Below the pieces are notes generated by a model. It was not told where the DNA came from. It saw nothing but the letters and a program-made list of their open reading frames with translations, and did not search any database. A stretch of 64,000 nt of DNA from a virus: the IMG/VR virus record IMGVR_UViG_3300038301_000548, positions 126,699-190,698 of that record; one strand, written 5' to 3'. This document shows, one piece after another, positions 1-64,000 of this stretch. Positions within the stretch are counted from its first letter, which is position 1. Each line of letters opens with the position of its first letter. Both the position numbers and the translations under genes were made by a program.

Positions 1-3000
1 TATCAACTGGGTCCCCGTCGATCGATATCATAGTCCTGGAAACTTCTGATTGCGGTATAAAATAGCTCGTAAACCATTTATAGTAATCTAGATTCGGATT
101 ATTGTTATATACATTTTTAGATAAGTCTTGCATTTTCATTGATTGCTGCTGGACTAGTCTTTTTAACGCGATATATGGGGCTTGTATACCGGTAATTCTT
201 GAAATTATAGGCTTCCACTCATCCCTAATCGACGGGATTCTTTCTATTTCGTGCTTTATGAATTCGTAAATAAACTCTTTCATCAAGGGTTCATCATAAA
301 CACCTTCAAAATCCCAAACAGAATATGCTAGGGATCCCTTCAATAACAACTCCACCAAACAAATTCTAACAAACCCAATCATGCAAACGTTCTGTATTGC
401 TTTCTCTATCGGGCCGAGGTCGTCATAATCGACATTTTCAAATGAATTCTCTGGCCTAGACATTTCTGCTCTGAGCTGACGGCCAATTTCATCCGTTATG
501 AGTTTTTCGAATGACAAGGTTCCAAGCTGAGATACACTATATCTGTTTTTATAACAATCCTCTATCTCGTTGTAAAAAACCTGGCCAGCGACTCGTCGGC
601 GGAATGAGTCAAAATAACCATCCTCATCGTAAACTCTTGAATTTCTTAGCGAATAAAAAACTTGCTCAAAGATACCTTCTAAAAATTCTGGGTATTGTTT
701 ATGATATAAATTATCTCTGATTTCCCCGTCAATTGTTAATTTATCAAACTCTTCCTGTATTTCATCGGCGCGCTCGGCGGCGGGCAGCTCATACCTTTGC
801 GCCATTGAAGTTAGAGATTTCAAATGCATTCTTGCAAATATTTCTCTCCTAGTATAAACCCCGGGAGGGATATTTTGATAGTTAGTAAATACGTGAGTGG
901 CCACTGTGCTGCCACGATCGTGTGAAGCTTCAATATAAGTCACTTGCCTGTCCGAGTCGGCCCTGACAGTTATCAGATTGGCGTCCTGGATCTCATTATC
1001 TGGACCCACTATTGAATCACAAAACCGGAAAACTTTTGGATTTTCTGCACTTGTATCGCGGAATAGGTTGTCGCCATATAATGTTATAGTATATGGATCG
1101 TATTTCTTTTGATCCAGTGAGTTCTCTGGGAGAGCGCTCGTTTTTGATTTAAATTCATACAAAGAGATCGACGGACCCGGGACGCCGAGCGCGCTCTTGA
1201 AATCTATCGTTAACTTTCTAACGTCGGGCCCATCGATGAATCGGTTGTTTTGATCGACAGCCGGTGCATCAAAATAAATCCCCTGTGTTGGATGAGTTAG
1301 CGGATTTAGACCTCTCGCGGCGATGTCACGGAGTTCGGCGGAAGTCTCCTTACTAGCGCTTAATACATCTTTTATTATTTCAAGGTGCGATTCATGTGGT
1401 ATAGGTGTTGAAACATTTGGCAAGTATGTCGACAAGATACCTTGCAACTCCATAAGCCTATCTTGCAGCACCTGTTGTAAATAACTGACTTGGGATCCTG
1501 GTTCCAGCTCTTCTGCGCTTTCGGCGTTCGCGAGGAGCTTATAATTATTGACAAAGTGATAGGGTACACCAGACTCATATACCAAGTAATTGCTGCCAAA
1601 ATTAAACAAACCTAGGTTTGCCTGGTCTGCGTGCGCGGTGGAGTCGATTTGCGCAAGGGTGTCCTCAGCTTGTTCACCTGACGTGATATACTTGTTCGTA
1701 ATATTGTTTGATTCATCTTTTTCAAAAAAACTATTGCGGCTAAAACCTATTGGCCTTGGATACAGACGTGTCTCTTTGGAATTACCGGCGCGAGACCTCT
1801 CATCGTAGGTTGCTTCGCGGTAGGGGGCTAGTGCTTCTTCTGCTGGCCAGAGTTGATGCTGTGGTTTTGCCGAAGCTGGGACATTATGGATTGGATGAGC
1901 CGCATTAGCCGCATTTTGATATTTAAAAAGTTTAAGGATTCTCTTATCGCTGGTCTCATATTTTTTTGTCTCGTATATTTGGTGTAAAATATGGATTTGC
2001 TTTTGCAAAGAATCGATCGAATTAGCTCCGCCGGATGCTTCGTCTCTAATAACTTGAAGCAGTCTAAAATTCTCTAGTATGGTTTCTACTGTTATGTTAG
2101 CTGCATCGTCGAAGTCTTCGTCTTCTGGTGTTGGTAATTTAAACCCATCTAGATAATAAGCTGGACCATATGCACTCAATGAGGAAACATAAGACATCTT
2201 TGTTGGCTCGAACATGTCCTTTATTGATTTAATTGCTTGGTCATTTAGATTCTTTGGTAACTGATTTACTATCGCGTCAGGGTTTGACATGTCTAGTAAC
2301 GGAGGGATAATTGCATTCAGGCCCTGTTCCGATAGCAGTTCAAAGGCGCGAGCCTGAGACATCAATTGATCTTTAGCTTCGTCTAGAACCCGGTTGATTT
2401 CTTCTTCAGATGCGTCGTTGGCTAGCAAGCTTCTTCTTAGGTCAGATATGGCAGTCGCAGTGTCTTCGCATGTTGTTGCTGTTGTTAGCCAGTCAGTACC
2501 TGACAGTGCTTCGCAAAAGCCATCCGGCATGAACGTGCCGATATGGTCATATAGTTGCATAATAGATTCTTCATCGTCTAATTGATCCAAACCCATTGAT
2601 CTAGCTATCGAGGTTAACATTGCTATTGTAGCTGGATCTAATGGGTCACCTTGTAGTAAACGACACAATTCTCGGTTTGTTAAAACTACTCCTGATCGTT
2701 CTATAAAGTCGGGCGCCAAATCTGCGTTCTTCTGGTCTAGGCCTAAATCAACGAGGCCTCGAGCCATAGCATTCTGGACTACGGAGGTTGAAGAACTAGC
2801 TTCCCCATATAATTGATCTCTTAAGATCTCTTCACACCATGGTATTCTTAAGAAATCTATGATTGTTCTTGCAAGAGTACATAAGAATCGTCCAATGATC
2901 TTACCTAGCTTATCCCAAAGAAATTTCCAGGCTCCGGCCCACCATCTAAATATGCTAAAATCTGGCCAATCCGGATAACTAAAGTTAGGTATGCTGAGAT

Positions 3001-6000
3001 TGAACGCTGGGATCTTTAGACACTTTAAGAAATCACATAAGAGAGCCCCGGGAGATACTCTGTCAATAAATTCTGAAAAGACCTTTGGGACAGTACATGC
3101 ATTACCGAGCATTTTTAAATGCTCGTCTTGACCAAAGACGCTATCTAAATTTGTAAAATCTTTTGATGTGGTTCTTTCATCATACCACTCTTTGAAAGGC
3201 GCCTTGATGTTTTGATCGGTCCAAATCTGCAAGGCGTCATATGTCTTTGCGATTCCATCAAGACCTGGAGTGTACCTCTTTAAATATGCTAGGCCCTTCT
3301 TTCCCAAGTCGAGGTCACTGCAAAGCTCAGAGTTTGAAAGATCGAAGAAATTTAACCATGAGCCCATGGCCAAGCCACCTGACATACGATACAGTTGAGA
3401 GAGATAGATTGACGTCATAGGCCTTGTTAGTGCAGGCGCCTGAGCTTTAAGGTCACTATACTTTCCTTTGATGCCGCGGCCCTTTCGACTTTCAAAAATT
3501 ATATTTTTGCCGGCTTGGATCGATTCAATCTGGCCAGTATTCGCTGAAAATATAATTTTAATGTTGTTGGGGTATTTCCATCTCCAGTTTGATGCTGCGC
3601 CGTCAGCGTCGGCGCCGCCCTGAATTGCATCAAAACCACTAAGCTCCTGCGCATATGGAATCTCGGACACCAGGCCTGCTAGTGTGTCATCACCAAACTC
3701 AAAATCTGAACTTTGAGGCAGTTTTTTCTTGATATAATTTTTTAACTGCAGCAGACCATCTTCTAACTTTGTCGCCTCTAAGTTGCCATCGTAATTGCTG
3801 GAAAATCTTATTTTGTCTTCTTTGCACGAAGCGAAAGCTTCTCTTATATCTTTGGCCGAGATATCGACGCGATCTTTTATCTCGCGATAAGTCATATAAA
3901 TTTCAACGTAACGTCGATTGCCAAATTTCTTGTTATATGCCCATTCACTAAACGCGTCTAATGGCGTCTTAAGTAGACTGGTTCCTACTTTTAACACACT
4001 ATTGCTAAACTCGTCTTGTGAGCCAGAAAAGTCTCCTAGGTTTATTGGGCCCAGGTTTACATTTGCGTTACCAAAAACGCCCAGATCAACGCTGGTATTT
4101 GCAGTTTCAGCACGGTTTTGGAGTTCGGCAGCTGCAGTCTGTGACTCTCTTAAAGCCCGGGCAATTTCCCTTCTTCTTTTAGCGGCTAAAGCCCTGTATT
4201 CTTCATACCTCCTCTCTTGCTGGTCTTCTGTAAGAGGTGCATCGTTGCATGAGTCAGTTGGATTAGATGGCTCTTGTATTACCGGTGCTAAGGCACCTTG
4301 GCTATTTTGGCTTTCCGAAATTCTTAATTGGCTTTCTAGGATTCCATTATCTTCTGTGATCTGTGCCAGCTTCGCTCTATTTATAAGGAATTTAGCCCTA
4401 TATTTGTCGCCTGGGCGGAGGGACGGAAACCTAAATTCTACAAACTTTATTAATGGCTCTGCTGTGTTTATACTCAGCATGAGGCCTCGGGAGTCGGGAT
4501 CAGCGCTTTCGTATACTTCTATGTCAGTATAAGGTTGTATAGACTGGATTGTCTGCACGAGGTCTTCACTTAAATCTTGATATCCCGGAGACTCAAACTG
4601 CTCTAAAAAATTGTCTAGAAAAACATCAGGGGCTAGGAGCCATTCTCCGGATGATACATTCAGCTTTGGGAATATCTGTGATATTCTTTCTTTTGCGGGG
4701 GATCCCGTAGGGCTATTGAGCCGGCTGGCTCCGTCTTGGCCTTGGATGGTATCATATTCACTCCCCACAACGGTGAATGCGTCTTGGAAAGATGCTGATT
4801 TTGGATCTAATTTAAATAATATTGGTTTGTTTAGATGAACAAGAAGACTATATAAAGCTTTCTGCTCCAACTCTCTTATCGCTTGTTGGTACTCTACTTT
4901 CTCATCCAGAGTAGCTGTTGGTGCTGGTCTGAATGGAGGCAAATTGCTTAAAGTAAAATCAGTCTTATAGAAGTACCCCATAACGGTGTTACTAATAACA
5001 AATGGGTCTGGGTCTGTTAAGGGGTCTGGTTCACCAATTCGAGATACCGCATCTGCATAATCGCCTGAGGACATAGTTGAAACGCTTTCTGATTTTGGAA
5101 AATTATTTGAGACCTCTAGGAAAGCAGAATACAAAACACTCTTCCTACTCCTCTCTATAAGTTCATACCTTAAAGCAGCGAAATGCCTGTGGGCCAAGTC
5201 CCTGTATTGATCGTTGATATTATTACCGTCTAGACCCAGATCGACCGGCTGCAGAGGGTTTAATACACTTAAAGATTCACTTGGGCGAGCGGTGGCGTTA
5301 TATTTCTCTAGCGAGGCTATGAAATTCGAACCATCAGGGCCGAGATAATCTTTAAAGCCGGCGGGGCCGGCGCCCTGATCATATGAATAATTTGGGTGGT
5401 TTGGTATGCCTGCGAGGCCTTGCTTATTGTTAATTCCTTGCGACGTTGCTAGATCTTGAGAAAGGGTGCCCTCTACCAAAGACTGGTGCAAAGTGCGAGG
5501 AATAATATCGTGAGCAAGAGTTTCGTTTTGGAAAACATTCGGGTCATGGTAGTATGTTGTCGCTCCGACTCTTGTTCTTGGGCGCCAGCCATGGAGCACT
5601 GCTAAGGTGGCCTCACCCAGAGTACCAAACTCAGATTGGAAAAAAGTGTCTATAGCCTCAAGTTGATCTTGCGCTAATTGTAGTATTTGGCTCTCAGCTC
5701 TTCTTTCCCGCTCATCGTCAGTTAGGTAACCGTCGTCTTCGACGTCTTTGTTGGAGCTGAAAACTTTGTTATAAACTTTTGAAGGTATTCCATATTTTGA
5801 AAATAAGTAGCTTAGTATGTAAAATTGGTTATCTAATTGGAATTTTGTAAGGTAGGCTTCCATTGTGGAATCAAATGTTGCCGCCTCTCTCAATGAGACT
5901 TCCTTCCCAGTCATACAGTCCAGCCAATGATTCTTGTTGTCGAACACATCGGGATTCGCTTCTTCGGGAGCAAGAAGCTCTACAGATCCGAGCGCTTTAC

Positions 6001-6142
6001 GAACTACTAGAATGTCGCGACCTTGGTCACCGGGGCGACGTGGACCAAAACTTATTTTTTCTGATTGTTCAGTATTAGAGCTTGGAGTCTCTAACTCTAA
6101 TTTGTATGGCCTGGTTGCGCTATATCTTCTATTATTGCTCAT
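1..6142 (-). CDS. Giant (>2,040 aa) probable virion structural protein; runs off the left window edge and is absent from the ORF track
   Basis: ATG at 6142. Hand translation starts MSNNRRYSATRPYKLELETPSS, is open at a spot check (3941-4020: QDEFSNSVLKVGTSLLKTPLDAFSEW) and is still in frame at position 2 (..MISIDGDPVD). The N-terminal part resembles a PG-binding domain (GPRRPGDQGRDILVVRKALG..FDSTMEAYLTKFQ). It follows the baseplate-like gene. Confidence 0.75.
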   Translation of the reverse strand, partial: MSNNRRYSATRPYKLELETPSSNTEQSEKISFGPRRPGDQGRDILVVRKALGSVELLAPEEANPDVFDNKNHWLDCMTGKEVSLREAATFDSTMEAYLTKFQLDNQFYILSYLFSKYGIPSKVYNKVFSSNKDVEDDGYLTDDERERRAESQILQLAQDQLEAIDTFFQSEFGTLGEATLAVLHGWRPRTRVGATTYYHDPNVFQNETLAHDIIPRTLHQSLVEGTLSQDLATSQGINNKQGLAGIPNHPNYSYDQGAGPAGFKDYLGPDGSNFIASLEKYNATARPSESLSVLNPLQPVDLGLDGNNINDQYRDLAHRHFAALRYELIERSRKSVLYSAFLEVSNNFPKSESVSTMSSGDYADAVSRIGEPDPLTDPDPFVISNTVMGYFYKTDFTLSNLPPFRPAPTATLDEKVEYQQAIRELEQKALYSLLVHLNKPILFKLDPKSASFQDAFTVVGSEYDTIQGQDGASRLNSPTGSPAKERISQIFPKLNVSSGEWLLAPDVFLDNFLEQFESPGYQDLSEDLVQTIQSIQPYTDIEVYESADPDSRGLMLSINTAEPLIKFVEFRFPSLRPGDKYRAKFLINRAKLAQITEDNGILESQLRISESQNSQGALAPVIQEPSNPTDSCNDAPLTEDQQERRYEEYRALAAKRRREIARALRESQTAAAELQNRAETANTSVDLGVFGNANVNLGPINLGDFSGSQDEFSNSVLKVGTSLLKTPLDAFSEWAYNKKFGNRRYVEIYMTYREIKDRVDISAKDIREAFASCKEDKIRFSSNYDGNLEATKLEDGLLQLKNYIKKKLPQSSDFEFGDDTLAGLVSEIPYAQELSGFDAIQGGADADGAASNWRWKYPNNIKIIFSANTGQIESIQAGKNIIFESRKGRGIKGKYSDLKAQAPALTRPMTSIYLSQLYRMSGGLAMGSWLNFFDLSNSELCSDLDLGKKGLAYLKRYTPGLDGIAKTYDALQIWTDQNIKAPFKEWYDERTTSKDFTNLDSVFGQDEHLKMLGNACTVPKVFSEFIDRVSPGALLCDFLKCLKIPAFNLSIPNFSYPDWPDFSIFRWWAGAWKFLWDKLGKIIGRFLCTLARTIIDFLRIPWCEEILRDQLYGEASSSTSVVQNAMARGLVDLGLDQKNADLAPDFIERSGVVLTNRELCRLLQGDPLDPATIAMLTSIARSMGLDQLDDEESIMQLYDHIGTFMPDGFCEALSGTDWLTTATTCEDTATAISDLRRSLLANDASEEEINRVLDEAKDQLMSQARAFELLSEQGLNAIIPPLLDMSNPDAIVNQLPKNLNDQAIKSIKDMFEPTKMSYVSSLSAYGPAYYLDGFKLPTPEDEDFDDAANITVETILENFRLLQVIRDEASGGANSIDSLQKQIHILHQIYETKKYETSDKRILKLFKYQNAANAAHPIHNVPASAKPQHQLWPAEEALAPYREATYDERSRAGNSKETRLYPRPIGFSRNSFFEKDESNNITNKYITSGEQAEDTLAQIDSTAHADQANLGLFNFGSNYLVYESGVPYHFVNNYKLLANAESAEELEPGSQVSYLQQVLQDRLMELQGILSTYLPNVSTPIPHESHLEIIKDVLSASKETSAELRDIAARGLNPLTHPTQGIYFDAPAVDQNNRFIDGPDVRKLTIDFKSALGVPGPSISLYEFKSKTSALPENSLDQKKYDPYTITLYGDNLFRDTSAENPKVFRFCDSIVGPDNEIQDANLITVRADSDRQVTYIEASHDRGSTVATHVFTNYQNIPPGVYTRREIFARMHLKSLTSMAQRYELPAAERADEIQEEFDKLTIDGEIRDNLYHKQYPEFLEGIFEQVFYSLRNSRVYDEDGYFDSFRRRVAGQVFYNEIEDCYKNRYSVSQLGTLSFEKLITDEIGRQLRAEMSRPENSFENVDYDDLGPIEKAIQNVCMIGFVRICLVELLLKGSLAYSVWDFEGVYDEPLMKEFIYEFIKHEIERIPSIRDEWKPIISRITGIQAPYIALKRLVQQQSMKMQDLSKNVYNNNPNLDYYKWFTSYFIPQSEVSRTMISIDGDPVD

Positions 6143-6162
6143 TTTTTTATAGTAAGTTCCGT

Positions 6163-7638
6163 TTAATTAACCGTATTATTGCGGCTATTGATGTACTTTG
6201 GGCCGCCGGGATCTAAATACTTCGTAGCATACAGACCTTTGTTTAGATCATTCATAAATAGTCCTAACCTAGTATTAATCAATAAGTCTAAAGTTGTTAA
6301 TATACCTTGTAGTGTTGCTTCGATACTCGGAGGAGTCGGCAGCAGTTCTGGCAATATATGGTAGTGGTTTGCTAAAATCTGATTAAAGTTCATTTGACTT
6401 GCGGCAAACGCATCAACGATGCCGCCTAATTTACTTATCAAGTCCACCATCTTTGTCAACCCCTCAACTAGATTATCCCCTAATACTAGTGGCTGTTGTG
6501 GTAATCTTTTTCCCGATTTATCACTACCATTCTCAGATATCAGGTGGATGCCGTTATTTTGTGTTATCCTATTGCCTTGCGAGTTAAACTTCTCATGGCG
6601 GCCGCCGGTAATGATCTTTATATCTTGTCGCGAATGGAGTCTAAGTTTATCCGCTTTCAACATTATCCCAGAACAAGGGTAAAGCTTTGTCTTCTTTTCC
6701 TGTTGTTGAGTGGCTGCATCAGGTGACTTAATGTTAAAATTATAATCTAAAGTTGTCATCTGTCCCATGTATATGCGAGCAGCGTCCATGCAGATTCCTG
6801 GGTGGTAGCCGCCTTTAAGTTGAACATTCTTAATCTCTGGTGTATTATGAGTGTTGAACATTGGGCCTGCGTTGATTGACCCTGAGTGCGAATCTTTATT
6901 AATTGGAAATGGGGCCATTCTCCCTACAACCAAATCTAAACAGCCTGCTCCCATATGATCTGAATATCTAGATTCTATATTTCGCTTGTTTGAATTTACC
7001 GAATATGAAAAGCCTGGATCATTTGTTCTTTCTCTTCCGAAGAAAATAGATGCGTTGTTATTAGTAGCTGACTTATTTAGTGTCTTTGCTGTCAGCACTA
7101 TTTCTCCAGGCCTCAATATGTGGCCGGGTAATGGTTCTTCTAGAGTGCGGCCGCTTTTGCCATCATTGCCGCCAGGAAAATCTATATGGTTCCTTGGTAG
7201 GCCCTTGATCATCGATCTTTTTGGAGGATCAGACTGTGCAGATGCGGGGGTCCCTAGCGACATACTTTTAGGTTCCGGGTCGTCGGTATCGGCGGCGGAT
7301 GACTTAATTGGGTCTGGTATCAGACTATCCAGCTTGTTGGATTTCGTTGCCGATTCTACTGACAGGGTCTGGGGATCTGCTTCTTCAAGTACTCCTCGCA
7401 ATAGCCTCTGGCTCACATCAAACTTATGCTCAAACTGAGAATATTTTCCATAGACAGTGCTTGTAAAACGCTCCATAGCAGAACTATATGCTGCGCTTTC
7501 GGTATTACCAGATGCTTCGACAGATGTTGACTCATTATCAATTTCTACCGAAATTCTCACCTTATGTTTGCCGGTCTGTTTGTCGTACATTCGAGAGAAT
7601 CTAGGAGCCTTTGTGATCGTTAGGCCGTTATACTTCAT
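6163..7638 (-). CDS. Putative baseplate hub/spike (gp5-like) protein
   Basis: 491 aa. The C-terminal part (IFFGRER..DAARIYMGQMT..IMLKADKLRLHSRQDIKIITGG) resembles beta-rich baseplate hub/spike proteins of large myoviruses; judged from memory and gene context. Confidence 0.45.
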   Translation of the reverse strand: MKYNGLTITKAPRFSRMYDKQTGKHKVRISVEIDNESTSVEASGNTESAAYSSAMERFTSTVYGKYSQFEHKFDVSQRLLRGVLEEADPQTLSVESATKSNKLDSLIPDPIKSSAADTDDPEPKSMSLGTPASAQSDPPKRSMIKGLPRNHIDFPGGNDGKSGRTLEEPLPGHILRPGEIVLTAKTLNKSATNNNASIFFGRERTNDPGFSYSVNSNKRNIESRYSDHMGAGCLDLVVGRMAPFPINKDSHSGSINAGPMFNTHNTPEIKNVQLKGGYHPGICMDAARIYMGQMTTLDYNFNIKSPDAATQQQEKKTKLYPCSGIMLKADKLRLHSRQDIKIITGGRHEKFNSQGNRITQNNGIHLISENGSDKSGKRLPQQPLVLGDNLVEGLTKMVDLISKLGGIVDAFAASQMNFNQILANHYHILPELLPTPPSIEATLQGILTTLDLLINTRLGLFMNDLNKGLYATKYLDPGGPKYINSRNNTVN

Positions 7639-7646
7639 TATAATCC

Positions 7647-8153
7647 TTATTTAATAATCCCATGAGAATAGTCGTACTCTCGGTCGAACTCAATCCGGAC
7701 GGTAGTTAGCTTTCCTGGTTTTGTGCCGTCAATTTTTCTCTTGTAACCTTTTGGAAACCTAGAGATTCTTTTCAGAGTCATAGCTATATCACTTTTTTGA
7801 TTACCTTTTTTCTCACCGGGGGTATTGAGGAGATCTATGCCGGTCCGCGTGGGTTGGGGTAGTGGGGCACAAATCTCCTCGACGTAAACGATTACTTCAA
7901 AGATAGTTGTGTTGGGATCCATATCATTACCCTCGGTTACTGCCTCAATAAAGTCCTGGTCAAAGCGTTTTTGAAAGTCTTTAAATTTAATCTCTGTTGT
8001 ATATAATGCGAAACCCGTAAACGTCATTGTTTCATTAGCTCTACTGGCTTCTTGGATTTTGTTAAATACCATAGCGTCCAGGTTTTCTTTCTTGGTTGCA
8101 GGAGTCCCAGTGGTCGCCTTTGGTGCAGCCTTTTGTTTCGCGGTACCGCCCAT
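7647..8153 (-). CDS. Hypothetical protein (structural module)
   Basis: 168-aa ORF tightly packed between neighbours; its start abuts the upstream stop. Confidence 0.6.
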   Translation of the reverse strand: MGGTAKQKAAPKATTGTPATKKENLDAMVFNKIQEASRANETMTFTGFALYTTEIKFKDFQKRFDQDFIEAVTEGNDMDPNTTIFEVIVYVEEICAPLPQPTRTGIDLLNTPGEKKGNQKSDIAMTLKRISRFPKGYKRKIDGTKPGKLTTVRIEFDREYDYSHGIIK

Positions 8154-8464
8154 CAGGAGACCTCCCCTTCCGGTGGCTGAATCTCTTGATTAATAAGATC
8201 GAATATTTCTTGTTTATCCTCTTCTGTTATATTTTGGGAAACGGCAGAATCTTTTTGCACTAGTGCTGCTAGCTTGACTAACTGCTCATTTGATCTCTGA
8301 AGCGTTTCTAGATATTTAGCTGCAACCAGGCCGACTTCGCGGTGGCGATCGTCACTAGATTGCATATATTTCATAAGATTCATCAACAGAGTCTTAGTGG
8401 CGGCGCGGTCCTCAGTTATATTGCTCTTGGCCTGTTCTATAAAATTTTCTACTTTTTTAGACAT
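8153..8464 (-). CDS. Conserved phage hypothetical helical protein
   Basis: 103 aa, coiled-coil-like (YLETLQRSNEQLVKLAALVQK), coupled to the downstream ORF. Confidence 0.6.
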   Translation of the reverse strand: MSKKVENFIEQAKSNITEDRAATKTLLMNLMKYMQSSDDRHREVGLVAAKYLETLQRSNEQLVKLAALVQKDSAVSQNITEEDKQEIFDLINQEIQPPEGEVS

Positions 8465-8492
8465 AATATAATTATATTTTAATAAAAAATAT

Positions 8493-9215
8493 TCACTCTT
8501 TATCCCACTTGGTTTTAAAATTCCTGTATCTTTCTCTTAATTTATTTAAGTTATTTACAACTTGCTTTGTATTCAAGCCCGTAAGTTCTCTTAAATACAG
8601 GTATACTGCTTTCTTGTTGAATATTTCGATATCGTCAATATTATGCAAGAGAACCTTTACTGCATCTAAAACTATTTTTTCATTCTTCTTAAGGTTTCCG
8701 TTATCCCATCTATCCAAATTGTTTAATAAAGTATTCCAAAACTCCACTTCAATTCTTTGAGACAAGTACGAGTCAGTGCCATCTGTTGTGCCTAGTATAT
8801 CTGGGCCTCCATTGTGGACCAAATTTTCAAAAGATACTTCTTTTTTTAATTTTTTAGAATTTGCTTTTACTTTGTGTATAAACCAATTTTTTGTTACCAC
8901 TGAAAAGTAGGAGAAGGCCTTTGATCCCCTGTTCGGGTTGTACTTATTTAGTATGGTAGTTAGCCATACTTTACAGTCTTCCCTGAGTGAATCTATATTC
9001 GGAAGGATATTAAACTTATAAGTAAATACTATTTTATCAACCATTTCACTAAAGGCGGGTTGAATCAATGTCACATAGAGTCTTGTTCTTTCTACATTGC
9101 AGGTTATCTTGCAATATTCTACGATGGCGTTTTCGTGTGTTTTCGTAAAATAATTATTTTTTGTTCTTTTGCGACGCTTTCGCTTAAACATTACCGGCTT
9201 CTTGTCGGGGTCCAT
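8493..9215 (-). CDS. Putative phage RNA polymerase sigma factor (late sigma-like)
   Basis: NNYFTKTHENAIVEY..VWLTTILNKYNPNRGSKAFSYFSVVTKNWFIHK resembles sigma region 2 of phage-encoded sigma factors; C-terminal HTH-like segment (YLYLRELTGLNTKQVVNNLNKLRERY). Confidence 0.6.
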   Translation of the reverse strand: MDPDKKPVMFKRKRRKRTKNNYFTKTHENAIVEYCKITCNVERTRLYVTLIQPAFSEMVDKIVFTYKFNILPNIDSLREDCKVWLTTILNKYNPNRGSKAFSYFSVVTKNWFIHKVKANSKKLKKEVSFENLVHNGGPDILGTTDGTDSYLSQRIEVEFWNTLLNNLDRWDNGNLKKNEKIVLDAVKVLLHNIDDIEIFNKKAVYLYLRELTGLNTKQVVNNLNKLRERYRNFKTKWDKE

Positions 9216-9524
9216 CTAAATATCTCCGCCTTCAGATTCATTAATGTTTGATTCTACTGGATCTTCCTCCAATACTATATAATCTAAGGTATTGATCTTG
9301 TCTACAATTTCGCGGCCATGGGTAATTAAGTTCCCCAATGTGGGGTCACCGTAGAACATCTCCATTTCATGCACGCCATTTACATGAGAAACGTATTGTG
9401 AAATAATATCAGCAGTAGCTCTGAAGTCTTCTTCGTTTGTTCTTGTTATCTTAATTAACCATCGGGTATACAAAAGAAAAGTTATGTTAAATATGAGGCT
9501 TAGTGATAGAATTATTTCTAGCAT
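9216..9524 (-). CDS. Hypothetical membrane-anchored protein
   Basis: N-terminal hydrophobic helix (ILSLSLIFNITFLLY); coupled to neighbours. Confidence 0.6.
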   Translation of the reverse strand: MLEIILSLSLIFNITFLLYTRWLIKITRTNEEDFRATADIISQYVSHVNGVHEMEMFYGDPTLGNLITHGREIVDKINTLDYIVLEEDPVESNINESEGGDI

Positions 9525-9778
9525 TATTGTTTTAGCTCCTTTTTGGCTTCTTCTTTTTGGTCCTTAAGGTCTTTCTTTGCGTCTTCTATGAAAGAATCGA
9601 CAACTGATCCTGTTTTGCGAGCTGTATCTTTCTCTTCTTTCTTTAATCGGAATTCCGGTATTTTTCTCAAGAAACCTAGCCGATGACATTTAATGCAAAC
9701 TTCCTGTACAAAAAACATACCATGAGATACCTCAAAGTCTTGGTTGCATGCATCGCAAATATATGCGTATCGTGGCAT
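9524..9778 (-). CDS. FmdB-family zinc-ribbon protein
   Basis: MPRYAYICDACNQDFE..CIKC matches the MPxYxYxCxxC..CxxC pattern. Confidence 0.8.
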   Translation of the reverse strand: MPRYAYICDACNQDFEVSHGMFFVQEVCIKCHRLGFLRKIPEFRLKKEEKDTARKTGSVVDSFIEDAKKDLKDQKEEAKKELKQ

Positions 9779-9781
9779 TGT

Positions 9782-10117
9782 TTAATCAGACCCTGTGGTG
9801 TTCTTTACTTCGTCTTGTGGTGGATCTTTTGTTTCTTTCAGTTTGAAGGTGGGAGGGTTCTTAACGGACAGTTGCTCGTTAGAATCGAGACTGAATTCGA
9901 AAGACTCTAAAGTTGGAACAATGTCTGTCTGTTCTAATAGTGATTTCTGAAGGGCCATCATCAGGGCGCCCATTGCTTGGTTCGATAATTTCATCATTAA
10001 CTCCTTAGTAATATTTTCTTTTATTTTTATGGCCATTTCTCTTTTTGCGCTATGGCTATAAAAGTTTGTATTTTTTGGAAACTTATCTAGTATTTCTAAT
10101 ATAAGATTATATAACAC
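9782..10117 (-). CDS. Conserved phage hypothetical protein (true start probably the internal MKLSNQA)
   Basis: ORF track; core ALMMALQKSLLEQTDIVPTL..VKNPPTF. Confidence 0.55.
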   Translation of the reverse strand: MLYNLILEILDKFPKNTNFYSHSAKREMAIKIKENITKELMMKLSNQAMGALMMALQKSLLEQTDIVPTLESFEFSLDSNEQLSVKNPPTFKLKETKDPPQDEVKNTTGSD

Positions 10118-10940
10118 TTTCTAATACTTTTTCATATATAAATTCTGGTGGTGGGTGCCAACCGTATTTATCTAGAAACTCTACCTTAGTATTCAGTGGG
10201 TTCCAGGTGTTTTCATACCTATATTGTGACATTTCTCTAGAGCCCCAAACTAAATGAGAACACTCGCATAGGCTGGCTAAATGCATCGGACCAGAAGAAG
10301 GTCCGATGGCGATGCGGGCATCCGAAAGTAACTGGCATGTTTCTTTCAGCGAACAACCCCTAAAATCAGTGGTGCCAGGTAGAGCAAGCGACTCTGTGGT
10401 CGAGCCCACACAAGCAATACTAAAGTCATTTTCCAGTAGCCCAATTAAGGTTTTCCAATTTGCCAAGCTCCAGTTGTCCTGCTCTCTCAGGTTTCTATTC
10501 CTAGCATGAACAATGATGTCGTGCCTTTTACCCTTCCCCATTTCTGCTTTATAAGAAATGTACTCCGGAGTTACCTGAAATGGACCTACCTCTACGTTGT
10601 CGTTCCAATTCGTGTATGGTGGGGTGCCGATTCGGCGAGGGGGAAGCCAAGAGAACTTATTCTTTCTTTTTCCTAAAATTGTGAAAAGAAGTTGTCGGTC
10701 CAAAAACAGACCCTGTTTAAAGAAGGAGTCAGAAAGACCTGTGTCTGGTGGGTCATAGGCTATTATCTCTTCAGCGAAATCCTCGTATAATTGTTCCGAT
10801 CCTGGTTTGCAAATTATTACTATTTTCAGGTTGTGTTGTTTCTTTATCGCTCTTAGGTAGCCCTGCCAAGCAAACAACTCCCATCCGAATTCGCCAACCC
10901 ATGGGCCTGCGACGATTGTCTTACCCATATAATCTGTCAT
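10107..10940 (-). CDS. Glycosyltransferase, GT9/heptosyltransferase-like
   Basis: LKETCQLLSDARIAIGPSSGPMHLASLC matches the GT9 motif (..IGxDSGxMHLA); NWSLANW upstream. Confidence 0.65.
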   Translation of the reverse strand: MTDYMGKTIVAGPWVGEFGWELFAWQGYLRAIKKQHNLKIVIICKPGSEQLYEDFAEEIIAYDPPDTGLSDSFFKQGLFLDRQLLFTILGKRKNKFSWLPPRRIGTPPYTNWNDNVEVGPFQVTPEYISYKAEMGKGKRHDIIVHARNRNLREQDNWSLANWKTLIGLLENDFSIACVGSTTESLALPGTTDFRGCSLKETCQLLSDARIAIGPSSGPMHLASLCECSHLVWGSREMSQYRYENTWNPLNTKVEFLDKYGWHPPPEFIYEKVLESVI

Positions 10941-11793
10941 AGTGTCCTACCAGTTTCTCTGCCCAGTGCTTCCTATTATATTTTTGCACTGTTTGGTTTC
11001 CTTTTTTCGCTATTTCTTCGCGAAGAGAATCATTTTCTAGAAAAAACTTAATCTTTTCGTTTAAATCTTGCGCATCGCGGTATATGACAAGGTCTTTTTG
11101 ATCTTCGAACATTTCATCTCTGCCTAGCCAATCGTTGGTAAGCAAGAAACCACCTGCGGCAAGAACCTTATATATACGATCGGAGGCGCCGCGGTCTGTA
11201 CAAAAATTTAAATTAATCTTTGTTTTTGAGACACTTTCGGAATGTTGGGCGCCGAACGCGTTATTGATGACTACCAGTGGACTTTCTATTGATTCAATCC
11301 ATGTTTTCCTAGTTCCATAGACGTTACCGATAAACGATATATCATATTGTTTGTCAATCTGCTTCGGGTATTCGACCATTTCATCATACCCCTCACAAAC
11401 GTGAAAAGATCTCTTATTTATGCCAAGTGCTTGGGATAAGACATTTTTCTTGTCACAGCAGAAAAAATCGACCAGAGAAGTTTTCTCTCTCATTTCGTCG
11501 TCATAAGAGATCAGTGGGTCCATAAACCAAAGGCAGGTCTTTGAGTACTTTCTTGATTCCGCAAAAACATCGTATGAGACTTGGTTACATTTGCTGAATA
11601 AAATTAAATCAAATTTACGTTCTTGAATTACCTCAAGCAGGTCGCGATCGCGGGCGCGTTGTCCGATTCTCGATGCCTTAATTCTATAATTATACCCCAC
11701 AACATGCTGGCCTAGGCGCTTCAAGCTTGCAATCTGGGAATTGTTTGTGGATTTTCCTATGTTGTCAAACACCCCTACAAAAAGAATTTTCAT
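10921..11793 (-). CDS. CgeB/YkvP-like glycosyltransferase (GT-B)
   Basis: YDISFIGN..KINLNF..SDRIYKVLAAGGFLLT..DLVIYRD..KIKFFLENDSLREEIAKKG. Confidence 0.8.
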   Translation of the reverse strand: MKILFVGVFDNIGKSTNNSQIASLKRLGQHVVGYNYRIKASRIGQRARDRDLLEVIQERKFDLILFSKCNQVSYDVFAESRKYSKTCLWFMDPLISYDDEMREKTSLVDFFCCDKKNVLSQALGINKRSFHVCEGYDEMVEYPKQIDKQYDISFIGNVYGTRKTWIESIESPLVVINNAFGAQHSESVSKTKINLNFCTDRGASDRIYKVLAAGGFLLTNDWLGRDEMFEDQKDLVIYRDAQDLNEKIKFFLENDSLREEIAKKGNQTVQKYNRKHWAEKLVGHYDRLYG

Positions 11794-11800
11794 TTTTTAA

Positions 11801-12757
11801 TCACCACCTAAAGTTCTTTTTATAAAACTTTACTATTTTTTGAATTTCTTGGTCGAAATCTCTCTCGGGCTTCCATCCTAAGTCGCGTATTTTCTTATCA
11901 TCTAGTGCATATCTTACATCTTGGCCCTGGCGAACATGCTTCAGGTCGACATGATTCTGCCAACCTTTATCACTCAATATACCAAAAAAAGATTTATAAA
12001 TTTTCTTAAAAGTTTCTTTGTTTTTTTGTTCAAAGCCCCCGGAAATATTGTAAATTTCATTAGTTTTGCCAGATTTTATAATTTTAATAATAGCGGATGC
12101 GGTATCATCAGCGTGTAGCCAATTTCTTATTGGTTCCCCTTTGTTGTGAAGTCTCAGTTTTTTATTACGAAGGAGATTCTTGACGGTTACTGGTATCAGC
12201 TTTTCTGGATATTGACCTTTCCCGTAGTTATTAGTTGGTCTAACTATAACATATTTAACTTGATAAGTTCTAGCCCAGGCCAAGACCAACATGTCGGCTG
12301 CAGCCTTCGAGGCAGAGTATGGATTTGAGGGGTTCAGTATGGTGTCTTCTTTGTGGTGGCCTTCTTTTATATCCCCATATACCTCGTCAGTACTGAAATG
12401 TAAAAGAATTGGAGGGTCAACTACGTTTTTTGGCTTCTTCTTTATAAGGTCTAATAAGTTTTTCACGCCTACCACGTTAGATTGTATGAAGTTATCACTG
12501 TTTACAATACTGTTCCCAACATGTGATTCGGCCGCTGTATTGATTACATAATCACAATCGGGGAGAAAATCTAAGTCTGCAATATCTTTTTTTATAAATT
12601 TAAAATTCTCATTTTTTTCAAACTTTGACAAAAATGGTAAATTTGCCGCATAAGTCAAACTGTCAATACCGTAAACTTTCCAGCCTAAATCTAGGCACCT
12701 TTTGGTTATATGTGAGCCTATTAATCCCAGGCAACCGGTTACAGTAACTAAAAACAT
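11801..12757 (-). CDS. rfbB: dTDP-glucose 4,6-dehydratase
   Basis: VTGCLGLIGS Rossmann motif, DSLTYAAN, AAESHV, STDEVYG, NPYSASKAA (YxxxK), RPTNNYG..QYPEKLIP, RNWLHADD, RQGQDVRYALD. Confidence 0.92.
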   Translation of the reverse strand: MFLVTVTGCLGLIGSHITKRCLDLGWKVYGIDSLTYAANLPFLSKFEKNENFKFIKKDIADLDFLPDCDYVINTAAESHVGNSIVNSDNFIQSNVVGVKNLLDLIKKKPKNVVDPPILLHFSTDEVYGDIKEGHHKEDTILNPSNPYSASKAAADMLVLAWARTYQVKYVIVRPTNNYGKGQYPEKLIPVTVKNLLRNKKLRLHNKGEPIRNWLHADDTASAIIKIIKSGKTNEIYNISGGFEQKNKETFKKIYKSFFGILSDKGWQNHVDLKHVRQGQDVRYALDDKKIRDLGWKPERDFDQEIQKIVKFYKKNFRW

Positions 12758-13455
12758 TAGCTGTATACCTTTTTATAATCTGATTGCAGTTGGTGCAGTT
12801 TCGAGCCTATTCCCGACTCAAACACACCTCTGCCTGCATAATGTATGATGTGGGAATCGAACCTGTCTGGCATGCCGAACCATGGTTCGTTGAACATTGC
12901 CATGTGGTTGTATTTATATGATAGTTGGCATACTTTAAATTTGTTCTTTTTTATGAGGTACCCCATGTGAGCGTCGTCATAGCCCCAGCCAACCCAATAA
13001 TAGTTGTCAATCTTTCTATATATATCCCTGTGTTGCTTTGATGTTAAGAAGGTTCCAGTATTGATGTAACCTTCTCTCCAACCAATGTCGCCGTATTTTT
13101 GTTGCACTTGGTTGATAACGTCTTTTCTTACAGGCTCCCTAGAGCCAACATCTTCATAGATGCTACCTATACTATCTTCCGGAACCTCTTCGAATAAATT
13201 CGGACAAGATGGCAATAAAAGCATATCAGTGTCAAGGTGAAGAATTCTATCATATTTTTCATGCAATTCGTAGTGCTTCATTATCCGATAATGCCAACGG
13301 CCGTCGCCATCATGACAATCAGTGGTATGATCCAATACCATAAAATCGGCGCTGACTTTCGAGGCATAGTTTTTAAAAATGGGGTGAGTTATGTCACTAA
13401 ATGCTGCTACCCCTTCATCTGCTCGGGTAGTAATCAAAAGCTTACTCATAGCCAA
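12757..13455 (-). CDS. Glycosyltransferase, GT8-like (GT-A)
   Basis: YDRILHLDTDML (DxD), YINTGTF, IIHYAG. Confidence 0.8.
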   Translation of the reverse strand: MAMSKLLITTRADEGVAAFSDITHPIFKNYASKVSADFMVLDHTTDCHDGDGRWHYRIMKHYELHEKYDRILHLDTDMLLLPSCPNLFEEVPEDSIGSIYEDVGSREPVRKDVINQVQQKYGDIGWREGYINTGTFLTSKQHRDIYRKIDNYYWVGWGYDDAHMGYLIKKNKFKVCQLSYKYNHMAMFNEPWFGMPDRFDSHIIHYAGRGVFESGIGSKLHQLQSDYKKVYS

Positions 13456-14128
13456 ACTCCTTAAGATACTTTTCTAGGTCGACAAATAAACTATCTAGAT
13501 CCATATCATGTTCCCTAAAAAAGCCGTCATATATATCTTCCCTGCGGCGGTAAAGGCCCACTTGTGTTGTATCTAGTTTTTTATATCTCTTTGCCTTATG
13601 TGACACCCTGTATCTGCTTGTAAAATCTCTCATACTTTCCTCAAATGGTATACCTATAAAGTTGCAGATATCTCCTATCGTTTGGTCGAAGTGCTGTATG
13701 ACGTCCTCCATTTTCACTACCTTGAGTCGCGATGGGAATGTCTTCTTTATATGGAGGTAAATCTTGTGCATCCACTCGATATCCTCCAGGCAACCATCAT
13801 ATGTTGCATCGTCGGCACATTCTTTTGGGCCGGAATCGTTGCCTGGTTGGCCTCTATATATTTTCGATAAGGCACAGTCTCTAAGGTCCCTTATAGTCCA
13901 CAGGATTTTTAAATCTAGATCCGCGGTCAATAGTCTTGTGACCATTTCCATATTATCAATATAAACCGTGTCGCACTTGCTGAGATATTTCTTATACAGT
14001 GGGTCCGGCGACCTGAAGACTGTTTTGTCCTCTGCAGGGTTTGTGGCTACCAAAATTTTCGAGCCTCTTAGGATTTCTAGCAGCATGTTTGTGCCTGTTC
14101 TCCCGCAACTTAATATCAACACCTTCAC
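13442..14128 (-). CDS. Sulfotransferase-family protein
   Basis: ILSCGRTGTNML (5'-PSB-like), IRDLRDCALS (3'-PB-like), VKMEDV..ICNFIGIPF. Confidence 0.75.
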   Translation of the reverse strand: MKVLILSCGRTGTNMLLEILRGSKILVATNPAEDKTVFRSPDPLYKKYLSKCDTVYIDNMEMVTRLLTADLDLKILWTIRDLRDCALSKIYRGQPGNDSGPKECADDATYDGCLEDIEWMHKIYLHIKKTFPSRLKVVKMEDVIQHFDQTIGDICNFIGIPFEESMRDFTSRYRVSHKAKRYKKLDTTQVGLYRRREDIYDGFFREHDMDLDSLFVDLEKYLKEFGYE

Positions 14129-14132
14129 TATC

Positions 14133-14789
14133 TTACCTCCAAGCGTATATTTCTTTTCCAGGGTATTGTTCTACTGAAAATCCTAAATTTCGAAGCGTTT
14201 TTTTAACTTCTTGGTTTTTTTCGTCGTCATGCTCTTCGAATGATATTTGTTTTATTTGTTTTGCTGTCGACACTGTTAGGTTCTCAAGGACTTCATATTC
14301 GGCCCCTTCTATGTCCATTTTTAGAAAGTCTATGCTGCCTAGCGGCGCGAATCGGTCGATAATTTCTTGTATTGTTGTTGTTCCAACTTCATATTCATTG
14401 ATCAGGACGTCATCAGAAACCTTGTCCCTGTGGTTTCCATAAATATTATTCCATTGGTGGTATCTATTCGTTCCGTCTGATTTTAACTCTCCCACAAACT
14501 CAGTCATTATAACTTTTTCTTTGTTTTTTGGTGTTTGGCCAACTAATGCAAGATTTAATAATTTAAAATTACTAAACCCTTTCGAATCAATTACTTCGCA
14601 ATTTCGCAGTGATGGTTCGATTCCAACAACTTGCGTACTCTCCAAGCCGGCTATAGATCTCAGCCTTTGCACAAAGAGGCCCACATTGCAGCCAGCGTCA
14701 ATGATGACACTATCTTTATTTAAGCGAGATATGTCGCAAATATGGTTCAGGCCTTCGCCGAAATTAATTTTTTTCACTTTTCTCTCCAA
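14133..14789 (-). CDS. FkbM-family SAM methyltransferase
   Basis: IIDAGCNVG, VGIEPS, IDFLKMDIEGAEYEVL. Confidence 0.88.
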   Translation of the reverse strand: MERKVKKINFGEGLNHICDISRLNKDSVIIDAGCNVGLFVQRLRSIAGLESTQVVGIEPSLRNCEVIDSKGFSNFKLLNLALVGQTPKNKEKVIMTEFVGELKSDGTNRYHQWNNIYGNHRDKVSDDVLINEYEVGTTTIQEIIDRFAPLGSIDFLKMDIEGAEYEVLENLTVSTAKQIKQISFEEHDDEKNQEVKKTLRNLGFSVEQYPGKEIYAWR

Positions 14790-15267
14790 AAATCATAAAA
14801 GAATTATTTAAATCAACACCTGATTTGAATATCTTTCTGTAGCCTAAATTTAACATGAAATCTTTGATGATTTCAGGTGTAAAAATATTTTTATGTTTCT
14901 TGTTGTTCCATGGTCGCCAATATTTTTGACTATAATCTGGTAAGTATAAGAATAATACTCCTCCAGGTTTTAGCATTTTGTGCCAATATTCCATTACCTC
15001 AATCCAATCTTTTATGTGCTCCAGGCAGTGACTAGAAAAAATATAATCTACATTCTTCATCGGTAAATTTTCGGCATGCCAATCATCTGGAAAATCTTTG
15101 TCTATAGGTATCGACCCAGAGAGGGCCCAATCCTTATTCTTGCAGCCAATATCATACCCTATACCAGCGCAGACCATAGACGCATACGCCGCGGCGAATC
15201 TGCTAGCATGCCCGGATGCTTGAAACGCAGGGTATTGTTGATCCTCAAACTTAATTGTCTTTATCAT
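14764..15267 (-). CDS. Class I SAM methyltransferase (Methyltransf_11-like)
   Basis: GYDIGC, DYIFSSHCLEHI..WHKMLKPGGVLFLYLPD. Confidence 0.85.
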   Translation of the reverse strand: MIKTIKFEDQQYPAFQASGHASRFAAAYASMVCAGIGYDIGCKNKDWALSGSIPIDKDFPDDWHAENLPMKNVDYIFSSHCLEHIKDWIEVMEYWHKMLKPGGVLFLYLPDYSQKYWRPWNNKKHKNIFTPEIIKDFMLNLGYRKIFKSGVDLNNSFMIFGEKSEKN

Positions 15268-16193
15268 TTATTTACTTTTGCTAATATTTTCTGCTCAACT
15301 ACCGGAATCAATTCCTTGCGATTGCAGCCTTGAAAATTTGTATTTTTGACAAAAATGGTCTCTGCATTATCGTTGACTGGGTTGAGGCATAGAAGATTTG
15401 TGCTGTGGTTAGGAAGGTAGTTGGTTACTAGGTGGATGGCCGGATGTGAGTAGGCGCCCATTACCCACATAGGACCAGTGTCTACTCCAAGTGTTACATT
15501 GGTAGCTAGGCATGCCTTTACTTGATCAAAAAAATTTAAATAAGTCATATTATTATAGCCTTCCTTATTTGATAGCACTGGGTCATCACTTTTTCCAAAA
15601 TGAAAAACGTTAATTCCTGACTCGACAAGGAGAGAAATAAGACTAGACCACCAAGAGTTTTCAGGATTTCTCCCGGGGCCGGCGCCTTGGCCGAAGGGCC
15701 ATATACCGACACTGTTTTCAAAAATTGATAAATCGCTATTTCTAGTTTTCGTATAGGTGTGGGCGGTGGGGTCGTCTAAGCCAACGTCGAACCATTTTTT
15801 CAACTTTGGTTTCTTTTCACTACTAGACAGTGTTGAGTTTAAGTCTCCTATATCTATGCCCGCTACGAAGGCGGTCTCCTCTATAAAGGAAACTTTATTG
15901 TACCAATAGCTATCCGAATGTGACCAGTCTTCAAACCTTGTTGTAATATCACAACTGGATCTGATTTTCTTATCTTCTTCCCCCATATCGTTCCAGTGGT
16001 CAGTGATTTTTATCCTATCTATAAGAGGATGGTTCAAGAATAAAGGCGCGGTGAAGGCACACTTTTTTTGTATGACCCAATACTTATAGCTCCCGGGGTA
16101 TTTCTTCTCATAATATGTTAACAGAGGTAATCCAGCGATTAAATCTCCAATAAGGCCATAGCTCATTCCCCATATTTTGACTTGCTTGGTCAC
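15264..16193 (-). CDS. Glycosyltransferase, GT9-like
   Basis: GLIGDLIAGLPLL at the N-terminus and FFDQVKACLATNVTLGVDTGPMWV at the C-terminus. Confidence 0.7.
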   Translation of the reverse strand: MTKQVKIWGMSYGLIGDLIAGLPLLTYYEKKYPGSYKYWVIQKKCAFTAPLFLNHPLIDRIKITDHWNDMGEEDKKIRSSCDITTRFEDWSHSDSYWYNKVSFIEETAFVAGIDIGDLNSTLSSSEKKPKLKKWFDVGLDDPTAHTYTKTRNSDLSIFENSVGIWPFGQGAGPGRNPENSWWSSLISLLVESGINVFHFGKSDDPVLSNKEGYNNMTYLNFFDQVKACLATNVTLGVDTGPMWVMGAYSHPAIHLVTNYLPNHSTNLLCLNPVNDNAETIFVKNTNFQGCNRKELIPVVEQKILAKVNK

Positions 16194-16200
16194 CTGTCGT

Positions 16201-16818
16201 TTATCCTTGGACCGTTGAGGTGCCTGAAAATAATGGGAATTCTCTCAAGTCTCTATATTCTGGATATTCTGGAAGGTCTTTATTGTGATCAGGATAATTT
16301 TGCATCAACATTAGGCCGCGAGCGGCTTGCTCAGGGGTCATATATGCGTTCCACCCATTTATATCTATTTCGTCCTGGTGATACATGACTTCTGAACGGC
16401 CCTCATATCTTGATTTTTTTAGATATTTGGCTGCAGCGGGGTCGTCTGTTAGGATCATTCCACCTTTACCAATTTTTAAATGTTTCTTTATGTGAAAAGA
16501 TAGACACATAAAAGTGCCTGGTATATACATGCCTGAAGTGAACCTCTTTGCAGCATCCCATATTGGATACGGCTCTAGTTGGTAAATACCCTTCCAGTGA
16601 TAATCTCTAAATTTTACTTTACCCCCTGCATTCATAATCGACTGCGGGACGGATAAATATGTCTTTGCTGGAATAGTTACTTCTTGCACCTTCAGATACT
16701 CACAACACAACAACAATGCGTCAGTGCAGTTGTCTGTCGATATTGCATATTTAGAGCCACAATAGTCTGCCACTGTCTCTTCGAACATTTTTACTATTTT
16801 GTATGGGTTATGTCTCAC
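16201..16818 (-). CDS. Short DegT/DnrJ/EryC1/StrS PLP-dependent aminotransferase
   Basis: FEETVADYCGSKYAISTDNCTDALLL, IWDAA, CLSFHIKKHL..GKGGMILTDD; only 205 aa. Confidence 0.8.
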   Translation of the reverse strand: MRHNPYKIVKMFEETVADYCGSKYAISTDNCTDALLLCCEYLKVQEVTIPAKTYLSVPQSIMNAGGKVKFRDYHWKGIYQLEPYPIWDAAKRFTSGMYIPGTFMCLSFHIKKHLKIGKGGMILTDDPAAAKYLKKSRYEGRSEVMYHQDEIDINGWNAYMTPEQAARGLMLMQNYPDHNKDLPEYPEYRDLREFPLFSGTSTVQG

Positions 16819-16821
16819 TTT

Positions 16822-17199
16822 TTAATCTCCTTTTTCGATTCTATAGCTATCTGAATCGAAATGCTGGGTTGAAAACTCAAATAATTCCGTATCTTCCAAA
16901 GCAATCATCTGATGCCTCAAACCCCTATAAACGTGAAAGTTGTCCCCGGGGTTTAGGACCCTCTCTTTGGATTTTTCTACATTATCTTGTTCTGAATATT
17001 TCACTAAAATCTTACCTGATTGTATATAAAACACTTCGTCTTTGAGTTTGTGATAGTGCCAGGAGCACCTCTTATCTTTTACAAAGTAAAGCAGCTTGCC
17101 ACAATATTCATCGCAGTTTACAATCCATTTTTCAAAGCCCCAACCTTTTGGGACAAACTTAATTTCCAAAGAATTGCTCATCACTAATTCCTCTATCAT
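16822..17199 (-). CDS. Cupin-domain protein (sugar isomerase-like)
   Basis: PKGWGFEKWI, CSWHYHKLKDEVFYIQSG, GLRHQM, EFST. Confidence 0.8.
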   Translation of the reverse strand: MIEELVMSNSLEIKFVPKGWGFEKWIVNCDEYCGKLLYFVKDKRCSWHYHKLKDEVFYIQSGKILVKYSEQDNVEKSKERVLNPGDNFHVYRGLRHQMIALEDTELFEFSTQHFDSDSYRIEKGD

Positions 17200-17482
17200 C
17201 TATGTACAAATCACCTTGAGGTTTTCCAAGAAAAAGTGCATGATATTTCACCCCCCAGTTATCGAGTTGTTTTTTTGTAAATTCATAAAACTCTGCTATT
17301 GCCTGTGTTGTATTATTGTTATGCCGGCCCATTCCTCGAGCTGTCAAAAAGAAGATTTGATTACCTGAATCGAAAAGATTATTGATTAACTCAACCCTTT
17401 CTTTAAAAGGTTTAGCATTTTCATATTTTCCATCAGTGTTGCTGCAAATGGTGCCATCTATGTCAAAGACATAATTTTTCAA
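17159..17482 (-). CDS. HAD-superfamily phosphatase (capsule-biosynthesis type)
   Basis: YVFDIDGTIC, FLTARGM, LGKPQGDLYIDDR. Confidence 0.85.
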   Translation of the reverse strand: MKNYVFDIDGTICSNTDGKYENAKPFKERVELINNLFDSGNQIFFLTARGMGRHNNNTTQAIAEFYEFTKKQLDNWGVKYHALFLGKPQGDLYIDDRGISDEQFFGN

Positions 17483-18263
17483 TATCTCTCTCCTTTAGTG
17501 CATAAGTTCCTGATTTGCTCACAACGTAAGAAGCTGCAATGTTAGCACACTTTATTGCTGAGTCTATATCTTTCTTGTTTCTAATATATTTATAAGATAA
17601 GACTGCCAGAAAGGTGTCGCCGGCGCCGGATACGTCTGCTACTTGCTCTGTTCTTGTCGGATAGCTTCTGCCGTTCCAAGTAGCTCCGCGGGCGCCCTGG
17701 GTTATTATTAGCTGATGTTTGGGAAAGGGCTTTTTAAAATTAGACTGCTCCTTTTCATTAACTTTCACAATTGAACCCTCGTAACACATTATCTCTTTCT
17801 TTTTAGTATCGACAAAAATCGGGATTCCATGGGTTGCACAGGCTTCACATAACCACTTGGCTGTCGCAGGAGTGACAAATCCTTTATCATAGTCCGATAT
17901 GATCAGCAAATCATACCTGGAAATATTCTTTATTTCCTCACTCAACAGATTAACAGGCGATACTTTCTTCTTTTCACCTGAATCAAATCTCAGGATATGT
18001 TGGCCGGAGGCTTCATCTATAAATCTCTCTTTTATAATCTCTTCACTGTTTGTCAAGCAGTCTACTTTCACTTTCGAACCGAAAGCTTCTAGATTGTTTT
18101 TAACGTTAATCACCATGCCACCCACTTCTTTGGTTGTTTTGTGTACCAATATTGGAATAGGTGCTTCTGGAGATAACCTGGTGCATGACCCATAGTGAAA
18201 TCGGTCTAAGCATGAGTCACCTATTAGCAGTATTTTGCATAATTTTTGTGGTTGAGTATCCAT
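17463..18263 (-). CDS. rfaE1: D-glycero-manno-heptose-7-phosphate kinase-like (HldE/RfaE domain I, PfkB family)
   Basis: LLIGDSCLDRF..RLSPEAPIPI, GGMVINV..NL, IISDYDKG, VDTK, KVNEKE, DVSGAGDTF. Confidence 0.85.
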   Translation of the reverse strand: MDTQPQKLCKILLIGDSCLDRFHYGSCTRLSPEAPIPILVHKTTKEVGGMVINVKNNLEAFGSKVKVDCLTNSEEIIKERFIDEASGQHILRFDSGEKKKVSPVNLLSEEIKNISRYDLLIISDYDKGFVTPATAKWLCEACATHGIPIFVDTKKKEIMCYEGSIVKVNEKEQSNFKKPFPKHQLIITQGARGATWNGRSYPTRTEQVADVSGAGDTFLAVLSYKYIRNKKDIDSAIKCANIAASYVVSKSGTYALKERDIEKLCL

Positions 18264-18609
18264 CTATATAGCCAAATATAATAACTTTTCCAATCTCTTT
18301 TCCAACAACTTCGTGAGGTTTATAGTCTCCACCCTTAACAATAATATCTGGTTTTATCTTCTCTATTAGAGCTAGTGGTGTTGTTTCATCAAAGATATAA
18401 ACTTTTTTTACATATTTTAAAGATTCTAACATAAACTTTCTGTCTTTTTCAGAAAAATTAGGTCGTGAGGGTCCCTTGATAGCTTTCACACTATCATCAC
18501 TATTTATGCCCACCACTACATCCCCCATGGTGCTGCAAAATTTTAACAGCTCAAGGTGGCCGCGGTGCAAAATATCAAAACAACCATTTGTGAAAACTAT
18601 TTTCTTCAT
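18217..18609 (-). CDS. rfaE2: Heptose-1-phosphate adenylyltransferase-like (HldE/RfaE domain II)
   Basis: VFTNGCFDILHRGH, VGINSDDSV..KGPSRP, PDIIVKGGDY, GYSTT. Confidence 0.88.
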   Translation of the reverse strand: MKKIVFTNGCFDILHRGHLELLKFCSTMGDVVVGINSDDSVKAIKGPSRPNFSEKDRKFMLESLKYVKKVYIFDETTPLALIEKIKPDIIVKGGDYKPHEVVGKEIGKVIIFGYIDGYSTTKIMQNTANR

Positions 18610-19463
18610 TGGGGCTCGTTAGGGCATTGAGAAATGATTTGCGAAAACCTATCTAAAGCTAATTTTACATTATTCTCTACTCTAGATATGAGTTCTTTTC
18701 CGTTCAGATTAAACCATGGTTCATAAAACGCTCCTAACATTTTTGGAATAGTGATGAGCTTACAATTTACCATCTTAGCTTCAACAGCGAGCCGGCACAT
18801 AGATTCTAATACACCTGGAAAGAAAACGAGGCCATTGTATCTCGAGAGAGTTTCTATAAATTCATATGGGTCAGGTGATTTTATCAAGTCATATTCAATA
18901 TTCTTACCTTTACAAAATTCAATCGCCATTTTGGTGTTCTTAATTGGGTTACTAGAGTCAACAATCGCAAATTTATTATTTTTAACTTTATTATTGTTTA
19001 GTTTTTTGATGAAATCTAACTTCGCGGTGCTCCACAAGCTACCAGATATTGATTCTAGATTATTTATTTTTAAATTTTTATGGATTATTTCTACTTGTTT
19101 CTGCCCCAAGCAGATGACTTTATATGCTTTTTTGTAGAATTCTCGGTTTAAGATGTGTTTTTCTGGTATTTCAAAATTGGGGAAGCGAGAGGGATCCCGA
19201 GTTGAGACATATTTGTGGTCGTGCTCGTAAATGATATATTTACTGTTGTTTTGTATAAAACTTTTTGACTCTTCGTCTAGCATGCAAAAATTAGAAATAA
19301 CTAAATAATCAAATCTAGATAATTCTTCTATTATAATATCTTTCGAACTAATGCAGGTTACTTGAAATTCTTTTTCTAGGTGTGAAAGGAGAACAGAATC
19401 GTTTAGCTCGGCGCCGCCAAGAAGGTCCGAGTTAAAAAAATCAGCAATGAAGGCAACTTTCAC
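18606..19463 (-). CDS. Probable GT-B glycosyltransferase-like protein
   Basis: GGAELNDSV, YIIYEHDHK, VFFPGVLESMCRLAVEAKMVNC; lies within the glycan cluster. Confidence 0.6.
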   Translation of the reverse strand: MKVAFIADFFNSDLLGGAELNDSVLLSHLEKEFQVTCISSKDIIIEELSRFDYLVISNFCMLDEESKSFIQNNSKYIIYEHDHKYVSTRDPSRFPNFEIPEKHILNREFYKKAYKVICLGQKQVEIIHKNLKINNLESISGSLWSTAKLDFIKKLNNNKVKNNKFAIVDSSNPIKNTKMAIEFCKGKNIEYDLIKSPDPYEFIETLSRYNGLVFFPGVLESMCRLAVEAKMVNCKLITIPKMLGAFYEPWFNLNGKELISRVENNVKLALDRFSQIISQCPNEPQ

Positions 19464-20746
19464 AAAATCTCAATCTCAGATAAGGCCGTGGCCCATTCTT
19501 GCTGCTTTGCTAGTTGTTCTTCTAGTTCTTTCGGTACCAGGGCGGCAGTCATTTGAGCTAATACATTTTCTTGCGAGTGTGTAGTTTGTAGACTTTCTTT
19601 TAGAACGTTGGCCCACTTCTTATACATTCCGTAATTTTTATAGACTTTCTCTATTTGCTGAGTGAACGACTTCTCCGTGGGTTCTGCCCATCTAGAACCC
19701 TCTTCGATCACTCCTTCCCATACAGCTTCTTTTGATACCTCCTGCAGGCTATAGTCCACCCTAGCAAATAACTTCTTCTGTTTTGTCTTACCATTTTCTT
19801 TAAAGTCTGCTGAAAGAAAATCTAAATGGCCGGACCAATCTGTCGCAATGATGGGCATGCCACTATAGGCTGCTTCAAAAACAGGTAGGCCATACCCTTC
19901 TCCGCGGGTGGTAGTCATATACGCCTTGATTTTTGGGTGAGTATACAGAGAGTGTACCTCGGCTTCGGTGAGGTCACCATGAAGTAGATAAATTTTGCAG
20001 CTTCGCGGACCTAACTCAGATAAGAGTGACTTAAGGTATGATTTCGTCTTCTCTCGGTCTAGTATGCTTGCTCTGGCGGTTGAAGTCTTAAGGACAAGGC
20101 CAACGTTAGGGTTGTCTTTGAAATGCCCCACAAACCACTTTATTGAGCTTTCTATGTTCTTTCTGTGGCCTAGTAGGGCGACTGTGAGAAAATTAAATTC
20201 TGTTTCAAGGTTTAGACCAAGATCAGCTGGTTCGAAAGATTTTACAGGATAAGGCACCACCTCAACTGGGCAATTGCAGCTCACAACAGATTCGGTTTGT
20301 TTTGTCTTGTTAATAACCTCATAATTGGTGCTTCGAAAACCTGCCGCGGCATGTTCTGACGGGACGATAAGCTTATCTATACCCTTGTGTGTTTGAGACA
20401 ACCAGTTATAAGAAACTCTATCAGTCTCTATTCCAGCTGTGACGCACACAGAGTAATTAGCTTTTTTGTTAAACTCAGATGGTATGCCAACGTGGATTTG
20501 CATATCGAATTGTTGGTCTATATTTTCAGCTTTGCACTTAGCCTCATTCATCAGGTATTTTTCGTTTGAGGCTTTCATGTCACCTAAATCTACCTGGTTT
20601 GCATAAGTCCAACTGGTGAACCCCCACTCGAGCGCATTTGTGTAAATATCCGCGCCTGGTAGTTTTGCCAGTGATCGATAGACCAGCCGGGCATGTTCTC
20701 CATATCCAGACCTAGTAAATATTGGTGCTTCTAGTAGGATTCTCAC
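19460..20746 (-). CDS. Glycosyltransferase family 4
   Basis: SGYGEHAR, HRKNIE, TRGEGYGLPVFEAAYSGMPIIATDWSGHLDF. Confidence 0.88.
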   Translation of the reverse strand: MRILLEAPIFTRSGYGEHARLVYRSLAKLPGADIYTNALEWGFTSWTYANQVDLGDMKASNEKYLMNEAKCKAENIDQQFDMQIHVGIPSEFNKKANYSVCVTAGIETDRVSYNWLSQTHKGIDKLIVPSEHAAAGFRSTNYEVINKTKQTESVVSCNCPVEVVPYPVKSFEPADLGLNLETEFNFLTVALLGHRKNIESSIKWFVGHFKDNPNVGLVLKTSTARASILDREKTKSYLKSLLSELGPRSCKIYLLHGDLTEAEVHSLYTHPKIKAYMTTTRGEGYGLPVFEAAYSGMPIIATDWSGHLDFLSADFKENGKTKQKKLFARVDYSLQEVSKEAVWEGVIEEGSRWAEPTEKSFTQQIEKVYKNYGMYKKWANVLKESLQTTHSQENVLAQMTAALVPKELEEQLAKQQEWATALSEIEIL

Positions 20747-21987
20747 AGTTCACAAATCTCCCAAGACTTATAGCCTTTCCTGTTCTCCCAAGAGCCGAAT
20801 TCTTCGAAAACTTCTTTAAATGTTTTTTGCCAGAGTTTGGAGTAATTCTCAATACTATAATTGTTTAATACATGGCCGCGGCCTTTTTTACCCATCTCTG
20901 ATACTTCTTCAGATGTCATATTAAAGAAGTCACGCATAGCAGACAGGAAGTCTTCCTTGTTACAACGATCTTCATATATATAAGGAACTTCTTGCGAACC
21001 GATTATAGCCTTCGAGGCTGGTTCAATCCCAAAGCCAAACCATTCTTCACCATCAGTGACTTGTTCTTGGAGGCCTCCAGTCATATTTACTATGATGGGC
21101 GTTTCGCATGCCAGCGACTCCAGAGTAGCTAGGCCAAACCCTTCTGCATCTGATATATTTATTGTGCAATCTGCAATATTATATAACAAAGAAAGCTGAT
21201 CAGGAGGCATCTTGGCAATAGATAGTATCACTTGGCCGTCTCGCAGATCTAGATTTTCGATTATTGCTTCAAGGTCTTGTCCGTTTGGGTCTTTGGGTTC
21301 AGTATGCATAATTAGGCACGCTTTGTCGTGGCCAACCTCATCAAGGAATTCTTTGAACCAATGTATTAGTGTTCCGGATTGTTTTCTTCGCGCGTTCCTA
21401 TTATTCCAGAAAAATACTTTCTTGCCTTCGCAGCCGGCTCGGTGAAGCAAGTGTATGTACTCTTCGAGAGGCCTTACTTTGAATACCTCGGTATCAACTG
21501 TGTGAGGAACTCTCACACACTTTACATCTGGTGATACGTTTCTTACAATATCATCTGTCAATTTACTTATTGTACACACAACATCATTTGAATCATAAAA
21601 TGATTTATTAAAATTTGGATAAGGGTAGTTGTCCCACACATGATAATAAATCATTGGTACGTTCTGTCTTATTTCATCTTCCATTTGCCATAGCCAGATA
21701 TAGAATCGTGGATCAGTCATAAACCAAAGTGCGTCTGGTTTGTAATATTGTAGCATTTGTCTGATTATGGCAGGGTTTCCGTATCCATCGACTGGGTGGA
21801 TCACCCAGTCGTCCTCGTAAGGTTCAACTTTAAGGGGTCGGTAGTCTTCATGTTTAATTGCCCCAGCGAGACAGACAAAAGAGTACTCACCGGTTTTTAA
21901 CATTTCCTCTACCATATACCTAGTCTGAGTTCCTACTCCCGAGGGAGCTAATGGACTATCAGCTATAACTAAGATCTTTTTCTTCAT
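20743..21987 (-). CDS. Glycosyltransferase family 4
   Basis: SGVGTQ, NRNARRK, SDAEGFGLATLESLACETPII. Confidence 0.88.
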   Translation of the reverse strand: MKKKILVIADSPLAPSGVGTQTRYMVEEMLKTGEYSFVCLAGAIKHEDYRPLKVEPYEDDWVIHPVDGYGNPAIIRQMLQYYKPDALWFMTDPRFYIWLWQMEDEIRQNVPMIYYHVWDNYPYPNFNKSFYDSNDVVCTISKLTDDIVRNVSPDVKCVRVPHTVDTEVFKVRPLEEYIHLLHRAGCEGKKVFFWNNRNARRKQSGTLIHWFKEFLDEVGHDKACLIMHTEPKDPNGQDLEAIIENLDLRDGQVILSIAKMPPDQLSLLYNIADCTINISDAEGFGLATLESLACETPIIVNMTGGLQEQVTDGEEWFGFGIEPASKAIIGSQEVPYIYEDRCNKEDFLSAMRDFFNMTSEEVSEMGKKGRGHVLNNYSIENYSKLWQKTFKEVFEEFGSWENRKGYKSWEICEL

Positions 21988-22772
21988 TTACAATGCTCTG
22001 TTTTATAAAATTTGCAATATTTGCAGGATAAGCGATTCTTTATCGCGACGCCTCTTTCAATATTTATAACAGACTTCTCAAGCAAACTTAAACAATTATT
22101 TGTTTTCTTTTCGGCGGAGGTGACTCTGTGTATTTCTATGTTTTCTTTTTTGGCAGTTCTCTTGAGTAGGCCAAAATAAGTCTCCACCATTTTTGGATCG
22201 ATATTGTGTTTCTTTGCAAAGTAGTGTTTATACAAAGTTAATTGGTAGTTGATGATTTTATCCTGCTTTTTATGACTGCTCCAGCCCCATGAGCAAGTTT
22301 TCCAGTCTATCACATGAAATTTACCATCAGGAGTTTTTATTACTAAGTCTATAAAGCCCTTGAATTTCCTACCGTAAGAATCAAAATCGTCTATATTCTC
22401 CATTAGCGCTTCTTCTACTGAAAACACTTCAAAGTCACCAAAGTGTTCTATTACTGCCGGCAGGAATTGAGTGCATAATAGGGGCGCTTGCTGGCGCATA
22501 TCTGTTACTAGCTCTTTGTTTAGTTCTTTGTTTTCTTCCTTTATCTCTCTTAGACCTTCTAAGAAACTTTCCTCAAACACTGCCAAGGCGTCGACTGATG
22601 GATCTACTATTTTCTCTTCACATGCTTTGTGAATAGCGGTACCAAATGCGGTATACTCGTTACTCGAAAAATGTGGCAATTCGTCGATGTATATTAGTTT
22701 ATGTTTATGCGTGCATTCATTCCAAATTTTAAATTCAGAATAACTGATCTTCTTCTCTTTGATTTCTCTCAA
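21984..22772 (-). CDS. PD-(D/E)XK exonuclease, Cas4/AddB-like with a probable Fe-S cluster
   Basis: ISYSE..ECTH, FGTAIH, KGFIDLV, VIDWKT, QLTLY, and C-terminal CKYC..C, giving a 1+3 Cys arrangement. Confidence 0.85.
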   Translation of the reverse strand: MREIKEKKISYSEFKIWNECTHKHKLIYIDELPHFSSNEYTAFGTAIHKACEEKIVDPSVDALAVFEESFLEGLREIKEENKELNKELVTDMRQQAPLLCTQFLPAVIEHFGDFEVFSVEEALMENIDDFDSYGRKFKGFIDLVIKTPDGKFHVIDWKTCSWGWSSHKKQDKIINYQLTLYKHYFAKKHNIDPKMVETYFGLLKRTAKKENIEIHRVTSAEKKTNNCLSLLEKSVINIERGVAIKNRLSCKYCKFYKTEHCK

Positions 22773-22789
22773 TTGTTTTCTTCTTTTTT

Positions 22790-23131
22790 TTAGTCTTTTA
22801 CTAATTTAGAAATTCTGTTTCGAATCGAAGGTTTCTCATCTTGCGGAGTTTGGGGTTGTTTTTTTCTGGTAGCTGTTTTACGGGCTTGTTTTTTCTTTTC
22901 TAATCTAAAAACCCATTGGCCAGTATGCGAGACTTTCTTGATATTCGAATTTCCAACTTTAACAAGAGGCTCTTCTATTACCTCTGCTATTTTGTATTCT
23001 TTATTTAGTATATCAATTAATTTATCAGTTGTCAAGAGGATTACTGGATTTTTTGAATACCTCCTTACATTGCAGACTACCTTGACTTCTAACTTCTCTC
23101 CTATTACTTTTTTTTCAATGCTCTGTATCAT
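22790..23131 (-). CDS. Hypothetical protein
   Basis: 113-aa ORF in the operon. Confidence 0.6.
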   Translation of the reverse strand: MIQSIEKKVIGEKLEVKVVCNVRRYSKNPVILLTTDKLIDILNKEYKIAEVIEEPLVKVGNSNIKKVSHTGQWVFRLEKKKQARKTATRKKQPQTPQDEKPSIRNRISKLVKD

Positions 23132-23801
23132 AGCTTACCTCTGTTAATCCATAAATCTTCTTGAAAAGCTCTGGTGATAGCCTTTGTAAATGCGCGCCTT
23201 CTTTGAGATGGTAATAGGCTTCGAAGCCATTTGCAAAATATTCTCTCAATGATGTTGCAGCATAGGGTGAATAGAAAAGGTTTGCAGTCATTATCGATAA
23301 AGCAGTATAACCAACATCTTGGTAGAGAAATTGATCAAATTCATAATCATATTCAACATCCAAGTACTTAATTAGGTCCATATCATGTCCCTCAGAACTC
23401 AATATCGAAAACAAACTTTTTCTTTTTGCTATAAATTCTCTTTCCAGTTTACCATCAGAATAGATGTGCTCTGCTCTGATTTCTTCTACTGAATGTGCAA
23501 TTTCGTGAACTAAATCATCTGTCATGTCTTCTAAGTCGTCTTGTTCGTTCGTTACAAATATACTAGAATTTTCATAACTTGCTTGTACTTCTCTGTCTTT
23601 AAGGAAATCAAATTGACCTACATAAATTGAATCCAGGTTACTAAGCAATTGCTTCGGTATTAGTTTTCCCACTTCAGATAAAACGTCTTGTATACTAAAG
23701 TCAGTCGTAGATATAGGATCTTTTATGAACACTTCTATATCGTTCCATACAAAATGTTTTTTATTTTTTTGCTTGTTTTTAATGAAGTTCTTTAGTGGCA
23801 T
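23115..23801 (-). CDS. Zincin-like (HExxH) protein
   Basis: DLVHEIAHSV and a downstream REYFANGFE. Confidence 0.6.
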   Translation of the reverse strand: MPLKNFIKNKQKNKKHFVWNDIEVFIKDPISTTDFSIQDVLSEVGKLIPKQLLSNLDSIYVGQFDFLKDREVQASYENSSIFVTNEQDDLEDMTDDLVHEIAHSVEEIRAEHIYSDGKLEREFIAKRKSLFSILSSEGHDMDLIKYLDVEYDYEFDQFLYQDVGYTALSIMTANLFYSPYAATSLREYFANGFEAYYHLKEGAHLQRLSPELFKKIYGLTEVSYDTEH

Positions 23802-24048
23802 CTTCTTTTTTCTGATTCTTTACAAACTCGACATCGTTTAGAGCTTGGGTGTAGCCATTGATCCAGTTTTCTTCGGCCATGGCTATAATAAACTCTGGGA
23901 ATTCTTCTGCGAAGACCTCTGCTATGTGGGAGATAGTAACTTCTTCATTCTCCGGGTTTGTTTTGTTTCCGACAAAGTCAACAATGAGATCCTTCAATTT
24001 CGACTCTTCTTTTCCGATTACTTGATCTTTGGTTTTTTCTATTTCCAT
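23779..24048 (-). CDS. Conserved phage hypothetical protein
   Basis: FAEEFPEFIIAMAEENWINGYTQALNDV; overlaps its neighbours. Confidence 0.6.
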   Translation of the reverse strand: MEIEKTKDQVIGKEESKLKDLIVDFVGNKTNPENEEVTISHIAEVFAEEFPEFIIAMAEENWINGYTQALNDVEFVKNQKKEDATKELH

Positions 24049-24050
24049 AA

Positions 24051-25355
24051 TTATAACTTTAAAGCGGCAATTGTTGCGACTTTTGACCTTTCTCCTTTCA
24101 ATAATGTTATGTGGCCAGTTATGCTTTCATCTTTAAGGCGTTCTACGACGTATGAGAGGCCATTGTTGGTTGCATCTATATACACGTTGTCAATCTGTTC
24201 AATGTCCCCTGTAAGGACGATCTTAGTGCCTTCTCCGACGCGCGTTAAAACAGTCTTGATCTCGTGCTGTGTCATGTTTTGCACTTCATCGATGACAATG
24301 AATGCGTTTGATATTGATCTTCCGCGGATGAATGTCATTGCTTCTATTTCTATTTGGCCTTTTTCTTGATACATGTCTAGGGTCATTCTATCATCTCCCA
24401 TAAGAAATTGCAAGTTATCTTGTATGGGTGCTAGCCATGGTAGCATTTTTTCCTCTAGAGTACCTGGTAAGAAGCCAATATCTTTGCCCACTGGTTCAAC
24501 GGGTTTGGTAACTACTATCTTCTTGTAGACCGGTTTTCCTCCGAGTGTCTGCTCCAAGCCTGCAGCGAGGGCCAGCAGGGTTTTACCTGAGCCGGCTTTA
24601 CCAATAAGACTGACTACTGGTATCTGTGGATCCATTAAAAGATTTAAGGCAAACTGTTGCTCTTTGTTCCGGGGTTTTGTTTCCCATGCGGTCGACTTTA
24701 AAACTTTTCTTAATGGTTCATTTTTACTAACAAACTTGGCTAGGGCTGACTTCTTAGGGTTTGAATTAGAAATCATCATGATGAATTGATGCGGACAGAA
24801 GGCATAACTCTCATCTAGATGAACGGGCTTATCTTCATAAAAGTTTTCTATGATCTGATCGTCGACCAACACTTCACACAATCCAGAATAAAGATCATCT
24901 GATTTGGCAACAACTTTTTCAACCTGAAAATCCTCTGTGAGTATTCCGAGAGCATCACACTTGACTCTCATATTAATATCTCTAGATACTACAACAACTT
25001 TTCGGGATTTGTTTTCTTCCATTTCCGAAAGTGCTGTTGCTATAATTTGGTTGTCTGAATCTTCTAAATCTAGATCGTCTGGAAGACAAAGCGGATTATA
25101 ACTCCTAACTTTAATTATGCCTTTCCCCTTCTCTAGGCGGACTCCTCTTGCGAGATTTCCCTTACTTCGAAGTTGGTCCAATTTGCGAATAGTCGATCTG
25201 GCTTGCATTCCGACTGTGTCTTGCCTTTTTTTATGTTTGTCGATTTCGTCTAAAACTTTTAAAGGTATTAAGATATCGTTATTTGTAAATGATGTTATAG
25301 ATTCTGCGTCTGTAAGATATACGTTAGTATCTAAGACGTAAGTTTTTTTTGCCAA
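24051..25355 (-). CDS. phoH: PhoH-family protein (PIN domain + PhoH ATPase)
   Basis: YVLDTNVYL..DNQII..VSRDINMRVK (PIN); GKAGSGKT, GFLPG, FIRGRS, IDEVQN, LTGDIEQID. Confidence 0.92.
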   Translation of the reverse strand: MAKKTYVLDTNVYLTDAESITSFTNNDILIPLKVLDEIDKHKKRQDTVGMQARSTIRKLDQLRSKGNLARGVRLEKGKGIIKVRSYNPLCLPDDLDLEDSDNQIIATALSEMEENKSRKVVVVSRDINMRVKCDALGILTEDFQVEKVVAKSDDLYSGLCEVLVDDQIIENFYEDKPVHLDESYAFCPHQFIMMISNSNPKKSALAKFVSKNEPLRKVLKSTAWETKPRNKEQQFALNLLMDPQIPVVSLIGKAGSGKTLLALAAGLEQTLGGKPVYKKIVVTKPVEPVGKDIGFLPGTLEEKMLPWLAPIQDNLQFLMGDDRMTLDMYQEKGQIEIEAMTFIRGRSISNAFIVIDEVQNMTQHEIKTVLTRVGEGTKIVLTGDIEQIDNVYIDATNNGLSYVVERLKDESITGHITLLKGERSKVATIAALKL

Positions 25356-25635
25356 GATTGTTTTCCTTAATAGTGATAATATCCTATCATATTAAATATT
25401 ATTTATTAAATGTTTTTGACCACGAGGTGGGCGCTTTTTTATAAAGCACCCGGTTATTATACTGAATAGTGGGTGATTGTGGCATTGATATATATAAATC
25501 AGCGGTTGCGGTTTCCGATACCGGTGGCAAAAAAGAAAATATGATAGTCGTCATAATCTCCATTAGATAATAATTCATGAGATCTCCTATAGCTTTTGTT
25601 AACAAAAAAGCTTTTTTATAGTATATTTATATTAT

Positions 25636-26400
25636 ATGCAGACAAAAATACTATTTTTATTGACTATTTCTCTCTTTTTAGCGCCGGCATGCACTTTATC
25701 TAAAAATAATGCATATATAAAGCCCCCAATTGACAACTTTGTAAAGGTGTTCAAAGAAGCAAAAATAAAAAAATGTAATAGAAAAACAAAGGTTTGCGAA
25801 GAGAAAACCTTCTACTCCACTGGTAGTGGGTTAATCATAGATCTAATTATGGGAGAGACTATTGTCTTGTCCGCGGGTCATGTTTGTTCTTCTGATTTTA
25901 AGTTTCCAGATGATAAAAAGTTTTCGTTTAGTCACCAGGAGATAATTCTCGGCTTAGACAGTAAGGGTCTTTTTCACCCGGCACATGTTATAATATCTGA
26001 ACAACAGTCAGCTAAAGATGGCACTGCAGACCTATGCGCTCTTTTTATCCCCACTATAGACTATAAGAATATCAAAACAAGAGTAAGGTTTGATCCAAAA
26101 ACCCCAAGGGCCGGCGATGAAGTGTACTATTTGGGTGCACCGTTTGGTGTTTTTCACCCCCCGACAGTTCCGATATTTAAAGGAATCTATAGTGGAGTAG
26201 TCTCCACAACCTCAGCGCTGGCGACTTTTCCAGTGGCGCCTGGATCCAGTGGAGGTGTAGTCTTAAACCTCTCAAATAAAATAGTGGGAGTCGTGTATGC
26301 TGTGCATCCTGGGTTAAATCAAATCTCTATGATCACTAACCATCAGAAGACAAGAGAGTTTCTTATTAAGGTTAAGAACCGCTTTAGAGTTAAAAAGTGA
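25636..26400 (+). CDS. Trypsin-like serine protease with signal/TM peptide
   Basis: Triad motifs SAGHVC (H), ADLC (D), PGSSGG (S); hydrophobic N-terminus. Confidence 0.88.
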   Translation: MQTKILFLLTISLFLAPACTLSKNNAYIKPPIDNFVKVFKEAKIKKCNRKTKVCEEKTFYSTGSGLIIDLIMGETIVLSAGHVCSSDFKFPDDKKFSFSHQEIILGLDSKGLFHPAHVIISEQQSAKDGTADLCALFIPTIDYKNIKTRVRFDPKTPRAGDEVYYLGAPFGVFHPPTVPIFKGIYSGVVSTTSALATFPVAPGSSGGVVLNLSNKIVGVVYAVHPGLNQISMITNHQKTREFLIKVKNRFRVKK

Positions 26401-26691
26401 TTAGTCTTCGACTGGGTGGTATTGAATATAGACTTTATAATTCATCGATATACCATCCATTCCCTGGCCAGGACCAGGGGCTGCCGCGGTGAAAAACACA
26501 TTCTTTACTTTCTCGTGTTCCATTAAAGAAATTAACAAGTCCAAAGACATTATGTTTACTGTGAATCTATAGAAATTCTCGTCTAGGCCCTTATAAGGAA
26601 AGGACCTGTGGTCTGATATTCTTACAAATTCTTCTTTGTCTTCGAATGGTCTAATTATTTCTCTTGATTCTTCTAATGTGATTGCTCTCAA
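26401..26691 (-). CDS. Hypothetical protein
   Basis: 96-aa ORF converging on the protease gene. Confidence 0.55.
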   Translation of the reverse strand: MRAITLEESREIIRPFEDKEEFVRISDHRSFPYKGLDENFYRFTVNIMSLDLLISLMEHEKVKNVFFTAAAPGPGQGMDGISMNYKVYIQYHPVED

Positions 26692-26713
26692 ATTTCATTT
26701 CTCCGCTTTGCCA

Positions 26714-27355
26714 TTAGATAAGCTCATCTACCAATCCGTATTCTAAGCACTTTTCGGCTTCCCACCAAATATCGTGTTTTAATAGATTATCCATCTCTCT
26801 CTTTGGTATCTTGGTATGTTCCCTGTAGATATCTTTTATTTTCTTCATTAGCATTTCTGAGTTTTTCATGTCATCTTGCATTTCTTGGAACTTACCCCAC
26901 ATGAGACCTGAAAGTTGGTGAACCAACATGCATGCATTCTTATGCATAAAGCGGCGTTCTCCCACACAAGACATTAAAGTTGCTGCGGAGGCTGCGCAGC
27001 CATCAATTACTGTGTGTACTGGAACTTTAGAGTTCTTTATATAATCTACTGCTGATAAGCCTGCAAAGACCGAACCGCCGTAACTGTTTATGTGAAGTTT
27101 GATTGGGGGCGGTGCGTACTCAAGCGGCCCTGTCTTAGACAGCATTGAAATATTCATATTAAAAATGCCTTTATTAAGCTTTAATATCTTAGGTCGCGTT
27201 ACACCGGAATAAAAGTAAATCCTATTATGACTAAAATCTACAATGTTGTGATCTTCTGACGCGTGGCCTTTGCTTTCAGACGCATAGTCATGAGGCGTCA
27301 TACCATCCTCTTCTTCTGGACCCTCTGTTGTGGATCCCCAAAAATAATCTCTCAA
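26714..27355 (-). CDS. clpP: Clp protease proteolytic subunit-like
   Basis: LHINSYGGSVFAG, GCAASAATL (catalytic S), LVHQ (H), DIWWEAEKCLEYGLVD. Confidence 0.88.
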   Translation of the reverse strand: MRDYFWGSTTEGPEEEDGMTPHDYASESKGHASEDHNIVDFSHNRIYFYSGVTRPKILKLNKGIFNMNISMLSKTGPLEYAPPPIKLHINSYGGSVFAGLSAVDYIKNSKVPVHTVIDGCAASAATLMSCVGERRFMHKNACMLVHQLSGLMWGKFQEMQDDMKNSEMLMKKIKDIYREHTKIPKREMDNLLKHDIWWEAEKCLEYGLVDELI

Positions 27356-27356
27356 T

Positions 27357-27929
27357 TTATATCTCCCTCGAAAGTTTCTTTAATATTTGTTTTTTCTGCT
27401 CTTTATTAAACTTTTTTATATTCTTTATGCTAGTATATAATATTTCTATATATATGCCTTCATGGTCCCCCAGTAATGCCGCGGTGATTGTGAAACCATT
27501 GGCACCATTAGCCCAGTATGCTCTTGCTTCCTTTATGCCAGTTTTTATTGCATGGCACTTGGAAGAATAGATTAACTCGTTGATGATCGATGCATCGCGG
27601 TGGACTCGATGTTGTGGGGGTCCATACTTTTTTGTTAAAAATTTAAGAACTAAGTTATATCTTGCTAGACAATTAGAATCCGTAATTCCTCTTGGACCGA
27701 AGATAAGTAAAGCCTTTGATAATTTATTGTTTGAGAAATAAAGCTGAACCTCTGTCTCCATCGACAAAAGAAGAGTTTTGTTTAGATAAGTCAAAGATCC
27801 TGATTTTATTGAACCCGTATAGTATCTATAGCCCTCTACTTTAGGAGGTTTTGCGTGCTCTTTGCCCCAGTCTAAACCTAGAGGGCTATAAAACGTCGTA
27901 ATTATCAATAATGTTGCAATATTTATCAT
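27357..27929 (-). CDS. Hypothetical exported protein
   Basis: Hydrophobic N-terminus; LTKKYGPP motif. Confidence 0.55.
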   Translation of the reverse strand: MINIATLLIITTFYSPLGLDWGKEHAKPPKVEGYRYYTGSIKSGSLTYLNKTLLLSMETEVQLYFSNNKLSKALLIFGPRGITDSNCLARYNLVLKFLTKKYGPPQHRVHRDASIINELIYSSKCHAIKTGIKEARAYWANGANGFTITAALLGDHEGIYIEILYTSIKNIKKFNKEQKKQILKKLSREI

Positions 27930-27947
27930 AATTTTTTATTAAGTTAG

Positions 27948-28021
27948 TGGGCCTCCGCGGACTTGAACCGCGAACCTGCCGGTTATGAGCCGGATGCTCT
28001 GACCAATTGAGCTAGAGGCCC
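27948..28021 (-). tRNA. ileX: tRNA with CAU anticodon, most likely tRNA-Ile2 (lysidine type); CCA not encoded
   Basis: GGGCCTCTAGCTCAATTGGTCAGAGCATCCGGCTCATAACCGGCAGGTTCGCGGTTCAAGTCCGCGGAGGCCCA folds as a cloverleaf with loop CTCATAA. It has the C4-G69 and C5-G68 pairs reported as TilS determinants in E. coli, and lies next to tilS. Confidence 0.9.
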
Positions 28022-28040
28022 CCACATGAACAATATACAC

Positions 28041-28646
28041 CTATTTAACATAAAGTTCAAGCAGTTTTTTTCGAATAGTTTTGCGAATTCCTGGATTTAC
28101 TTTCAAAACGGCTGGTATGACGTTATGACGTATGTGATTTCTCATATGATTTGTGTGCTGGTTTGAAGGATCTTCAGTCCACGGAATGCTATGGTTCTCT
28201 GCGTATGATAGTATTGATTTTTTATCTGTCAAAAGAAAGGGCCTATATATATTTGGATCTCTTTTGTACGGAATAACTTTTCCATTTCCATGGAAACTAG
28301 ACATAAGCCAAGTCTCTACACAGTCATCGAGGTGATGACAAGTAATAATAAAGTTACTGCGAAGCCTGTTGAAAAAAGCATATCTTTCATCCCTCCAGAA
28401 TTCCTCAAGTGATCTTTTGCCTTTAAACCCCTTGATCTTACCAATAACTAGGTTTAAACTATGCTGAAATGCATAATTTTCTACAAAAGAAAGCGCTTCT
28501 TTTGAGTGAATGGTGTCGTGATCAAAATAAGCTAAGCTAACGTCTCTCTTGCCATGTGTAAGGAAATGAGAAACAACCATTGAATCGATTCCGCCGGAGC
28601 ATGCAATTGTTACCTTGTGTGGTATTTTTCCAATTATTCTTAACAT
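28041..28646 (-). CDS. tilS: tRNA(Ile)-lysidine synthetase, minimal N-terminal-domain form
   Basis: IACSGGIDSMV (PP-loop), WRDERYAFF, TCHHLDDCVETWL, IYRPFL, EDPSN..RNHIRHNVIP. Confidence 0.92.
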   Translation of the reverse strand: MLRIIGKIPHKVTIACSGGIDSMVVSHFLTHGKRDVSLAYFDHDTIHSKEALSFVENYAFQHSLNLVIGKIKGFKGKRSLEEFWRDERYAFFNRLRSNFIITCHHLDDCVETWLMSSFHGNGKVIPYKRDPNIYRPFLLTDKKSILSYAENHSIPWTEDPSNQHTNHMRNHIRHNVIPAVLKVNPGIRKTIRKKLLELYVK

Positions 28647-28684
28647 TTTAAAATTATATCAAATAACTATAAAAATATCAAATA

Positions 28685-30031
28685 CTATTTTCTCGTAGTT
28701 CTGGCGGCTACCTTGTCTAAGCCGCTTGTTGCAGTGTCGACTATATCAACAAAGGGGTTTCTCTCAGGGTAAAGGTCTTGACCAGGAGTGACTGCTTTCT
28801 TTTTTCCTTTAGATTTGATCCAAACTTTTGTATTTCTACTTTTCTTGAAAGACTTTAATAACTTCTTAGCCAAGGGGCGCCCCCTTTTCACAGACTCTGG
28901 GGCGAACACTCTGACATGTATATGGTTTTTATGATTACTTACCTTGCCATTAAGATTGATTTTGCCATTAGGTTTTCCTTTTGTTTTGGGCGCGCCCACA
29001 TGCCACGAGGACTTTTCCCCAAAAAGGGTAGCAGCTACCTTCAGAGAACTATGTAGGGACTTATCTATGATAGTCATTTCGACTAGGCCAGACTTAGCAA
29101 GGCCCGCGATCAGTTTCCAAGTTCTTATTGGATCAAACGTACCTAGGAGAACTTTCAGCGCGGTGATTCGATCCGTCCAGTCTTTATCCGGGTAAGTTGT
29201 TACTATGCTTTCTAGCTCTGCTCTGCCTATAAATTCCGGTGTTAAAGCTCTAGGAGGAGATGCTACTTTGAACCCTTCAACCATCTCATATCCAGGCATC
29301 ATATAGAAACCTAAATCTCCATCTTGGCCGGTCTGATGGGATCCATGGCCGGCGACTTTGCGTCCTCCGTGGTAAGTGTTCCCGTAGATGTCAGTATGAT
29401 GAGGGGCCACGCCTAAATCCTCTATCAGTAATTTAGATGTCTCTACTGGAATGATCTTTTCTTTTTTTAAAAAATCAATATACTTCTGGTCTTCATTCTC
29501 CACGACGGACTGGCCAGGTTCTCCTAGGATATAGGCTAGCCATAATCTATCATACTCTTCCTGCTTGGTTGCGTGGACGTGTGCGATGCCTTTTTTTATT
29601 GTTTTTATTAGCTCGTTAGTTCCATAATGATTCTTCTTTCCATTGCCCTGCTTGTTTGCGCCTAGTTCCCAGCGCGGGTCTGTTCCTATGTGTTCTCCGT
29701 TAAGAAATAGGCCGTATGGAGCTGGCGCCCTGATTTTTATTTTTTTAGCAGTCTTTGTGCCGTCGTCATTTGTTATTGTTTTTGTTTTGTATTTTGGCTT
29801 TTTGCCGGTTCCGCGGAGACTCCCTATAACAGCTGATTTCTTTGTTTTTTCTGGCTCTGGTCGACGAATTGATTCTGGGGGCTCTAGGTCTTCCTCTGGA
29901 GGGTAGTCCACTGTGATTCCTCCCTCTAGACTATTATCCATAGACAGCCAGGGAGTTGCTTCTTGTTCTTGCAAGTTTGCTTCTTTTTCTTTGAAGCTTC
30001 TCCAATATTGTAATATTTCTGTCATCAACAT
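28685..30031 (-). CDS. mepA: Penicillin-insensitive murein endopeptidase (MepA-like)
   Basis: HYGTNELI, GHGSHQTGQDGDLGF (HxSHQxGxDxD), HKNHIHVRV. Confidence 0.75.
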   Translation of the reverse strand: MLMTEILQYWRSFKEKEANLQEQEATPWLSMDNSLEGGITVDYPPEEDLEPPESIRRPEPEKTKKSAVIGSLRGTGKKPKYKTKTITNDDGTKTAKKIKIRAPAPYGLFLNGEHIGTDPRWELGANKQGNGKKNHYGTNELIKTIKKGIAHVHATKQEEYDRLWLAYILGEPGQSVVENEDQKYIDFLKKEKIIPVETSKLLIEDLGVAPHHTDIYGNTYHGGRKVAGHGSHQTGQDGDLGFYMMPGYEMVEGFKVASPPRALTPEFIGRAELESIVTTYPDKDWTDRITALKVLLGTFDPIRTWKLIAGLAKSGLVEMTIIDKSLHSSLKVAATLFGEKSSWHVGAPKTKGKPNGKINLNGKVSNHKNHIHVRVFAPESVKRGRPLAKKLLKSFKKSRNTKVWIKSKGKKKAVTPGQDLYPERNPFVDIVDTATSGLDKVAARTTRK

Positions 30032-30055
30032 TTTTTTTCTCCTTTGCTTCCTCAG

Positions 30056-30883
30056 TTACCTTACACGCAGGTTAGAAAAAGCAGATTCTCCCCCTGGGAG
30101 CCAATTACGATCAACATCGCCGGGGATGCCTTGAATGCTGCCAGAGCCAGTCCACTGCCATATTGACCAATCATTCCAATTTCCTAAACGATCTTTTTTA
30201 ATCCCTGACTTAAAGGCTTTTTGGCTATAGTAGGCATGCCATAATTCATACTCGTCCAAGCCAGTTGTATCCCTGTTCAAGTGATACTTCACCATGTTCC
30301 CTCCAGTATAAAGGATTGGCTTGGTGCCAAGCTTCTTCTCAGTTTGCCTTAGAAACGTCAAAACCCAGTCTCTTAGTGAGTTTGCGGTGTGGGTGCCGGC
30401 AGTTTCGAAGTCTAAAACTGGTCTCATACCACCAGTGAAAACTGGGCAGTTTTTTGCAAAATTCTCTATTTCCTTGTGGGGGTCATCATGCAGATCTGGT
30501 CTTGCGAAGTGATAGCCGCCGGCGGGTATATTGACTGACTTAGCTCCGGAGAAATGTGATTTAATTGTTTTCTGTACATGACTATTACCCTCTGTTGTTT
30601 TGATCCAACAGAAATTAGCCAGGCCTGATTGTTTTAAGGTATTCCAATCTATATTCTTCTGATAGGCACTAATGTCTATCCCTGCGTAGATTTCTATTGC
30701 CATGGAGGCTCGAGTTGCTGGTCCGACTTTAGAATCTATCGTAAGGCCATTTTCAGATTGGTATTGCTTTACTGCTTGTTTTGTTATGGGGCCAAAATCG
30801 CCGTCTGGTTCGAGATTCAAGACTTGCTGAATTCTCTTTACTTCTTGGCCTTTACTTCCTTCTTCATGAACCCAATATTTCAT
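30056..30883 (-). CDS. Endolysin: PG-binding domain + GH25 lysozyme
   Basis: GSKGQEVKRIQQVL..DGDFGPITKQAVKQYQ (PGBD); GIDISAYQ, KTTEG, GGYHFA, VLDFE, WQWTGSG..DVDRN (GH25). Confidence 0.92.
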   Translation of the reverse strand: MKYWVHEEGSKGQEVKRIQQVLNLEPDGDFGPITKQAVKQYQSENGLTIDSKVGPATRASMAIEIYAGIDISAYQKNIDWNTLKQSGLANFCWIKTTEGNSHVQKTIKSHFSGAKSVNIPAGGYHFARPDLHDDPHKEIENFAKNCPVFTGGMRPVLDFETAGTHTANSLRDWVLTFLRQTEKKLGTKPILYTGGNMVKYHLNRDTTGLDEYELWHAYYSQKAFKSGIKKDRLGNWNDWSIWQWTGSGSIQGIPGDVDRNWLPGGESAFSNLRVR

Positions 30884-30885
30884 AA

Positions 30886-31311
30886 TTACACTCGAGGAGA
30901 TAATCTATTTATCAGGTCCTGAATCTCACTATCGTCCATAGCTGATAGATTATTTTTTATGTTGGCTAACATTACCTCTACTTGCTCCAAGGCGCGGTTT
31001 CTGTCCAGTGGCATGGTTAGTTCTTCTTCTAATTGGCCGTGATCTCTTGCTTTATTTCCTGCGATGTATCGAGCTGCTGATGACATATAGTCTCCTGCCT
31101 TTGTGATCTTCGCTTCAAGCCACTCAGGTAAATCGTCTTCGTCAGTGACCAGGTCAAGTAGGACAGTCGTATCCGCTACTAGATGAGCTAGCGTGGTCCT
31201 ATGCATACGAGCCTCTTCACCATGGTGAGAATTCTTATACTTACCAGGACCGCTAGCACATGTGCTGGCTGCATATTCTGTTATTTTTAATTTTATTGTC
31301 TTGTTATTCAT
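30886..31311 (-). CDS. Conserved phage hypothetical, probable head-associated protein
   Basis: DDLPEWLEAKITKAGDYM motif; ACTAATTA motif upstream; N-terminus ends LKITE. Confidence 0.6.
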   Translation of the reverse strand: MNNKTIKLKITEYAASTCASGPGKYKNSHHGEEARMHRTTLAHLVADTTVLLDLVTDEDDLPEWLEAKITKAGDYMSSAARYIAGNKARDHGQLEEELTMPLDRNRALEQVEVMLANIKNNLSAMDDSEIQDLINRLSPRV

Positions 31312-31387
31312 GTAGGGTCCCCATAGATGGTCTAGCGATCTTAATTAATTAGTAAAATTTGACAACAAAAGTTTGAATTATTGAAAT

Positions 31388-31675
31388 TTAAAAAGAATTC
31401 CTCAAAAGATACAAGATAGGATCCCGAGATTTTTTCATATGTTCATTCTTTTCTTTTTCTCTTAGCTTGCGTAATATAACTTCTTCTTCTGATAATTTCT
31501 TGAAGATGGAGTCTTTGAAGGCAACGGTACCGTATGAGTCTTGGGGGATCTTAAAGTTGTAGATAATTCTCTTATTTCTCGTGTCGACTCTATCAAAAAC
31601 AAAAGTTGTCCCGGGAGGGTAGTATTTACCTCGAGGAGAGACCCACCCTCTCTTAAGGGTAGCTTTAATTATCAT
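31388..31675 (-). CDS. Hypothetical protein
   Basis: 95-aa ORF. Confidence 0.55.
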   Translation of the reverse strand: MIIKATLKRGWVSPRGKYYPPGTTFVFDRVDTRNKRIIYNFKIPQDSYGTVAFKDSIFKKLSEEEVILRKLREKEKNEHMKKSRDPILYLLRNSF

Positions 31676-31690
31676 GGAATCGATTTAGTA

Positions 31691-32719
31691 TCAAATACCA
31701 GCCCAGCTTTTGAATCTTGATAACATATTTGAATATATCGAACCCTCTTCTTTGTCCGGTTTACAACCTTTCGGATATAGGGGTTGACCATTTATCTTTT
31801 GAGCGCATGGAAGTTGGGCCCTTGCGTAAGCCATTAGTGCTGATTTCCACATTGACAACCCTCTAACTAACTCATCCTTATTTTCAATCTTTTTATGAAG
31901 AGCTGCGACGGAGTCAGAGTCTCCTTCTGATTCTGCTTTTTTTGTTTCTTCATAATAATCCTCTATGGAGAATTCTGATGTCTTCTTTATGTTTTCTATA
32001 TTCTTGTTTACCACATCCTCAAATGTTAAATTAAACCTCTTCGCCTCTTCGTAGTATCCTCGAGCGTGGGCTTCGACTTCATGAGAACTCATATAATAGC
32101 TCAAATCTTTCCCGAGTTCAACTGTTTTCGAGCTGGCGGTGACAGCCTGGCGCGCATGAGTTAATTCATGAGCTAATGCTTCTGTAATTTTGATTCGGAT
32201 GTTCTCTAGTTGTTTGCGGAAAAGAGCTACAGTACTTACTTCTAACTCATTGATTATAATTTTTATATTTAATTCTGTCCTTTCTAATGAATATTCAGAA
32301 TTTGCATCAACAAATATTTGATCTTTTGAGCCAAAACTGCCGGCGACCACAAAAGGTCGCGAATCATGTTCGCTGCTTCTTAAAATTACCCTTAAATTAA
32401 AGACCTCTATTGGGGATATTCCAACTTTTCTGTTGGAGCGTCGCTGGCGCCCTCGATAATCAGAAGATGAACCTGAGTACTCGTCAGGCAGGCCATCCTG
32501 AAAACCGTCTGCATAAGGGTCTTTTCCAAGTTTCCAACTCCAATTGTTATACTGGATATTAAAGGCTTCCCTTAGTGTGTCTTCTGGGTTTGAGTTCTTT
32601 GTTTTGTGGGTCAAAAGAGTCATGATAGCTCGCGACCATGTGGTGACTAGGCTTCGGACCTGGGTCTCGGTTATAATTTGCTCTTCAAACCCTTTCCAAT
32701 TTTCCATTATAAGTTTCAT
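31691..32719 (-). CDS. Cassette gene: HExxH zincin-like protein with MKLIMENW leader
   Basis: ALAHELTHARQ..YYMSSHEVEAHARG; N-terminus MKLIMENWKGFEEQIITE. Confidence 0.7.
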   Translation of the reverse strand: MKLIMENWKGFEEQIITETQVRSLVTTWSRAIMTLLTHKTKNSNPEDTLREAFNIQYNNWSWKLGKDPYADGFQDGLPDEYSGSSSDYRGRQRRSNRKVGISPIEVFNLRVILRSSEHDSRPFVVAGSFGSKDQIFVDANSEYSLERTELNIKIIINELEVSTVALFRKQLENIRIKITEALAHELTHARQAVTASSKTVELGKDLSYYMSSHEVEAHARGYYEEAKRFNLTFEDVVNKNIENIKKTSEFSIEDYYEETKKAESEGDSDSVAALHKKIENKDELVRGLSMWKSALMAYARAQLPCAQKINGQPLYPKGCKPDKEEGSIYSNMLSRFKSWAGI

Positions 32720-32750
32720 AATATTAAATAGTTTCCAATATAAGAAAAGT

Positions 32751-32770
32751 TGGTGGAGGTGGCGGGAGTT
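32751..32770 (-). repeat. tmRNA 3'-end-like repeat, copy 1
   Basis: Minus strand TAACTCCCGCCACCTCCACCA then ACTTTTCTTAT; the TAA is the stop of ORF 32769..33086. Confidence 0.85.
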
Positions 32771-33086
32771 ATGCTAAATTTCTGTCTCCAAGATTGCCCT
32801 TTAGGCGCTGCAGCATTATATTAACAATCAGGAATTTTTCTAACTCTGGATTTCCGGAGGAATATTTTTTTGCTAATTCTTCTGGTGGGGTGGCGGAGGC
32901 TATTTCTCCAGATTTCTGCATGGCGACCGTCACTTCGTATGCATCATCTAACCAATCAGGCGCGATGTCATGTTGGTCTTCCATCTCCTGCTGTGACCAA
33001 CGGCGCCCAAGGTCGTATTTCTGCTGATCTGAATGCTCCTCTGTTACGAACTTTCTCCAGTTTTCCATTATAAGTTTATGTTTCAT
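32769..33086 (-). CDS. Cassette gene, hypothetical, MKHKLIMENW leader
   Basis: ACTACTTA motif 5 nt upstream; stop fused to repeat copy 1. Confidence 0.75.
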   Translation of the reverse strand: MKHKLIMENWRKFVTEEHSDQQKYDLGRRWSQQEMEDQHDIAPDWLDDAYEVTVAMQKSGEIASATPPEELAKKYSSGNPELEKFLIVNIMLQRLKGNLGDRNLA

Positions 33087-33106
33087 AATAATAAGTAGTC
33101 CCCAAA

Positions 33107-33193
33107 ATAAGAAAAGTTGGTGGACAAAAGGTATACAGCTAGAGCCAGGTGTATACCTTTTGTTACGGTGTGGATTTGGAGGTGGCGGGAGTT
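33107..33193 (-). repeat. tmRNA 3'-end-like repeat, copy 2, split by a 52-nt hairpin-bearing insert
   Basis: Core TAACTCCCGCCACCTCCA at 33177-33193; tail TCCACCAACTTTTCTTAT at 33107-33124; a 14-bp inverted repeat at 33124-33137 / 33150-33163 lies between them. Confidence 0.8.
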
Positions 33194-33854
33194 AGTTGGC
33201 ACTTGTAATGCGGGGGTCGCTATATGTGTCTTTTATCTCATCTTCGGCCTTTTCAGCTGCATAATCTTTGCCTGATTTATCTGTTCCGGATGTTGAAATA
33301 ATTTTTGTTATTGCCTCTATCTTGTTTAGCCAACTAATATTTATTTTCTTTCCCTGGGTAATTAATCTCTTTTGCAATTTTGCCGCGCGTGGATTTATTT
33401 TGGGATCCCCCCCAGCATAACGAATAGACATTATAACTGCTTGGTGAAGATCTTGAAACGCGCTTCGATTGTGTTTTCCCAATGTGGCTCTCATACTGTC
33501 AAGAAGAACGCGATGGCTGCAGAATTCTTCCTGGCCGGGTGAAGTGGAACACTCACTATTGCGCGCAGAGGTAAGATCTGATAATGTTGTATAGTAGGCA
33601 TTATCTCCTTTGTATAAAGCACTAAAATCAGATTCTTGTTTTGTTTTGATTTTGCCCGTGCGCGTTTCCTCTTCCATCTGATATATTCTAACAGTGGCTG
33701 GGTTGAATTTTTTCCCTTTTACAAAATTCTCGTACCATACTGCAATTAATATATACTTTTCATTTTCAGACATCGCTCTTGCATAAGATGAGTGCTTCGC
33801 CTCTTCCTCTGCTAGGAACTTCTTCCAGTTTTCCATTATAAGTTTATGTTTCAT
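33192..33854 (-). CDS. Cassette gene, hypothetical, MKHKLIMENW leader
   Basis: Its 5' region (about 33825-33894) is nearly identical to that of ORF 32769..33086 (about 33057-33124). Confidence 0.75.
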   Translation of the reverse strand: MKHKLIMENWKKFLAEEEAKHSSYARAMSENEKYILIAVWYENFVKGKKFNPATVRIYQMEEETRTGKIKTKQESDFSALYKGDNAYYTTLSDLTSARNSECSTSPGQEEFCSHRVLLDSMRATLGKHNRSAFQDLHQAVIMSIRYAGGDPKINPRAAKLQKRLITQGKKINISWLNKIEAITKIISTSGTDKSGKDYAAEKAEDEIKDTYSDPRITSAN

Positions 33855-33886
33855 AATAATAAGTAGTCTCCAAAAATAATAAAAGT

Positions 33887-33906
33887 TGGTGGAGGTGGCG
33901 GGAGTT
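33887..33906 (-). repeat. tmRNA 3'-end-like repeat, copy 3
   Basis: TAAACTCCCGCCACCTCCACCAACTTTT; the TAA is the stop of ORF 33906..34199. Confidence 0.85.
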
Positions 33907-34199
33907 TATGTTTTAGAACTTGATGTAGTGTCTGTTACGTGTGGTTGTTTTTCGTGCTTTCTTACAAGGCGCTCAAGATACTTTATTCTTTTTTGTAATT
34001 TTAAAATCTTATCTTGTGTGGCATCACGGCCAGTGTTTGGGTCTCCAAGCTCTTGCCACAAGGCGGACAAATACTGTTGGTGATGCAATGTAAACGGGAT
34101 TGTTTTGTTGGTGCTTGTGCCTTCACTCCACTCTTCTTTAAGTATCTGTCTTGTCTCTTGTTCTATCATTTCTATCAACAATTTCTTTGTGATTTTCAT
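33906..34199 (-). CDS. Cassette gene, hypothetical, MKITKKLLIEMIEQE leader
   Basis: ACTAATTA motif upstream at 34218-34225. Confidence 0.7.
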   Translation of the reverse strand: MKITKKLLIEMIEQETRQILKEEWSEGTSTNKTIPFTLHHQQYLSALWQELGDPNTGRDATQDKILKLQKRIKYLERLVRKHEKQPHVTDTTSSSKT

Positions 34200-34244
34200 T
34201 ATAAAATCTCCTTACAGTAATTAGTGCTGAATATAAGAAAAAGT

Positions 34245-34265
34245 TGGTGGAGGTGGCGGAAGTCG
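34245..34265 (-). repeat. tmRNA 3'-end-like repeat, copy 4
   Basis: CGACTTCCGCCACCTCCACCAACTTTTTCTTAT. Confidence 0.8.
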
Positions 34266-34271
34266 TTTATT

Positions 34272-34820
34272 TTACCAGTTTACGCCGGTAGTGATAGCTG
34301 TAGCCCAATAGTTGTTGACGTCGGGCACAAAACTCAAGTGAACCGGTACACTAAACACGCCGGCGTCCATTGTGTAGCCGATGGCTGCTGTCAGGTGAAC
34401 ATATTTGTCTTCTCCTGAAGGATCGTGGAATGACAACTGAGGGCCGACTGCTAATTGAATTGATTTGTCGATCTCAAACCCAACTAAAACCCGAGCTGAT
34501 GGTGATACTACGCTTTGATCTAATCCTGTGATACTCACATTTTGAATAAACAGGACATCCAACCAATCTCCCCCTGGCATACATTGCTGCAGTTCGAATC
34601 CCATTGTGAACATGTGTGGACTGTTAAGCTTCGATTCTGTGCCATCTGCATCAGGTGCGTCAGCCTTGTTGGCATAAACATAACCTAACCTGAGTCCTGA
34701 GCGCTTTGTCCATTTTTTGACACCCTCTTTATCTGTTGGGTGGGCCTTTGCTTGTGGGCACCCAATGAGTGCCAAAGTTGCGAACATTACTGTTGCTACT
34801 AAAATTATTTTCTTTAACAT
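34272..34820 (-). CDS. Cassette gene: exported, probable outer-membrane beta-barrel protein
   Basis: Signal peptide with a possible lipobox (LALIGC); alternating beta-strand pattern; C-terminal aromatic residue (AITTGVNW); own sigma70-like promoter. Confidence 0.55.
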   Translation of the reverse strand: MLKKIILVATVMFATLALIGCPQAKAHPTDKEGVKKWTKRSGLRLGYVYANKADAPDADGTESKLNSPHMFTMGFELQQCMPGGDWLDVLFIQNVSITGLDQSVVSPSARVLVGFEIDKSIQLAVGPQLSFHDPSGEDKYVHLTAAIGYTMDAGVFSVPVHLSFVPDVNNYWATAITTGVNW

Positions 34821-34853
34821 TTATATACTCCTATCTTTTTTAATGCTAGGGGT

Positions 34854-34882
34854 AGTATACAATATTTCCATCTATATGTTAA
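34854..34882 (-). promoter_or_regulatory. Sigma70-like promoter for ORF 34272..34820
   Basis: TTAACA (34882-34877), 17-nt spacer, TATACT (34859-34854); GGAG Shine-Dalgarno before the ATG. Confidence 0.55.
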
Positions 34883-34890
34883 ATAAAAGT

Positions 34891-34911
34891 TGGTGGGGGT
34901 GGCGGGAGTCA
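34891..34911 (-). repeat. tmRNA 3'-end-like repeat, copy 5
   Basis: TGACTCCCGCCACCCCCACCAACTTTT (one T>C change). Confidence 0.8.
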
Positions 34912-34997
34912 TTTTCTTTATCCTTGGACAAAACTTACCCCCCCTAGCACCAATGGTATACACCTTTTGTTTCCCACTTTGCGGGAACATAAAAATA

Positions 34998-35048
34998 TTA
35001 TTGACTAACATAAGCATAACCATCTTGACGCTCAATGTGAATAGTCAT
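34998..35048 (-). CDS. Putative 16-aa mini-ORF MTIHIERQDGYAYVSQ
   Basis: AAGGAG Shine-Dalgarno 7 nt upstream; sigma70-like promoter TCGACA-N17-TATAAT at 35118-35090; hairpin TTCCCGC-AAA-GTGGGAA downstream. Confidence 0.4.
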   Translation of the reverse strand: MTIHIERQDGYAYVSQ

Positions 35049-35194
35049 TTTCTTCTCCTTCTTTGTTTGGCGAGGATTCAAATGAGACAATTATACTCCA
35101 TTTAGAAGTAAATGTCGACCTTTTGTCTCGGATAAAACTTACTCCACTTGGCTCCAAGTGTTGACCTTTAAGGTGGAAACGCCCAAAGTTTTGG

Positions 35195-35218
35195 GTGGAT
35201 TTGGAGGTGGCGGGAGTT
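35195..35218 (-). repeat. tmRNA 3'-end-like repeat, copy 6 (variant tail AATCCAC shared with copy 2)
   Basis: AACTCCCGCCACCTCCAAATCCAC is identical to 33170-33193. Confidence 0.8.
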
Positions 35219-35242
35219 TAATCGCCATGGATCCAGAACTTT

Positions 35243-36649
35243 TTACTTGTCGATATTTTTCGTTGGGCGAACGATTATGTTTGGTCTGTTTCTTGTCGAC
35301 AGCCGCGGCAGAAGGTGTACATGAGTAGTCCGAGCATCCAAGACCGCGACGACGCCTACATCGGGAGTCGGGTGAAATGGTACCGAGCTAACATATTCTA
35401 CAGCGTGGCTTTTAACACCACGGGCGTGGGATCTTGATGGGACATTCATTCGAACGGGGGTGACCAGATTTTTTGCAAAAGCTTCTGGCCGCTTGCCGCG
35501 TGGGGTTCTATAAACATTAGTTATATGGCTTACCATATTATCTGGGCCCCCGCCAGTGGCTCCTTTGGGACCCGGATTGGTGAATATCCGGCTTGAAAAG
35601 ATCCTTCTTGCTATCTCTAGAGAAGTGAGTCCTTCTTCCGCAGATGAAATCTTTCCAAAAGTAGGTCTCGCGGGATTCAAAAGGAACCCTTTTTCTCTAA
35701 TTGCGTAATTAACATCTAACATTGTTTGGCCTTTCGATGCGTATCGCACTTTGTGAATATAATAATCGTATGAAGGATCTAAAACTTCGGAGAGATTATC
35801 CATAAGAACGATGTCCTCTTGAGCAATATCTAGCCGGTCTTTTCTCTGTGGGCGGCCACCGGCGCGTGGACCGTATCTGGGCGTTGGCGCCATGGGTGGC
35901 GCGCCGGAGAAAAAAGCGCCACCGGGTTGAATACCATCTGCCCTGTACATTCCATAATTTTCGCGAGGGACTTTTTTTGACATCTTAATTTCGCGGTTTG
36001 CGGCGTCCACTTTCGGCCGGCCGGGTTCACGGCCCCATGAATGCCTCATCGATTTCGCCAACTTTGTTTTAGAAAAAACCTTGCTAACTAATCCCAGGAT
36101 CCTGCTGATACTTACAGAAAGGGCGCCGATTCCGGCACTGATGGCGATTTGTTCGACAAGTGCTTGAGTGGCTTCCTCGATTTTTTCAAACGGAGTTAGA
36201 TAAGTTTCGCCCTGATAACTTTGGTTTTTAGTTTTAGTGGAATCTCCAAAAGCCATCCCGTCAAAGCGTCGCGGCGTAGATAAAGTGGACCCACGCTGGA
36301 CGTCACGCGTAAAATGGAAGTCTAACCAACCCGGGTTTTCGTCTTCAATAGCTTTTATTTGAGGTACCTCCTTAAAAAATTTTATTGTTTCCGATTGGGC
36401 GCGCCAAGTATCCATATCAGTAGCCAGTAACTTATCATAATAAATTTTAATCTTTCTGATAAGGCTGTTATACCACTTTTGATACTCCAAGGTTTTTTTT
36501 TCTTTTTTTTCTTTTTCTTTTTTTTCTTCTTCTTCTTCTTCTCTCTCACTTTTTTGCTTCTGTCGTTTGTGGTAAGCGCGGCGCGCCGGGTCTTCTTTAA
36601 GGATTTCAGATCCAACATAGGCGCGCCAAATTTCCATTATAAGTTTCAT
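35243..36649 (-). CDS. Cassette gene, 468 aa, MKLIMEIW leader, with a low-complexity E/K tract and a hydrophobic segment
   Basis: ORF track; ACTACTTA motif at 36670-36677; GAGGAG Shine-Dalgarno. Confidence 0.7.
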   Translation of the reverse strand: MKLIMEIWRAYVGSEILKEDPARRAYHKRQKQKSEREEEEEEKKEKEKKEKKTLEYQKWYNSLIRKIKIYYDKLLATDMDTWRAQSETIKFFKEVPQIKAIEDENPGWLDFHFTRDVQRGSTLSTPRRFDGMAFGDSTKTKNQSYQGETYLTPFEKIEEATQALVEQIAISAGIGALSVSISRILGLVSKVFSKTKLAKSMRHSWGREPGRPKVDAANREIKMSKKVPRENYGMYRADGIQPGGAFFSGAPPMAPTPRYGPRAGGRPQRKDRLDIAQEDIVLMDNLSEVLDPSYDYYIHKVRYASKGQTMLDVNYAIREKGFLLNPARPTFGKISSAEEGLTSLEIARRIFSSRIFTNPGPKGATGGGPDNMVSHITNVYRTPRGKRPEAFAKNLVTPVRMNVPSRSHARGVKSHAVEYVSSVPFHPTPDVGVVAVLDARTTHVHLLPRLSTRNRPNIIVRPTKNIDK

Positions 36650-36711
36650 ATATAAGACTCTCCTCTTTATAAGTAGTTTATATTAAGGTATTAAAGAACA
36701 AGAAAAAACTT

Positions 36712-36730
36712 GTGGAGGTGGCGGGAGTCA
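36712..36730 (-). repeat. tmRNA 3'-end-like repeat, copy 7
   Basis: TGACTCCCGCCACCTCCAC; the TGA is the stop of ORF 36728..37168. Confidence 0.8.
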
Positions 36731-37168
36731 TTCTATGTTGTCTAAGTCAATAAGCCAAACCTCTACAGGGTAGTTAACATCTCTACAATGTTGCATCCCC
36801 ATCATGGTCAACCTAGTGTTACCAGCAATAAGAGTATATTCCCCATTAACTTTTTTAACTATTGGCAACTCTATTTCTCCAGAATCAAACATTTTGCCTA
36901 CGCGTTCCTGTCTATCTGATGTGAGATTTTGATACTCTTCTTCCATTTCTTTGCAGATATCCGAAAACTGTGTGTTCTTAATTTGGCCTGCTATTGGTAG
37001 GGCATCTATTACTTTCCCCTTTGAGGATATTTCTATCCAAGATTCTTTTGTTGGAAAATCTTCACTATGATGAACTCTTGCTTCATCCCACTCAAAATTA
37101 AAGTTTGGGTCTCGAAAACTTATAGATTCGTTTAAATATCTTCTCCAGCTTTCCATTATAAGTTTCAT
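36728..37168 (-). CDS. ParB/Srx-like domain protein with MKLIMESW leader
   Basis: IELPIVKKVNGEYTLIAGNTRL resembles the ParB-like PI.V......Y.li.G.hR motif. Confidence 0.55.
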   Translation of the reverse strand: MKLIMESWRRYLNESISFRDPNFNFEWDEARVHHSEDFPTKESWIEISSKGKVIDALPIAGQIKNTQFSDICKEMEEEYQNLTSDRQERVGKMFDSGEIELPIVKKVNGEYTLIAGNTRLTMMGMQHCRDVNYPVEVWLIDLDNIE

Positions 37169-37578
37169 AGTACTTCATATTCCCTGTTGGTACTATTTAG
37201 TTTAATTTTGTGCTTTTTGATTAGATTATTCAGCTGATGCAGGTTTATCTTTAATATGGCCGCGGCGTCTCTTTTGTTTTTCGAAGCAGTTAATGCATAC
37301 AGTAAAAAAGCTTCCTTGCAAATATCAGGCAACATTTTCATAATAGGAAACCCCAACAATTTACCGCCAAGACTAGAAGCTATTGACTCTATTTTAAGAT
37401 AGACCACCTCTTCTAAGGTTAGTAATTTAATCCTATTAATAAAATCTTTATTTATCTTTCTTTCTCTTAGAAGTTTTTTTTTATAATCAAAATTTTCATT
37501 TTCTGATTTGTATTTACAACCTCTAAGTGAGTTATCGAATAACATGCTGTCCTTTTCTGCCGAACCCAACCACCTCAA
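37165..37578 (-). CDS. Protein with a C-terminal Fis-like helix-turn-helix
   Basis: YALTASKNKRDAAAILKINLHQLNNLIKKHKI aligns by eye with the Fis-type HTH; ATGA overlap with the next gene. Confidence 0.55.
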   Translation of the reverse strand: MRWLGSAEKDSMLFDNSLRGCKYKSENENFDYKKKLLRERKINKDFINRIKLLTLEEVVYLKIESIASSLGGKLLGFPIMKMLPDICKEAFLLYALTASKNKRDAAAILKINLHQLNNLIKKHKIKLNSTNREYEVL

Positions 37579-37618
37579 CTAAAATAACATATTCAAAAGC
37601 AAAAATCAAGTCTTTTAT

Positions 37619-40600
37619 TTAACTAGAACTGAGACCCGGGTTCTCTTCAGGGTTCTTAGCCTGTTCATATTCATCATTAGTCGGTTCTTCTGGGGGACTA
37701 GGTGACATCTCGTTATCCCATTTATCAAAATATAATTTAGTGTTAGCTATTAAATAATCATAAAACATCTCTTGATCCTCTGGGTTGTCTAGTTCTCCAT
37801 AATAATCAACTATAGACTTCTCAATGGTAGGATAAACTCTCTCTGCTTTATTTCTTCCGGTAGTGTCTGCGCCGGAGATCGCGCCCATTTCTTCTTCCTC
37901 TTCTTCCATTTCTGGTTCTGGCTGGGGTGCACCATCATCTGCGTCGATAAATTTATCGATGTCGCCAATACCAGTTGCAGCATCAACGCCCTCAATATCA
38001 ACACCGACAGCTTCGGCTAGTTGCTCATCCTCAGTGCTACCGATATCATTAAGTTTGACGGGAGCTAGTGTGTCCTGAATCCATTTTACAATATGCGCTC
38101 GAAACGAAAGTTTTTGGTCCTCATCGGTTGTTAGGGTTTTGTATACGTTTCTCAAAGTTGAAAGAACGTTTGAATTCTTAAGAAGATCCTTAAGAGTGTT
38201 AATTCCAGTACTGTCAGCTATATCAACAGTTGGATCCTCAGAAGCTGCTTCTAAAATCATTTCTCTTAGAGACAATCTAAGCTTATTCTCCTGTAAAACA
38301 TAATTGATTAAATTATCATTTTCTTTTTTCTTGGATTTAAAGAATTCTTGGAGGCCAATTCTTATTGATCTTCTAAGAGTCTCTTCCTTTTCTTCTTGTT
38401 TCATTTCTTCTTCCTCATAATTTTTTATTAGTGGTATTGGGGCCGCATAGCCGGCAATTGCGGGTGACGCTGATGTTTCTTTTATTTCTTCCTCATCTTC
38501 CGCTAAATAGGCGTTGGAGGCGCCCGGTGTGCGCGCCTGGGTAAAGGCACCCCCGTATTGGGTTAAGTCCTTGCGGCCGCCATCAAGCAGCTTCCTGTGA
38601 GCCGGCAGCAGCTTTGCCCTCATCGCAACGAGAAAAGGATCTTGAGAGGGCGCGCCCTTGGGTGCTTTCTGAGCTTTGAAACCTTCCGATACCAGATTTA
38701 TTAATGTTCCTTTGATCATTTCTTTTAAATCTTCTGCATCAATTTCTGGCTCTTTTACTTGATCTGATTCACTGTCTTGCGTGAGCGCAGGATTAATGCC
38801 AAGTATTTTTAAAACGGCCGCTACATCAGATATATCTGTTACAAAATCTTCTAAGAAAATAAGCCCGATAGGATCTTCTGATGCCAAATCGATAAAGTCT
38901 CTCATATCAGAAGCATGGAACAAATGTTTATCAGCAACCTTGCCTTCTAGCCTTTCTTCGTCTGTGAGATCTTCCGGTGATATTCTTCCTTTACCCTTAT
39001 TCAACATTTGCAAGATCGTTGGGTTTTCATCTAAAAGTTCTAGATATCTAGTTGAGTGTTCAAACGGTCCAACGGATTTTGTTTGAATCGTTAGATCAGG
39101 CCTTTTCTCTTTACTTTTTTGCATGACTTTGCCACCGTATCTATCTGCGTCGGTTCCTTTTGCTCCGACACCCAGGATAACAGTCGCGCCTTTCGGCGCC
39201 GCGAATATATTATTTGGATCTGCAGGATGTTGTATGAAATCGATCGCTGTCATCATCGATGAAGCTACGCCCGCGGGGCCCAACATCACTTTTGCTTTGT
39301 TTCTTATAGGTGATTTGTCGATCATCACATTCCAACATTGTATGGCTTGATCAGCGCTAATACTTCCTCCGCCCTTAAGGGCCCGCCCTGACAGTTGTGG
39401 TGCTGACACAAAAATATAAATAACGTCAGCACCCTGAGCTAACGCTTCTGCCGCCAGGACATGTCCTTTATGTGGTGGCTTAAATGAACCAGGAAACAAA
39501 GCAATCTTTAAAGGCTGAGTCTCGCCTTGTGCGCTCTGTTCTGCGTCTTGTGAAGGTTCTATAGGACCGAACCTACCATAGCGCTCTGTGCCCAAGATTT
39601 GGTTGCTTGGAGCGAACCACCCTGTAAACTTGTAGGTGGTACCATTGAAATCAAACACAAAGCCCTCTGACGGGGTATTAATGTTTTGAACATCTTTTAA
39701 TTTCGCGTATTGTTTCTTTAAATCTTCTTTGGCCGCTTCATTTGAAGAATTCTGTATTTTTGATATCGTATCAGAAATTTCATTTTGAAGTTTTTTTATT
39801 GTTGCTTCATTATCTGAGATAAAAGCAGAATGAAATCCTTCCAGGATAGCGTTTGTAAAGTCATAAAGAGAATTACTCAAAGCTGCAGTATAATTTTGGT
39901 ATTTAAAATTATCATCAAATTCTTTTATTTCGTCTTTAAGTTCTTGAGGTATACCGGCAGTGATATCCCTCATTGTCGGCCGCGGCTCGTGTAAAGGCTT
40001 TTTTGTTATAGGGTCTTTAAGTCCGCAAGGTATGAGCTGAGTCTTGTCTTTTAAGCTTCTGCAAAGCCCCATTAACCTTTGCACCAAAAGTTTGTTCCTA
40101 TCCTCTGTTAATCCGAACGCGTCTATAATGGGAGTTATTTGAACCATAACAAGATCTTGTATTGTGTTAGAGTCATCGAGTCCAAAGTCTCGAACAAGAT
40201 TGTCAATAGCAGATATTGAAGTCTCAAGGACAGCACCTGCTTTCTCCTGCCCTGCAGGTTCTAATCTTCTTTCTGCATGAGTCTCCACAGAAAAAATACC
40301 AGGTTCGTCAGTGCCTTTGCCCATTAGGGATTTTTCTAAAAGTTCATAGTTAGACGATAGATCTGCAGCAGCTGAACCTAGATGTTTTGAAGTAAGAGAC
40401 ATTGCTGTTTTAGGGTGAAATTTGTCATGGCCGACGGCATGTATTAAGAGTGTTTTCTTATCATAAGGAATGACGTTGGTAGTGCCTTGACTTCTTGGGT
40501 CATCTTCTTCAAGTCCGGGGGTGCCAGGATTCATGACTTCTGTATTGAAATAGATATTATCCTTCTTGGTACCAAAAATCTTTAATTGAGTATCTTTATC

Positions 40601-40936
40601 TAGCTCTGTTATAACATCTTCGAAAGCTTGGAGTGCTTCTACAAAACTATAGCGTAAAGCTTGGTTTGGGTGAGCGGAGAAAAACTCATCAAACTGCTCG
40701 ACGTCGAGACCTCCTGCTAGGATGTGCGATTTATTTCGTATAGCTCTCGCTCTTTGAGTGGCTACATCAAAGGACAGATAGACATTTTGACCGTCTGTCT
40801 TTTCAGTTCCTCGTAATCGGCCATCGACGGCCGCCTGTAATAATTGCTTCAACTCCCCGAAGGTCATCTCACCATTATCATAAATGTGGTTCATGTGACC
40901 AGCGACAGCACCCTCAGTCAGAATAGAATTACTCAC
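37619..40936 (-). CDS. Large protein: ligase-like (EKxDG) N-domain + HIGH-motif cytidylyltransferase-like domain + acidic tail
   Basis: GHMNH..TFGELK..TEKTDGQN; ALFPGSFKPPHKGH; FHASDMR. Confidence 0.7.
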   Translation of the reverse strand: MSNSILTEGAVAGHMNHIYDNGEMTFGELKQLLQAAVDGRLRGTEKTDGQNVYLSFDVATQRARAIRNKSHILAGGLDVEQFDEFFSAHPNQALRYSFVEALQAFEDVITELDKDTQLKIFGTKKDNIYFNTEVMNPGTPGLEEDDPRSQGTTNVIPYDKKTLLIHAVGHDKFHPKTAMSLTSKHLGSAAADLSSNYELLEKSLMGKGTDEPGIFSVETHAERRLEPAGQEKAGAVLETSISAIDNLVRDFGLDDSNTIQDLVMVQITPIIDAFGLTEDRNKLLVQRLMGLCRSLKDKTQLIPCGLKDPITKKPLHEPRPTMRDITAGIPQELKDEIKEFDDNFKYQNYTAALSNSLYDFTNAILEGFHSAFISDNEATIKKLQNEISDTISKIQNSSNEAAKEDLKKQYAKLKDVQNINTPSEGFVFDFNGTTYKFTGWFAPSNQILGTERYGRFGPIEPSQDAEQSAQGETQPLKIALFPGSFKPPHKGHVLAAEALAQGADVIYIFVSAPQLSGRALKGGGSISADQAIQCWNVMIDKSPIRNKAKVMLGPAGVASSMMTAIDFIQHPADPNNIFAAPKGATVILGVGAKGTDADRYGGKVMQKSKEKRPDLTIQTKSVGPFEHSTRYLELLDENPTILQMLNKGKGRISPEDLTDEERLEGKVADKHLFHASDMRDFIDLASEDPIGLIFLEDFVTDISDVAAVLKILGINPALTQDSESDQVKEPEIDAEDLKEMIKGTLINLVSEGFKAQKAPKGAPSQDPFLVAMRAKLLPAHRKLLDGGRKDLTQYGGAFTQARTPGASNAYLAEDEEEIKETSASPAIAGYAAPIPLIKNYEEEEMKQEEKEETLRRSIRIGLQEFFKSKKKENDNLINYVLQENKLRLSLREMILEAASEDPTVDIADSTGINTLKDLLKNSNVLSTLRNVYKTLTTDEDQKLSFRAHIVKWIQDTLAPVKLNDIGSTEDEQLAEAVGVDIEGVDAATGIGDIDKFIDADDGAPQPEPEMEEEEEEMGAISGADTTGRNKAERVYPTIEKSIVDYYGELDNPEDQEMFYDYLIANTKLYFDKWDNEMSPSPPEEPTNDEYEQAKNPEENPGLSSS

Positions 40937-40945
40937 AATATTGCC

Positions 40946-41767
40946 CTATCTAGTCCAAAGTTTTGTTAATTTATTGAAAATATTCTCGTCTCTTTGTCCG
41001 AAGCGATTTTCATATATAGCGTGTTCTTCCTCTGGGGTTTGGACTTCCTGTTTCACGCTCGCAGCGCTGCTGTCTTTATCTTCTTTTGGGCACGCACACT
41101 TGGCGCCTGCGGCTGCATTTTTCTTACAAGCAGGACAGGCGTCTCCTTTACATTGATCGCCTGCTGCGCATTTGTGACCTTCACCTTCTTTGATAGTCTC
41201 TTCATCAGTGTCGTCGTCACGCTTATGGTTGCCGCAACCGCCTTCATCTATCTCTTCTGGCGCTTTTTGTTTCTCTAATTTTGCCTCGAGAATCTTCCCA
41301 ATGAGACCCTTGAGTTCTTTTTTTGAAATCTTAACCATTTTCTTATTCTCCTTTAAATTAATAGTTACATTATCTATATTTATTTGTGTTTTATAGTTGT
41401 CTTCCCAGTCTCGGAAACACATATTGCCCTTCTCGTAAGCTTCCCTTTCCATTTCGCGCATATGCGGGTTTGTTTGGGCATATCCCATTCCCATTTCTCC
41501 ACATTTTTCAGCGCTGAGATCTCCCCGTAGATTTTGTGTATGATGCACTAGCTCATGGGCATAAGATCTTAGGACATCTTTCGGGTGCCTGTTTGAAACA
41601 AAAAGGGTAATAGATTCGTCTTGAGGGTCGTAATATGCAGTTTTTCCTAGAATATTTGAAGCATTTTCTGGGTCTTTCTTATAAAAAAGCTTCGGAGGCC
41701 TTTTAAAGCCCAGTCTTTTTTTAGCAAAACCTTGTAAACTGTCAATAAGTGGCTGTAATTCTTGCAT
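40946..41767 (-). CDS. HExxH zincin-like protein with a Cys-rich C-terminal part
   Basis: KTAYYDP..VLRSYAHELVHHTQ..REMEREAY. Confidence 0.65.
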   Translation of the reverse strand: MQELQPLIDSLQGFAKKRLGFKRPPKLFYKKDPENASNILGKTAYYDPQDESITLFVSNRHPKDVLRSYAHELVHHTQNLRGDLSAEKCGEMGMGYAQTNPHMREMEREAYEKGNMCFRDWEDNYKTQINIDNVTINLKENKKMVKISKKELKGLIGKILEAKLEKQKAPEEIDEGGCGNHKRDDDTDEETIKEGEGHKCAAGDQCKGDACPACKKNAAAGAKCACPKEDKDSSAASVKQEVQTPEEEHAIYENRFGQRDENIFNKLTKLWTR

Positions 41768-41808
41768 GCATAGTCCCTATAAGCTCAAATCGCTATAAAT
41801 AAATAGTT

Positions 41809-41985
41809 TTAGGTCCTTTGTTCGCCAACAAAAGTTTCATAGTGATCTGCGAGGCTCTGGCCTCTAAGATTGGGTGCACCCTTAACACTCAACCTGAATG
41901 GTATAATAGTTGCACTAGTGCGTTCGCTCAATGTTGTAGCATGGTTAGTGATAATATAATCATTTGAAATATTTTTAGTCGACAT
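41809..41985 (-). CDS. Small hypothetical protein (58 aa, not in the track)
   Basis: GGAGG Shine-Dalgarno, then MSTKNISNDIIITNHATTLSERTSATIIPFRLSVKGAPNLRGQSLADHYETFVGEQRT. Confidence 0.45.
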   Translation of the reverse strand: MSTKNISNDYIITNHATTLSERTSATIIPFRLSVKGAPNLRGQSLADHYETFVGEQRT

Positions 41986-42019
41986 TAATTTTCCTCCATT
42001 AGTATACAGGATAAATAGG

Positions 42020-43027
42020 CTAAATGTATTCTTTATCTCCGGAAAAGAATATTTCTATGTCTTCATTAACTAACATATGTAGTTTTGTAGTTAGCCAGAA
42101 TTCTATATCGTCGCGGGAATCAAATTCTAAGATATGTGGACCATCATAAACACACCATTTTCCAACCTCGTCTAAAATATCCATTTTATTGAATACTATG
42201 TTATTAGTACCGTTCATTCTTGTGGCCATCTTTAGTAGATCAAAGTCTAGCCAGTTTATTTGGCGCGCACGACCGGTTGTCGCTCCATATTCTTCCCCTA
42301 AATTCCTAATTTGTTCGAATTCGTCATAAGGGCCTTCAAAGTCCTTAGCTCCTACATAGGTCTCATAAATCTTAGCAACGCCCCAAATATCCCTAATGGC
42401 TTTTGGAGGAACACCGTTCAAAAGTGCAGATCCCACTGTGCAATGAGAAGAGGTAACATAAGGGTAGTCACCCCAGTCAATATCCAGCCCAAAACCTTGG
42501 GCGCCCTCAAATAGAATCTCTATATTTTCAAATTCTTCATTTTCATACAATTCTAAATATAAATTAATCAGATAATTGCTTAGTCGTGGGTCTTCGAGGG
42601 CCCGTATTCCTTTTCTGGCATACTTATCCCTATAGGCCGGACCATTTCCTCTCCTAGTCGTGCCTATTTCTGTATCTTTTGAGTCTTGAATCCGATGAAA
42701 ATCAGTAATTAAGTGAGCATTGGTAGAGACTTTTACCAACTCTTTTGCTGGTATACCAGCTTCTTCAAGTTGTTCAATCTCTTCTAAAAATGTCTCGACA
42801 TGGACAACACAACCTGGTCCAATGATCGATTTTATGCCAAAGAAAACACCACAAGGTATATGATGTGTGACAAATTTAACACCTTCATGATATATTGTAT
42901 GACCAGCGTTACAGCCGCCGTTATATCTTATCACGTGAGTATAATCTTTGTCTTTACACAGGGCGTGCGCAATTTTACCTTTTCCACAATCTCCATACTG
43001 AAGATCTACAACTATGTCCGCTATCAT
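42020..43027 (-). CDS. purA: Adenylosuccinate synthetase, short (335 aa) type
   Basis: QYGDCGKGK, RYNGGCNAGHTI, GTTRRGNGPAY, FEGAQG..LDIDWGDYPYVTSS, GATTGRAR, NKMD. Confidence 0.9.
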   Translation of the reverse strand: MIADIVVDLQYGDCGKGKIAHALCKDKDYTHVIRYNGGCNAGHTIYHEGVKFVTHHIPCGVFFGIKSIIGPGCVVHVETFLEEIEQLEEAGIPAKELVKVSTNAHLITDFHRIQDSKDTEIGTTRRGNGPAYRDKYARKGIRALEDPRLSNYLINLYLELYENEEFENIEILFEGAQGFGLDIDWGDYPYVTSSHCTVGSALLNGVPPKAIRDIWGVAKIYETYVGAKDFEGPYDEFEQIRNLGEEYGATTGRARQINWLDFDLLKMATRMNGTNNIVFNKMDILDEVGKWCVYDGPHILEFDSRDDIEFWLTTKLHMLVNEDIEIFFSGDKEYI

Positions 43028-43068
43028 GGTTAATCCTTTTATAAATTAAAATATAAAAGTATTGTATA

Positions 43069-43248
43069 TTATTGTTGTTGTTCTTTTAAGGTCTTTCGGC
43101 TTAGTTTAGGGTTCATAATACATGCTATGGTAAGTTTTTTGACTTTTTGGATCTCGCTAGTTAGCTTATTTTGCCGGTAAAGCAATAATCCGCAAAAAAG
43201 TAAGTTAATCATAATTAGACCTAGGTCAAAATATTCGTATTTCATCAT
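43069..43248 (-). CDS. Small membrane protein (59 aa, not in the track)
   Basis: GAGG Shine-Dalgarno; MMKYEYFDLGLIMINLLFCGLLLYRQNK.. has one TM helix and a basic tail. Confidence 0.4.
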   Translation of the reverse strand: MMKYEYFDLGLIMINLLFCGLLLYRQNKLTSEIQKVKKLTIACIMNPKLSRKTLKEQQQ

Positions 43249-43258
43249 TTATCCTCTT

Positions 43259-44128
43259 TTATTGGTCTTCATCTATTTTTCCCCATGGTGCGGGACCAGA
43301 GGGATCTAGTAAATCATCTAGATTGTATTGACCTTCGAATTCGAAGTGATCGGAATCTTTTTTCTCATTAAAGTAATCTTTCACATAAATTTCAGTCAAT
43401 GACATCATATTATCATACGCTTTGACTTTCAGATCCGAAAGTTTTTCAAGATAATTAGAATTTCTAAGCATTTTAAACGCTAAGTTTTCTGGTGAGTAGA
43501 TTCCATCTCGAGAAAGACCAGCTGTGCGCATATTTGATATTTTAGTCTTAATTTTTGAAGCATAATTATAAGACTGTTCATTCTTTTTCTGATCATAAAG
43601 ATCTAGTGCATGGTCAATTGATTTAGCAATAGTTTCAGCTTTTTTCTCTGCATTTCGAAGATCTAAGTCTGGATTTAGCTTTACTGGTTCTGCAATCCAC
43701 TTATTTTCTTTCAATGACCATATGCCATTTGCTTCATGTGGTTCAGTCACATCTTGAAAATATATTTCTACTTCATGGTCGCGAATCATAATATCGTGTG
43801 TCTTATTCCAATTGATGCGTGATTGATCAAGCATTCTTTTAACTAATTCAAGATTTTTATCAATTTCGCCAAAAGAAAACATGATATGGAGATCAATATC
43901 AGAAAGATCATGCCAATTGTATGAAGCAGTGGATCCTGTGATTATAATGTCTTTTACTTCTGCTTTAATTTCCATGCTGTGTATTACATCATCCACAATT
44001 GCTTGCAACTGTTTTGATACTTCTTCGTCTAATTGGTCGTTCTGCCAAAATTTTGGATTAAGATTATCTTTGGGCTCTAGAAAACTAATATCGGACAAAC
44101 TATCATTTACTATATTAATGTTAATCAC
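43259..44128 (-). CDS. Pol-beta-superfamily nucleotidyltransferase
   Basis: DIIITGSTASYNW..SDIDLHI (GS..DxD), HEVEIYFQD. Confidence 0.8.
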   Translation of the reverse strand: MININIVNDSLSDISFLEPKDNLNPKFWQNDQLDEEVSKQLQAIVDDVIHSMEIKAEVKDIIITGSTASYNWHDLSDIDLHIMFSFGEIDKNLELVKRMLDQSRINWNKTHDIMIRDHEVEIYFQDVTEPHEANGIWSLKENKWIAEPVKLNPDLDLRNAEKKAETIAKSIDHALDLYDQKKNEQSYNYASKIKTKISNMRTAGLSRDGIYSPENLAFKMLRNSNYLEKLSDLKVKAYDNMMSLTEIYVKDYFNEKKDSDHFEFEGQYNLDDLLDPSGPAPWGKIDEDQ

Positions 44129-44516
44129 CTTGTATCATCTCCAGTACTTCTAATGCTATTTTCTCAAATTTATTGCTCTTGTTCAAATTTTCTTTAGCAT
44201 AGAAGCCATAACTAATATGTTCAGAACTGAGCTTTATTTTTTGAAAATCATATTTCATATGGTAAAAATATTTATTTTCTACTTTTTTGAAGAAAACAGC
44301 ATGCTTAACCTTAAGTCCGGTTTCCTCATAAACTTCTCTTTTTAAACCTTTTTCAATCGATTCACCTTGTTTGGTATGTCCACCAGGTAGATCCCTGGCA
44401 CCAGGATACTTTTTGTGATCTACTGACCTTTTAAGTAGAAGAATTCGATTCTTACTATCTATCACCACTACCTTAACAACAGTATTGGAATCTTTTTTTA
44501 CTTTCATTCTTATCAT
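44121..44516 (-). CDS. Nudix hydrolase
   Basis: Nudix box LPGGHTKQGESIEKGLKREVYEETGL; LSSEH. Confidence 0.9.
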   Translation of the reverse strand: MIRMKVKKDSNTVVKVVVIDSKNRILLLKRSVDHKKYPGARDLPGGHTKQGESIEKGLKREVYEETGLKVKHAVFFKKVENKYFYHMKYDFQKIKLSSEHISYGFYAKENLNKSNKFEKIALEVLEMIQGD

Positions 44517-44688
44517 ATTATATGTCTATTATTATGACTGAGTTTTTTTCTTCTTGATCTTCTTCTTCATCTGTGATATAATAATCTTGTATTTCTAATT
44601 GAATACTAGGTCGTTCTTCGACCTGCATATCTTCTTTCTCTTTTCTAATTAGTAAATCTAATATATAGTCTATATAACTTCTCATGCT

Positions 44689-45066
44689 TTAATTAGGTAT
44701 TTCATGTCTTAAATTTTCTAAATTATCTGTTAAGAGCTTTCCACCTGAGTATATTTGCATATATGGGTGGCTCTCAAATGTAACTAAAGTATCCATAACA
44801 AAGAAGCAGTCACGTACGTCATCTAAGATGATAGTCAGGATTTTGTTATTGTATAAGGCTCCTTCGTCGAGCGCAAAGCCGGCGCGCTTGAGCAATTCCT
44901 TATGATTGACAGCATCCCACACGATTATAACGTTATCTTCAGGGTGCATTGTTTCTATCCATATATCTACCATGTCACGAAAAGATACACTGTAAATTAA
45001 AGGATTTAGTATTTTGTTGTTTTCGCTCATTTTGAATGCCTGTCTGCAACAGACTGTGAAGCCCAT
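44689..45066 (-). CDS. Hypothetical protein
   Basis: ORF overlapping the upstream gene; true start probably MSENNK. Confidence 0.55.
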   Translation of the reverse strand: MGFTVCCRQAFKMSENNKILNPLIYSVSFRDMVDIWIETMHPEDNVIIVWDAVNHKELLKRAGFALDEGALYNNKILTIILDDVRDCFFVMDTLVTFESHPYMQIYSGGKLLTDNLENLRHEIPN

Positions 45067-45509
45067 GCATTGGGTTTAAGCTTGCAAGCTAGGCCATAGC
45101 CTTGAACATACCCTTTAAGCATCTCAGAGAGCCTAGCTGTCTCGTTCTTGGTCCCACTTGGAGAAACATCCAGGTGTAATTCGAATCGTTTAGCGGGAAT
45201 TTTATAATTAGTTACAAAGTGTTCCGCAATCTCTATAGATCTACGTACTTCTTCTGTTATTCTGGTTGGCAAATTTTGATACCTCGTAAGTGAAACATTT
45301 TCTTTATAGAAGAAATATCTCCCTCCTAGATTTTTAGTTAATAAGCATATAGCTGTTACAAAGCATATTTTGTTTTTTATGATAAAAGAATCTGATCCAA
45401 TAAATATTTTTTTATTTTTTTTTGAATGTTTTGACACTAAATCCTCAACTTTGCTGAAATTAAGACTCCTTCCTAAACCGGTCGTCCAAAATTTCTCTTT
45501 AAGGATCAC
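45027..45509 (-). CDS. RNase H-like YkuK/DUF458-family protein
   Basis: IFIGSDS, FVTAI, GGRYF, RITEEVRRSIE, ELHLDV, KPNAWASQSVADR. Confidence 0.8.
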   Translation of the reverse strand: MILKEKFWTTGLGRSLNFSKVEDLVSKHSKKNKKIFIGSDSFIIKNKICFVTAICLLTKNLGGRYFFYKENVSLTRYQNLPTRITEEVRRSIEIAEHFVTNYKIPAKRFELHLDVSPSGTKNETARLSEMLKGYVQGYGLACKLKPNAWASQSVADRHSK

Positions 45510-45511
45510 AA

Positions 45512-48500
45512 TTATGCCATTTTGTTTTGATTATTAGGGCTTTCTTCCATCTTTCTCAATATTTCCGCCCCAAGGGATTGGTCTTTGCCCACTGCATCTA
45601 AGACAAAAGTTAATAATTCAAATTCTTTAACTAATATTTTTGCAAATTGTATTGCACGGTCTCTCGAACGATCCTCTAGGATTTCCAGAGACATGCTATC
45701 CCAGTCTTGCTGGTAGTCTTGAGGGTCATCTTCTTCTTGTCCTGCCTTATGACTATAGGGATATTTGCCGTAAACATTATCCTGGAAAGCTTCTTTTATT
45801 AAATTGTAAATTTCGCTTTTTTGCATGACTTTTGGTCTCCTTTTATTTTCTTTAACTGTCCCGTCTATAGCTATTGCACCAAGTATAACTTCTCTCTTTT
45901 CTTTAATAAAGGTCACTAATTTCGTAAAAAAAGAATCGTTTCCATGGAAGGCCACTTCGTCCATTTCTCCGACGGGCGCGCCACTGAAGTGGTCATTGAA
46001 TTTCGTATCCGCGTGCAGCCTTTTGCTTTTAATGACTGGTCCGGCGTATACCAAAGGGAGAACAGGCACCCAACTTTTATCTTTTTCAAACCAGCCCATC
46101 GCTTCGTCACTCTCCCCTGTGCTTGGTCTTATTTGGTCATAAGCCCTGATGATACCGGCGCCAGCGCCGGGGCGTTCTGTAAGCCAGATAATCAATGGCC
46201 ATATATTCTGGTCCTCCTTGGTTTCCTTAGTAGCCTTAAATATTTCCTTAACTTTGACCTCGCGCTGGGCGTTCTTTAGGGAAAACTGTAACGTGTTGTA
46301 CAACGCTGTAAAACTACTCTTTACTAGGAGGAGTTTTTGAGCTGAATTGAGCGTATTCCATTTTTTCTTAAATTCAGAACTGAGTGCACTGGAATCAACA
46401 TTGTCAGAGATAGAATCTTTATAATAATATAGACTAACGCTTGGCGCCAAATAGCCGCTCACTTTGGCCGCGGCGGCGCCGACCTTCATTGGCTTATTCT
46501 CCGGGTTGAATAGGTCCCGCAGCATTCGGCTTTTCTCGTACCAGTTAGGGTCTCTCACAAGCTGACCCCCTGCCAGGCCAGCCTCGGCTGCATCCTCGGG
46601 ATCAACCCCACGCCCAACTCTGTATCTTAACTTTTTGGCGAAAGCTTTTGCTACAGCTTCTCGGAATTCCGTAGGATAGGCGCCTTGAGTATCAAAATAC
46701 CTATCGGCAGTAGTATAGGCCGCCTTGCCTTTCGTCGCGACAGCTGCTTTAACCCATTCTTGAAGCTGACGACTACGACTTTGGAAAACTACTTCAAGTT
46801 CTTCTAATTTTAAAAGAACTTCAGCTTCAGCCTTATGACAAGCCTCAAACGCTTCTAAGATCTTAGTCCGCTTCGTTATCTCACTTGCGCCGGCGCCTAG
46901 GTCATCGAATCTTCTCCTGATATTATCTCCGATTTTCCGGATCGCTTTATTAGTCTCCGCGGCCGGATTGCGTAGGTGATCAAGAATATCTTTAGCGACA
47001 AGATCACCACCAGACATGTGGCGCCTAAGCTTATCCTTGAGTGCATTAAAAATATCAGTAGAAGCTTTTAAATTTTCGTCACCAGCCCCAAGGGCTTCAT
47101 TAAATGCCTTTCTAGCCTCGAGATATCTATCAACACTAGCTACAAGCTCTTTTCCGCCGGCTGAATTATCTAACGTTTCTTTAGCTAGTTTTCCTATAAC
47201 CTTTAGCAATGGCTTAATGGTGATATCCTTACCTTCCTCAGCAGCTGCTTGAACCTCATCAATTATTTTCTTGGTTGATCTAACAATATCTTCCATCTTA
47301 TCGATCCGATTCGCGTCCATTTCGGCGGTGGCTTTCCGCAAACGGTGATTCAACAAACCTGCCAGTTCTACGTAATCCTCAGTCTCCTTGGCAAGGTCAT
47401 ACGCGTTGTCACCAACCGGCAACTGGCGCGCCGCGCTCTTTTGCAATGATATTGTGTCATCAACCAGCCAGAGCACCTCGCCCGATTCGGGCATATACTC
47501 AAGATACAGCTTTTTGCTCTTTATTGCCTCATTGATAATTTCTTCAATTGACATTGCACCCTCTTTCATCGCCGCGGCAGTTCTCATACCATCGCGGGTG
47601 CTCTCGGCCTTTTTCAGTGCCTCTTTGGCCTGCTCCAAATCTTTTTGTGCTGCAGCCGCGTCATAACCGCTTTGTGCTACATTATCAAACTCGCCGCGCG
47701 CATTGGCCCTGACCCGGTTGTAGTTGGCCTGGGCGCCTTTAACGGCATCCTTCGCGACCCTATAGGCCGTTTCTGCCTCGCCGGCCTTTATCTGCTTGGC
47801 GCCGGCGCGGTCAGCCGCATAAAGAAAGTCGACTTCTTGACGGTCAGCGAGTTCTCGCAACTCCTCATCAATCTTGTTGATATCTGTTGCAATATCCTGT
47901 TGAACCCTCAGCGCCAGCTCTGTTCGGTTTAATCCAATAAGCTCAGCGGTTTCATCACCGATTACAAATGGTATCTTTTCAGCTTTGGCCTTTTCTACCT
48001 TATTAAAAAGGGCCTTTCCACTTCGCGTTAGGCTTCGAACAGCCTCGGGTGTCGCGACTGCTCCGGTACCGATTATTGCACCAAGTAAGATTTTATCTAA
48101 AACGCACGTAATCTCTGTCTCATCCAAATAAAGGCCGGCCCCGACTACCATGACCGCGGTAACTGGGTTAAAGAGGCCTATGCTACCCCCTACAATACCC
48201 GCCGCGGCATCCTCGGCACCAGAAGCGTGAGCCACATAACCTGCACCACCTGCGGCGCCTATCTGCAAGAGCCACTTTGTTAAACTTCTTTTTCCTGTAC
48301 CTGGTTTTCTTAATTTACTAAAAAGCTTACTCAGTAAAGTTGCTTCACCTTTCATCTTTGCCATCGTTGCCATAGTGAGTCTTGCGCTCTGTGTGGCCGC
48401 GTTCGTTGTAATGACCGCGGCGAGTGCTTTCTGAGCCAGGCTGTTTTGCTCCCAGGATCCACAATCATTGAGGTTATCAAGGTTTAGATGTATCGCATTC

Positions 48501-49399
48501 GGACTCACTTCTATTCCAGGCTGTTGCCCTGGTGGTTTTGATGGCGGTGGTTTATCTTGTGGATTATCGTCTTTTGCTGTTTTACTAACTTTTGTACCGC
48601 CGGCGGTATCAATTTTGTCTGACTCGGGTGGAGCCACAATTCTCTCTGCTGCAGCGAGGGCCCCGGTGCCAATTGGTTTCGTTGTAAGAGCCCAACACAG
48701 TTTCGCAATATCAAGGGCTGTGACGGTGGTGCCTTCGAAGGACTTTTCTGAATTCAGCTTTTTAATCTTTCTCATCTCTTCGTATGCTGCAATGTACATT
48801 GGCCCAAATTGTGGGACCATCTTCACCGGTGACCCAGCACTGTCGCCGCTTTCAGGGTCACTAGACCTAAAACGACTTGGGTATCTCTCGAGATCGCGCA
48901 CCGACCATGTATAATCGGGATCATTTTGGCGGAACCATTCTACCCATTCCACGCCGCTGTATTTCACGTGGCTCTTCAATTTGTTCTCAAATTGCTGCTT
49001 TTGCCACAGCTCTTTGCCAATGACTCCCATCAAAGGAAAATCGCCACCAGCGCCTTTGTCAATGCTCTTATTTGCAAATTTCATGCCGCGCGCGAGGTGC
49101 GAATCGTATTCTAGGTTGCCCACTTCGTCTTCAAACTGCAGTTTGTTCTGATCCAACACAAGGTTCAAAAAACCGAAATATTCGTAAGGGTGCGTTGGGT
49201 ACCTATTCATTCTTGCGACCATTCCCCGCATAGGCGTTAACGCCTTATTCGCCTCCTTAAAATCAGTTTGCTTTTTCATTACCTCATGGCTGGCGCCAGC
49301 GTACCAAGAATGTCTAAGAATTTCAGCAAAGATTAAAGCCATGGCATATGTTTGTTTTAACGTTAATTCATCTAAATTCAGTGTACTATTTTTCGACAT
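45512..49399 (-). CDS. Very large coiled-coil protein with a Gly/Ala hydrophobic segment; probable virion/ejection protein
   Basis: 1,295 aa; GAAGGAGYVA..AGIVGGSIGLFNPVTAVMVVGAGLY; long Ala/Lys/Glu heptads. Confidence 0.55.
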   Translation of the reverse strand: MSKNSTLNLDELTLKQTYAMALIFAEILRHSWYAGASHEVMKKQTDFKEANKALTPMRGMVARMNRYPTHPYEYFGFLNLVLDQNKLQFEDEVGNLEYDSHLARGMKFANKSIDKGAGGDFPLMGVIGKELWQKQQFENKLKSHVKYSGVEWVEWFRQNDPDYTWSVRDLERYPSRFRSSDPESGDSAGSPVKMVPQFGPMYIAAYEEMRKIKKLNSEKSFEGTTVTALDIAKLCWALTTKPIGTGALAAAERIVAPPESDKIDTAGGTKVSKTAKDDNPQDKPPPSKPPGQQPGIEVSPNAIHLNLDNLNDCGSWEQNSLAQKALAAVITTNAATQSARLTMATMAKMKGEATLLSKLFSKLRKPGTGKRSLTKWLLQIGAAGGAGYVAHASGAEDAAAGIVGGSIGLFNPVTAVMVVGAGLYLDETEITCVLDKILLGAIIGTGAVATPEAVRSLTRSGKALFNKVEKAKAEKIPFVIGDETAELIGLNRTELALRVQQDIATDINKIDEELRELADRQEVDFLYAADRAGAKQIKAGEAETAYRVAKDAVKGAQANYNRVRANARGEFDNVAQSGYDAAAAQKDLEQAKEALKKAESTRDGMRTAAAMKEGAMSIEEIINEAIKSKKLYLEYMPESGEVLWLVDDTISLQKSAARQLPVGDNAYDLAKETEDYVELAGLLNHRLRKATAEMDANRIDKMEDIVRSTKKIIDEVQAAAEEGKDITIKPLLKVIGKLAKETLDNSAGGKELVASVDRYLEARKAFNEALGAGDENLKASTDIFNALKDKLRRHMSGGDLVAKDILDHLRNPAAETNKAIRKIGDNIRRRFDDLGAGASEITKRTKILEAFEACHKAEAEVLLKLEELEVVFQSRSRQLQEWVKAAVATKGKAAYTTADRYFDTQGAYPTEFREAVAKAFAKKLRYRVGRGVDPEDAAEAGLAGGQLVRDPNWYEKSRMLRDLFNPENKPMKVGAAAAKVSGYLAPSVSLYYYKDSISDNVDSSALSSEFKKKWNTLNSAQKLLLVKSSFTALYNTLQFSLKNAQREVKVKEIFKATKETKEDQNIWPLIIWLTERPGAGAGIIRAYDQIRPSTGESDEAMGWFEKDKSWVPVLPLVYAGPVIKSKRLHADTKFNDHFSGAPVGEMDEVAFHGNDSFFTKLVTFIKEKREVILGAIAIDGTVKENKRRPKVMQKSEIYNLIKEAFQDNVYGKYPYSHKAGQEEDDPQDYQQDWDSMSLEILEDRSRDRAIQFAKILVKEFELLTFVLDAVGKDQSLGAEILRKMEESPNNQNKMA

Positions 49400-49425
49400 T
49401 ACTGTTTATTTCCTTTTTTTCTTTT

Positions 49426-50454
49426 TCATTTCGGGTCGACATCTGATCCTTTGCGTCGAGTGGTGGTTGCCGTAGCACCAGCGCGCCCCGGGGTGCTTAC
49501 AGTAGCCAGGCTTTCTGCGTTGCTGTCAATCTGATTAATAGCTGCCAGCAAGGGATCCCCCGGTTCCAATCCTTTTGAACTGAAGAATTTTTGGCGCCAA
49601 GACATATAATATTTTTTAAATTCCACCGGCTTGATATTGGCGCCAGTGGTTTGATTATGCATTGCAGCAAAGTCCTTGAAGTTCATGTTATCGTCTTTTT
49701 TTACAATATAGCCTTTTGACAAGAAATATAAAACAACAGTATACTTTTTTTCTACATTTAAATTGTCGAAGGCATCCGGTAATTTTAATTCAGATAATTT
49801 GCTGGACATTTTTGTGCCGGCTTTAAGAAATTTCGCAACTGTCAATTCCAGGTTTCCGATGACCTTCTCGTCCTCGATCTTGAAAAGTTCTTTCAATGCA
49901 CTTGTCTCCTCATCAACATTCCCAGAAGCATTGAAGACTATCTTCTCCTTGCCGCGTGGCCCTTGATCAACGGTGTATGTGGTAATATACTGGCTGCTCT
50001 CAGGCCTGAAATCACTCCCTAGGGTTATTGACATCTCCGTGTGGCCCTCAGTTTGTTTGTTTTTCTCATCTTTTTTGTTCACCCCGGGTGTAGATTCAGG
50101 TGTAGATTCAGGCGGCCTTACTGCTGTTTGATCTTTAGGTTTAGGTTTAGGATCAGATATAGGCGTTTTTGCTCCTGTTTGATCTTTAGGTTTAGGTTTA
50201 GGCAGTTTTACTGTTTTTTGCCCGGTGTTATCACCGTCATCTGCATTTGGTGTTTTTCCATCGTCCTCTTTCTTTTTGCCGTCACCGCCTTCACCTTTAG
50301 ATTTCACTGGCCAGTTTTTCAGGCCGCCTTTACCACCAGATGTTGTATTTATTTTTATGGCAGGCTCGGTCTTTTTGAGCAGACCCCCTTGCTCTACCAA
50401 AAGAAATTGTTCTTTTATTAGATTCTTTATTTCATCTCTTGTAAAATCAATCAT
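49426..50454 (-). CDS. Hypothetical protein with a duplicated KPKPKDQT linker
   Basis: 28-bp direct repeat at 50124-50151 and 50175-50202; N-terminus FTRDEIKNLIKEQ. Confidence 0.6.
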   Translation of the reverse strand: MIDFTRDEIKNLIKEQFLLVEQGGLLKKTEPAIKINTTSGGKGGLKNWPVKSKGEGGDGKKKEDDGKTPNADDGDNTGQKTVKLPKPKPKDQTGAKTPISDPKPKPKDQTAVRPPESTPESTPGVNKKDEKNKQTEGHTEMSITLGSDFRPESSQYITTYTVDQGPRGKEKIVFNASGNVDEETSALKELFKIEDEKVIGNLELTVAKFLKAGTKMSSKLSELKLPDAFDNLNVEKKYTVVLYFLSKGYIVKKDDNMNFKDFAAMHNQTTGANIKPVEFKKYYMSWRQKFFSSKGLEPGDPLLAAINQIDSNAESLATVSTPGRAGATATTTRRKGSDVDPK

Positions 50455-50456
50455 GA

Positions 50457-53400
50457 TTAAAGGTCATCCTCCACTTCTCGCGAAAGTCTAGAGATGGTCT
50501 CCCCTGGTCGCATTATTGCCAAGAGGGTCTCGTTACTAGGGTTGCTTTGAAAACCGCGGATTGCCTGGCTTAATAGTCGGCATGCCAATATAAAATTATT
50601 GCATAGCTTCAAAACTTCTTGGAGAAGCTTTGGGTCTTTATTAAATACATACCTTTCTTTTTTCCTTTGTTCCATTACCATAAACCCTCTAAAGGCAACA
50701 GCCCTCCTATGATAATCTTTAAGAGTATTAAGAATTCGTTTAAATTCAAGTTTCTCCGGAGAGATTATATCAAGATCAGCAACACTCTTGCCGCCTTTCA
50801 TAGCCCAGAGAAAGGCATCAGCGCGGCTCCATGTTTCTATTCCAGACTCGAAGCAGAATGCCCTCTTTTCTCTCTTTGAAACATGAAGAAAGCCAATATT
50901 ATAAACACCTGGACTCTTCCTATCAGGGTCGCCCCTATCAAGGTCAAACGCACCAAAGTTTAGACCATATATATCACTAAATGAGTTGTCTAGATTCCAT
51001 TTAAACTTCTTTACTTCCCCTGGGGCCCCACCAGCCAAGTGATCTTCCATATTCCTCCAAAAAATGTTCTTAATGTTATTGGATATCCTTATCTGATCTC
51101 TGATTGCTTGCTCAGACGCCTTCCCAATATATTGAGCATTACTCAAGTAACTATAGGCCGTCGAGAATGTCTTTCTACCTGCGCGGTCGTCTTCACCTAG
51201 GCCGTATTTACAATACTCCCCGCCTTTCAGGATAAGTGCAAGGGTATTTCTCAAATCATAGCCATTCTTGATGTTTTTTGCGCCATGGCATGCTGTTTTG
51301 GATGTCGCGCCTCTTTGAGGTGGCGCGCTGCCGGTTGGAGTTTGCGTATTTGAACCCAGACTCCAACTCTTTATGATTTTTGCAGTATCGCTTTCGTCTC
51401 CTTCAGTATTGGCGCCACTGGTGACCTTGGCCTCCGCGCCGAGCGCCGTGGCAATCTTGCCTTTATCGCCCCATGCAACTCTTGATCCTCTTATATCATA
51501 ATGGACCCATCCATCGTAATAGCCTAGGCCACCCGCGGTGATTTCTCCCGAAGCCATCATATCATTGACGATTTTATAAATCTGAGGGATCGTCTTGGTA
51601 TTACCCTTTGCTGGCTTGATATCCGCAGCTCTACCCAGCATATGTTGTGATGTTGTAGCGCCATTGATGGAGGTATTATAATCTGGAGTTCTATATCCTG
51701 AACTTATTCCTAAGGCCCCTGTCTTATTACGAATCTTTTCTAGTTCAATGGCCAAGGCTCTAACATTTTTCTTATATTTCTCAGGGACAGGGGTATTATT
51801 TTTATCTTTACACTTAAATTCTTCATACGAAAAGTGTGGCGCACCGGGGATTTTTGTTGTTGTTTTCTTCTTCTGCTCTTCGAGTTGATTCATCATCATA
51901 GCCTTTGGTGATGGCGCATTAGTCCTCAGTACTTCTCCTGTCTTTGTACTCTTTATCTGTGTTGACCCATCCTGGCCATAGGTAGTGGTTGTTGTTGGGT
52001 TCCTCTTTTGTCGTTGTCGAATATTTAAATTATTTTTATCTATTTTTATTTTTAAACCTTTTTTTATTTTCTTATTAAGATTCCTGTAGAACAACATTGT
52101 TGATTCGAGCTGCCGACACAATTTCTTATAAAATAGGGCCGGGCGCGCCGTTGAATCACTGCAGGCTTTATTGAACAAATCCCTCATATCTGCTTGAACC
52201 CGCTTCGTCTCCGGGGTAAGTTCAACTTTGAGATTCTTTCTATTGATTTCACCAGAGCCCTGTTGCGTATTTTTAGAATACACTGTCATGATCGCTGTTG
52301 CGGCCGCATCGATAACTTTAAAGCTATTTTCAACCCTTTTTTTAATTAGCGTCTCGTCTTCCTTCAGATCCTTTTTGAAATTTTTAAAGTTAATACTAGT
52401 TTTCTTTCCATCGGCTCTTAGAACTTTTAATATGTTCTGAAATTCACGATCCATTTCCTTCGCCTGGATCTCTGTCTCTGTCCAAAGATTATGCACCCAC
52501 ATCCCAATTAACAACGCTATCTCCATCGCCTCAATTTTCATCAAACCTTTTGCGATGAGTATTTGTGACGCTTTTGTCAGCCTAGCCCGGGTGGCCGCTG
52601 CGCGCGCAAGAGTGAGTCCTTTGCCCATCTGAAAGGGTAAGGCATACAGGAGTATGTCCCCTAGGATTTCTAGAGATTTCCTAAAGGTCGACTTGGCTTC
52701 TTCTTCGTCTTTCTCTATCCTTTGTCTGGCCCAATTTTGAAACTGCGTTGCTTTCGCGAGTTCTCTTACGGCTATCTTTTTCTGCTCCTCACTACCCTTG
52801 GATGCGGCAGCCAACGAAGCATTGATGTTTACAAGGAATTCACTACTATAATAATCAATCATCGTCATAAGGTTGGGAAATTTGCTTATATCACCACGAG
52901 AGACTCCTTCGTTAGAGAAAGGGATATCAAGTATACAGATCATTAAGTGCTTGATCAAGTCATCAGAAAATGTCGAATCAAGCTCTTTAGCACACCCGGC
53001 ATCAGTGCCAGGTTCCGGAGCCATTCCACCTAAGTTAGTCGATTGACCGACAGCTTTCATAAGGGTGTGCACACTTCCACCTCGGCCCCATATCTTGTCA
53101 GCTAGACTTCTAAATTTTGGATCCTTATCAACCCTCGTGTAATATTGGCGCCAATTTTTCCATTGCGGACTGTCTTTTGGTAGACACATCCCCACAACCA
53201 GACCCATTTCTTTTAAGTACCATTGCTTGGCTCTCAGACCTTCTTCCGTTTTATGCGCAACCTGGTAAGCCTCTATGGTTTTATAACCTTCGCCGCAGTT
53301 TCTGCCGTCCCTCGCGCGGAAGATTTTAAGCTCTCGATCAAAGACTTGAGAAATTTCTTTAGGAGGGTTCTGAGGGTCGTAACCCCCACCGGTCCAATCT

Positions 53401-54227
53401 TTGCCGGTTGTTGTGTCAGCCATGTCGATATCAGTGGAACTGCCTACCATTGTCGGATATTCTGTCAACAATGCGACACCCTCTTCTAGTCCATAACCCA
53501 CCGGTGCAGTTCTCAAGGTATTTATGGACCCATCCGAAGCATTTCCGGGGTTATAAGATTTGCTTGTTGCTTTTTTTACCTTTTGGGGCTCTATTTTATT
53601 TTCTGAAGGTTTCCACTTCTTAAAACCTTCCTTGTTTTTAAAAGTGCCCTTAACCCCGACTCTGATAATTTTCCAGACAATATCTAAAAATTCCGAGTTT
53701 GCTTTTCGAAAATACTCATCTTTTAGGTCCGGAAACTCTTCTTGTAGATTTTCTTGTAGATTTTCTAATATTGAAGCTACTAACTTTTTATTTATTTCAA
53801 TAAAATTGTCTTTACAAAACTCGTCTTTTATAAATTTTCTAGTTTTTAATACTATTTTTCTTTCTTTTTGGTCAAATTCAGGATCTACAATTGGTCGTAA
53901 TGCAGCGCTCCCAGCTATTGGCGCGCCCACACTTGGTAATTTCATAAAAGCTGCCCAGACGATGCGCGCCCCGACGGTAGAATATTTTACGTCAGGCTCT
54001 ACGGTTTTCTCAAGCTGTTTCCATATCCAGTTGCCGGCAGGAGCCACTGTGGCATCCCAAGCCTCTCCTGGCGTTGGGTACATACCCATACTTTTCGAAT
54101 CTTGAGATGGATCGACCTCATTTAAGATTATTCTTTGAATTTCTGGGTCATCTTTAAAAGCTGTTTCTAGTTTCTGTTCTAGTTTTAGCTTTTTTAGCTC
54201 TTCTATTATAAATTTTTCTATATTCAT
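50457..54227 (-). CDS. Large virion protein with an internal peptidase M15A domain
   Basis: PHFSYEEFKCKD..LEKIRNKTG..ISSGYRTPDYN..GATTSQHMLGRAADI..GLGYYDGWVHYDIRG; ACTATTTA motif at 54233-54240. Confidence 0.75.
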   Translation of the reverse strand: MNIEKFIIEELKKLKLEQKLETAFKDDPEIQRIILNEVDPSQDSKSMGMYPTPGEAWDATVAPAGNWIWKQLEKTVEPDVKYSTVGARIVWAAFMKLPSVGAPIAGSAALRPIVDPEFDQKERKIVLKTRKFIKDEFCKDNFIEINKKLVASILENLQENLQEEFPDLKDEYFRKANSEFLDIVWKIIRVGVKGTFKNKEGFKKWKPSENKIEPQKVKKATSKSYNPGNASDGSINTLRTAPVGYGLEEGVALLTEYPTMVGSSTDIDMADTTTGKDWTGGGYDPQNPPKEISQVFDRELKIFRARDGRNCGEGYKTIEAYQVAHKTEEGLRAKQWYLKEMGLVVGMCLPKDSPQWKNWRQYYTRVDKDPKFRSLADKIWGRGGSVHTLMKAVGQSTNLGGMAPEPGTDAGCAKELDSTFSDDLIKHLMICILDIPFSNEGVSRGDISKFPNLMTMIDYYSSEFLVNINASLAAASKGSEEQKKIAVRELAKATQFQNWARQRIEKDEEEAKSTFRKSLEILGDILLYALPFQMGKGLTLARAAATRARLTKASQILIAKGLMKIEAMEIALLIGMWVHNLWTETEIQAKEMDREFQNILKVLRADGKKTSINFKNFKKDLKEDETLIKKRVENSFKVIDAAATAIMTVYSKNTQQGSGEINRKNLKVELTPETKRVQADMRDLFNKACSDSTARPALFYKKLCRQLESTMLFYRNLNKKIKKGLKIKIDKNNLNIRQRQKRNPTTTTTYGQDGSTQIKSTKTGEVLRTNAPSPKAMMMNQLEEQKKKTTTKIPGAPHFSYEEFKCKDKNNTPVPEKYKKNVRALAIELEKIRNKTGALGISSGYRTPDYNTSINGATTSQHMLGRAADIKPAKGNTKTIPQIYKIVNDMMASGEITAGGLGYYDGWVHYDIRGSRVAWGDKGKIATALGAEAKVTSGANTEGDESDTAKIIKSWSLGSNTQTPTGSAPPQRGATSKTACHGAKNIKNGYDLRNTLALILKGGEYCKYGLGEDDRAGRKTFSTAYSYLSNAQYIGKASEQAIRDQIRISNNIKNIFWRNMEDHLAGGAPGEVKKFKWNLDNSFSDIYGLNFGAFDLDRGDPDRKSPGVYNIGFLHVSKREKRAFCFESGIETWSRADAFLWAMKGGKSVADLDIISPEKLEFKRILNTLKDYHRRAVAFRGFMVMEQRKKERYVFNKDPKLLQEVLKLCNNFILACRLLSQAIRGFQSNPSNETLLAIMRPGETISRLSREVEDDL

Positions 54228-54257
54228 GGTAATAAATAGTTTTTTTTAGCTATTATA

Positions 54258-54551
54258 TCATCTTAATGAGGGATCTTTACTAGTATTTTTCAATTTTGGT
54301 AAAAAATCTCTTTTAAGTTTAAGCAATTTTTCAAATCTAACCTTTTGTTTGGCATCTGTGTATAAGACTTGTGGTTTTTTATACTGTCCATTGATCAGGA
54401 GGTCATCAAAATTATAAAATTTTGTTTTAGTGGACTTTTTATGCTGGACTTTTATATACAGGGCTTTAAAATTGTATAATTTAGTTTTTTCCTGGGAATT
54501 TGCTGTTGTTACGAAGAAAGAAAATATAAAAAAAGTAAAAATTGCTTTCAT
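54258..54551 (-). CDS. Small exported protein resembling myxobacterial gliding protein CglF/GltF
   Basis: Signal peptide, then YNFDDLLINGQYKKPQ..FEKLLKLKRDFLPKL; matches my recollection of the (I/F)xF(D/E)D.LI.G..xKP…F..L…R..F pattern. Confidence 0.45.
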   Translation of the reverse strand: MKAIFTFFIFSFFVTTANSQEKTKLYNFKALYIKVQHKKSTKTKFYNFDDLLINGQYKKPQVLYTDAKQKVRFEKLLKLKRDFLPKLKNTSKDPSLR

Positions 54552-54579
54552 GTTGGATTAATCTCCGATTTTTGCAAAA

Positions 54580-54924
54580 TTATAAGATTTTAATGTTGCC
54601 TGCTAGAGTAAGTACTGTATTTTTTACTTCTTCTCTTGTTAATTGCTTGTTTTTGGAAAAGATTTCAAATATTTTCTCCAAAAGTGACTTTGCAAATGCA
54701 TTATTTTTATTTTCGTGGCCATCGGGAAGGCTTGAGACAATTTCGTTCACTGCATCAACAGCATATTGACCAAAGTCACCAGTTTCCGAAAGATCCTTTG
54801 ATTCCAAATTGAGTATTTTCAAATATTTTTCTGCTTTTTTGCTTGACTTTGAGCACCCTTTCTTTTTTTTTCCGCCATTCTTAAGAATTTTAAAAACACA
54901 TTTACCTTTTTGTTTCCATGGCAT
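54580..54924 (-). CDS. Phage hypothetical protein (MPWKQKGKCV..KKGCSKS); start corrected to 54924
   Basis: GGAG Shine-Dalgarno before the ATG at 54924. Confidence 0.55.
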   Translation of the reverse strand: MPWKQKGKCVFKILKNGGKKKKGCSKSSKKAEKYLKILNLESKDLSETGDFGQYAVDAVNEIVSSLPDGHENKNNAFAKSLLEKIFEIFSKNKQLTREEVKNTVLTLAGNIKIL

Positions 54925-54929
54925 TATTT

Positions 54930-55166
54930 TTACTCTCCATAATTGCAATCACAGGGATCGCATTCGCAAAATTCGCAAAATTCGCAAGTTTGTTGCAACG
55001 TCTCTCCAAAGTTTAGAGAAATTTCTTCAAATATGGCATCTGAGATCTTCTTGTCAACCTCTCTGGCATGATCGTGACCAATTTTCTCTACCATTTCGCT
55101 CAAATTTCTTCTAGCTTCCCATGGTGATAGGGTGTTTTTGTCCATTTCGATACAAATTATGCACAT
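54930..55166 (-). CDS. Small Cys-rich protein
   Basis: MCIIC at the N-terminus; CEFCEFCECDPCDC at the C-terminus. Confidence 0.55.
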   Translation of the reverse strand: MCIICIEMDKNTLSPWEARRNLSEMVEKIGHDHAREVDKKISDAIFEEISLNFGETLQQTCEFCEFCECDPCDCNYGE

Positions 55167-55171
55167 GAAGG

Positions 55172-55945
55172 TTATCTTCGCTTCTCTGGGTTGGCAAAGC
55201 CAACACCAACTGGCTCATGAGCACCAGGAAAGTATTTTTTACTAGCGCTGACCGGCCTGAATAAAGACTTTTCGCCTCCGATAGCATATTTTTGCCAACC
55301 AGGATAAGCACCTGTCTCCCCAAGAGTGCGGATAAACCAAGAAGCATTCCTTATATAGCTTCTCATATCTCTTATAGATGCTCCAAACTGCCCAGGACGA
55401 CTCTCCTGTTCTGGCATGCCACTATTTATATAGGCTTCTATATTGGTGTACTTTCTTTTGGCGACATCTCTCCCGTAGTCATCCCACTTTTCCGCAAAAT
55501 AATCTATCTCATCGGCCGAGAACTTATACCACTTTTGAGGCGCCGCGGAACGTAACAGCTCTTCTTTGATAGTTGATTGGATCTCTCTGTCAGTATAGCC
55601 GAGGCGTAAAGCATACCGGTACGCCCAATCCATAGCGGTCTCTAAGATTTTACCGTTAGAGTCTTTTCTTAAATATAGGTGGTTTCCAGATTCTCCAGTT
55701 ACAGTTAGGACCTGTAAGGACACATACACGGTCGCTATTTTTTCAAGAGCTACTCGTTTTCGACTATTGGGATCGTCTGCTGCTGTTTCTTTTTCAGGTT
55801 CAGCCGGGTTCTGCCCGCCGCCACTGCCTCCCCCTCCTTTATCATCGGGGATCCCACTTTGGCCACCACCCCCATCCAGAGGGTAACTCCCGGGAGCAAG
55901 ATCTTCAGAGATATACTTTCTCCAGTTTTCAAATAATTTCTTCAT
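55172..55945 (-). CDS. Hypothetical protein with MKKLFENWRKYISE leader
   Basis: Same leader family as the cassette genes; AGGAG Shine-Dalgarno. Confidence 0.7.
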   Translation of the reverse strand: MKKLFENWRKYISEDLAPGSYPLDGGGGQSGIPDDKGGGGSGGGQNPAEPEKETAADDPNSRKRVALEKIATVYVSLQVLTVTGESGNHLYLRKDSNGKILETAMDWAYRYALRLGYTDREIQSTIKEELLRSAAPQKWYKFSADEIDYFAEKWDDYGRDVAKRKYTNIEAYINSGMPEQESRPGQFGASIRDMRSYIRNASWFIRTLGETGAYPGWQKYAIGGEKSLFRPVSASKKYFPGAHEPVGVGFANPEKRR

Positions 55946-56014
55946 GGGCTAAAAGGCTCCTTTCCTGACAATATTTTCGCCCTTTCCAAGGCGTTATCGA
56001 TAAGCATTACAAGT

Positions 56015-56191
56015 TCATAATCTATTTTTTTGTTCAACCTCTATTTTATGCAAACACAGAATGAGATCATCTCGAAGGCTATTAATCAATTCGGGGCGGT
56101 TGACATCTTCTCCGGATGGGCTTATAGGATCCTTAAGGGAGTCCATCTCTTCACGAATTAATTTTTCAAGATATATTTTTGTTAATTTCAT
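56015..56191 (-). CDS. Small protein (58 aa, not in the track) with MKLTKIYLEKLIREE leader
   Basis: AAGGAG Shine-Dalgarno; ACTATTTA motif at 56220-56227. Confidence 0.6.
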   Translation of the reverse strand: MKLTKIYLEKLIREEMDSLKDPISPSGEDVNRPELINSLRDDLILCLHKIEVEQKNRL

Positions 56192-56355
56192 ATATTACAG
56201 CTCCTTTTGACAGCATAAATAAATAGTATCTAAATTTCGAGGTTTCTCAAATTTTTTTGCGGGATTTTTTCTCGTCATAAAGCAGTGCAAGCACAATTGG
56301 CAGGGAAAGGTATACCCGAAACGGTAAAATCCCGTTAAAAGCTTATTCTCGACCC

Positions 56356-56652
56356 TTAGAAGCCAGGTTCACCAAACTTGTCGTCTTCAGCTCCGAGCTT
56401 TTTACTCAATCTCGCCGAATCGCGATAACTTTGGCGGAAGATTTCATCAATCGACCCCATAATGCTAGCATAAGCAATTGCGGCAGACTCGTGATCTGGT
56501 CTCATCTCTTGAAAAACTTCAGCTATTGCAACCGTAATCGCCGCTGTTAAGTCTTCACCGCTGACGCGGCCTGGTATATCCCCTTCTTTCTGAAGAAACT
56601 TTAAAGCTTCCTCTTCTATGATAGTTTGCAATTTGCTTCTGGACATTTTCAT
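56356..56652 (-). CDS. Hypothetical protein with MKMSRSKLQTIIEEE leader (start corrected to 56652)
   Basis: AAGGAG Shine-Dalgarno; ACTATTTA motif at 56675-56682. Confidence 0.65.
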   Translation of the reverse strand: MKMSRSKLQTIIEEEALKFLQKEGDIPGRVSGEDLTAAITVAIAEVFQEMRPDHESAAIAYASIMGSIDEIFRQSYRDSARLSKKLGAEDDKFGEPGF

Positions 56653-56691
56653 GGTGATCTCCTTTTCCACTCTTTAAATAGTTCTCCGCGG

Positions 56692-57120
56692 CTAGTTTGG
56701 TATCCTCAATTTGGTACCAATTGGCAATCTTCTTGGTGGTATAGGCTTCCCATTACGCAAATTGGCTCGTTGAATTTGTTTCCATTTGCGTGGATCACCC
56801 AAATATTTCCTGGATAGTTCCCAAAACGTGTCGCCTTTTACAACCGTATGTACATTTGCCGATGATCCTGTGCGACTTTGTGGTTCTACATCTTGGGTTG
56901 CACTAATTTCTGCCTCCGGTTGTTCGACTTCTTCTTCTGACTTGATTGCTTCTTCTCTTTTTATTCCAAATCTTTCGAAAGCTGCACAAAGCTGCTTAAA
57001 TACATCTTTTAAATACTCAAGATCCGCTAGTCTTTCTTCTGCGCAGCTTTTTTCTTCCATTATTGCTTTAACTGCTTCTTCTGCAATTATTTTTTGCAGT
57101 GTTTTTTTGGAAATTTTCAT
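56692..57120 (-). CDS. LysM-domain protein with MKISKKTLQKIIAEE leader
   Basis: HTVVKGDTFWELSRKYLGDPRKWKQIQRAN..LPIGTKLRIP. Confidence 0.88.
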   Translation of the reverse strand: MKISKKTLQKIIAEEAVKAIMEEKSCAEERLADLEYLKDVFKQLCAAFERFGIKREEAIKSEEEVEQPEAEISATQDVEPQSRTGSSANVHTVVKGDTFWELSRKYLGDPRKWKQIQRANLRNGKPIPPRRLPIGTKLRIPN

Positions 57121-57284
57121 TAAACGCTCCTATCTGACTCTTTAAATAGTATCCTGCTTGTGTAATCCATCACGCAATTTAACCAATTTGGCTATAGCTT
57201 CTCGATTCTTAGCTATAGCCTTCATCAAGTCGATTATTTTTTTTTGAATTTTTTCATGCTCTAGATTAATGTCTTTCATAACCG

Positions 57285-57716
57285 TTAATATCTTAACGCC
57301 AAATAGGAAACAATTCGGCCGGCCCCGATCCGAACTGCTTTGTTTTTATTGTCTGCCCCGACGTGCAGCATTAATGGAACTGTCTTAATGTTCATAATCG
57401 CTGCAACCTCTTGTGCCCACTGTTCATCCATATTGATCCAATGCACTGTGATGTTGAATTTGGCTTGATCAATTGCTGATCTCACGAGGTCGCAACCCCC
57501 ACACCAATCAGCACCAAACACAACAATCACTTCTTTCCCTCTATTTAACAATGCCCGCAGTTCTGCATTCCCAATATATCGCGAATCTCTACGATACTCC
57601 TCCACTCCATTATATCGCACGACCAATGAAGCGCTTCGATCATTATTATACTCCCAACTGGTACCGCATGATAGTAGCAATATTGCGCTTATAACAGCGC
57701 CAATAAGTTTTTTCAT
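57285..57716 (-). CDS. Thioredoxin-like lipoprotein
   Basis: Lipobox LLLSC; VVFGADWCGGC; IKTVPL. Confidence 0.8.
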   Translation of the reverse strand: MKKLIGAVISAILLLSCGTSWEYNNDRSASLVVRYNGVEEYRRDSRYIGNAELRALLNRGKEVIVVFGADWCGGCDLVRSAIDQAKFNITVHWINMDEQWAQEVAAIMNIKTVPLMLHVGADNKNKAVRIGAGRIVSYLALRY

Positions 57717-57789
57717 ATATAATCCTCCTAGGTGTTATAATAACTAGGTCGAAAATCTCCGAAATTTTCTGTGTGTGGCGATAACGGGT

Positions 57790-58935
57790 GTATTAAGCGC
57801 GTGTAGGTGCGTTGCCTACATAGACTTACATTCGGCTACATGTAGGTGCGGGGGAGGGGGGGTAGCACCCCCTACTACATTATCTTACATGTAAGTTTTT
57901 TGTTTACATTTAATTACTTTTAATTACATTCTCTCACAATGTAGGTTGATGTAGGATAGTGTAGATAAAAAAATACCTTTGGTTACATGTAGGGAAGGGT
58001 AACCAAAGGTAAGACATGTGCGTGGGGTGCACACAGTGTAGGTATGTGTAAGCAGGAACACACATAGCAGCAGGATGTAGTCAAAGGTAGGGCAAGGCAC
58101 ACACCCGATGACATTGTAGGTGCATGTAGGACAAGGTAAGCGATAACCTACCTCATCCTACATGTGGGATGTTTTATTTATTTCTGCCCGTGAGCATGCT
58201 CCGAGAGTATTTCCGCGAGTGCCGTTTGCAGGTCGACCAAAGCGTCTCGGTCAAGCTTGATTTCTGCGCTCTTGCGCGCCCCGTTGACGGTGCGAAAGCC
58301 GACGCCGGCGCTCACGCCGTTGACGATGGCCTGGGAGAGCTGTACGCCGCTCTTGCCGTCCTCCGTGGTGATGGAGAAAGCGAGGTTAATGATGTTTGAT
58401 TGTTGTCGTCGTAAAGCCATTTTAATGACCCTTTCATTTTCCCGCTACAATGCGGGGTTGTTTATTTCGAGGCTAGGAACCTTCCCTAACCTTCTATATA
58501 TATTATACTCTTTTTATTGAAAAAATCAAGTTTATTTAAAAAACCTAATGATTTCAAGCACTTAACTTTTCGACCCTTTTGGGTCTTTGTGCCCATGAGA
58601 TGCCCGTAAAGCCAAAAAAGGCCATTCTGAGAAACCCAATGATTTCAACTACTTAGTTTAACTTGCTCCGGGTGAAAACAAAACTAATTGCCTACACCCG
58701 CCTACATGTAGGATAAATGGGATTAAACCTCGACCACCTTATCCTACATGTAGGCAAACTACCCCGATATCCTACCCTCGGCATGCCTCAACACACAGCA
58801 TCCTACATGTGTGTGCCTGCCGACATGTGGTCTCGAGTAGCTATAGCACCTACATCATCAACGGTACCGTGGCCACTTCCACCTACATGTCGGTCTTGCG
58901 CCTACATCCGACTACGTGTCGCACATGTAGGTCTT
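57790..58935. repeat. Two clusters of (CC)TACATGTA(GG)/TGTAGG repeats flanking ORF 58178..58420; origin- or terminus-like
   Basis: Perfect CCTACATGTAGG at 58701-58712 and 58743-58754; CTTACATGTAAG at 57884-57895; roughly 20 half or full sites; 13-bp inverted repeat at 57974-57986 / 57999-58011. Confidence 0.8.
58178..58420 (-). CDS. Small protein, paralog of 59685..59939
   Basis: Shared QSNIINLAF..V.L.QA.VNG.SAG...RT.NGA.KSA.IKLD…L.DL..A..E.L. Confidence 0.75.
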   Translation of the reverse strand: MALRRQQSNIINLAFSITTEDGKSGVQLSQAIVNGVSAGVGFRTVNGARKSAEIKLDRDALVDLQTALAEILSEHAHGQK

Positions 58936-59350
58936 TTGCCTACCCTCCGCATACTCTCGAAGGCCTCGACTGTTAATAAATTAACACTAGCCAAGGAAAA
59001 AACATTGGTTCCAAGCATCGATAATCATTGGTGTTTCTCGAATTATTCCGGCGTTGATATATTTTGCAATATCAAGTATATATCCACAACTTATCATTAT
59101 CATATTTTCTCTCTGCAATGCGTTAATTTATTAACGATTGACTATTTTGTCGTATATGTATTAAATCACCACCCACTTTCTACCACTTCCTAACAAAGAA
59201 TAACACTTTTTTGCTGTGTTTAGTCTGTTATAGTGGTATAGGTGGGGGTAACCTATTTCTTTTCTATTTAGAAAGGGTTAATTTATTAACCCCTTCGTTT
59301 TGTTTTTGTCCAGGCTGCACTAACACGAGTTTTCTTTTTGGTCGCCATGA

Positions 59351-59548
59351 TTAAATCATCTCCTCGTCTGGTGAATAGTCCGAACCGATAACCCTGATAG
59401 TATCTGGATTCTTGAGGTCTGCGGTCATAACCCATCGCTGCCTGCCGTTCTCCCATTGGACCAAGGTCTCTTGCTTTCCTCGACGTTGACGAATGGCTAG
59501 ACCATTCTTGTGATTGTGTGTTGTCTCGATATTACTTTCTACAAACAT
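59351..59548 (-). CDS. Small SH3/KOW-like hypothetical protein
   Basis: GLAIRQRRGKQETLVQWENGRQRWV. Confidence 0.45.
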   Translation of the reverse strand: MFVESNIETTHNHKNGLAIRQRRGKQETLVQWENGRQRWVMTADLKNPDTIRVIGSDYSPDEEMI

Positions 59549-59684
59549 ATTATCTTATCTCCAGGTCAATTTTAATCGGTCGATTTACTGGAACCCTTAC
59601 AGGTCTTAGTCCAGCTCTATGTGCTAAATACGATACGTCTCTAAGACGTCTTCTTGGTGGTGTTGAAAAAAACATATTTATTTC

Positions 59685-59939
59685 TTATCCCTCCGCCGAT
59701 GCTAGGACTTCATTGACAGCATCGAGAAGGTCTCGCAAGCTCTGTTCATCGAGCTTGATTGCTGCCGATTTGGTCGCACCGTTTAGGGTGCGAAGGCTGC
59801 AACCGGCAGACTGGCCGTTTACAACAGCCTGATTTAATTCGACGCCCTGTGTCTTCATCGGGCGGCCTTTGGTGTCCTTTGCTGGCTGGTTTGTGATAGT
59901 GAATGCGAGGTTGATGATGTTGCTTTGTACGCGCTTCAT
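59685..59939 (-). CDS. Small protein, paralog of 58178..58420 (start corrected to 59939)
   Basis: AAAGGA Shine-Dalgarno before MKRVQSNIINLAF; the longer track ORF crosses a promoter and overlaps another gene. Confidence 0.75.
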   Translation of the reverse strand: MKRVQSNIINLAFTITNQPAKDTKGRPMKTQGVELNQAVVNGQSAGCSLRTLNGATKSAAIKLDEQSLRDLLDAVNEVLASAEG

Positions 59940-60085
59940 AATGTTGTCCTTTCGGGACGTGTTGGCCTGTGGCCGTTTGGTTTCAAGAATAAAGGACCTT
60001 CCCTCATTCTCAATATATATATTATACCCTATTCGGATAGGGAAGTCAAGAAAAAAGTGACCTAAATCACAAAATAATTTAATGT

Positions 60086-60337
60086 TTATCCGCGATAATA
60101 AACGCGGTTTTGCCACTCGGATTCGGCGTCTGAATCGATGCGGGCCTGCACGTCGTTGTGGCATATGTTTGCAGTCTGGATTATGGCTTTCAATACCGCC
60201 CTTTGGACTTCTGGATTGTCAATCATAACGGCCTCGGATAGTAGGTCGTCAACTGTGGTTGCTGCCGTTGGTGCGTCAAACTTCTTAATTGGGTTTAGCA
60301 TAATCAATGCCTTTCTCGATTGTTTGTATATATACAT
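60086..60337 (-). CDS. Early small hypothetical protein (true start probably MLNPIKK)
   Basis: Downstream of promoter 60364-60336. Confidence 0.55.
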   Translation of the reverse strand: MYIYKQSRKALIMLNPIKKFDAPTAATTVDDLLSEAVMIDNPEVQRAVLKAIIQTANICHNDVQARIDSDAESEWQNRVYYRG

Positions 60338-60399
60338 TATAGCCCATTAGGGACCAAATGTCAAGAAAAAAGTGACCTAAATCACAAAATAAATTCAAC

Positions 60400-60600
60400 C
60401 TAAAACATCATAACAGATCGAGGTCGGATAAAGAACTCGAATGGACCTACATGTAAGACACTGTAGGGCGATGTAGTATCCTCGTTAATCACTAGGGCGA
60501 ATCGCTTCAAGCTGAAGCCCCACCCTTGATTGGTGCTGGTGCTTACTACATAGGGAAATGTTAGCATCAATTGCCCTTTCAATGTTGTCCACAACTTCAT
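60400..60600 (-). CDS. Early small hypothetical protein
   Basis: Coupled to ORF 60600..60815. Confidence 0.45.
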   Translation of the reverse strand: MKLWTTLKGQLMLTFPYVVSTSTNQGWGFSLKRFALVINEDTTSPYSVLHVGPFEFFIRPRSVMMF

Positions 60601-60815
60601 TATGCCATCTCGTTTTCATAATCGTCAAGTAAACACTCGCGGAGCAATTCGGTTGATTCATGGTCATAGACCGCTGAGCCCCTAAGCTCTAACCACTCTT
60701 GAAGCTCTGCGCGGGTCGCGTTCCTAATCATAGAACGGTCTAAATAAATGTTATCGCCTCGGTGCGTCTCTAAATACATTGGCTCTTGGCCTTTCTCGAT
60801 TGTCTGTATATACAT
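60600..60815 (-). CDS. Early small hypothetical protein (true start probably MYLETHRG)
   Basis: Downstream of promoter 60842-60814. Confidence 0.55.
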   Translation of the reverse strand: MYIQTIEKGQEPMYLETHRGDNIYLDRSMIRNATRAELQEWLELRGSAVYDHESTELLRECLLDDYENEMA

Positions 60816-60972
60816 TATAGTCTATTTATAGTCTCTTGTCAACAACTATTTTAGTCTCTTTGGAAAAAAATAGCGCGCGAAAAATCGTCGAATTAACGTC
60901 TCATCGATATTGTGAACGTGAAAACCAAACAACACGTCAAGACGGCTAACAGTGAACCGAGTGCACACCAAT

Positions 60973-61293
60973 TCATGCTAGACCAAGTTTTTTAAGCATA
61001 TCCTGAACATCATCAAATGACGCTGGCACGTCTGCAAACGACTTGAACTTCTTAACCTTCGGCTGAATCGAGGTGTGCTCTCGAATCGCCTCCTCGGTCC
61101 ACTTGCCCGATTCAAGTTGCTTGCAAGTCAACACCAAGGTGTTCGCCGGTAGGCGCTCGACCCTCATATGCTGGGCAACAGCTCGACGAGCTAGGGCGGG
61201 TGATAGGTTAGATGCAACAGTGACGGCGCCGGTCCATAGGGCTTTGTCGTTGTTGTTGTCGTCTTGTAATCGGAAGTGTACTCGTTTGGTCAT
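60973..61293 (-). CDS. Early hypothetical protein
   Basis: Downstream of promoter 61354-61326, with an AAAGGG Shine-Dalgarno. Confidence 0.65.
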   Translation of the reverse strand: MTKRVHFRLQDDNNNDKALWTGAVTVASNLSPALARRAVAQHMRVERLPANTLVLTCKQLESGKWTEEAIREHTSIQPKVKKFKSFADVPASFDDVQDMLKKLGLA

Positions 61294-61477
61294 ATCTAAG
61301 ACCCTTTCTCATTTTGTCTATATATATAGTATCAAGATTTCATCGAAAAGTCAAGAACTATTTGACCCATTTCATAAAATAATTACCTAAATTCTGGTGG
61401 CCTCATGCAGAAAACAATAAAGCCTAGCGCTGTGGCGAAGGCGAACACATAGAAAGTGATTACGATAGCTTTGCGCA

Positions 61478-61675
61478 TCATGATCCGGTCCTTTCATCGT
61501 CGATGGGCTCTATACAGTCAAAGGCCACCTCGAACGAGTCCGGACTATAGTCTGCATGGTCAAAGCAGTCCAAGTCCATCTCTTTTGCTAGCACTCCGGC
61601 ATCATAGCTGCACTCGGCCTCTACTATTACCGATGCACTAACAGTCCAATAGACGGGTACAACATATTTCCTCAT
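61478..61675 (-). CDS. Early small acidic protein
   Basis: ATGA-coupled to 61672..61869. Confidence 0.6.
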   Translation of the reverse strand: MRKYVVPVYWTVSASVIVEAECSYDAGVLAKEMDLDCFDHADYSPDSFEVAFDCIEPIDDERTGS

Positions 61676-61869
61676 TCTGTTATCTCCTTGAATGGCACAA
61701 CGGAGTCGTCGTAAGGCATGGAATAGTAGCGCTCTGTAAGGTCGTTCAACCGAACCTTATCAACCTTTACCCTGATAAGGTCTAGCTTTGCTTCATCTTT
61801 AGTGTCGTATGGTCCGAAGGTTTGTATTTCTCCGTCGTTGCCGTAGCAGTCAAAGTACCAATCTGTCAT
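61672..61869 (-). CDS. Early small protein (GPYDTKDEAK motif)
   Basis: Downstream of promoter 61931-61903. Confidence 0.6.
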   Translation of the reverse strand: MTDWYFDCYGNDGEIQTFGPYDTKDEAKLDLIRVKVDKVRLNDLTERYYSMPYDDSVVPFKEITE

Positions 61870-61972
61870 TTTTCTATCTTTCTCGATTGTTTCTACTCTT
61901 ATAGTATATCAAAAATTTATCCTTTTGTCAAGGAAAATCGGCAGTTTTTTGACTTACCGAGGTCGTTTTGGT

Positions 61973-62470
61973 TTATGCTAGCATTTTGGATAAGAAACCA
62001 TGCAGAGCTTTAGCTTCTCTTTTTGTCAGAGAGATAGTATTTTCTTTCTCTCCCATATCGCCTAATGCCGAAATGCGAAGCTCGCCTTCACTAATGCTGT
62101 TTTTGTGTTTCTTCGACAGACTTTTGGCAGCGGCACTTGTGTAGAAGGTAAACTCCTTATGTGTTAATCTTTTATTTATATAGAAATTTAGATCTTCGTC
62201 GCAATCACTGAAATGTGCATATCTCAGCTGGGCCGCCATTTCATGTGAATCGGCATCCGTGAACCATCGGCAGCCAGCAAGATCAGGGGTTTGCTCAAGA
62301 TAGAAGCCCTTGTCGATGTTTATATACGCGTCCCAATATTCCCCGCCGATGCGCTCATTAAATGAACCTGGTATAAATATAGTGGATTCAAGGTTCATTA
62401 AATCTTGAATTTGAGGAGGTAACGATTGAATAGCCATGAGCTTTCCCTTTTGTCTCACTTGAGATTGCAA
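61973..62470 (-). CDS. Early hypothetical protein
   Basis: Downstream of promoter 62561-62533; AAAGGG Shine-Dalgarno before MAIQS. Confidence 0.6.
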   Translation of the reverse strand: MQSQVRQKGKLMAIQSLPPQIQDLMNLESTIFIPGSFNERIGGEYWDAYINIDKGFYLEQTPDLAGCRWFTDADSHEMAAQLRYAHFSDCDEDLNFYINKRLTHKEFTFYTSAAAKSLSKKHKNSISEGELRISALGDMGEKENTISLTKREAKALHGFLSKMLA

Positions 62471-62812
62471 TCACAATCATCTTAAAAACAAAGACACATT
62501 TCTTTGTCTTTCTCGATTGTTTCTACTCTTATAGTATATCAAAAATTTAGTGGTTTGTCAAGGAAAAGATGACCTATTTCACAAAATAAATGTTGAGGCT
62601 CCCATCATCCTCAACTAGACATAGCCTGCCCTGGAAATCACTTCCACGCTTACGCAACCACGACGTTGAACTTCGGTTAGCTTGACAACAATGCTTTCAC
62701 TTGACAACAATGCTAATCCTGAATCATTACGTCTCTGGTCTATGTCCCCCACGGGTTATTTCTCAATTGTTCATATATATATTATACCCCAATTGACCCC
62801 CAAAGTCAAGAA

Positions 62813-63115
62813 CTATTTGACCCCTGGCATGCCCCTAAGATGTGACATATGCCAGTGGCCGACCTTGCCGTCAGATGTCAAAACGCGCCAGACTTCGCCG
62901 GGTGTGATGGACGCTAAGGTTTTGGATTTGCCCTCGCCATCAGTAAATGTGTCGCGGCGGCATGATGCCCCTAAAATGATTCCAATCATCGGCCTCTTTT
63001 TCGGCGCTGGTCGGCCGGATAGAAGATCAAATGAAATGGTGCACCATTCACCTTTTTTTGGGCGCCATGGGTTTTCACTAGTGGAGTCTTTTTTTTTCAT
63101 CCTGCGCTCTGCCAC
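62813..63115 (-). CDS. Early SH3/KOW-like hypothetical protein
   Basis: WRPKKGEWC..MIGIILG..WRVLTSDGKV. Confidence 0.5.
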   Translation of the reverse strand: MAERRMKKKDSTSENPWRPKKGEWCTISFDLLSGRPAPKKRPMIGIILGASCRRDTFTDGEGKSKTLASITPGEVWRVLTSDGKVGHWHMSHLRGMPGVK

Positions 63116-63121
63116 ATCTAC

Positions 63122-63421
63122 CTACATCGGATCCGATGATTCAGCGTTCAAGGGCCGATATAAATACTTATATTCTTTCGGTCGCTGGCGCCAAGCCATT
63201 TGATAGCATACTTCGAGAAAGAAAGAATCGGGATAACCTTTATAGTTGATTCCTCGACAAGTGGTCTCGCCGTTACGCTCGAAGCCTAGGTCGCCGCCCG
63301 CGCCGCCCTCGGCCATGTCTTGGTACTGCCATTTGACCTCGCGATAAATTGCCATCGATGACGGGTGCGCCTTCATGTCCTGATACCGCGAGACTGTTTC
63401 TTCAACTGTTTTCATTTTCAT
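63122..63421 (-). CDS. Early hypothetical protein
   Basis: ORF track; 99 aa. Confidence 0.55.
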   Translation of the reverse strand: MKMKTVEETVSRYQDMKAHPSSMAIYREVKWQYQDMAEGGAGGDLGFERNGETTCRGINYKGYPDSFFLEVCYQMAWRQRPKEYKYLYRPLNAESSDPM

Positions 63422-63525
63422 TATTTTCTCATTTTCAAAATTATCTTAATTGTTTTTTGGCTACAGTAGCCATGCACCTAGGACAAATCCGAAGATAAAC
63501 AACGGCCAGCCTTCAAGTTTAAGAT

Positions 63526-63726
63526 TCATGTGCTTACCTGTTCTTTTCTTACAAAATTCCAACCAAAATGACAATAACCCCACCTGTCCGAAAGGTAATC
63601 GCTTATGTCATCTTCATCAATGTCACCAGGCACAGTGACGATTTCTGGCAAGTCAAGCTCGCCTGGTAGTGGATTCCAGTCACCATCGGACGTGTCCCAC
63701 TTAACCTCAACAAGGCGATGTTTCAT
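63526..63726 (-). CDS. Early small acidic protein
   Basis: AGGAG Shine-Dalgarno; DISDYLSDRWGYC. Confidence 0.6.
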   Translation of the reverse strand: MKHRLVEVKWDTSDGDWNPLPGELDLPEIVTVPGDIDEDDISDYLSDRWGYCHFGWNFVRKEQVST

Positions 63727-64000
63727 TTACAGCTCCTACACACATGAGAGCCAAAGACTGGCTTCTTTACATTAGGGAAATACTCGTGACAATAGATACA
63801 GTCAACGCCATAGATAGCATGCCCTGCATAGTGGCCACTGTCACGGTCGAAGCGAAGCTGGTTGGATCTCGCGATGAATCTCATTCTTGCTTTACCCGCC
63901 ATAGAAAAATAACCTTTCTTGATTGTTTCTACTCTTATAGTATAGCAGCTAAACCATTGAAAGTCAAGGACTTTTGTTAATTATTTTCAACTCTTCTTGC

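Follow-up and report, generated by a model that had tools for sequence, protein, structure and literature searches.

Why should the 3′ end of a structural RNA gene recur between single, unrelated genes of a T4-like phage? The window analyzed here (the whole stretch of 64,000 nucleotides, positions 126,699 to 190,698 of IMG/VR record IMGVR_UViG_3300038301_000548) holds an array of small accessory genes separated by copies of a tmRNA tail, which an earlier note had read as a new, integron-like system built on attachment sites. We conclude that the array is comparable to the PeSL modules or the ip locus of T-even phages, with genes probably shuffled by short-homology recombination, and that it is not integron-like.

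A tail repeat confined to one locus

A search allowing up to two mismatches matched ACTCCCGCCACCTCCA at seven sites, all on the minus (coding) strand: 32754, 33177, 33890, 34248, 34894, 35202 and 36713, with one mismatch each at 34248 and 34894. The number expected by chance is 0.01 (shuffle mean), and seven matches were reached in none of 100 shuffles. These are the sites that the earlier note had listed, its coordinates then counting the CCA, and its statement that the motif occurs nowhere else in the window extends to the entire 190,698-bp genome, across which no eighth copy was found. The repeat is followed by CCAACTTTT in five of the seven copies, and by AATCCAC and then a hairpin in those at 35202 and 33177. 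The features of the array, in window coordinates, are:

36728..37168, minus strand: first leader-bearing gene, 146 aa, starting MKLIMESWRRYLNE
36713..36728, minus strand: tail repeat R1, a perfect 16-mer directly followed by CAAGTTTTTT
36670-36677: late-promoter-like box ACTACTTA after R1, then a ribosome-binding site
35243..36649, minus strand: cassette gene, 468 aa, starting MKLIMEIWRAY
35202..35217, minus strand: tail repeat R2, perfect, then AATCCACCCAAAACTTTGGGCGTTT
34910..35201, minus strand: unit U2, a 16-codon ORF preceded by a terminator-like hairpin, sigma70-like promoter and ribosome-binding site
34891..34909, minus strand: tail repeat R3 including CCA, variant CACCCCCA
34272..34820, minus strand: barrel-like cassette gene, 182 aa
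34245..34263, minus strand: tail repeat R4 including CCA, variant ACTTCC, 8 nt past the stop codon
34218-34225: box ACTAATTA beside R4
33906..34199, minus strand: cassette gene, 97 aa, starting MKITKKLLIEMIEQE
33887..33905, minus strand: tail repeat R5 including CCA, perfect
33860-33867: box ACTACTTA beside R5
33192..33854, minus strand: cassette gene, 220 aa, starting MKHKLIMENWKKFLAEE
33112..33192, minus strand: split tail repeat R6, with the 16-mer at 33177-33192
33092-33099: box ACTACTTA beside R6
32769..33086, minus strand: cassette gene, 105 aa, starting MKHKLIMENWRKF
32751..32769, minus strand: tail repeat R7 including CCA, perfect
32725-32732: box ACTATTTA beside R7
31691..32719, minus strand: last cassette gene, 342 aa, starting MKLIMENWKGF

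The split in R6 is a 53-nt insert with a perfect hairpin (33124-33176), after which the repeat resumes as CCACCAACTTTT (33112-33123). At the head of the array, the start of the 146-aa gene overlaps the stop of an upstream 137-aa gene, and its own TGA stop is fused to R1. An atlas search with this gene gave a tentative lead to ParB_N-like clusters.

The tail comes from a tmRNA gene that relatives retain

As the earlier note had recognized, the repeat corresponds to the end of tmRNA: its sequence is that of the final 19-21 nt of a one-piece tmRNA gene, from mid T-loop to CCA (positions 291/293-311), and is identical to the 3′ end of both the Rfam RF00023 consensus and the tmRNA of relatives. An intact tmRNA gene stands at this same locus in at least 10 related T4-like phage loci, with that of relative G001 scoring 127.9 bits against RF00023 and carrying the tag ANDDVENFEDFALAA; in G001, G005, L131 and L259 the intact gene is followed by 3′ fragments. 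The terminator-like AATCCACCCAAAACTTTGGGCGTTT trailer after R2 is also the trailer of the intact tmRNA in G005 and L101. In this genome, where the earlier note had likewise seen no intact gene, ARAGORN finds no tmRNA, the best RF00023 score is 5.9 bits, at one of the repeats, and a relative's tmRNA used as blastn query matches through positions 291-311 only. The phage has lost the tmRNA body and retains only seven tails.

Compared with the gene (~310 nt), the left edges of the repeats fall at tmRNA positions 286, 291-293, 296 and 299, a range (286-299) within the T-arm. This left edge matches the edge of attP identity blocks in temperate phages that integrate into ssrA, and in at least 15 unrelated genes the stop codon lies 0-3 nt from it. 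The tail is unusual in composition, with 13 C and 1 G in 20 nt in a genome of 40% GC. When the seven repeats were folded together with flanking sequence, no common hairpin or attC-like symmetry emerged; Z-scores ranged from -2.6 to +0.6, and the predicted structures differed from copy to copy.

A composite linker and a shared leader

The linker between genes is a composite of the ~20-nt tmRNA tail, ACTTTT, a promoter and, in most units, leader codons. Judged by motif, the promoter would be either the phage box ACTAYTTA, carried by most units, or a sigma70-type TTGACA-N17-TATAAT element, found only in R3, U2 and some relatives. R3 is followed next by TTAACA-N17-TATACT, and the U2 promoter (35118-35090) matches 11 of 12 consensus positions; in relative G002, the promoter region of a 90-aa cassette matches ~115 nt of U2 at 97% identity, the ORF body being replaced in U2. 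The coding strand has 39 copies of the motif ACTA[CTA]TTA and the opposite strand 4; the motif precedes many genes, some of them after terminators in the structural module. ACTTTT also stands before ACTAYTTA boxes that have no tail, and may therefore belong to the promoter. Every tail is on the coding strand, immediately 5′ of the promoter, a place taken by a terminator hairpin in the genome's other linkers. Tails are degenerate or truncated in 5 of 20 tail-bearing linkers, and about 64 others, with the same type of promoter, lack a tail altogether.

A shared leader had been mentioned in the earlier note; with the form MK(HK)LIME(N/S/I)W, it opens five of the eight array ORFs and is found nowhere else in the genome; the 97-aa protein has a second type of N-terminus. 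Across units, the leader consensus (M)KLIMENW(R/K)x(F/Y)(L/V/I)xE covers the first ~14 codons in most cases. Among viral contigs, at least 94 distinct upstream contexts contain this leader. Positions outside the retrieval motif are conserved as far as [LVI]-x-E and no further, with E present in 78 of 106 sequences. Because the phage is T4-like and encodes a gp21-type prohead protease (PF03420; G000:79974-80576, 102.8 bits), the comparison with the T-even IPI locus drawn in the earlier note is apt. The leader is probably a capsid-targeting propeptide, a candidate for removal by this protease, and we therefore infer that many, not all, of the cargo genes likely encode head-packaged proteins.

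The array genes match no Pfam or PHROG family, and five of the eight have no homolog in relatives. The 468-aa protein, with a highly charged K/E stretch, has no homolog among 17 related loci, and the 342-aa protein, which carries an HELTH (HExxH-type) motif, has a single distant homolog (38% identity) in 5.8 billion proteins. The 182-aa protein, with a signal peptide, a lipobox (LIGC) and an aromatic C-terminal residue, resembles an outer-membrane beta-barrel. Its counterpart in G005 is 96% identical in protein sequence, and a copy in L266 that is located elsewhere and has no repeat is 77% identical. Relatives' cargo at the locus includes IscU and IscA. The earlier note's picture of head-packaged effectors probably holds for many of these genes, and does not extend to the barrel-like protein here or to the Isc proteins of relatives.

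Cassettes are exchanged between related phages

The phage encodes gp23 and a RecA-family (RecA/UvsX-type) recombinase, and the array occupies a hyperplastic region bounded by a conserved 1,100-aa gene on one side and TilS/tRNA(CAU) on the other. Gene content at this position differs in all 18 related loci compared, with flanking synteny conserved, so the variability that the earlier note had proposed, and that fixed content would have contradicted, is borne out: the repeat marks breakpoints at which genes have been acquired, lost or placed in a new order. Two cassettes of this phage are 87-91% identical in nucleotide and 92-96% in protein sequence to those of G005, whereas backbone genes of the same pair are 67-72% and 34-55% identical, respectively. 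These cassettes lie side by side in G005, where the copy of the 105-aa cassette (92% protein, 91% nucleotide identity) sits directly 3′ of the barrel-like gene; here, two other cassettes lie between them. Across three phages the barrel-like cassette has three different right-hand neighbors, each joined at the repeat.

At the finest scale, three strains with flanks 99.2-100% identical have three different cassette contents, and their junctions fall in a tail copy, in leader codons and at the microhomology GGAG(G/C)CAAGTGGAG. Cassettes have thus been exchanged with breakpoints in the linker blocks, and at no fixed crossover position inside the repeat. No gene for a tyrosine or serine recombinase (PF00589, PF00239) was found in this genome and five relatives, four of these six genomes being 96-100% complete; the control search detected PF00589 in 14 of 14 genomes. 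The absence of an integrase seen earlier in the window is thereby confirmed and broadened, and the note's central proposal, an attachment-site-like, integron-like system, is not supported: no recombinase gene was found in these six genomes, the repeat has neither hairpin nor attC-like symmetry, its left edges vary, and breakpoints also fall outside it.

How the array may have arisen

With a probability of roughly 60%, we favor a hyperplastic accessory-gene region whose tail, promoter and leader linkers serve as portable homology for the phage's own recombination between co-infecting relatives. In relatives the region starts at a phage-encoded one-piece tmRNA gene. The short conserved blocks would allow the phage's recombination machinery (RecA/UvsX homolog) to exchange, delete, duplicate and reorder single genes, crossing over within tail copies or leaders or wherever a microhomology happens to occur; each gene may first have acquired its tail through trimming by deletion, or through breakage at the T-arm hairpin. 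Homologous recombination is the mechanism we infer, and three observations sit uneasily with it. Units that have just the tail in common offer a mere 20-26 nt of homology; left edges cluster in the T-arm and abut stop codons, and the way in which each gene first gained a tail is not accounted for by simple homologous recombination; and these edges coincide with the attP block edges described above.

A different function for the tail, as an RNA or transcription signal retained from tmRNA maturation with recombination a by-product, is conceivable and in our judgment unlikely. Candidates would be cleavage by a processing endonuclease at CCA/ACUUUU, or entry of Rho at the C-rich stretch to separate cassette transcripts. 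In relatives the tmRNA abuts the next gene's promoter with no terminator between them, so its 3′ end must come from processing, and the coding-strand position of the tail in the place of a terminator hairpin, together with its C-rich composition, fits a signal of this kind. However, the tail cannot adopt a tRNA-like fold without the 5′ half of tmRNA, a quarter of tails are degenerate and the many tail-less linkers have the same promoter, and ACTTTT may be part of that promoter. Nor is the tail clearly better conserved than coding sequence: orthologous cassettes differ at ~5% of tail positions versus 9-13% of coding positions, on small numbers.

Serial insertion appears more doubtful still. Here, the tails would be attachment sites at which cassettes are inserted into the tmRNA T-loop by an integrase specific for ssrA, provided in trans by either the host or a resident element, each insertion displacing one 3′ fragment. 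The succession of intact tmRNA, cassettes and 3′ fragments in G001, G005 and L131 has the topology of tandem accretion, most left edges lie in the T-loop, as in ssrA-integrating phages and the partial tRNAs flanking tycheposons (10.1101/2020.12.28.424599), and repeat variants go along with the upstream gene, F52 retaining its own in two strains. Against this, no tyrosine or serine recombinase gene was found in the six genomes, near-identical strains also break in the leader and at microhomology, left edges vary and copies decay, the repeat lacks symmetry, and bacterial genomes show single ssrA ends only, with no such arrays. Moreover, the conserved block continues past the CCA into phage-specific promoter sequence, and the cassettes therefore originated within this phage clade. 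We hold it just as improbable that the tail is an active recombination site in the wider sense, recognized by such an integrase or by a structure-specific nuclease from the host or a satellite element; were it so, the locus would be an integron-like cassette platform in a lytic T4-like phage, stocking capsid-delivered effectors.

Tandem duplication of one tail, promoter, leader and gene unit with diverging bodies and no exchange between phages, which in a single event would explain why stops join the tail at one and the same point and could draw on the fast evolution of leader genes, is very improbable given clearly unrelated cargo and differing left edges, and as a sole explanation is contradicted by cassettes far more alike than the backbone and by near-identical strains differing in whole cassettes.

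Portable homology between co-infecting relatives, the reading we prefer, makes this locus an example of single accessory-gene swapping in marine T4-like phages, resolved between near-identical strains, and of a new kind of portable junction, one that combines the tail of a structural RNA gene with a promoter and a protein leader. It also records repeated loss and remodeling of phage-borne tmRNA genes. Ocean viral contigs carry the ~14-residue leader in about a hundred distinct gene contexts; it is a candidate capsid-targeting signal of these phages that can be put to the test, and if it is one, it offers a handle for finding injected anti-defense proteins of uncultured phages.

Comparison with known systems

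Integrons share the one-directional array of single-gene cassettes with a short repeat at each 3′ end, but here IntI and attI are absent, as is any attC-type imperfect palindrome, and every cassette has its own promoter. Accretion of tycheposons or CIMEs, where partial tRNAs stand beside elements (10.1101/2020.12.28.424599) and tandem accretion occurs at tRNA/tmRNA genes (Williams 2002, as cited there), is similar in that cargo lies between direct repeats copied from the 3′ part of an RNA gene, in a one-directional array beside the intact gene, with most left edges in the T-loop. That arrangement is seen in the four relatives with 3′ fragments; this genome lacks the intact gene. Differences are the lack of an integrase, single-gene units of 0.3-1.5 kb inside a lytic phage, a repeat of 20 rather than about 40 nt, and breakpoints reaching beyond it. 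Phage-encoded tmRNA is known from T4-like marine phages (Melnitz, PMC9004378), and relatives of our phage likewise have a complete ssrA and no integrase; the gene here is one-piece rather than two-piece, and in this genome it is lost and its tail alone multiplied.

Closer is the T-even ip hotspot, whose genes have only a leader in common (PMC12373910, PMC3012670; Repoila et al. 1994, as cited in PMC12373910). At both polymorphic loci, small genes that are otherwise unrelated share an N-terminal leader that closes with a hydrophobic-x-Glu motif, both adjoin lysozyme and tRNA genes, and both phages have a gp21-type prohead protease. The KLIMENW... leader differs from that of T4, its packaging and cleavage being predictions from sequence, some cargo is of another kind, and the tmRNA-tail linker has no counterpart in T4.

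The other close parallel is the gene shuffling by promoter-early stem-loop (PeSL) cassettes described for T4-type phages (Arbiol et al. 2010, PMC2839356; Comeau et al. 2014, PMC4122927). PeSL modules combine a sigma70 early promoter with a stem-loop terminator, a pairing that the module here does not contain: a non-folding 20-nt copy of the tmRNA 3′ end replaces the stem-loop, the promoter is mostly the phage-specific ACTAYTTA box, and the module often reaches into a conserved protein leader. PeSL modules also form mini-circles by recombining with one another. In both, a short composite module running from the upstream stop through a promoter to the downstream start lies upstream of ORFans in a hyperplastic region of a T4-type phage, and marks the breakpoints of insertion, deletion and replacement among close relatives.

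A tmRNA-like repeat separates single-gene cassettes

The cassette array (window 31691–37168, minus strand) is punctuated by seven copies, R1 to R7, of the 16-mer ACTCCCGCCACCTCCA, counted with up to one mismatch allowed. Five of the seven are exact and all lie on the minus strand; shuffled sequence gave a chance expectation of 0.01 matches, and the whole 190,698-bp virus record (genome G000) held no copy beyond these seven. Every gene here is likewise a minus-strand gene, which places the motif on the coding strand, and each gene's stop codon falls at, or a few bases from, a copy. The sequence that follows is CCAACTTTT in five copies, AATCCAC plus a hairpin in two and CAAGTTTTTT in one. Five of the eight array ORFs start with the leader MK(HK)LIME(N/S/I)W, which is absent from the rest of the genome. 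Motif count, strand, stop position, following sequence and leader thus show that the earlier note, which had described seven repeats delimiting units with a shared leader and a stop at the next repeat, was accurate. The locus had no blastn match among 50,697 records of isolated phages, and other assemblies of G000 were either 100% identical or broken at the repeat, with no polymorphism.

Origin of the repeat

Viral contigs scanned with the 16-mer yielded mostly ordinary tmRNA 3′ ends, but in a subset of large contigs (175–193 kb) the motif ends a complete tmRNA that is followed by array-type CCAACTTTTC...GGAGACTAYTTA...ATG. The tmRNA of G001, a related T4-like phage, scored 127.9 bits against Rfam RF00023 and carries the tag peptide ANDDVENFEDFALAA. 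Compared with G000 by blastn, it matches seven times and only from position 291, 292 or 293 to 308–311, which corresponds to the last 3–4 T-loop bases, the 3′ strands of the T-stem and acceptor stem, the discriminator base and CCA. ARAGORN detected no tmRNA in the G000 genome, where the best RF00023 score, at one repeat, was 5.9 bits. Given these partial matches, the ARAGORN result and the low RF00023 maximum, the repeats are tails (the ~20-nt 3′ end, from T-loop to CCA) left from a phage tmRNA gene, the body of which G000 has lost. The tmRNA 3′-end identity proposed in the earlier note was borne out by the RF00023 consensus, whose 3′ end is almost identical to the repeat, and its observation that the window lacks an intact tmRNA holds genome-wide. 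An Rfam scan of the locus (E ≤ 10) gave chance matches only; neither a group I intron nor a partial tmRNA was among them. In bacterial genomes the tail sequence turned up as an ordinary ssrA end 53 times, always single and spread over many phyla; in the genomes searched, tail arrays were absent and tmRNA similarity never reached further than the last ~40 nt.

The sole RF00023 match in G000 has a feature of its own, and may be what is left of an internally deleted tmRNA:

34891–34942 (−): GGGGGGG run upstream of R3, able to pair with the variant tail CACCCCC in a mini acceptor-like helix

A variable locus between conserved flanks

The phage is T4-like: besides a RecA/UvsX-family recombinase, G000 encodes a capsid protein of the gp23 type and a prohead protease of the gp21 type. 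On one side the array is bordered by a conserved ~1,100-aa gene and its ~126-aa neighbour, on the other by a PP-loop ATPase gene with a CAU-anticodon tRNA behind it:

27947–28646 (−): PP-loop ATPase (PF01171), directly upstream of tRNA(CAU)

This pair is kept in all relatives and closes the variable region on the right, and the PF01171 assignment fits an identity as TilS with tRNA-Ile2. Comparison of 18 related loci bore out the proposal of a variable locus: flank order is kept, but hardly any gene in between is shared. Singletons are numerous there, as are genes with the KLIMENW leader or with a second one, MPKFYRQNKKRIDPRYFLNET. At least 10 of the 18 loci have an intact tmRNA in the variable region. 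Several of them also hold extra tails: G005 has five, G001 three, and others one or two. The locus is a hyperplastic region of the type described in T4-type phages (PMC2839356, PMC4122927). Searches of the cassette proteins against Pfam and PHROGs assigned none to a family. Two peptidase genes lie close to the array:

26714–27355 (−): ClpP-family protease (PF00574)
50457–54227 (−): 1,256-aa protein with an internal M15 peptidase domain

Exchange of single cassettes

G000 and G005 share 67–72% nucleotide and 34–55% protein identity in their backbones. Two cassettes are far closer: a 182-aa signal-peptide protein (96% protein, 87% nucleotide identity) and a 105-aa leader protein (92% and 91%). 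Both ends of these high-identity blocks fall within tail plus linker. The two cassettes are neighbours in G005 and have two others between them in G000; the right-hand neighbour of the 182-aa cassette differs in each of three phages and is joined at the tail each time. A more distant copy of this cassette lies elsewhere in L266 and has no tail.

The most informative comparison, and one that captures recent changes, is of three near-identical strains, G002, L129 and L134, whose flanks are 99.2–100% identical over 5.7–10.5 kb.

Gene order at the variable locus in three strains (F31, F43, F44 and F52 are genes)
G002: F43, promoter plus F44 (90 aa), tail, F31
L129: F43 with a different end, short tail, F52 (96-aa leader gene), variant tail, F31
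L134: F44, tail, 128-aa leader gene, F52, variant tail as in L129, F31

Sequence identity among the three is restored directly 3′ of the tail. One L134 junction joins F44's tail to the linker that in G002 follows a degenerate tmRNA, with divergence setting in anew directly past the leader codons, and a third junction lies at the microhomology GGAG(G/C)CAAGTGGAG. With junctions at tail, leader codons and microhomology, breakpoints are spread over several short conserved blocks, with no single fixed position. Cassette gain and loss with breakpoints at the repeat, as the earlier note had envisaged, is thus seen in both comparisons, with other blocks used as well.

Rearranged tmRNA genes were observed in two relatives; the first is a mosaic produced by exchange within CACCTCCA:

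L250 (G005 locus) 7531–8030: intact tmRNA with a different, compensated T-arm (AGGAG/CTCCT), then a 175-nt terminator-hairpin block, then the displaced usual tail
L249 (G002 locus) ~6965–7420: tmRNA 5′ part with tag frame (~6982–7073) and 3′ part (7368–7420) ~290 nt apart, the insert holding a ~79-aa ORF that replaces the pseudoknot region; odd T-loop GCGGGAGTCGGAGCCCGC; no ARAGORN call
L249 5715–5750: separate 36-nt copy of the tmRNA 5′ region, 1.2 kb upstream

A proposed composite linker

We favor, with a probability of about 0.6, an explanation in which the tails belong to a composite linker (tmRNA tail, promoter, leader) that offers short portable homology for single-gene exchange; the phage's recombination system would swap single genes there. 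The tail is fused to the stop codon of many unrelated genes, and its left edges cluster in the T-arm. This fusion might have arisen by deletion trimming useless spacer or, alternatively, by breakage at the T-arm hairpin.

The putative promoter element is the box ACTA[CTA]TTA, with 39 coding-strand occurrences in G000 vs 4 on the opposite strand. It precedes many genes, some of them behind terminator hairpins in the structural module, and is probably the phage's own late promoter box. A sigma70-type promoter replaces it after the tail in some relatives and, in G000, behind R3 and in the unit after R2. Inserts of 292 nt and 53 nt behind R2 and R6 were considered as introns and rejected, as alignment resolved them into terminator-like trailer, promoter and replaced ORF.

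That the tail acts as a signal for RNA processing or termination is unlikely in our estimate, and such a role would be compatible with the composite linker. As a terminator the tail was rejected: the folds share no hairpin, and a scan for terminators had no hit at any repeat. Anti-Shine-Dalgarno pairing of the tail's CACCUCC with the downstream GGAG was likewise discarded, the tail being constant and GGAG varying without covariation. Because GGAG varies freely before the box (GGAA, GGGG, GAAG, GAGG, CAGG, AAAG, GCAG), it is not the tail's pairing partner.

Search for a dedicated enzyme or site

Pfam models of tyrosine and serine recombinases had no match in G000 or five relatives (four of them 96–100% complete), extending the earlier report of no integrase beyond the window; in 14 control genomes the same families were recovered in 14/14 and 12/14, respectively. 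The repeat showed no consistent hairpin on folding and no symmetry. The left edge is at tmRNA position 286 in the variant tail; most tails start at 291–293, the others at 296 or 299. A census of all TTTT-N6-20-ACTAHTTA linkers in the available loci counted 20 with a tail (11 perfect, 4 with one change, 5 degenerate or truncated) and about 64 without any. The integron-like, site-specific system first proposed was therefore not sustained, there being no recombinase gene, no hairpin or symmetry, and variable edges and breakpoints. A past or trans-acting ssrA integrase is more doubtful still than a processing or termination signal. Beyond CCA the conserved block extends into phage-specific sequence, so the units originated within this clade of phages.

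The complement of CCACCAAC, present in all tail copies, is GTTGGTGG, one base from the E. coli Chi sequence, GCTGGTGG.

Leader and cargo

In T4 internal proteins, a short cleaved leader is the only shared part (PMC3012670, PMC12373910). The 21-nt core of the cassette leader occurs in at least 94 distinct upstream contexts in viral contigs, only 11 of them with a tail. Across 106 distinct leader genes, W-(R/K)-x-(F/Y)-(L/V/I)-x-E is conserved at positions outside the search pattern; 78 of the 106 have the E, beyond which conservation stops. The T4 prohead protease cuts after Glu in (L/I)-x-E motifs, and the gp21-like protease of G000 itself starts MKLIRE. Two head genes lie outside the window:

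G000 79974–80576: gp21-like protease, N-terminus MKLIREYYQ, resembling the cassette leader
G000 75127–77160: capsid protein, N-terminus with ALLNKWE, weakly reminiscent of LIMENWR

By analogy, the [LVI]-x-E ending, the cleavage preference of the T4 protease, the internal-protein leaders and the MKLIRE start make a capsid-targeting propeptide plausible. This reading cannot apply to all cargo, because the 182-aa protein has a predicted signal peptide and IscU and IscA lie between tails in relatives. A resemblance of the 182-aa protein to outer-membrane barrels is a lead only. The MPKFYRQNKKRIDPRYFLNET N-terminus recurs on several adjacent unrelated genes upstream of the tmRNA in L248, L249 and L250, and may define a second leader family ending L-N-E. 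A literature search on the leader peptide returned nothing relevant.

Other features of the genome

A nucleotide-metabolism gene lies in the window, and the phage DNA may contain 2-aminoadenine:

42020–43027 (−): adenylosuccinate-synthetase homolog, 335 aa (PF00709, 276 bits; best PHROG a PurZ-type family)

GAGCTC is absent from G000 (0 observed vs 24–31 expected) and CACGTG is depleted; for the GC-rich palindromes GCCGGC and GGCGCC, base composition predicts 16.5 occurrences and the genome has 111 and 113, respectively. There are 15 copies of GGCGCGCC, of which four fall within the gene of the 468-aa cassette.

Relation to known systems

Phage-borne tmRNA genes, hyperplastic regions, promoter-early stem-loops (PeSLs) and internal-protein leaders are already known. 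In the literature we found no account of a multiplied tmRNA tail that joins the cassettes of an array in a lytic phage, or of the widespread KLIMENW leader. The role proposed here for the composite linker would resemble that of PeSLs in the coliphage relatives and that of the promoter-leader module at the T-even internal-protein (ip) locus.

What the first reader, a model, noticed from the sequence alone, without database searches (positions are those of the whole stretch)
32751..36730. Stop codons are fused to the T-loop position where the repeat begins
Seen: four cassette ORFs end exactly at the repeat: TAA-CTCCCG (32769, 33192), TAA-ACTCCCG (33906) and TGA-CTCCCG (36728). Copies 5 and 6 also begin TGACTCC and TAAACTCC. 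Similarity to tmRNA starts within the T-loop (TTCRACT), and the 5' T-stem strand is always missing. Established: one class of integrases crosses over in the T-loop, and integron cassette ORFs often stop inside the attC core. Inference: the crossover point supplies or abuts the stop codon. Alternatively, transcripts cut after CCA would give mRNAs ending in a tRNA-like 3' half directly behind the stop.
Basis: partly seen in the sequence, partly recalled or inferred. Interest (0 to 1): 0.7.

Follow-up and report, generated by a model that had tools for sequence, protein, structure and literature searches.

The report
Phage gene cassettes bounded by tmRNA tails
In an uncultured marine T4-like phage, swappable genes are separated by copies of the last 18-19 bases of a tmRNA gene, and the upstream genes' stop codons do sit exactly where those copies begin, but mostly because this phage group packs every gene tightly against the next element, not because of a proven recombination crossover.

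Summary
The window holds seven copies of ACTCCCGCCACCTCCACCA on the minus strand. Four ORFs of 97-220 aa stop on or against its first base.

Relatives carry an intact phage tmRNA whose 3' end, from T-loop A58 to CCA, is this repeat. The repeat is therefore a real tmRNA tail. This genome has lost the tmRNA body.

Across 77 distinct junctions from related contigs, 34 stops lie within one base of position 58/59, so the distance is not random. However, stops abut the phage promoter-like motif ACTAYTTA just as often (55 of 146). This makes it a general packing rule.

Some stops do look carved from the T-loop TCGA. T55 is retained in 14 of 23 junctions, and TAG is enriched at positions 55-57.

No integrase, serine recombinase or reverse transcriptase was found in six genomes. 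An HNH endonuclease gene family sits at tmRNA 3' ends in relatives, and a remnant lies in the window.

Best reading: this is a PeSL-like cassette array of effector genes carrying a capsid-targeting-like leader. It is shuffled by homologous recombination at displaced tmRNA tails. What creates the T-loop boundary is unresolved.

Other first-stage notes of this scan flagged the same stretch.

The parts
32751..32769 (-). tmRNA-tail copy 1 (A58-CCA76, perfect). The TAA of the 105-aa ORF ends on its first A.
33177..33192 (-). tmRNA-tail copy 2 (A58-A73). It continues AAATCC as in the endonuclease-type downstream. The TAA of the 220-aa ORF ends on its first A.
33117..33176 (-). Insert splitting copy 2: a hairpin (14-bp arms) plus the AATCCAC left end, followed by the resumed TCCACCAA (33117-33124). 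It resembles the sequence before and after the endonuclease gene of relatives, so it is probably a collapsed endonuclease cassette.
   Evidence: inference
33887..33905 (-). tmRNA-tail copy 3 (perfect). The TAA of the 97-aa ORF abuts it.
34245..34263 (-). tmRNA-tail copy 4 (1 mismatch). It keeps the CGA of the T-loop. The stop of the 182-aa ORF ends 8 nt upstream of its first base.
34891..34909 (-). tmRNA-tail copy 5 (1 mismatch), preceded by TGA that no long ORF uses.
35202..35217 (-). tmRNA-tail copy 6 (A58-A73). This is the tail of the former resident tmRNA gene: it and its downstream are 98% identical to the intact tmRNA end of L009. GTTCTGGA of the tmRNA body survives upstream.
35042..35201 (-). 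Native downstream of the tmRNA (small hairpin, ACTATTTA-type promoter region lost) plus the last ~30 nt and the downstream of an HNH endonuclease gene. The gene is deleted at 35170|35169.
36710..36728 (-). tmRNA-tail copy 7 (CCA changed to CAA). The TGA of the 146-aa ORF ends on its first A.
31691..32719 (-). Cassette ORF, 342 aa, leader MKLIMENWKGF, HExxH motif. It is shared with the closest relative, L270.
32769..33086 (-). Cassette ORF, 105 aa, leader MKHKLIMENWRKF. 92% identical to L001:2998-3312.
33192..33854 (-). Cassette ORF, 220 aa, leader MKHKLIMENWKKF.
33906..34199 (-). Cassette ORF, 97 aa, no MENW leader.
34272..34820 (-). Cassette ORF, 182 aa, with a signal-peptide/lipobox-like N-terminus. 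96% identical to L001:2393-2938.
35243..36649 (-). Cassette ORF, 468 aa, leader MKLIMEIWRAY. It occupies the place of the tmRNA body.
36728..37168 (-). Cassette ORF, 146 aa, leader MKLIMESWRRY. It directly follows the conserved 137-aa gene that precedes the tmRNA in relatives.
32725..32732 (-). ACTATTTA promoter-like motif of cassette 1. Equivalent ACTACTTA motifs lie at 33092-33099, 33860-33867 and 36670-36677.

Best explanation
The stretch is a hyperplastic cassette array of an uncultured marine T4-like myovirus. It sits at the locus where its relatives carry a phage tmRNA gene.

Each junction is a displaced copy of the tmRNA tail (T-loop position 58/59 to CCA). It is followed by a ~20-nt spacer and the phage promoter-like motif ACTAYTTA. 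In most cassettes a 14-residue leader, MKLIMENWRKFLxE, comes next and looks like a T4-type capsid-targeting/propeptide signal. The payloads behind the leader are unrelated effector-like proteins.

Shown:
- The tails lie only downstream of, and on the same strand as, the intact tmRNA.
- Close relatives differ by whole cassettes whose boundaries fall in the tails.
- Tails can differ from the resident tmRNA, so they travel with cassettes.

Inferred:
- Cassettes are gained, lost and swapped by the phage's own homologous recombination, as with PeSL modules. The tmRNA body or upstream genes serve as the left arm, and any tail copy with its spacer, promoter and leader serves as the right arm.
- Exchange is probably stimulated by breaks made by the HNH endonuclease family that rides at tmRNA 3' ends in relatives.
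- The stop codons sit on T-loop positions 56-58 or 55-57 for two reasons. First, this phage group leaves essentially no spacer between a stop and the next conserved element. Second, the leftover T-loop TCGA is one change from TGA or TAG, so it has often been turned into the stop.

The event that first cuts the tail at the T-loop is not identified.
For: T4-type phage: gp23 E 8e-61, gp21-type prohead protease E 2e-30, UvsX/RecA E 2e-37.

Intact tmRNAs in relatives end in the repeat. In 37 of 37 cases the fragments lie downstream of the intact copy on the same strand.

Synteny places the array where the tmRNA is expected. Copy 6 plus its flank is 98% identical to the tmRNA end of L009.

Whole-cassette differences between close relatives end inside tails or leaders:
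- Window versus L001.
- Window versus L270, which has 97-99% identical flanks but different cassettes to the left of copy 1.

The tails in L001 do not match its own tmRNA T-stem.

Packing: stops lie within -1..+2 nt of ACTAYTTA in 55 of 146 cases, against 34 of 77 for the tail. Stops abut the tmRNA 5' end in 4 of 8 relatives.

T-loop-derived stops: T55 is kept in 14 of 23 junctions, p=0.005. TAG accounts for 5 of 8 stops at positions 55-57, p=0.004.

Endonuclease: PHROG 3322 E 8e-18. Homologues lie beside tmRNA 3' ends or fragments in at least 12 contigs. A remnant lies in the window. Contigs with the endonuclease gene have variant T-arms, p=0.008.

Leader: consensus from 122 proteins. There are 145 non-redundant payloads, including M23, amidase, LysM, GDSL and TseH-like domains.

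The PeSL precedent is described in PMC4122927.
Against: Homologous recombination alone cannot create a new gene|tail junction, yet at least three unrelated gene families (MENW genes, IscU, IscA) have one at zero distance.

Almost every fragment starts inside the T-loop. Two or three keep a few further bases. The blastn sample, which did not include window copy 6, found none with more of the tmRNA body. A sharp boundary like this points to a site-specific step that I could not identify.

The cleavage site of the endonuclease is unknown, and its association with T-loop variants rests on 3 independent endonuclease-positive types.

If the tail were useless, the same packing pressure should delete it, as in L233. 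So it may have a function that has not been recognised.

The promoter and capsid-targeting assignments rest on motifs only.
Confidence: 0.5

Rival explanations
1. Site-specific recombination. The tails are att sites (attR/attL-like direct repeats) of a T-loop-specific integrase. The cassettes are integrase-less 'cis-mobilizable' units excised and inserted by a recombinase supplied in trans, for example from an ssrA island or prophage of the host. The stop codon sits in the crossover region as in integron attC sites.
For: The repeat extent (T-loop to 3' end, 18-23 nt) equals the direct repeats of ssrA islands, which form tandem arrays and include 15 integrase-less islands (PMC3146451; PMC4383910).

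Temperate-phage contigs in IMG/VR show the same boundary, e.g. L062/L111 and L113.

Twelve junctions that keep (T)TCGA start at T54/T55 like true att identity blocks.

Almost all fragments start in the T-loop, and none in the sample keeps more tmRNA body.

Fragments always lie downstream of the intact gene.

The 32-nt 3' domain is identical in many bacterial phyla, so host enzymes could recognise it.
Against: No Phage_integrase, Resolvase or Recombinase domain was found in the complete genome or in five relatives.

The left side of every fragment is an unrelated ORF end, so there is no conserved left core half-site.

There is no inverted-repeat or hairpin structure.

Breakpoints between close relatives also fall in the spacer and the leader.

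The boundary varies from position 52 to 59.
Confidence: 0.2
2. The 18-mer is a working DNA or RNA element of the downstream cassette. It could be an upstream promoter or regulator site, or a C-rich, G-poor untranslated stretch such as a Rho-loading site. Genes are simply packed against its 5' edge, and the resemblance to tmRNA is only its origin.
For: The tail is kept nearly perfect in seven copies of a genome that no longer has the tmRNA, while the spacers vary.

Packing against functional elements is the rule here.

The sequence is unstructured and always sits about 20 nt upstream of ACTAYTTA.
Against: 144 of 164 leader genes have no tail upstream. IscA is followed by the same spacer and promoter without the tail in L233. 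Orthologous IscU junctions show decay of the tail. Tails occur only next to tmRNA genes.
Confidence: 0.13
3. RNA-end model. Transcripts are cut after CCA, so each mRNA ends in a tRNA-like 3' half directly behind its stop codon. That half might then be charged, bound by SmpB, or protect the 3' end.
For: The CCA-A/U-rich context is the same as at the genuine tmRNA 3' end. The stop lies 18 nt from the putative end. Upstream ORF stops also abut the tmRNA 5' processing site in relatives.
Against: No partner strand exists, so there can be no acceptor or T helix. All seven copies fold no better than shuffles and leave the 18-mer unpaired, whereas the intact tmRNA control forms the T-arm. Alanylation needs the G3:U70 helix (established knowledge). 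Copies 2, 6 and 7 lack CCA. Most leader genes lack the element.
Confidence: 0.07

Closest known systems
PeSL / PmSL mobile regulatory cassettes of T4-type phages (Arbiol 2010, PMC2839356; Comeau 2014, PMC4122927)
   Same: The phage is T4-type. Short conserved intergenic modules carrying a promoter sit between small variable genes of a hyperplastic region. Close relatives differ by whole-gene insertions, deletions and replacements bounded by the modules. No dedicated recombinase is present.
   Different: The module here has no stem-loop terminator and no sigma-70 promoter. Instead it has a tmRNA 3' fragment plus an ACTAYTTA motif and often a shared coding leader. The modules are confined to the tmRNA locus.
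Tandem ssrA genomic islands with T-loop direct repeats (Dehalococcoides ssrA-GIs, PMC3146451; Islander principle, PMC4383910; Williams 2002 sublocations)
   Same: There is an intact tmRNA at the head of the array. Same-strand direct repeats of about 20 nt run from mid T-loop to the 3' end. Units form tandem arrays, some without an integrase. Genes run into the repeat.
   Different: Those are 10-30 kb chromosomal islands moved by serine or tyrosine integrases. Here the units are 0.3-1.5 kb single-gene cassettes in a lytic phage, no recombinase gene is present, and in this genome the tmRNA itself is gone.
Polymorphic internal-protein (IP) loci of T-even phages with a conserved capsid targeting sequence (Repoila 1994, from memory and as cited in PMC4122927; CTS background in PMC3012670 and PMC5694885)
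   Same: Unrelated payloads share a short N-terminal leader that ends in a hydrophobic-x-Glu motif, as cut by gp21-type proteases. The genes are variable between related phages. In T4 the IP genes also lie near the tRNA and lysozyme region (my own knowledge).
   Different: The leader sequence is different (MKLIMENWRKFLxE versus MKTYQEFIAE). Packaging and cleavage are untested.
Free-standing homing endonuclease genes at phage tRNA regions (T4 SegB, Mob family; cited in PMC4122927)
   Same: An HNH/EndoVII-like gene shows presence/absence polymorphism right behind a stable-RNA gene. Target-gene variants correlate with its presence.
   Different: The cleavage site is unknown. Here the insertion is flanked by a 15-nt duplication of the tmRNA tail, which classical homing does not make.
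Integron cassettes (attC)
   Same: This is an array of single-gene units in one orientation. ORF stops lie at or in the junction element. How ORF and site become joined is unknown in both systems.
   Different: There is no IntI and no folded imperfect-palindrome site. Each cassette has its own promoter-like motif.

Membership tests
PeSL-type mobile regulatory cassettes | T4-type phage with a hyperplastic region | tested here: met
   gp23, gp21 protease and UvsX were found. Cassette content varies between relatives.
PeSL-type mobile regulatory cassettes | The module consists of a stem-loop terminator plus a sigma-70-type early promoter | tested here: not met
   No conserved hairpin; z-scores range from -1.4 to +1.4. 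The motif is ACTAYTTA, not TTGACA-N17-TATAAT.
PeSL-type mobile regulatory cassettes | Indels and replacements between close relatives are bounded by the modules | tested here: met
   Window versus L001 and window versus L270.
PeSL-type mobile regulatory cassettes | Mini-circle formation between tandem modules | not testable with these tools
   This needs PCR on infected cells or read-level data.
Integrase-mediated tandem islands at ssrA (T-loop sublocation) | Direct repeat equals the 3' part of the tmRNA from the T-loop to the end, on the same strand and downstream of the intact gene | tested here: met
   (37 of 37 correctly placed)
Integrase-mediated tandem islands at ssrA (T-loop sublocation) | Integrase (tyrosine or serine) encoded in the array or the genome | tested here: not met
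   none in six genomes
Integrase-mediated tandem islands at ssrA (T-loop sublocation) | Conserved element-side core half-site to the left of the crossover | tested here: not met
   The sequences to the left are unrelated ORF ends.
Integron | IntI next to attI, and attC sites that fold as imperfect palindromes | tested here: not met
T4-type internal proteins with a capsid targeting sequence | gp21-family prohead protease in the genome | tested here: met
   (Peptidase_S77, 102.8 bits)
T4-type internal proteins with a capsid targeting sequence | Shared short N-terminal leader ending in hydrophobic-x-Glu on otherwise unrelated proteins | tested here: met
   E14 in 73%, L/V/I12 in 84% of 122 proteins; 145 unrelated payloads
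T4-type internal proteins with a capsid targeting sequence | Packaging into the head and removal of the leader | not testable with these tools
   This needs virion proteomics.
Free-standing homing endonuclease locus | Endonuclease gene with precise presence/absence polymorphism beside a conserved target gene | tested here: met
Free-standing homing endonuclease locus | Endonuclease-positive alleles carry resistant target variants | tested here: inconclusive
   0 of 3 endonuclease-positive types against 32 of 38 endonuclease-negative types have the standard T-arm, p=0.008. The sample is small and ascertained by sequence patterns.
Free-standing homing endonuclease locus | Site-specific cleavage of the endonuclease-free allele | not testable with these tools
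   This needs an enzyme assay.

The most novel reading that the evidence does not exclude
Lytic marine T4-like phages run an integron-like but integrase-free 'cassette homing' system at their own tmRNA gene. A T-loop-specific cut is made by the tmRNA-associated HNH endonuclease or a host ssrA recombinase. The cut is repaired from a co-infecting phage, using any displaced tmRNA tail as the right-hand arm. Blocks of capsid-targeted effector genes are thereby copied in, and the leftover T-loop is recycled as the stop codon.
Probability: 0.2. Interest if true: 0.8.

Novelty: new variant of a known kind. Interest (0 to 1): 0.55.

Why it matters
The array is a concrete, widespread case of how lytic phages trade small accessory genes. 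More than 170 fragment copies were found in marine viromes. The junction element is a recognisable piece of a stable-RNA gene, so gain and loss events can be traced base by base.

It also links three things usually studied apart: phage-encoded tmRNA, homing endonucleases, and a large family of effector-like proteins sharing a probable capsid-targeting leader.

If the T-loop boundary proves to be an enzyme's cut or crossover site, this would be an accessible model for the unsolved question of how gene cassettes acquire their recombination sites.

The specific point raised, stops fused to the repeat, is mostly a by-product of extreme gene packing. By itself it is less telling than it first looked.

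Tried and rejected
1. Retroviral-primer-binding-site idea. The repeat is tRNA-like positions 58/59-76, the same span as an 18-nt PBS. However, no reverse transcriptase is encoded, and the repeat is in the sense orientation, not complementary.

2. Anti-Shine-Dalgarno mimic pairing with GGAG in the spacer. The GGAG positions vary freely between copies, and the folds do not show the pairing.

3. Decayed full tmRNA copies. In the sampled type-I fragments (window copy 6 was not included), none keeps more of the tmRNA body. No locus has two intact T-arms.

4. Sigma-70 promoter in the module. The hexamers fit poorly when read by eye. Instead, the strand-biased ACTATTTA motif was found (33 versus 4 occurrences).

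5. Pfam and PHROGs on the window's own cassette proteins gave no significant family.

6. Known phage genomes: no blastn match.

7. Host identification from the tmRNA 3' domain failed. The 32-mer is identical across many phyla.

8. TGA enrichment at positions 56-58, expected if all stops came from CGA, is not seen (7 of 23 against 31% genome-wide).

9. The 137-aa neighbour looks like a Fis- or excisionase-type helix-turn-helix protein by eye, but only reached HTH_17 at E 0.22.

Full report
**What the window is.**
The window is the last 64 kb of a 190,698-bp IMG/VR virus record rated complete. The genome encodes:
- a T4-type major capsid protein (Gp23 family, E 7.8e-61);
- a gp21-type prohead protease (Peptidase_S77, E 1.6e-30);
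- a UvsX/RecA-type recombinase (E 1.9e-37).

About 92% of the genome is coding, and nearly all genes are on the minus strand. It is therefore an uncultured T4-like myovirus. The related contigs come from marine metagenomes and viromes. No sequenced phage in the reference collection matches the region at the DNA level.

**Check of the observation.**
ACTCCCGCCACCTCCACCA occurs seven times, always on the minus strand, between 32751 and 36728. It occurs nowhere else in the genome.

Positions of the upstream stops:
- ORFs 32769-33086 (105 aa), 33192-33854 (220 aa) and 36728-37168 (146 aa) end in TAA, TAA and TGA. In each, the last base is the first A of the repeat.
- ORF 33906-34199 (97 aa) ends in TAA directly in front of that A.
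- The 182-aa ORF stops 8 nt upstream of its copy.
- The 468-aa ORF stops 25 nt upstream of its copy.
- Copy 5 follows a stretch without a long ORF.

**The repeat is a tmRNA tail.**
Neither ARAGORN nor Rfam finds a tmRNA in the window or the genome. Contigs sharing the repeat do carry full tmRNA genes (ARAGORN, tag ANDDVENFEDFALAA and variants; RF00023 at 107-131 bits). Those genes end ...GGACGCGGGTTCGACTCCCGCCACCTCCACCA. The repeat is thus T-loop A58 through CCA76.

Synteny supports this. In relatives the order is:
1. the 1105-aa gene;
2. the 137-aa gene;
3. sometimes further genes;
4. the tmRNA;
5. the cassettes;
6. a lysozyme-like gene;
7. a PP-loop (TilS-like) gene;
8. tRNA(CAU).

In the window, the 146-aa and 468-aa cassette ORFs lie where the tmRNA body should be. 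Copy 6 and the 170 nt after it are 98% identical to the tmRNA end and native downstream of L009. Eight bases of the tmRNA body (GTTCTGGA) survive in front of a scrambled T-arm. This genome has therefore lost its tmRNA but kept the tails.

In all 37 cases where an intact copy and fragments share a locus, the fragments lie downstream on the same strand.

**What follows each tail.**
After CCA comes a ~20-nt spacer (ACTTTTCTTATTTTGGAG), then ACTAYTTA. Then either ATG follows within 5 nt, or a Shine-Dalgarno sequence and ATG.

ACTATTTA/ACTACTTA occurs 33 times on the gene strand and 4 times on the other strand. At least 15 of those 33 lie just upstream of start codons. I read it as a phage promoter of the T4 late type, which needs only a -10-like box. 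This is an inference.

**The shared leader.**
Five of the window's cassette ORFs, and 164 distinct proteins in relatives, begin with a shared leader. Its consensus from 122 proteins is MKLIMENWR(K/R)(F/Y)(L/V/I)xE. Conservation stops after residue 14, where E is present in 73%.

The payloads are unrelated: 145 remain non-redundant by 8-mer sharing, and mean column identity is 5%. Where recognisable, they are cell-wall hydrolases (Peptidase_M23, Amidase_2, LysM, PG_binding_1, TseH-like), GDSL lipases, PAP2, GNAT and others.

T4 internal proteins are likewise diverse proteins that share only a capsid targeting sequence, and they lose an N-terminal propeptide to gp21, which cuts after Glu (PMC3012670, PMC5694885). 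The (L/I)xE motif of gp21 is from my own knowledge. A capsid-targeting role for this leader fits but is untested.

Only 20 of the 164 leader genes have a tmRNA tail upstream. The tail is therefore not needed to express such genes.

**Is the stop position more than chance?**
Using further IMG/VR and metagenome contigs, I collected 173 fragment copies in 96 junction types. Of these, 77 have an upstream ORF of at least 50 aa.
- The stop ends at position 58 in 23 junctions, at position 57 in 8 and at position 59 in 3.
- The rest tail off to 57 nt upstream.
- The conserved genes IscU and IscA also end exactly at position 58 in some phages.

The same phages pack stops against other elements too:
- Of 146 ORF ends followed by ACTAYTTA without a tail, 55 have the stop within -1 to +2 nt of the motif. 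Six of these share one base with it.
- In 4 of 8 relatives the upstream ORF's stop abuts or overlaps the first base of the tmRNA.
- IscA alone is followed directly by a promoter motif, by spacer plus promoter, by tail plus spacer plus promoter, or by an overlapping start, always with almost no spacer.

The adjacency is thus a general architectural rule of this phage group. It is not a signature of a crossover.

**Does the T-loop supply the stop?**
Partly.
- In junctions where the stop ends at position 58, the base before the stop is T (as T55) in 14 of 23. The genome-wide figure before stops is 32.5% (p=0.005).
- Where the stop ends at position 57, it is TAG in 5 of 8, against 16% genome-wide (p=0.004). 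TAGA differs from the native TCGA by one base.
- TGA is not enriched at positions 56-58.
- IscA ends in its native ...SFSV followed by TAG or TAA and then C59. Some stops are therefore the gene's own.
- Twelve junctions keep (T)TCGA intact, and there the stop lies 5-49 nt upstream.
- In the frame set by a stop at 56-58, reading on would give LPPPPP. This may add pressure to stop before the tail. That is an inference.

**How the array changes.**
- Window and L001 share the 182-aa and 105-aa cassettes at 87-91% DNA identity. They differ in what lies between. The matches end 11 nt after CCA in one case and after the eighth leader codon in the other.
- L270 shares 97-99% identical flanks and the 342-aa cassette with the window, but it has other cassettes to the left of copy 1.
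- The fragments in L001 (CCCGCC T-stem) do not match its own tmRNA (TCTCCTC). Tails therefore move with cassettes between phages.
- The third copy in L006 is a decaying tail still attached to the native IscU promoter seen right after the tmRNA in L110. This is the pattern of a displaced original end.

Homologous recombination accounts for all of this. A block of cassettes can be copied into any related phage using the tmRNA or upstream genes as the left arm and a tail with its spacer as the right arm. This is how PeSL modules are thought to work in other T4-type phages (PMC4122927).

**What it does not explain.**
Homologous recombination cannot make a new gene|tail junction. It also does not explain why almost all of the 96 junction types start within the T-loop. 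Two or three keep a few further bases, and none in the sample keeps more of the tmRNA body.

That boundary equals the direct repeats of T-loop-specific integration at ssrA (PMC3146451, PMC4383910). It also equals the att fragments in temperate-phage contigs of the same search.

However, I found no tyrosine integrase, resolvase-type or large serine recombinase domain, and no reverse transcriptase, in this genome. I found no tyrosine integrase or resolvase domain in five relatives. There is also no conserved left half-site and no hairpin.

**A nuclease candidate.**
In L009 a 184-aa gene lies between the tmRNA and the first cassette. It matches PHROG endonuclease families (E 8e-18; endonuclease VII/HNH, E 5e-12).
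- The window lacks it precisely at 35170|35169 but keeps its last ~30 nt and its downstream.
- Homologues lie right after tmRNA genes of several T-arm types, including another tmRNA lineage (L199). In L044, L048 and L105, homologues lie next to tail fragments without a tmRNA.
- The endonuclease cassette is itself flanked by a duplicated C59-A73.
- Copy 2 of the window is split by what looks like a collapsed version of it.
- All three endonuclease-positive tmRNA types have variant T-arms, while 32 of 38 endonuclease-negative types have the standard one (p=0.008). Two of the six negative variants carry endonuclease remnants.

This is what a homing endonuclease aimed at the T-loop region would produce. 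But the sample is small and was ascertained through sequence patterns, and the cut site is unknown.

**The RNA alternative.**
Each of the seven copies, folded with 30 nt on either side, is no more stable than shuffled sequence and leaves the 18-mer unpaired. The intact tmRNA control forms its T-arm. Without the 5' acceptor strand there is no G3:U70 helix for AlaRS (established knowledge). Three copies lack CCA. I rate this reading low. RNA ends could not be tested here.

**Verdict.**
The 'T-loop supplies or abuts the stop' inference is partly right. The adjacency itself is largely explained by extreme gene packing.

The larger object is an integrase-free array of promoter-bearing cassettes encoding probable capsid-targeted effectors. 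It is bounded by displaced tmRNA tails and accompanied by a tmRNA-associated endonuclease. I found no description of such an array in the papers searched.

It is best filed as a new variant of PeSL-type modular shuffling, with features of tandem ssrA islands. Other first-stage notes of this scan had flagged the same stretch and the leader. I reached the capsid-targeting reading independently (note).

Noticed in passing
window 27947-28646: A PP-loop ATPase gene (ATP_bind_3, E 1.5e-33; TilS-like) lies directly upstream of a tRNA with anticodon CAU. This may be a lysidine/tRNA-Ile2 unit rather than tRNA-Met. The pair is conserved in relatives.
   Followed up: partly
L009:195-749, with homologues in L214, L236, L225, L278, L256, L199, L044, L048, L105: An HNH/EndoVII-like endonuclease gene family is found almost only right behind tmRNA 3' ends or tmRNA 3' fragments. 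Its ribosome-binding site, AAGGAGGTGGAG, is complementary to the tmRNA tail CCACCTCC about 60 nt upstream, which could mask it.
   Followed up: partly
L134:3220-3262 (also L215, L218, L267, L287): These are tmRNA genes whose T-loop TTCGACT is replaced by AGTCGGAG between intact T-stem strands. ARAGORN no longer calls L134 a tmRNA. This may be an endonuclease-resistant or disabled allele.
   Followed up: no
L001:111-506, L002:1506-1940, L011 and L012 upstream of the tmRNA: ORFs upstream of the tmRNA stop on or directly against tmRNA base 1. One group of them shares another conserved N-terminus, MPKFYRQNKKRIDPRYFLNE.
   Followed up: no
whole genome and related loci: ACTATTTA/ACTACTTA is strongly strand-biased (33 to 4) and lies just upstream of many starts, often touching the previous stop codon. 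It is probably the late-type promoter of this phage group. Several cassette mRNAs would then be leaderless.
   Followed up: partly
window 32751-32768 and the equivalent positions of the other copies: In the frame of a stop at T-loop positions 56-58, the tail reads CTC CCG CCA CCT CCA CCA, giving Leu-Pro-Pro-Pro-Pro-Pro. The base after the stop is always C, which is the weakest termination context and is rare genome-wide (15%).
   Followed up: partly
window 37165-37578: A conserved 137-aa gene lies upstream of the tmRNA locus. Its C-terminal helix-turn-helix looks Fis- or excisionase-like by eye. Only a weak HTH_17 hit was found (E 0.22).
   Followed up: partly
window 37619-40936: A 1105-aa protein has a GxFxPxHxGH nucleotidyltransferase motif (weak CTP_transf_like hit). 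It is conserved next to the array in relatives.
   Followed up: no
L002+L140, L004, L006, L010, L041, L110, L127 and others: Phage-encoded IscA and IscU (Fe-S assembly) genes are the usual first conserved genes after the tmRNA or the array. Their order and spacing vary, and in some phages tmRNA tails lie between them.
   Followed up: partly
L270:7980-10389 versus window 31657-31686: The closest relative has 2.4 kb more (four ORFs, two with the leader) after the 342-aa gene. The extra segment begins at a truncated tail (GCCACCTCCACCAA) and is flanked by an imperfect ~20-nt repeat. The window may have deleted this segment through short homology.
   Followed up: partly
window 31691-32719 and 40946-41767: Both proteins carry HExxH motifs (HELTH, HELVH). 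They may be metalloproteases, though no family match was found.
   Followed up: no
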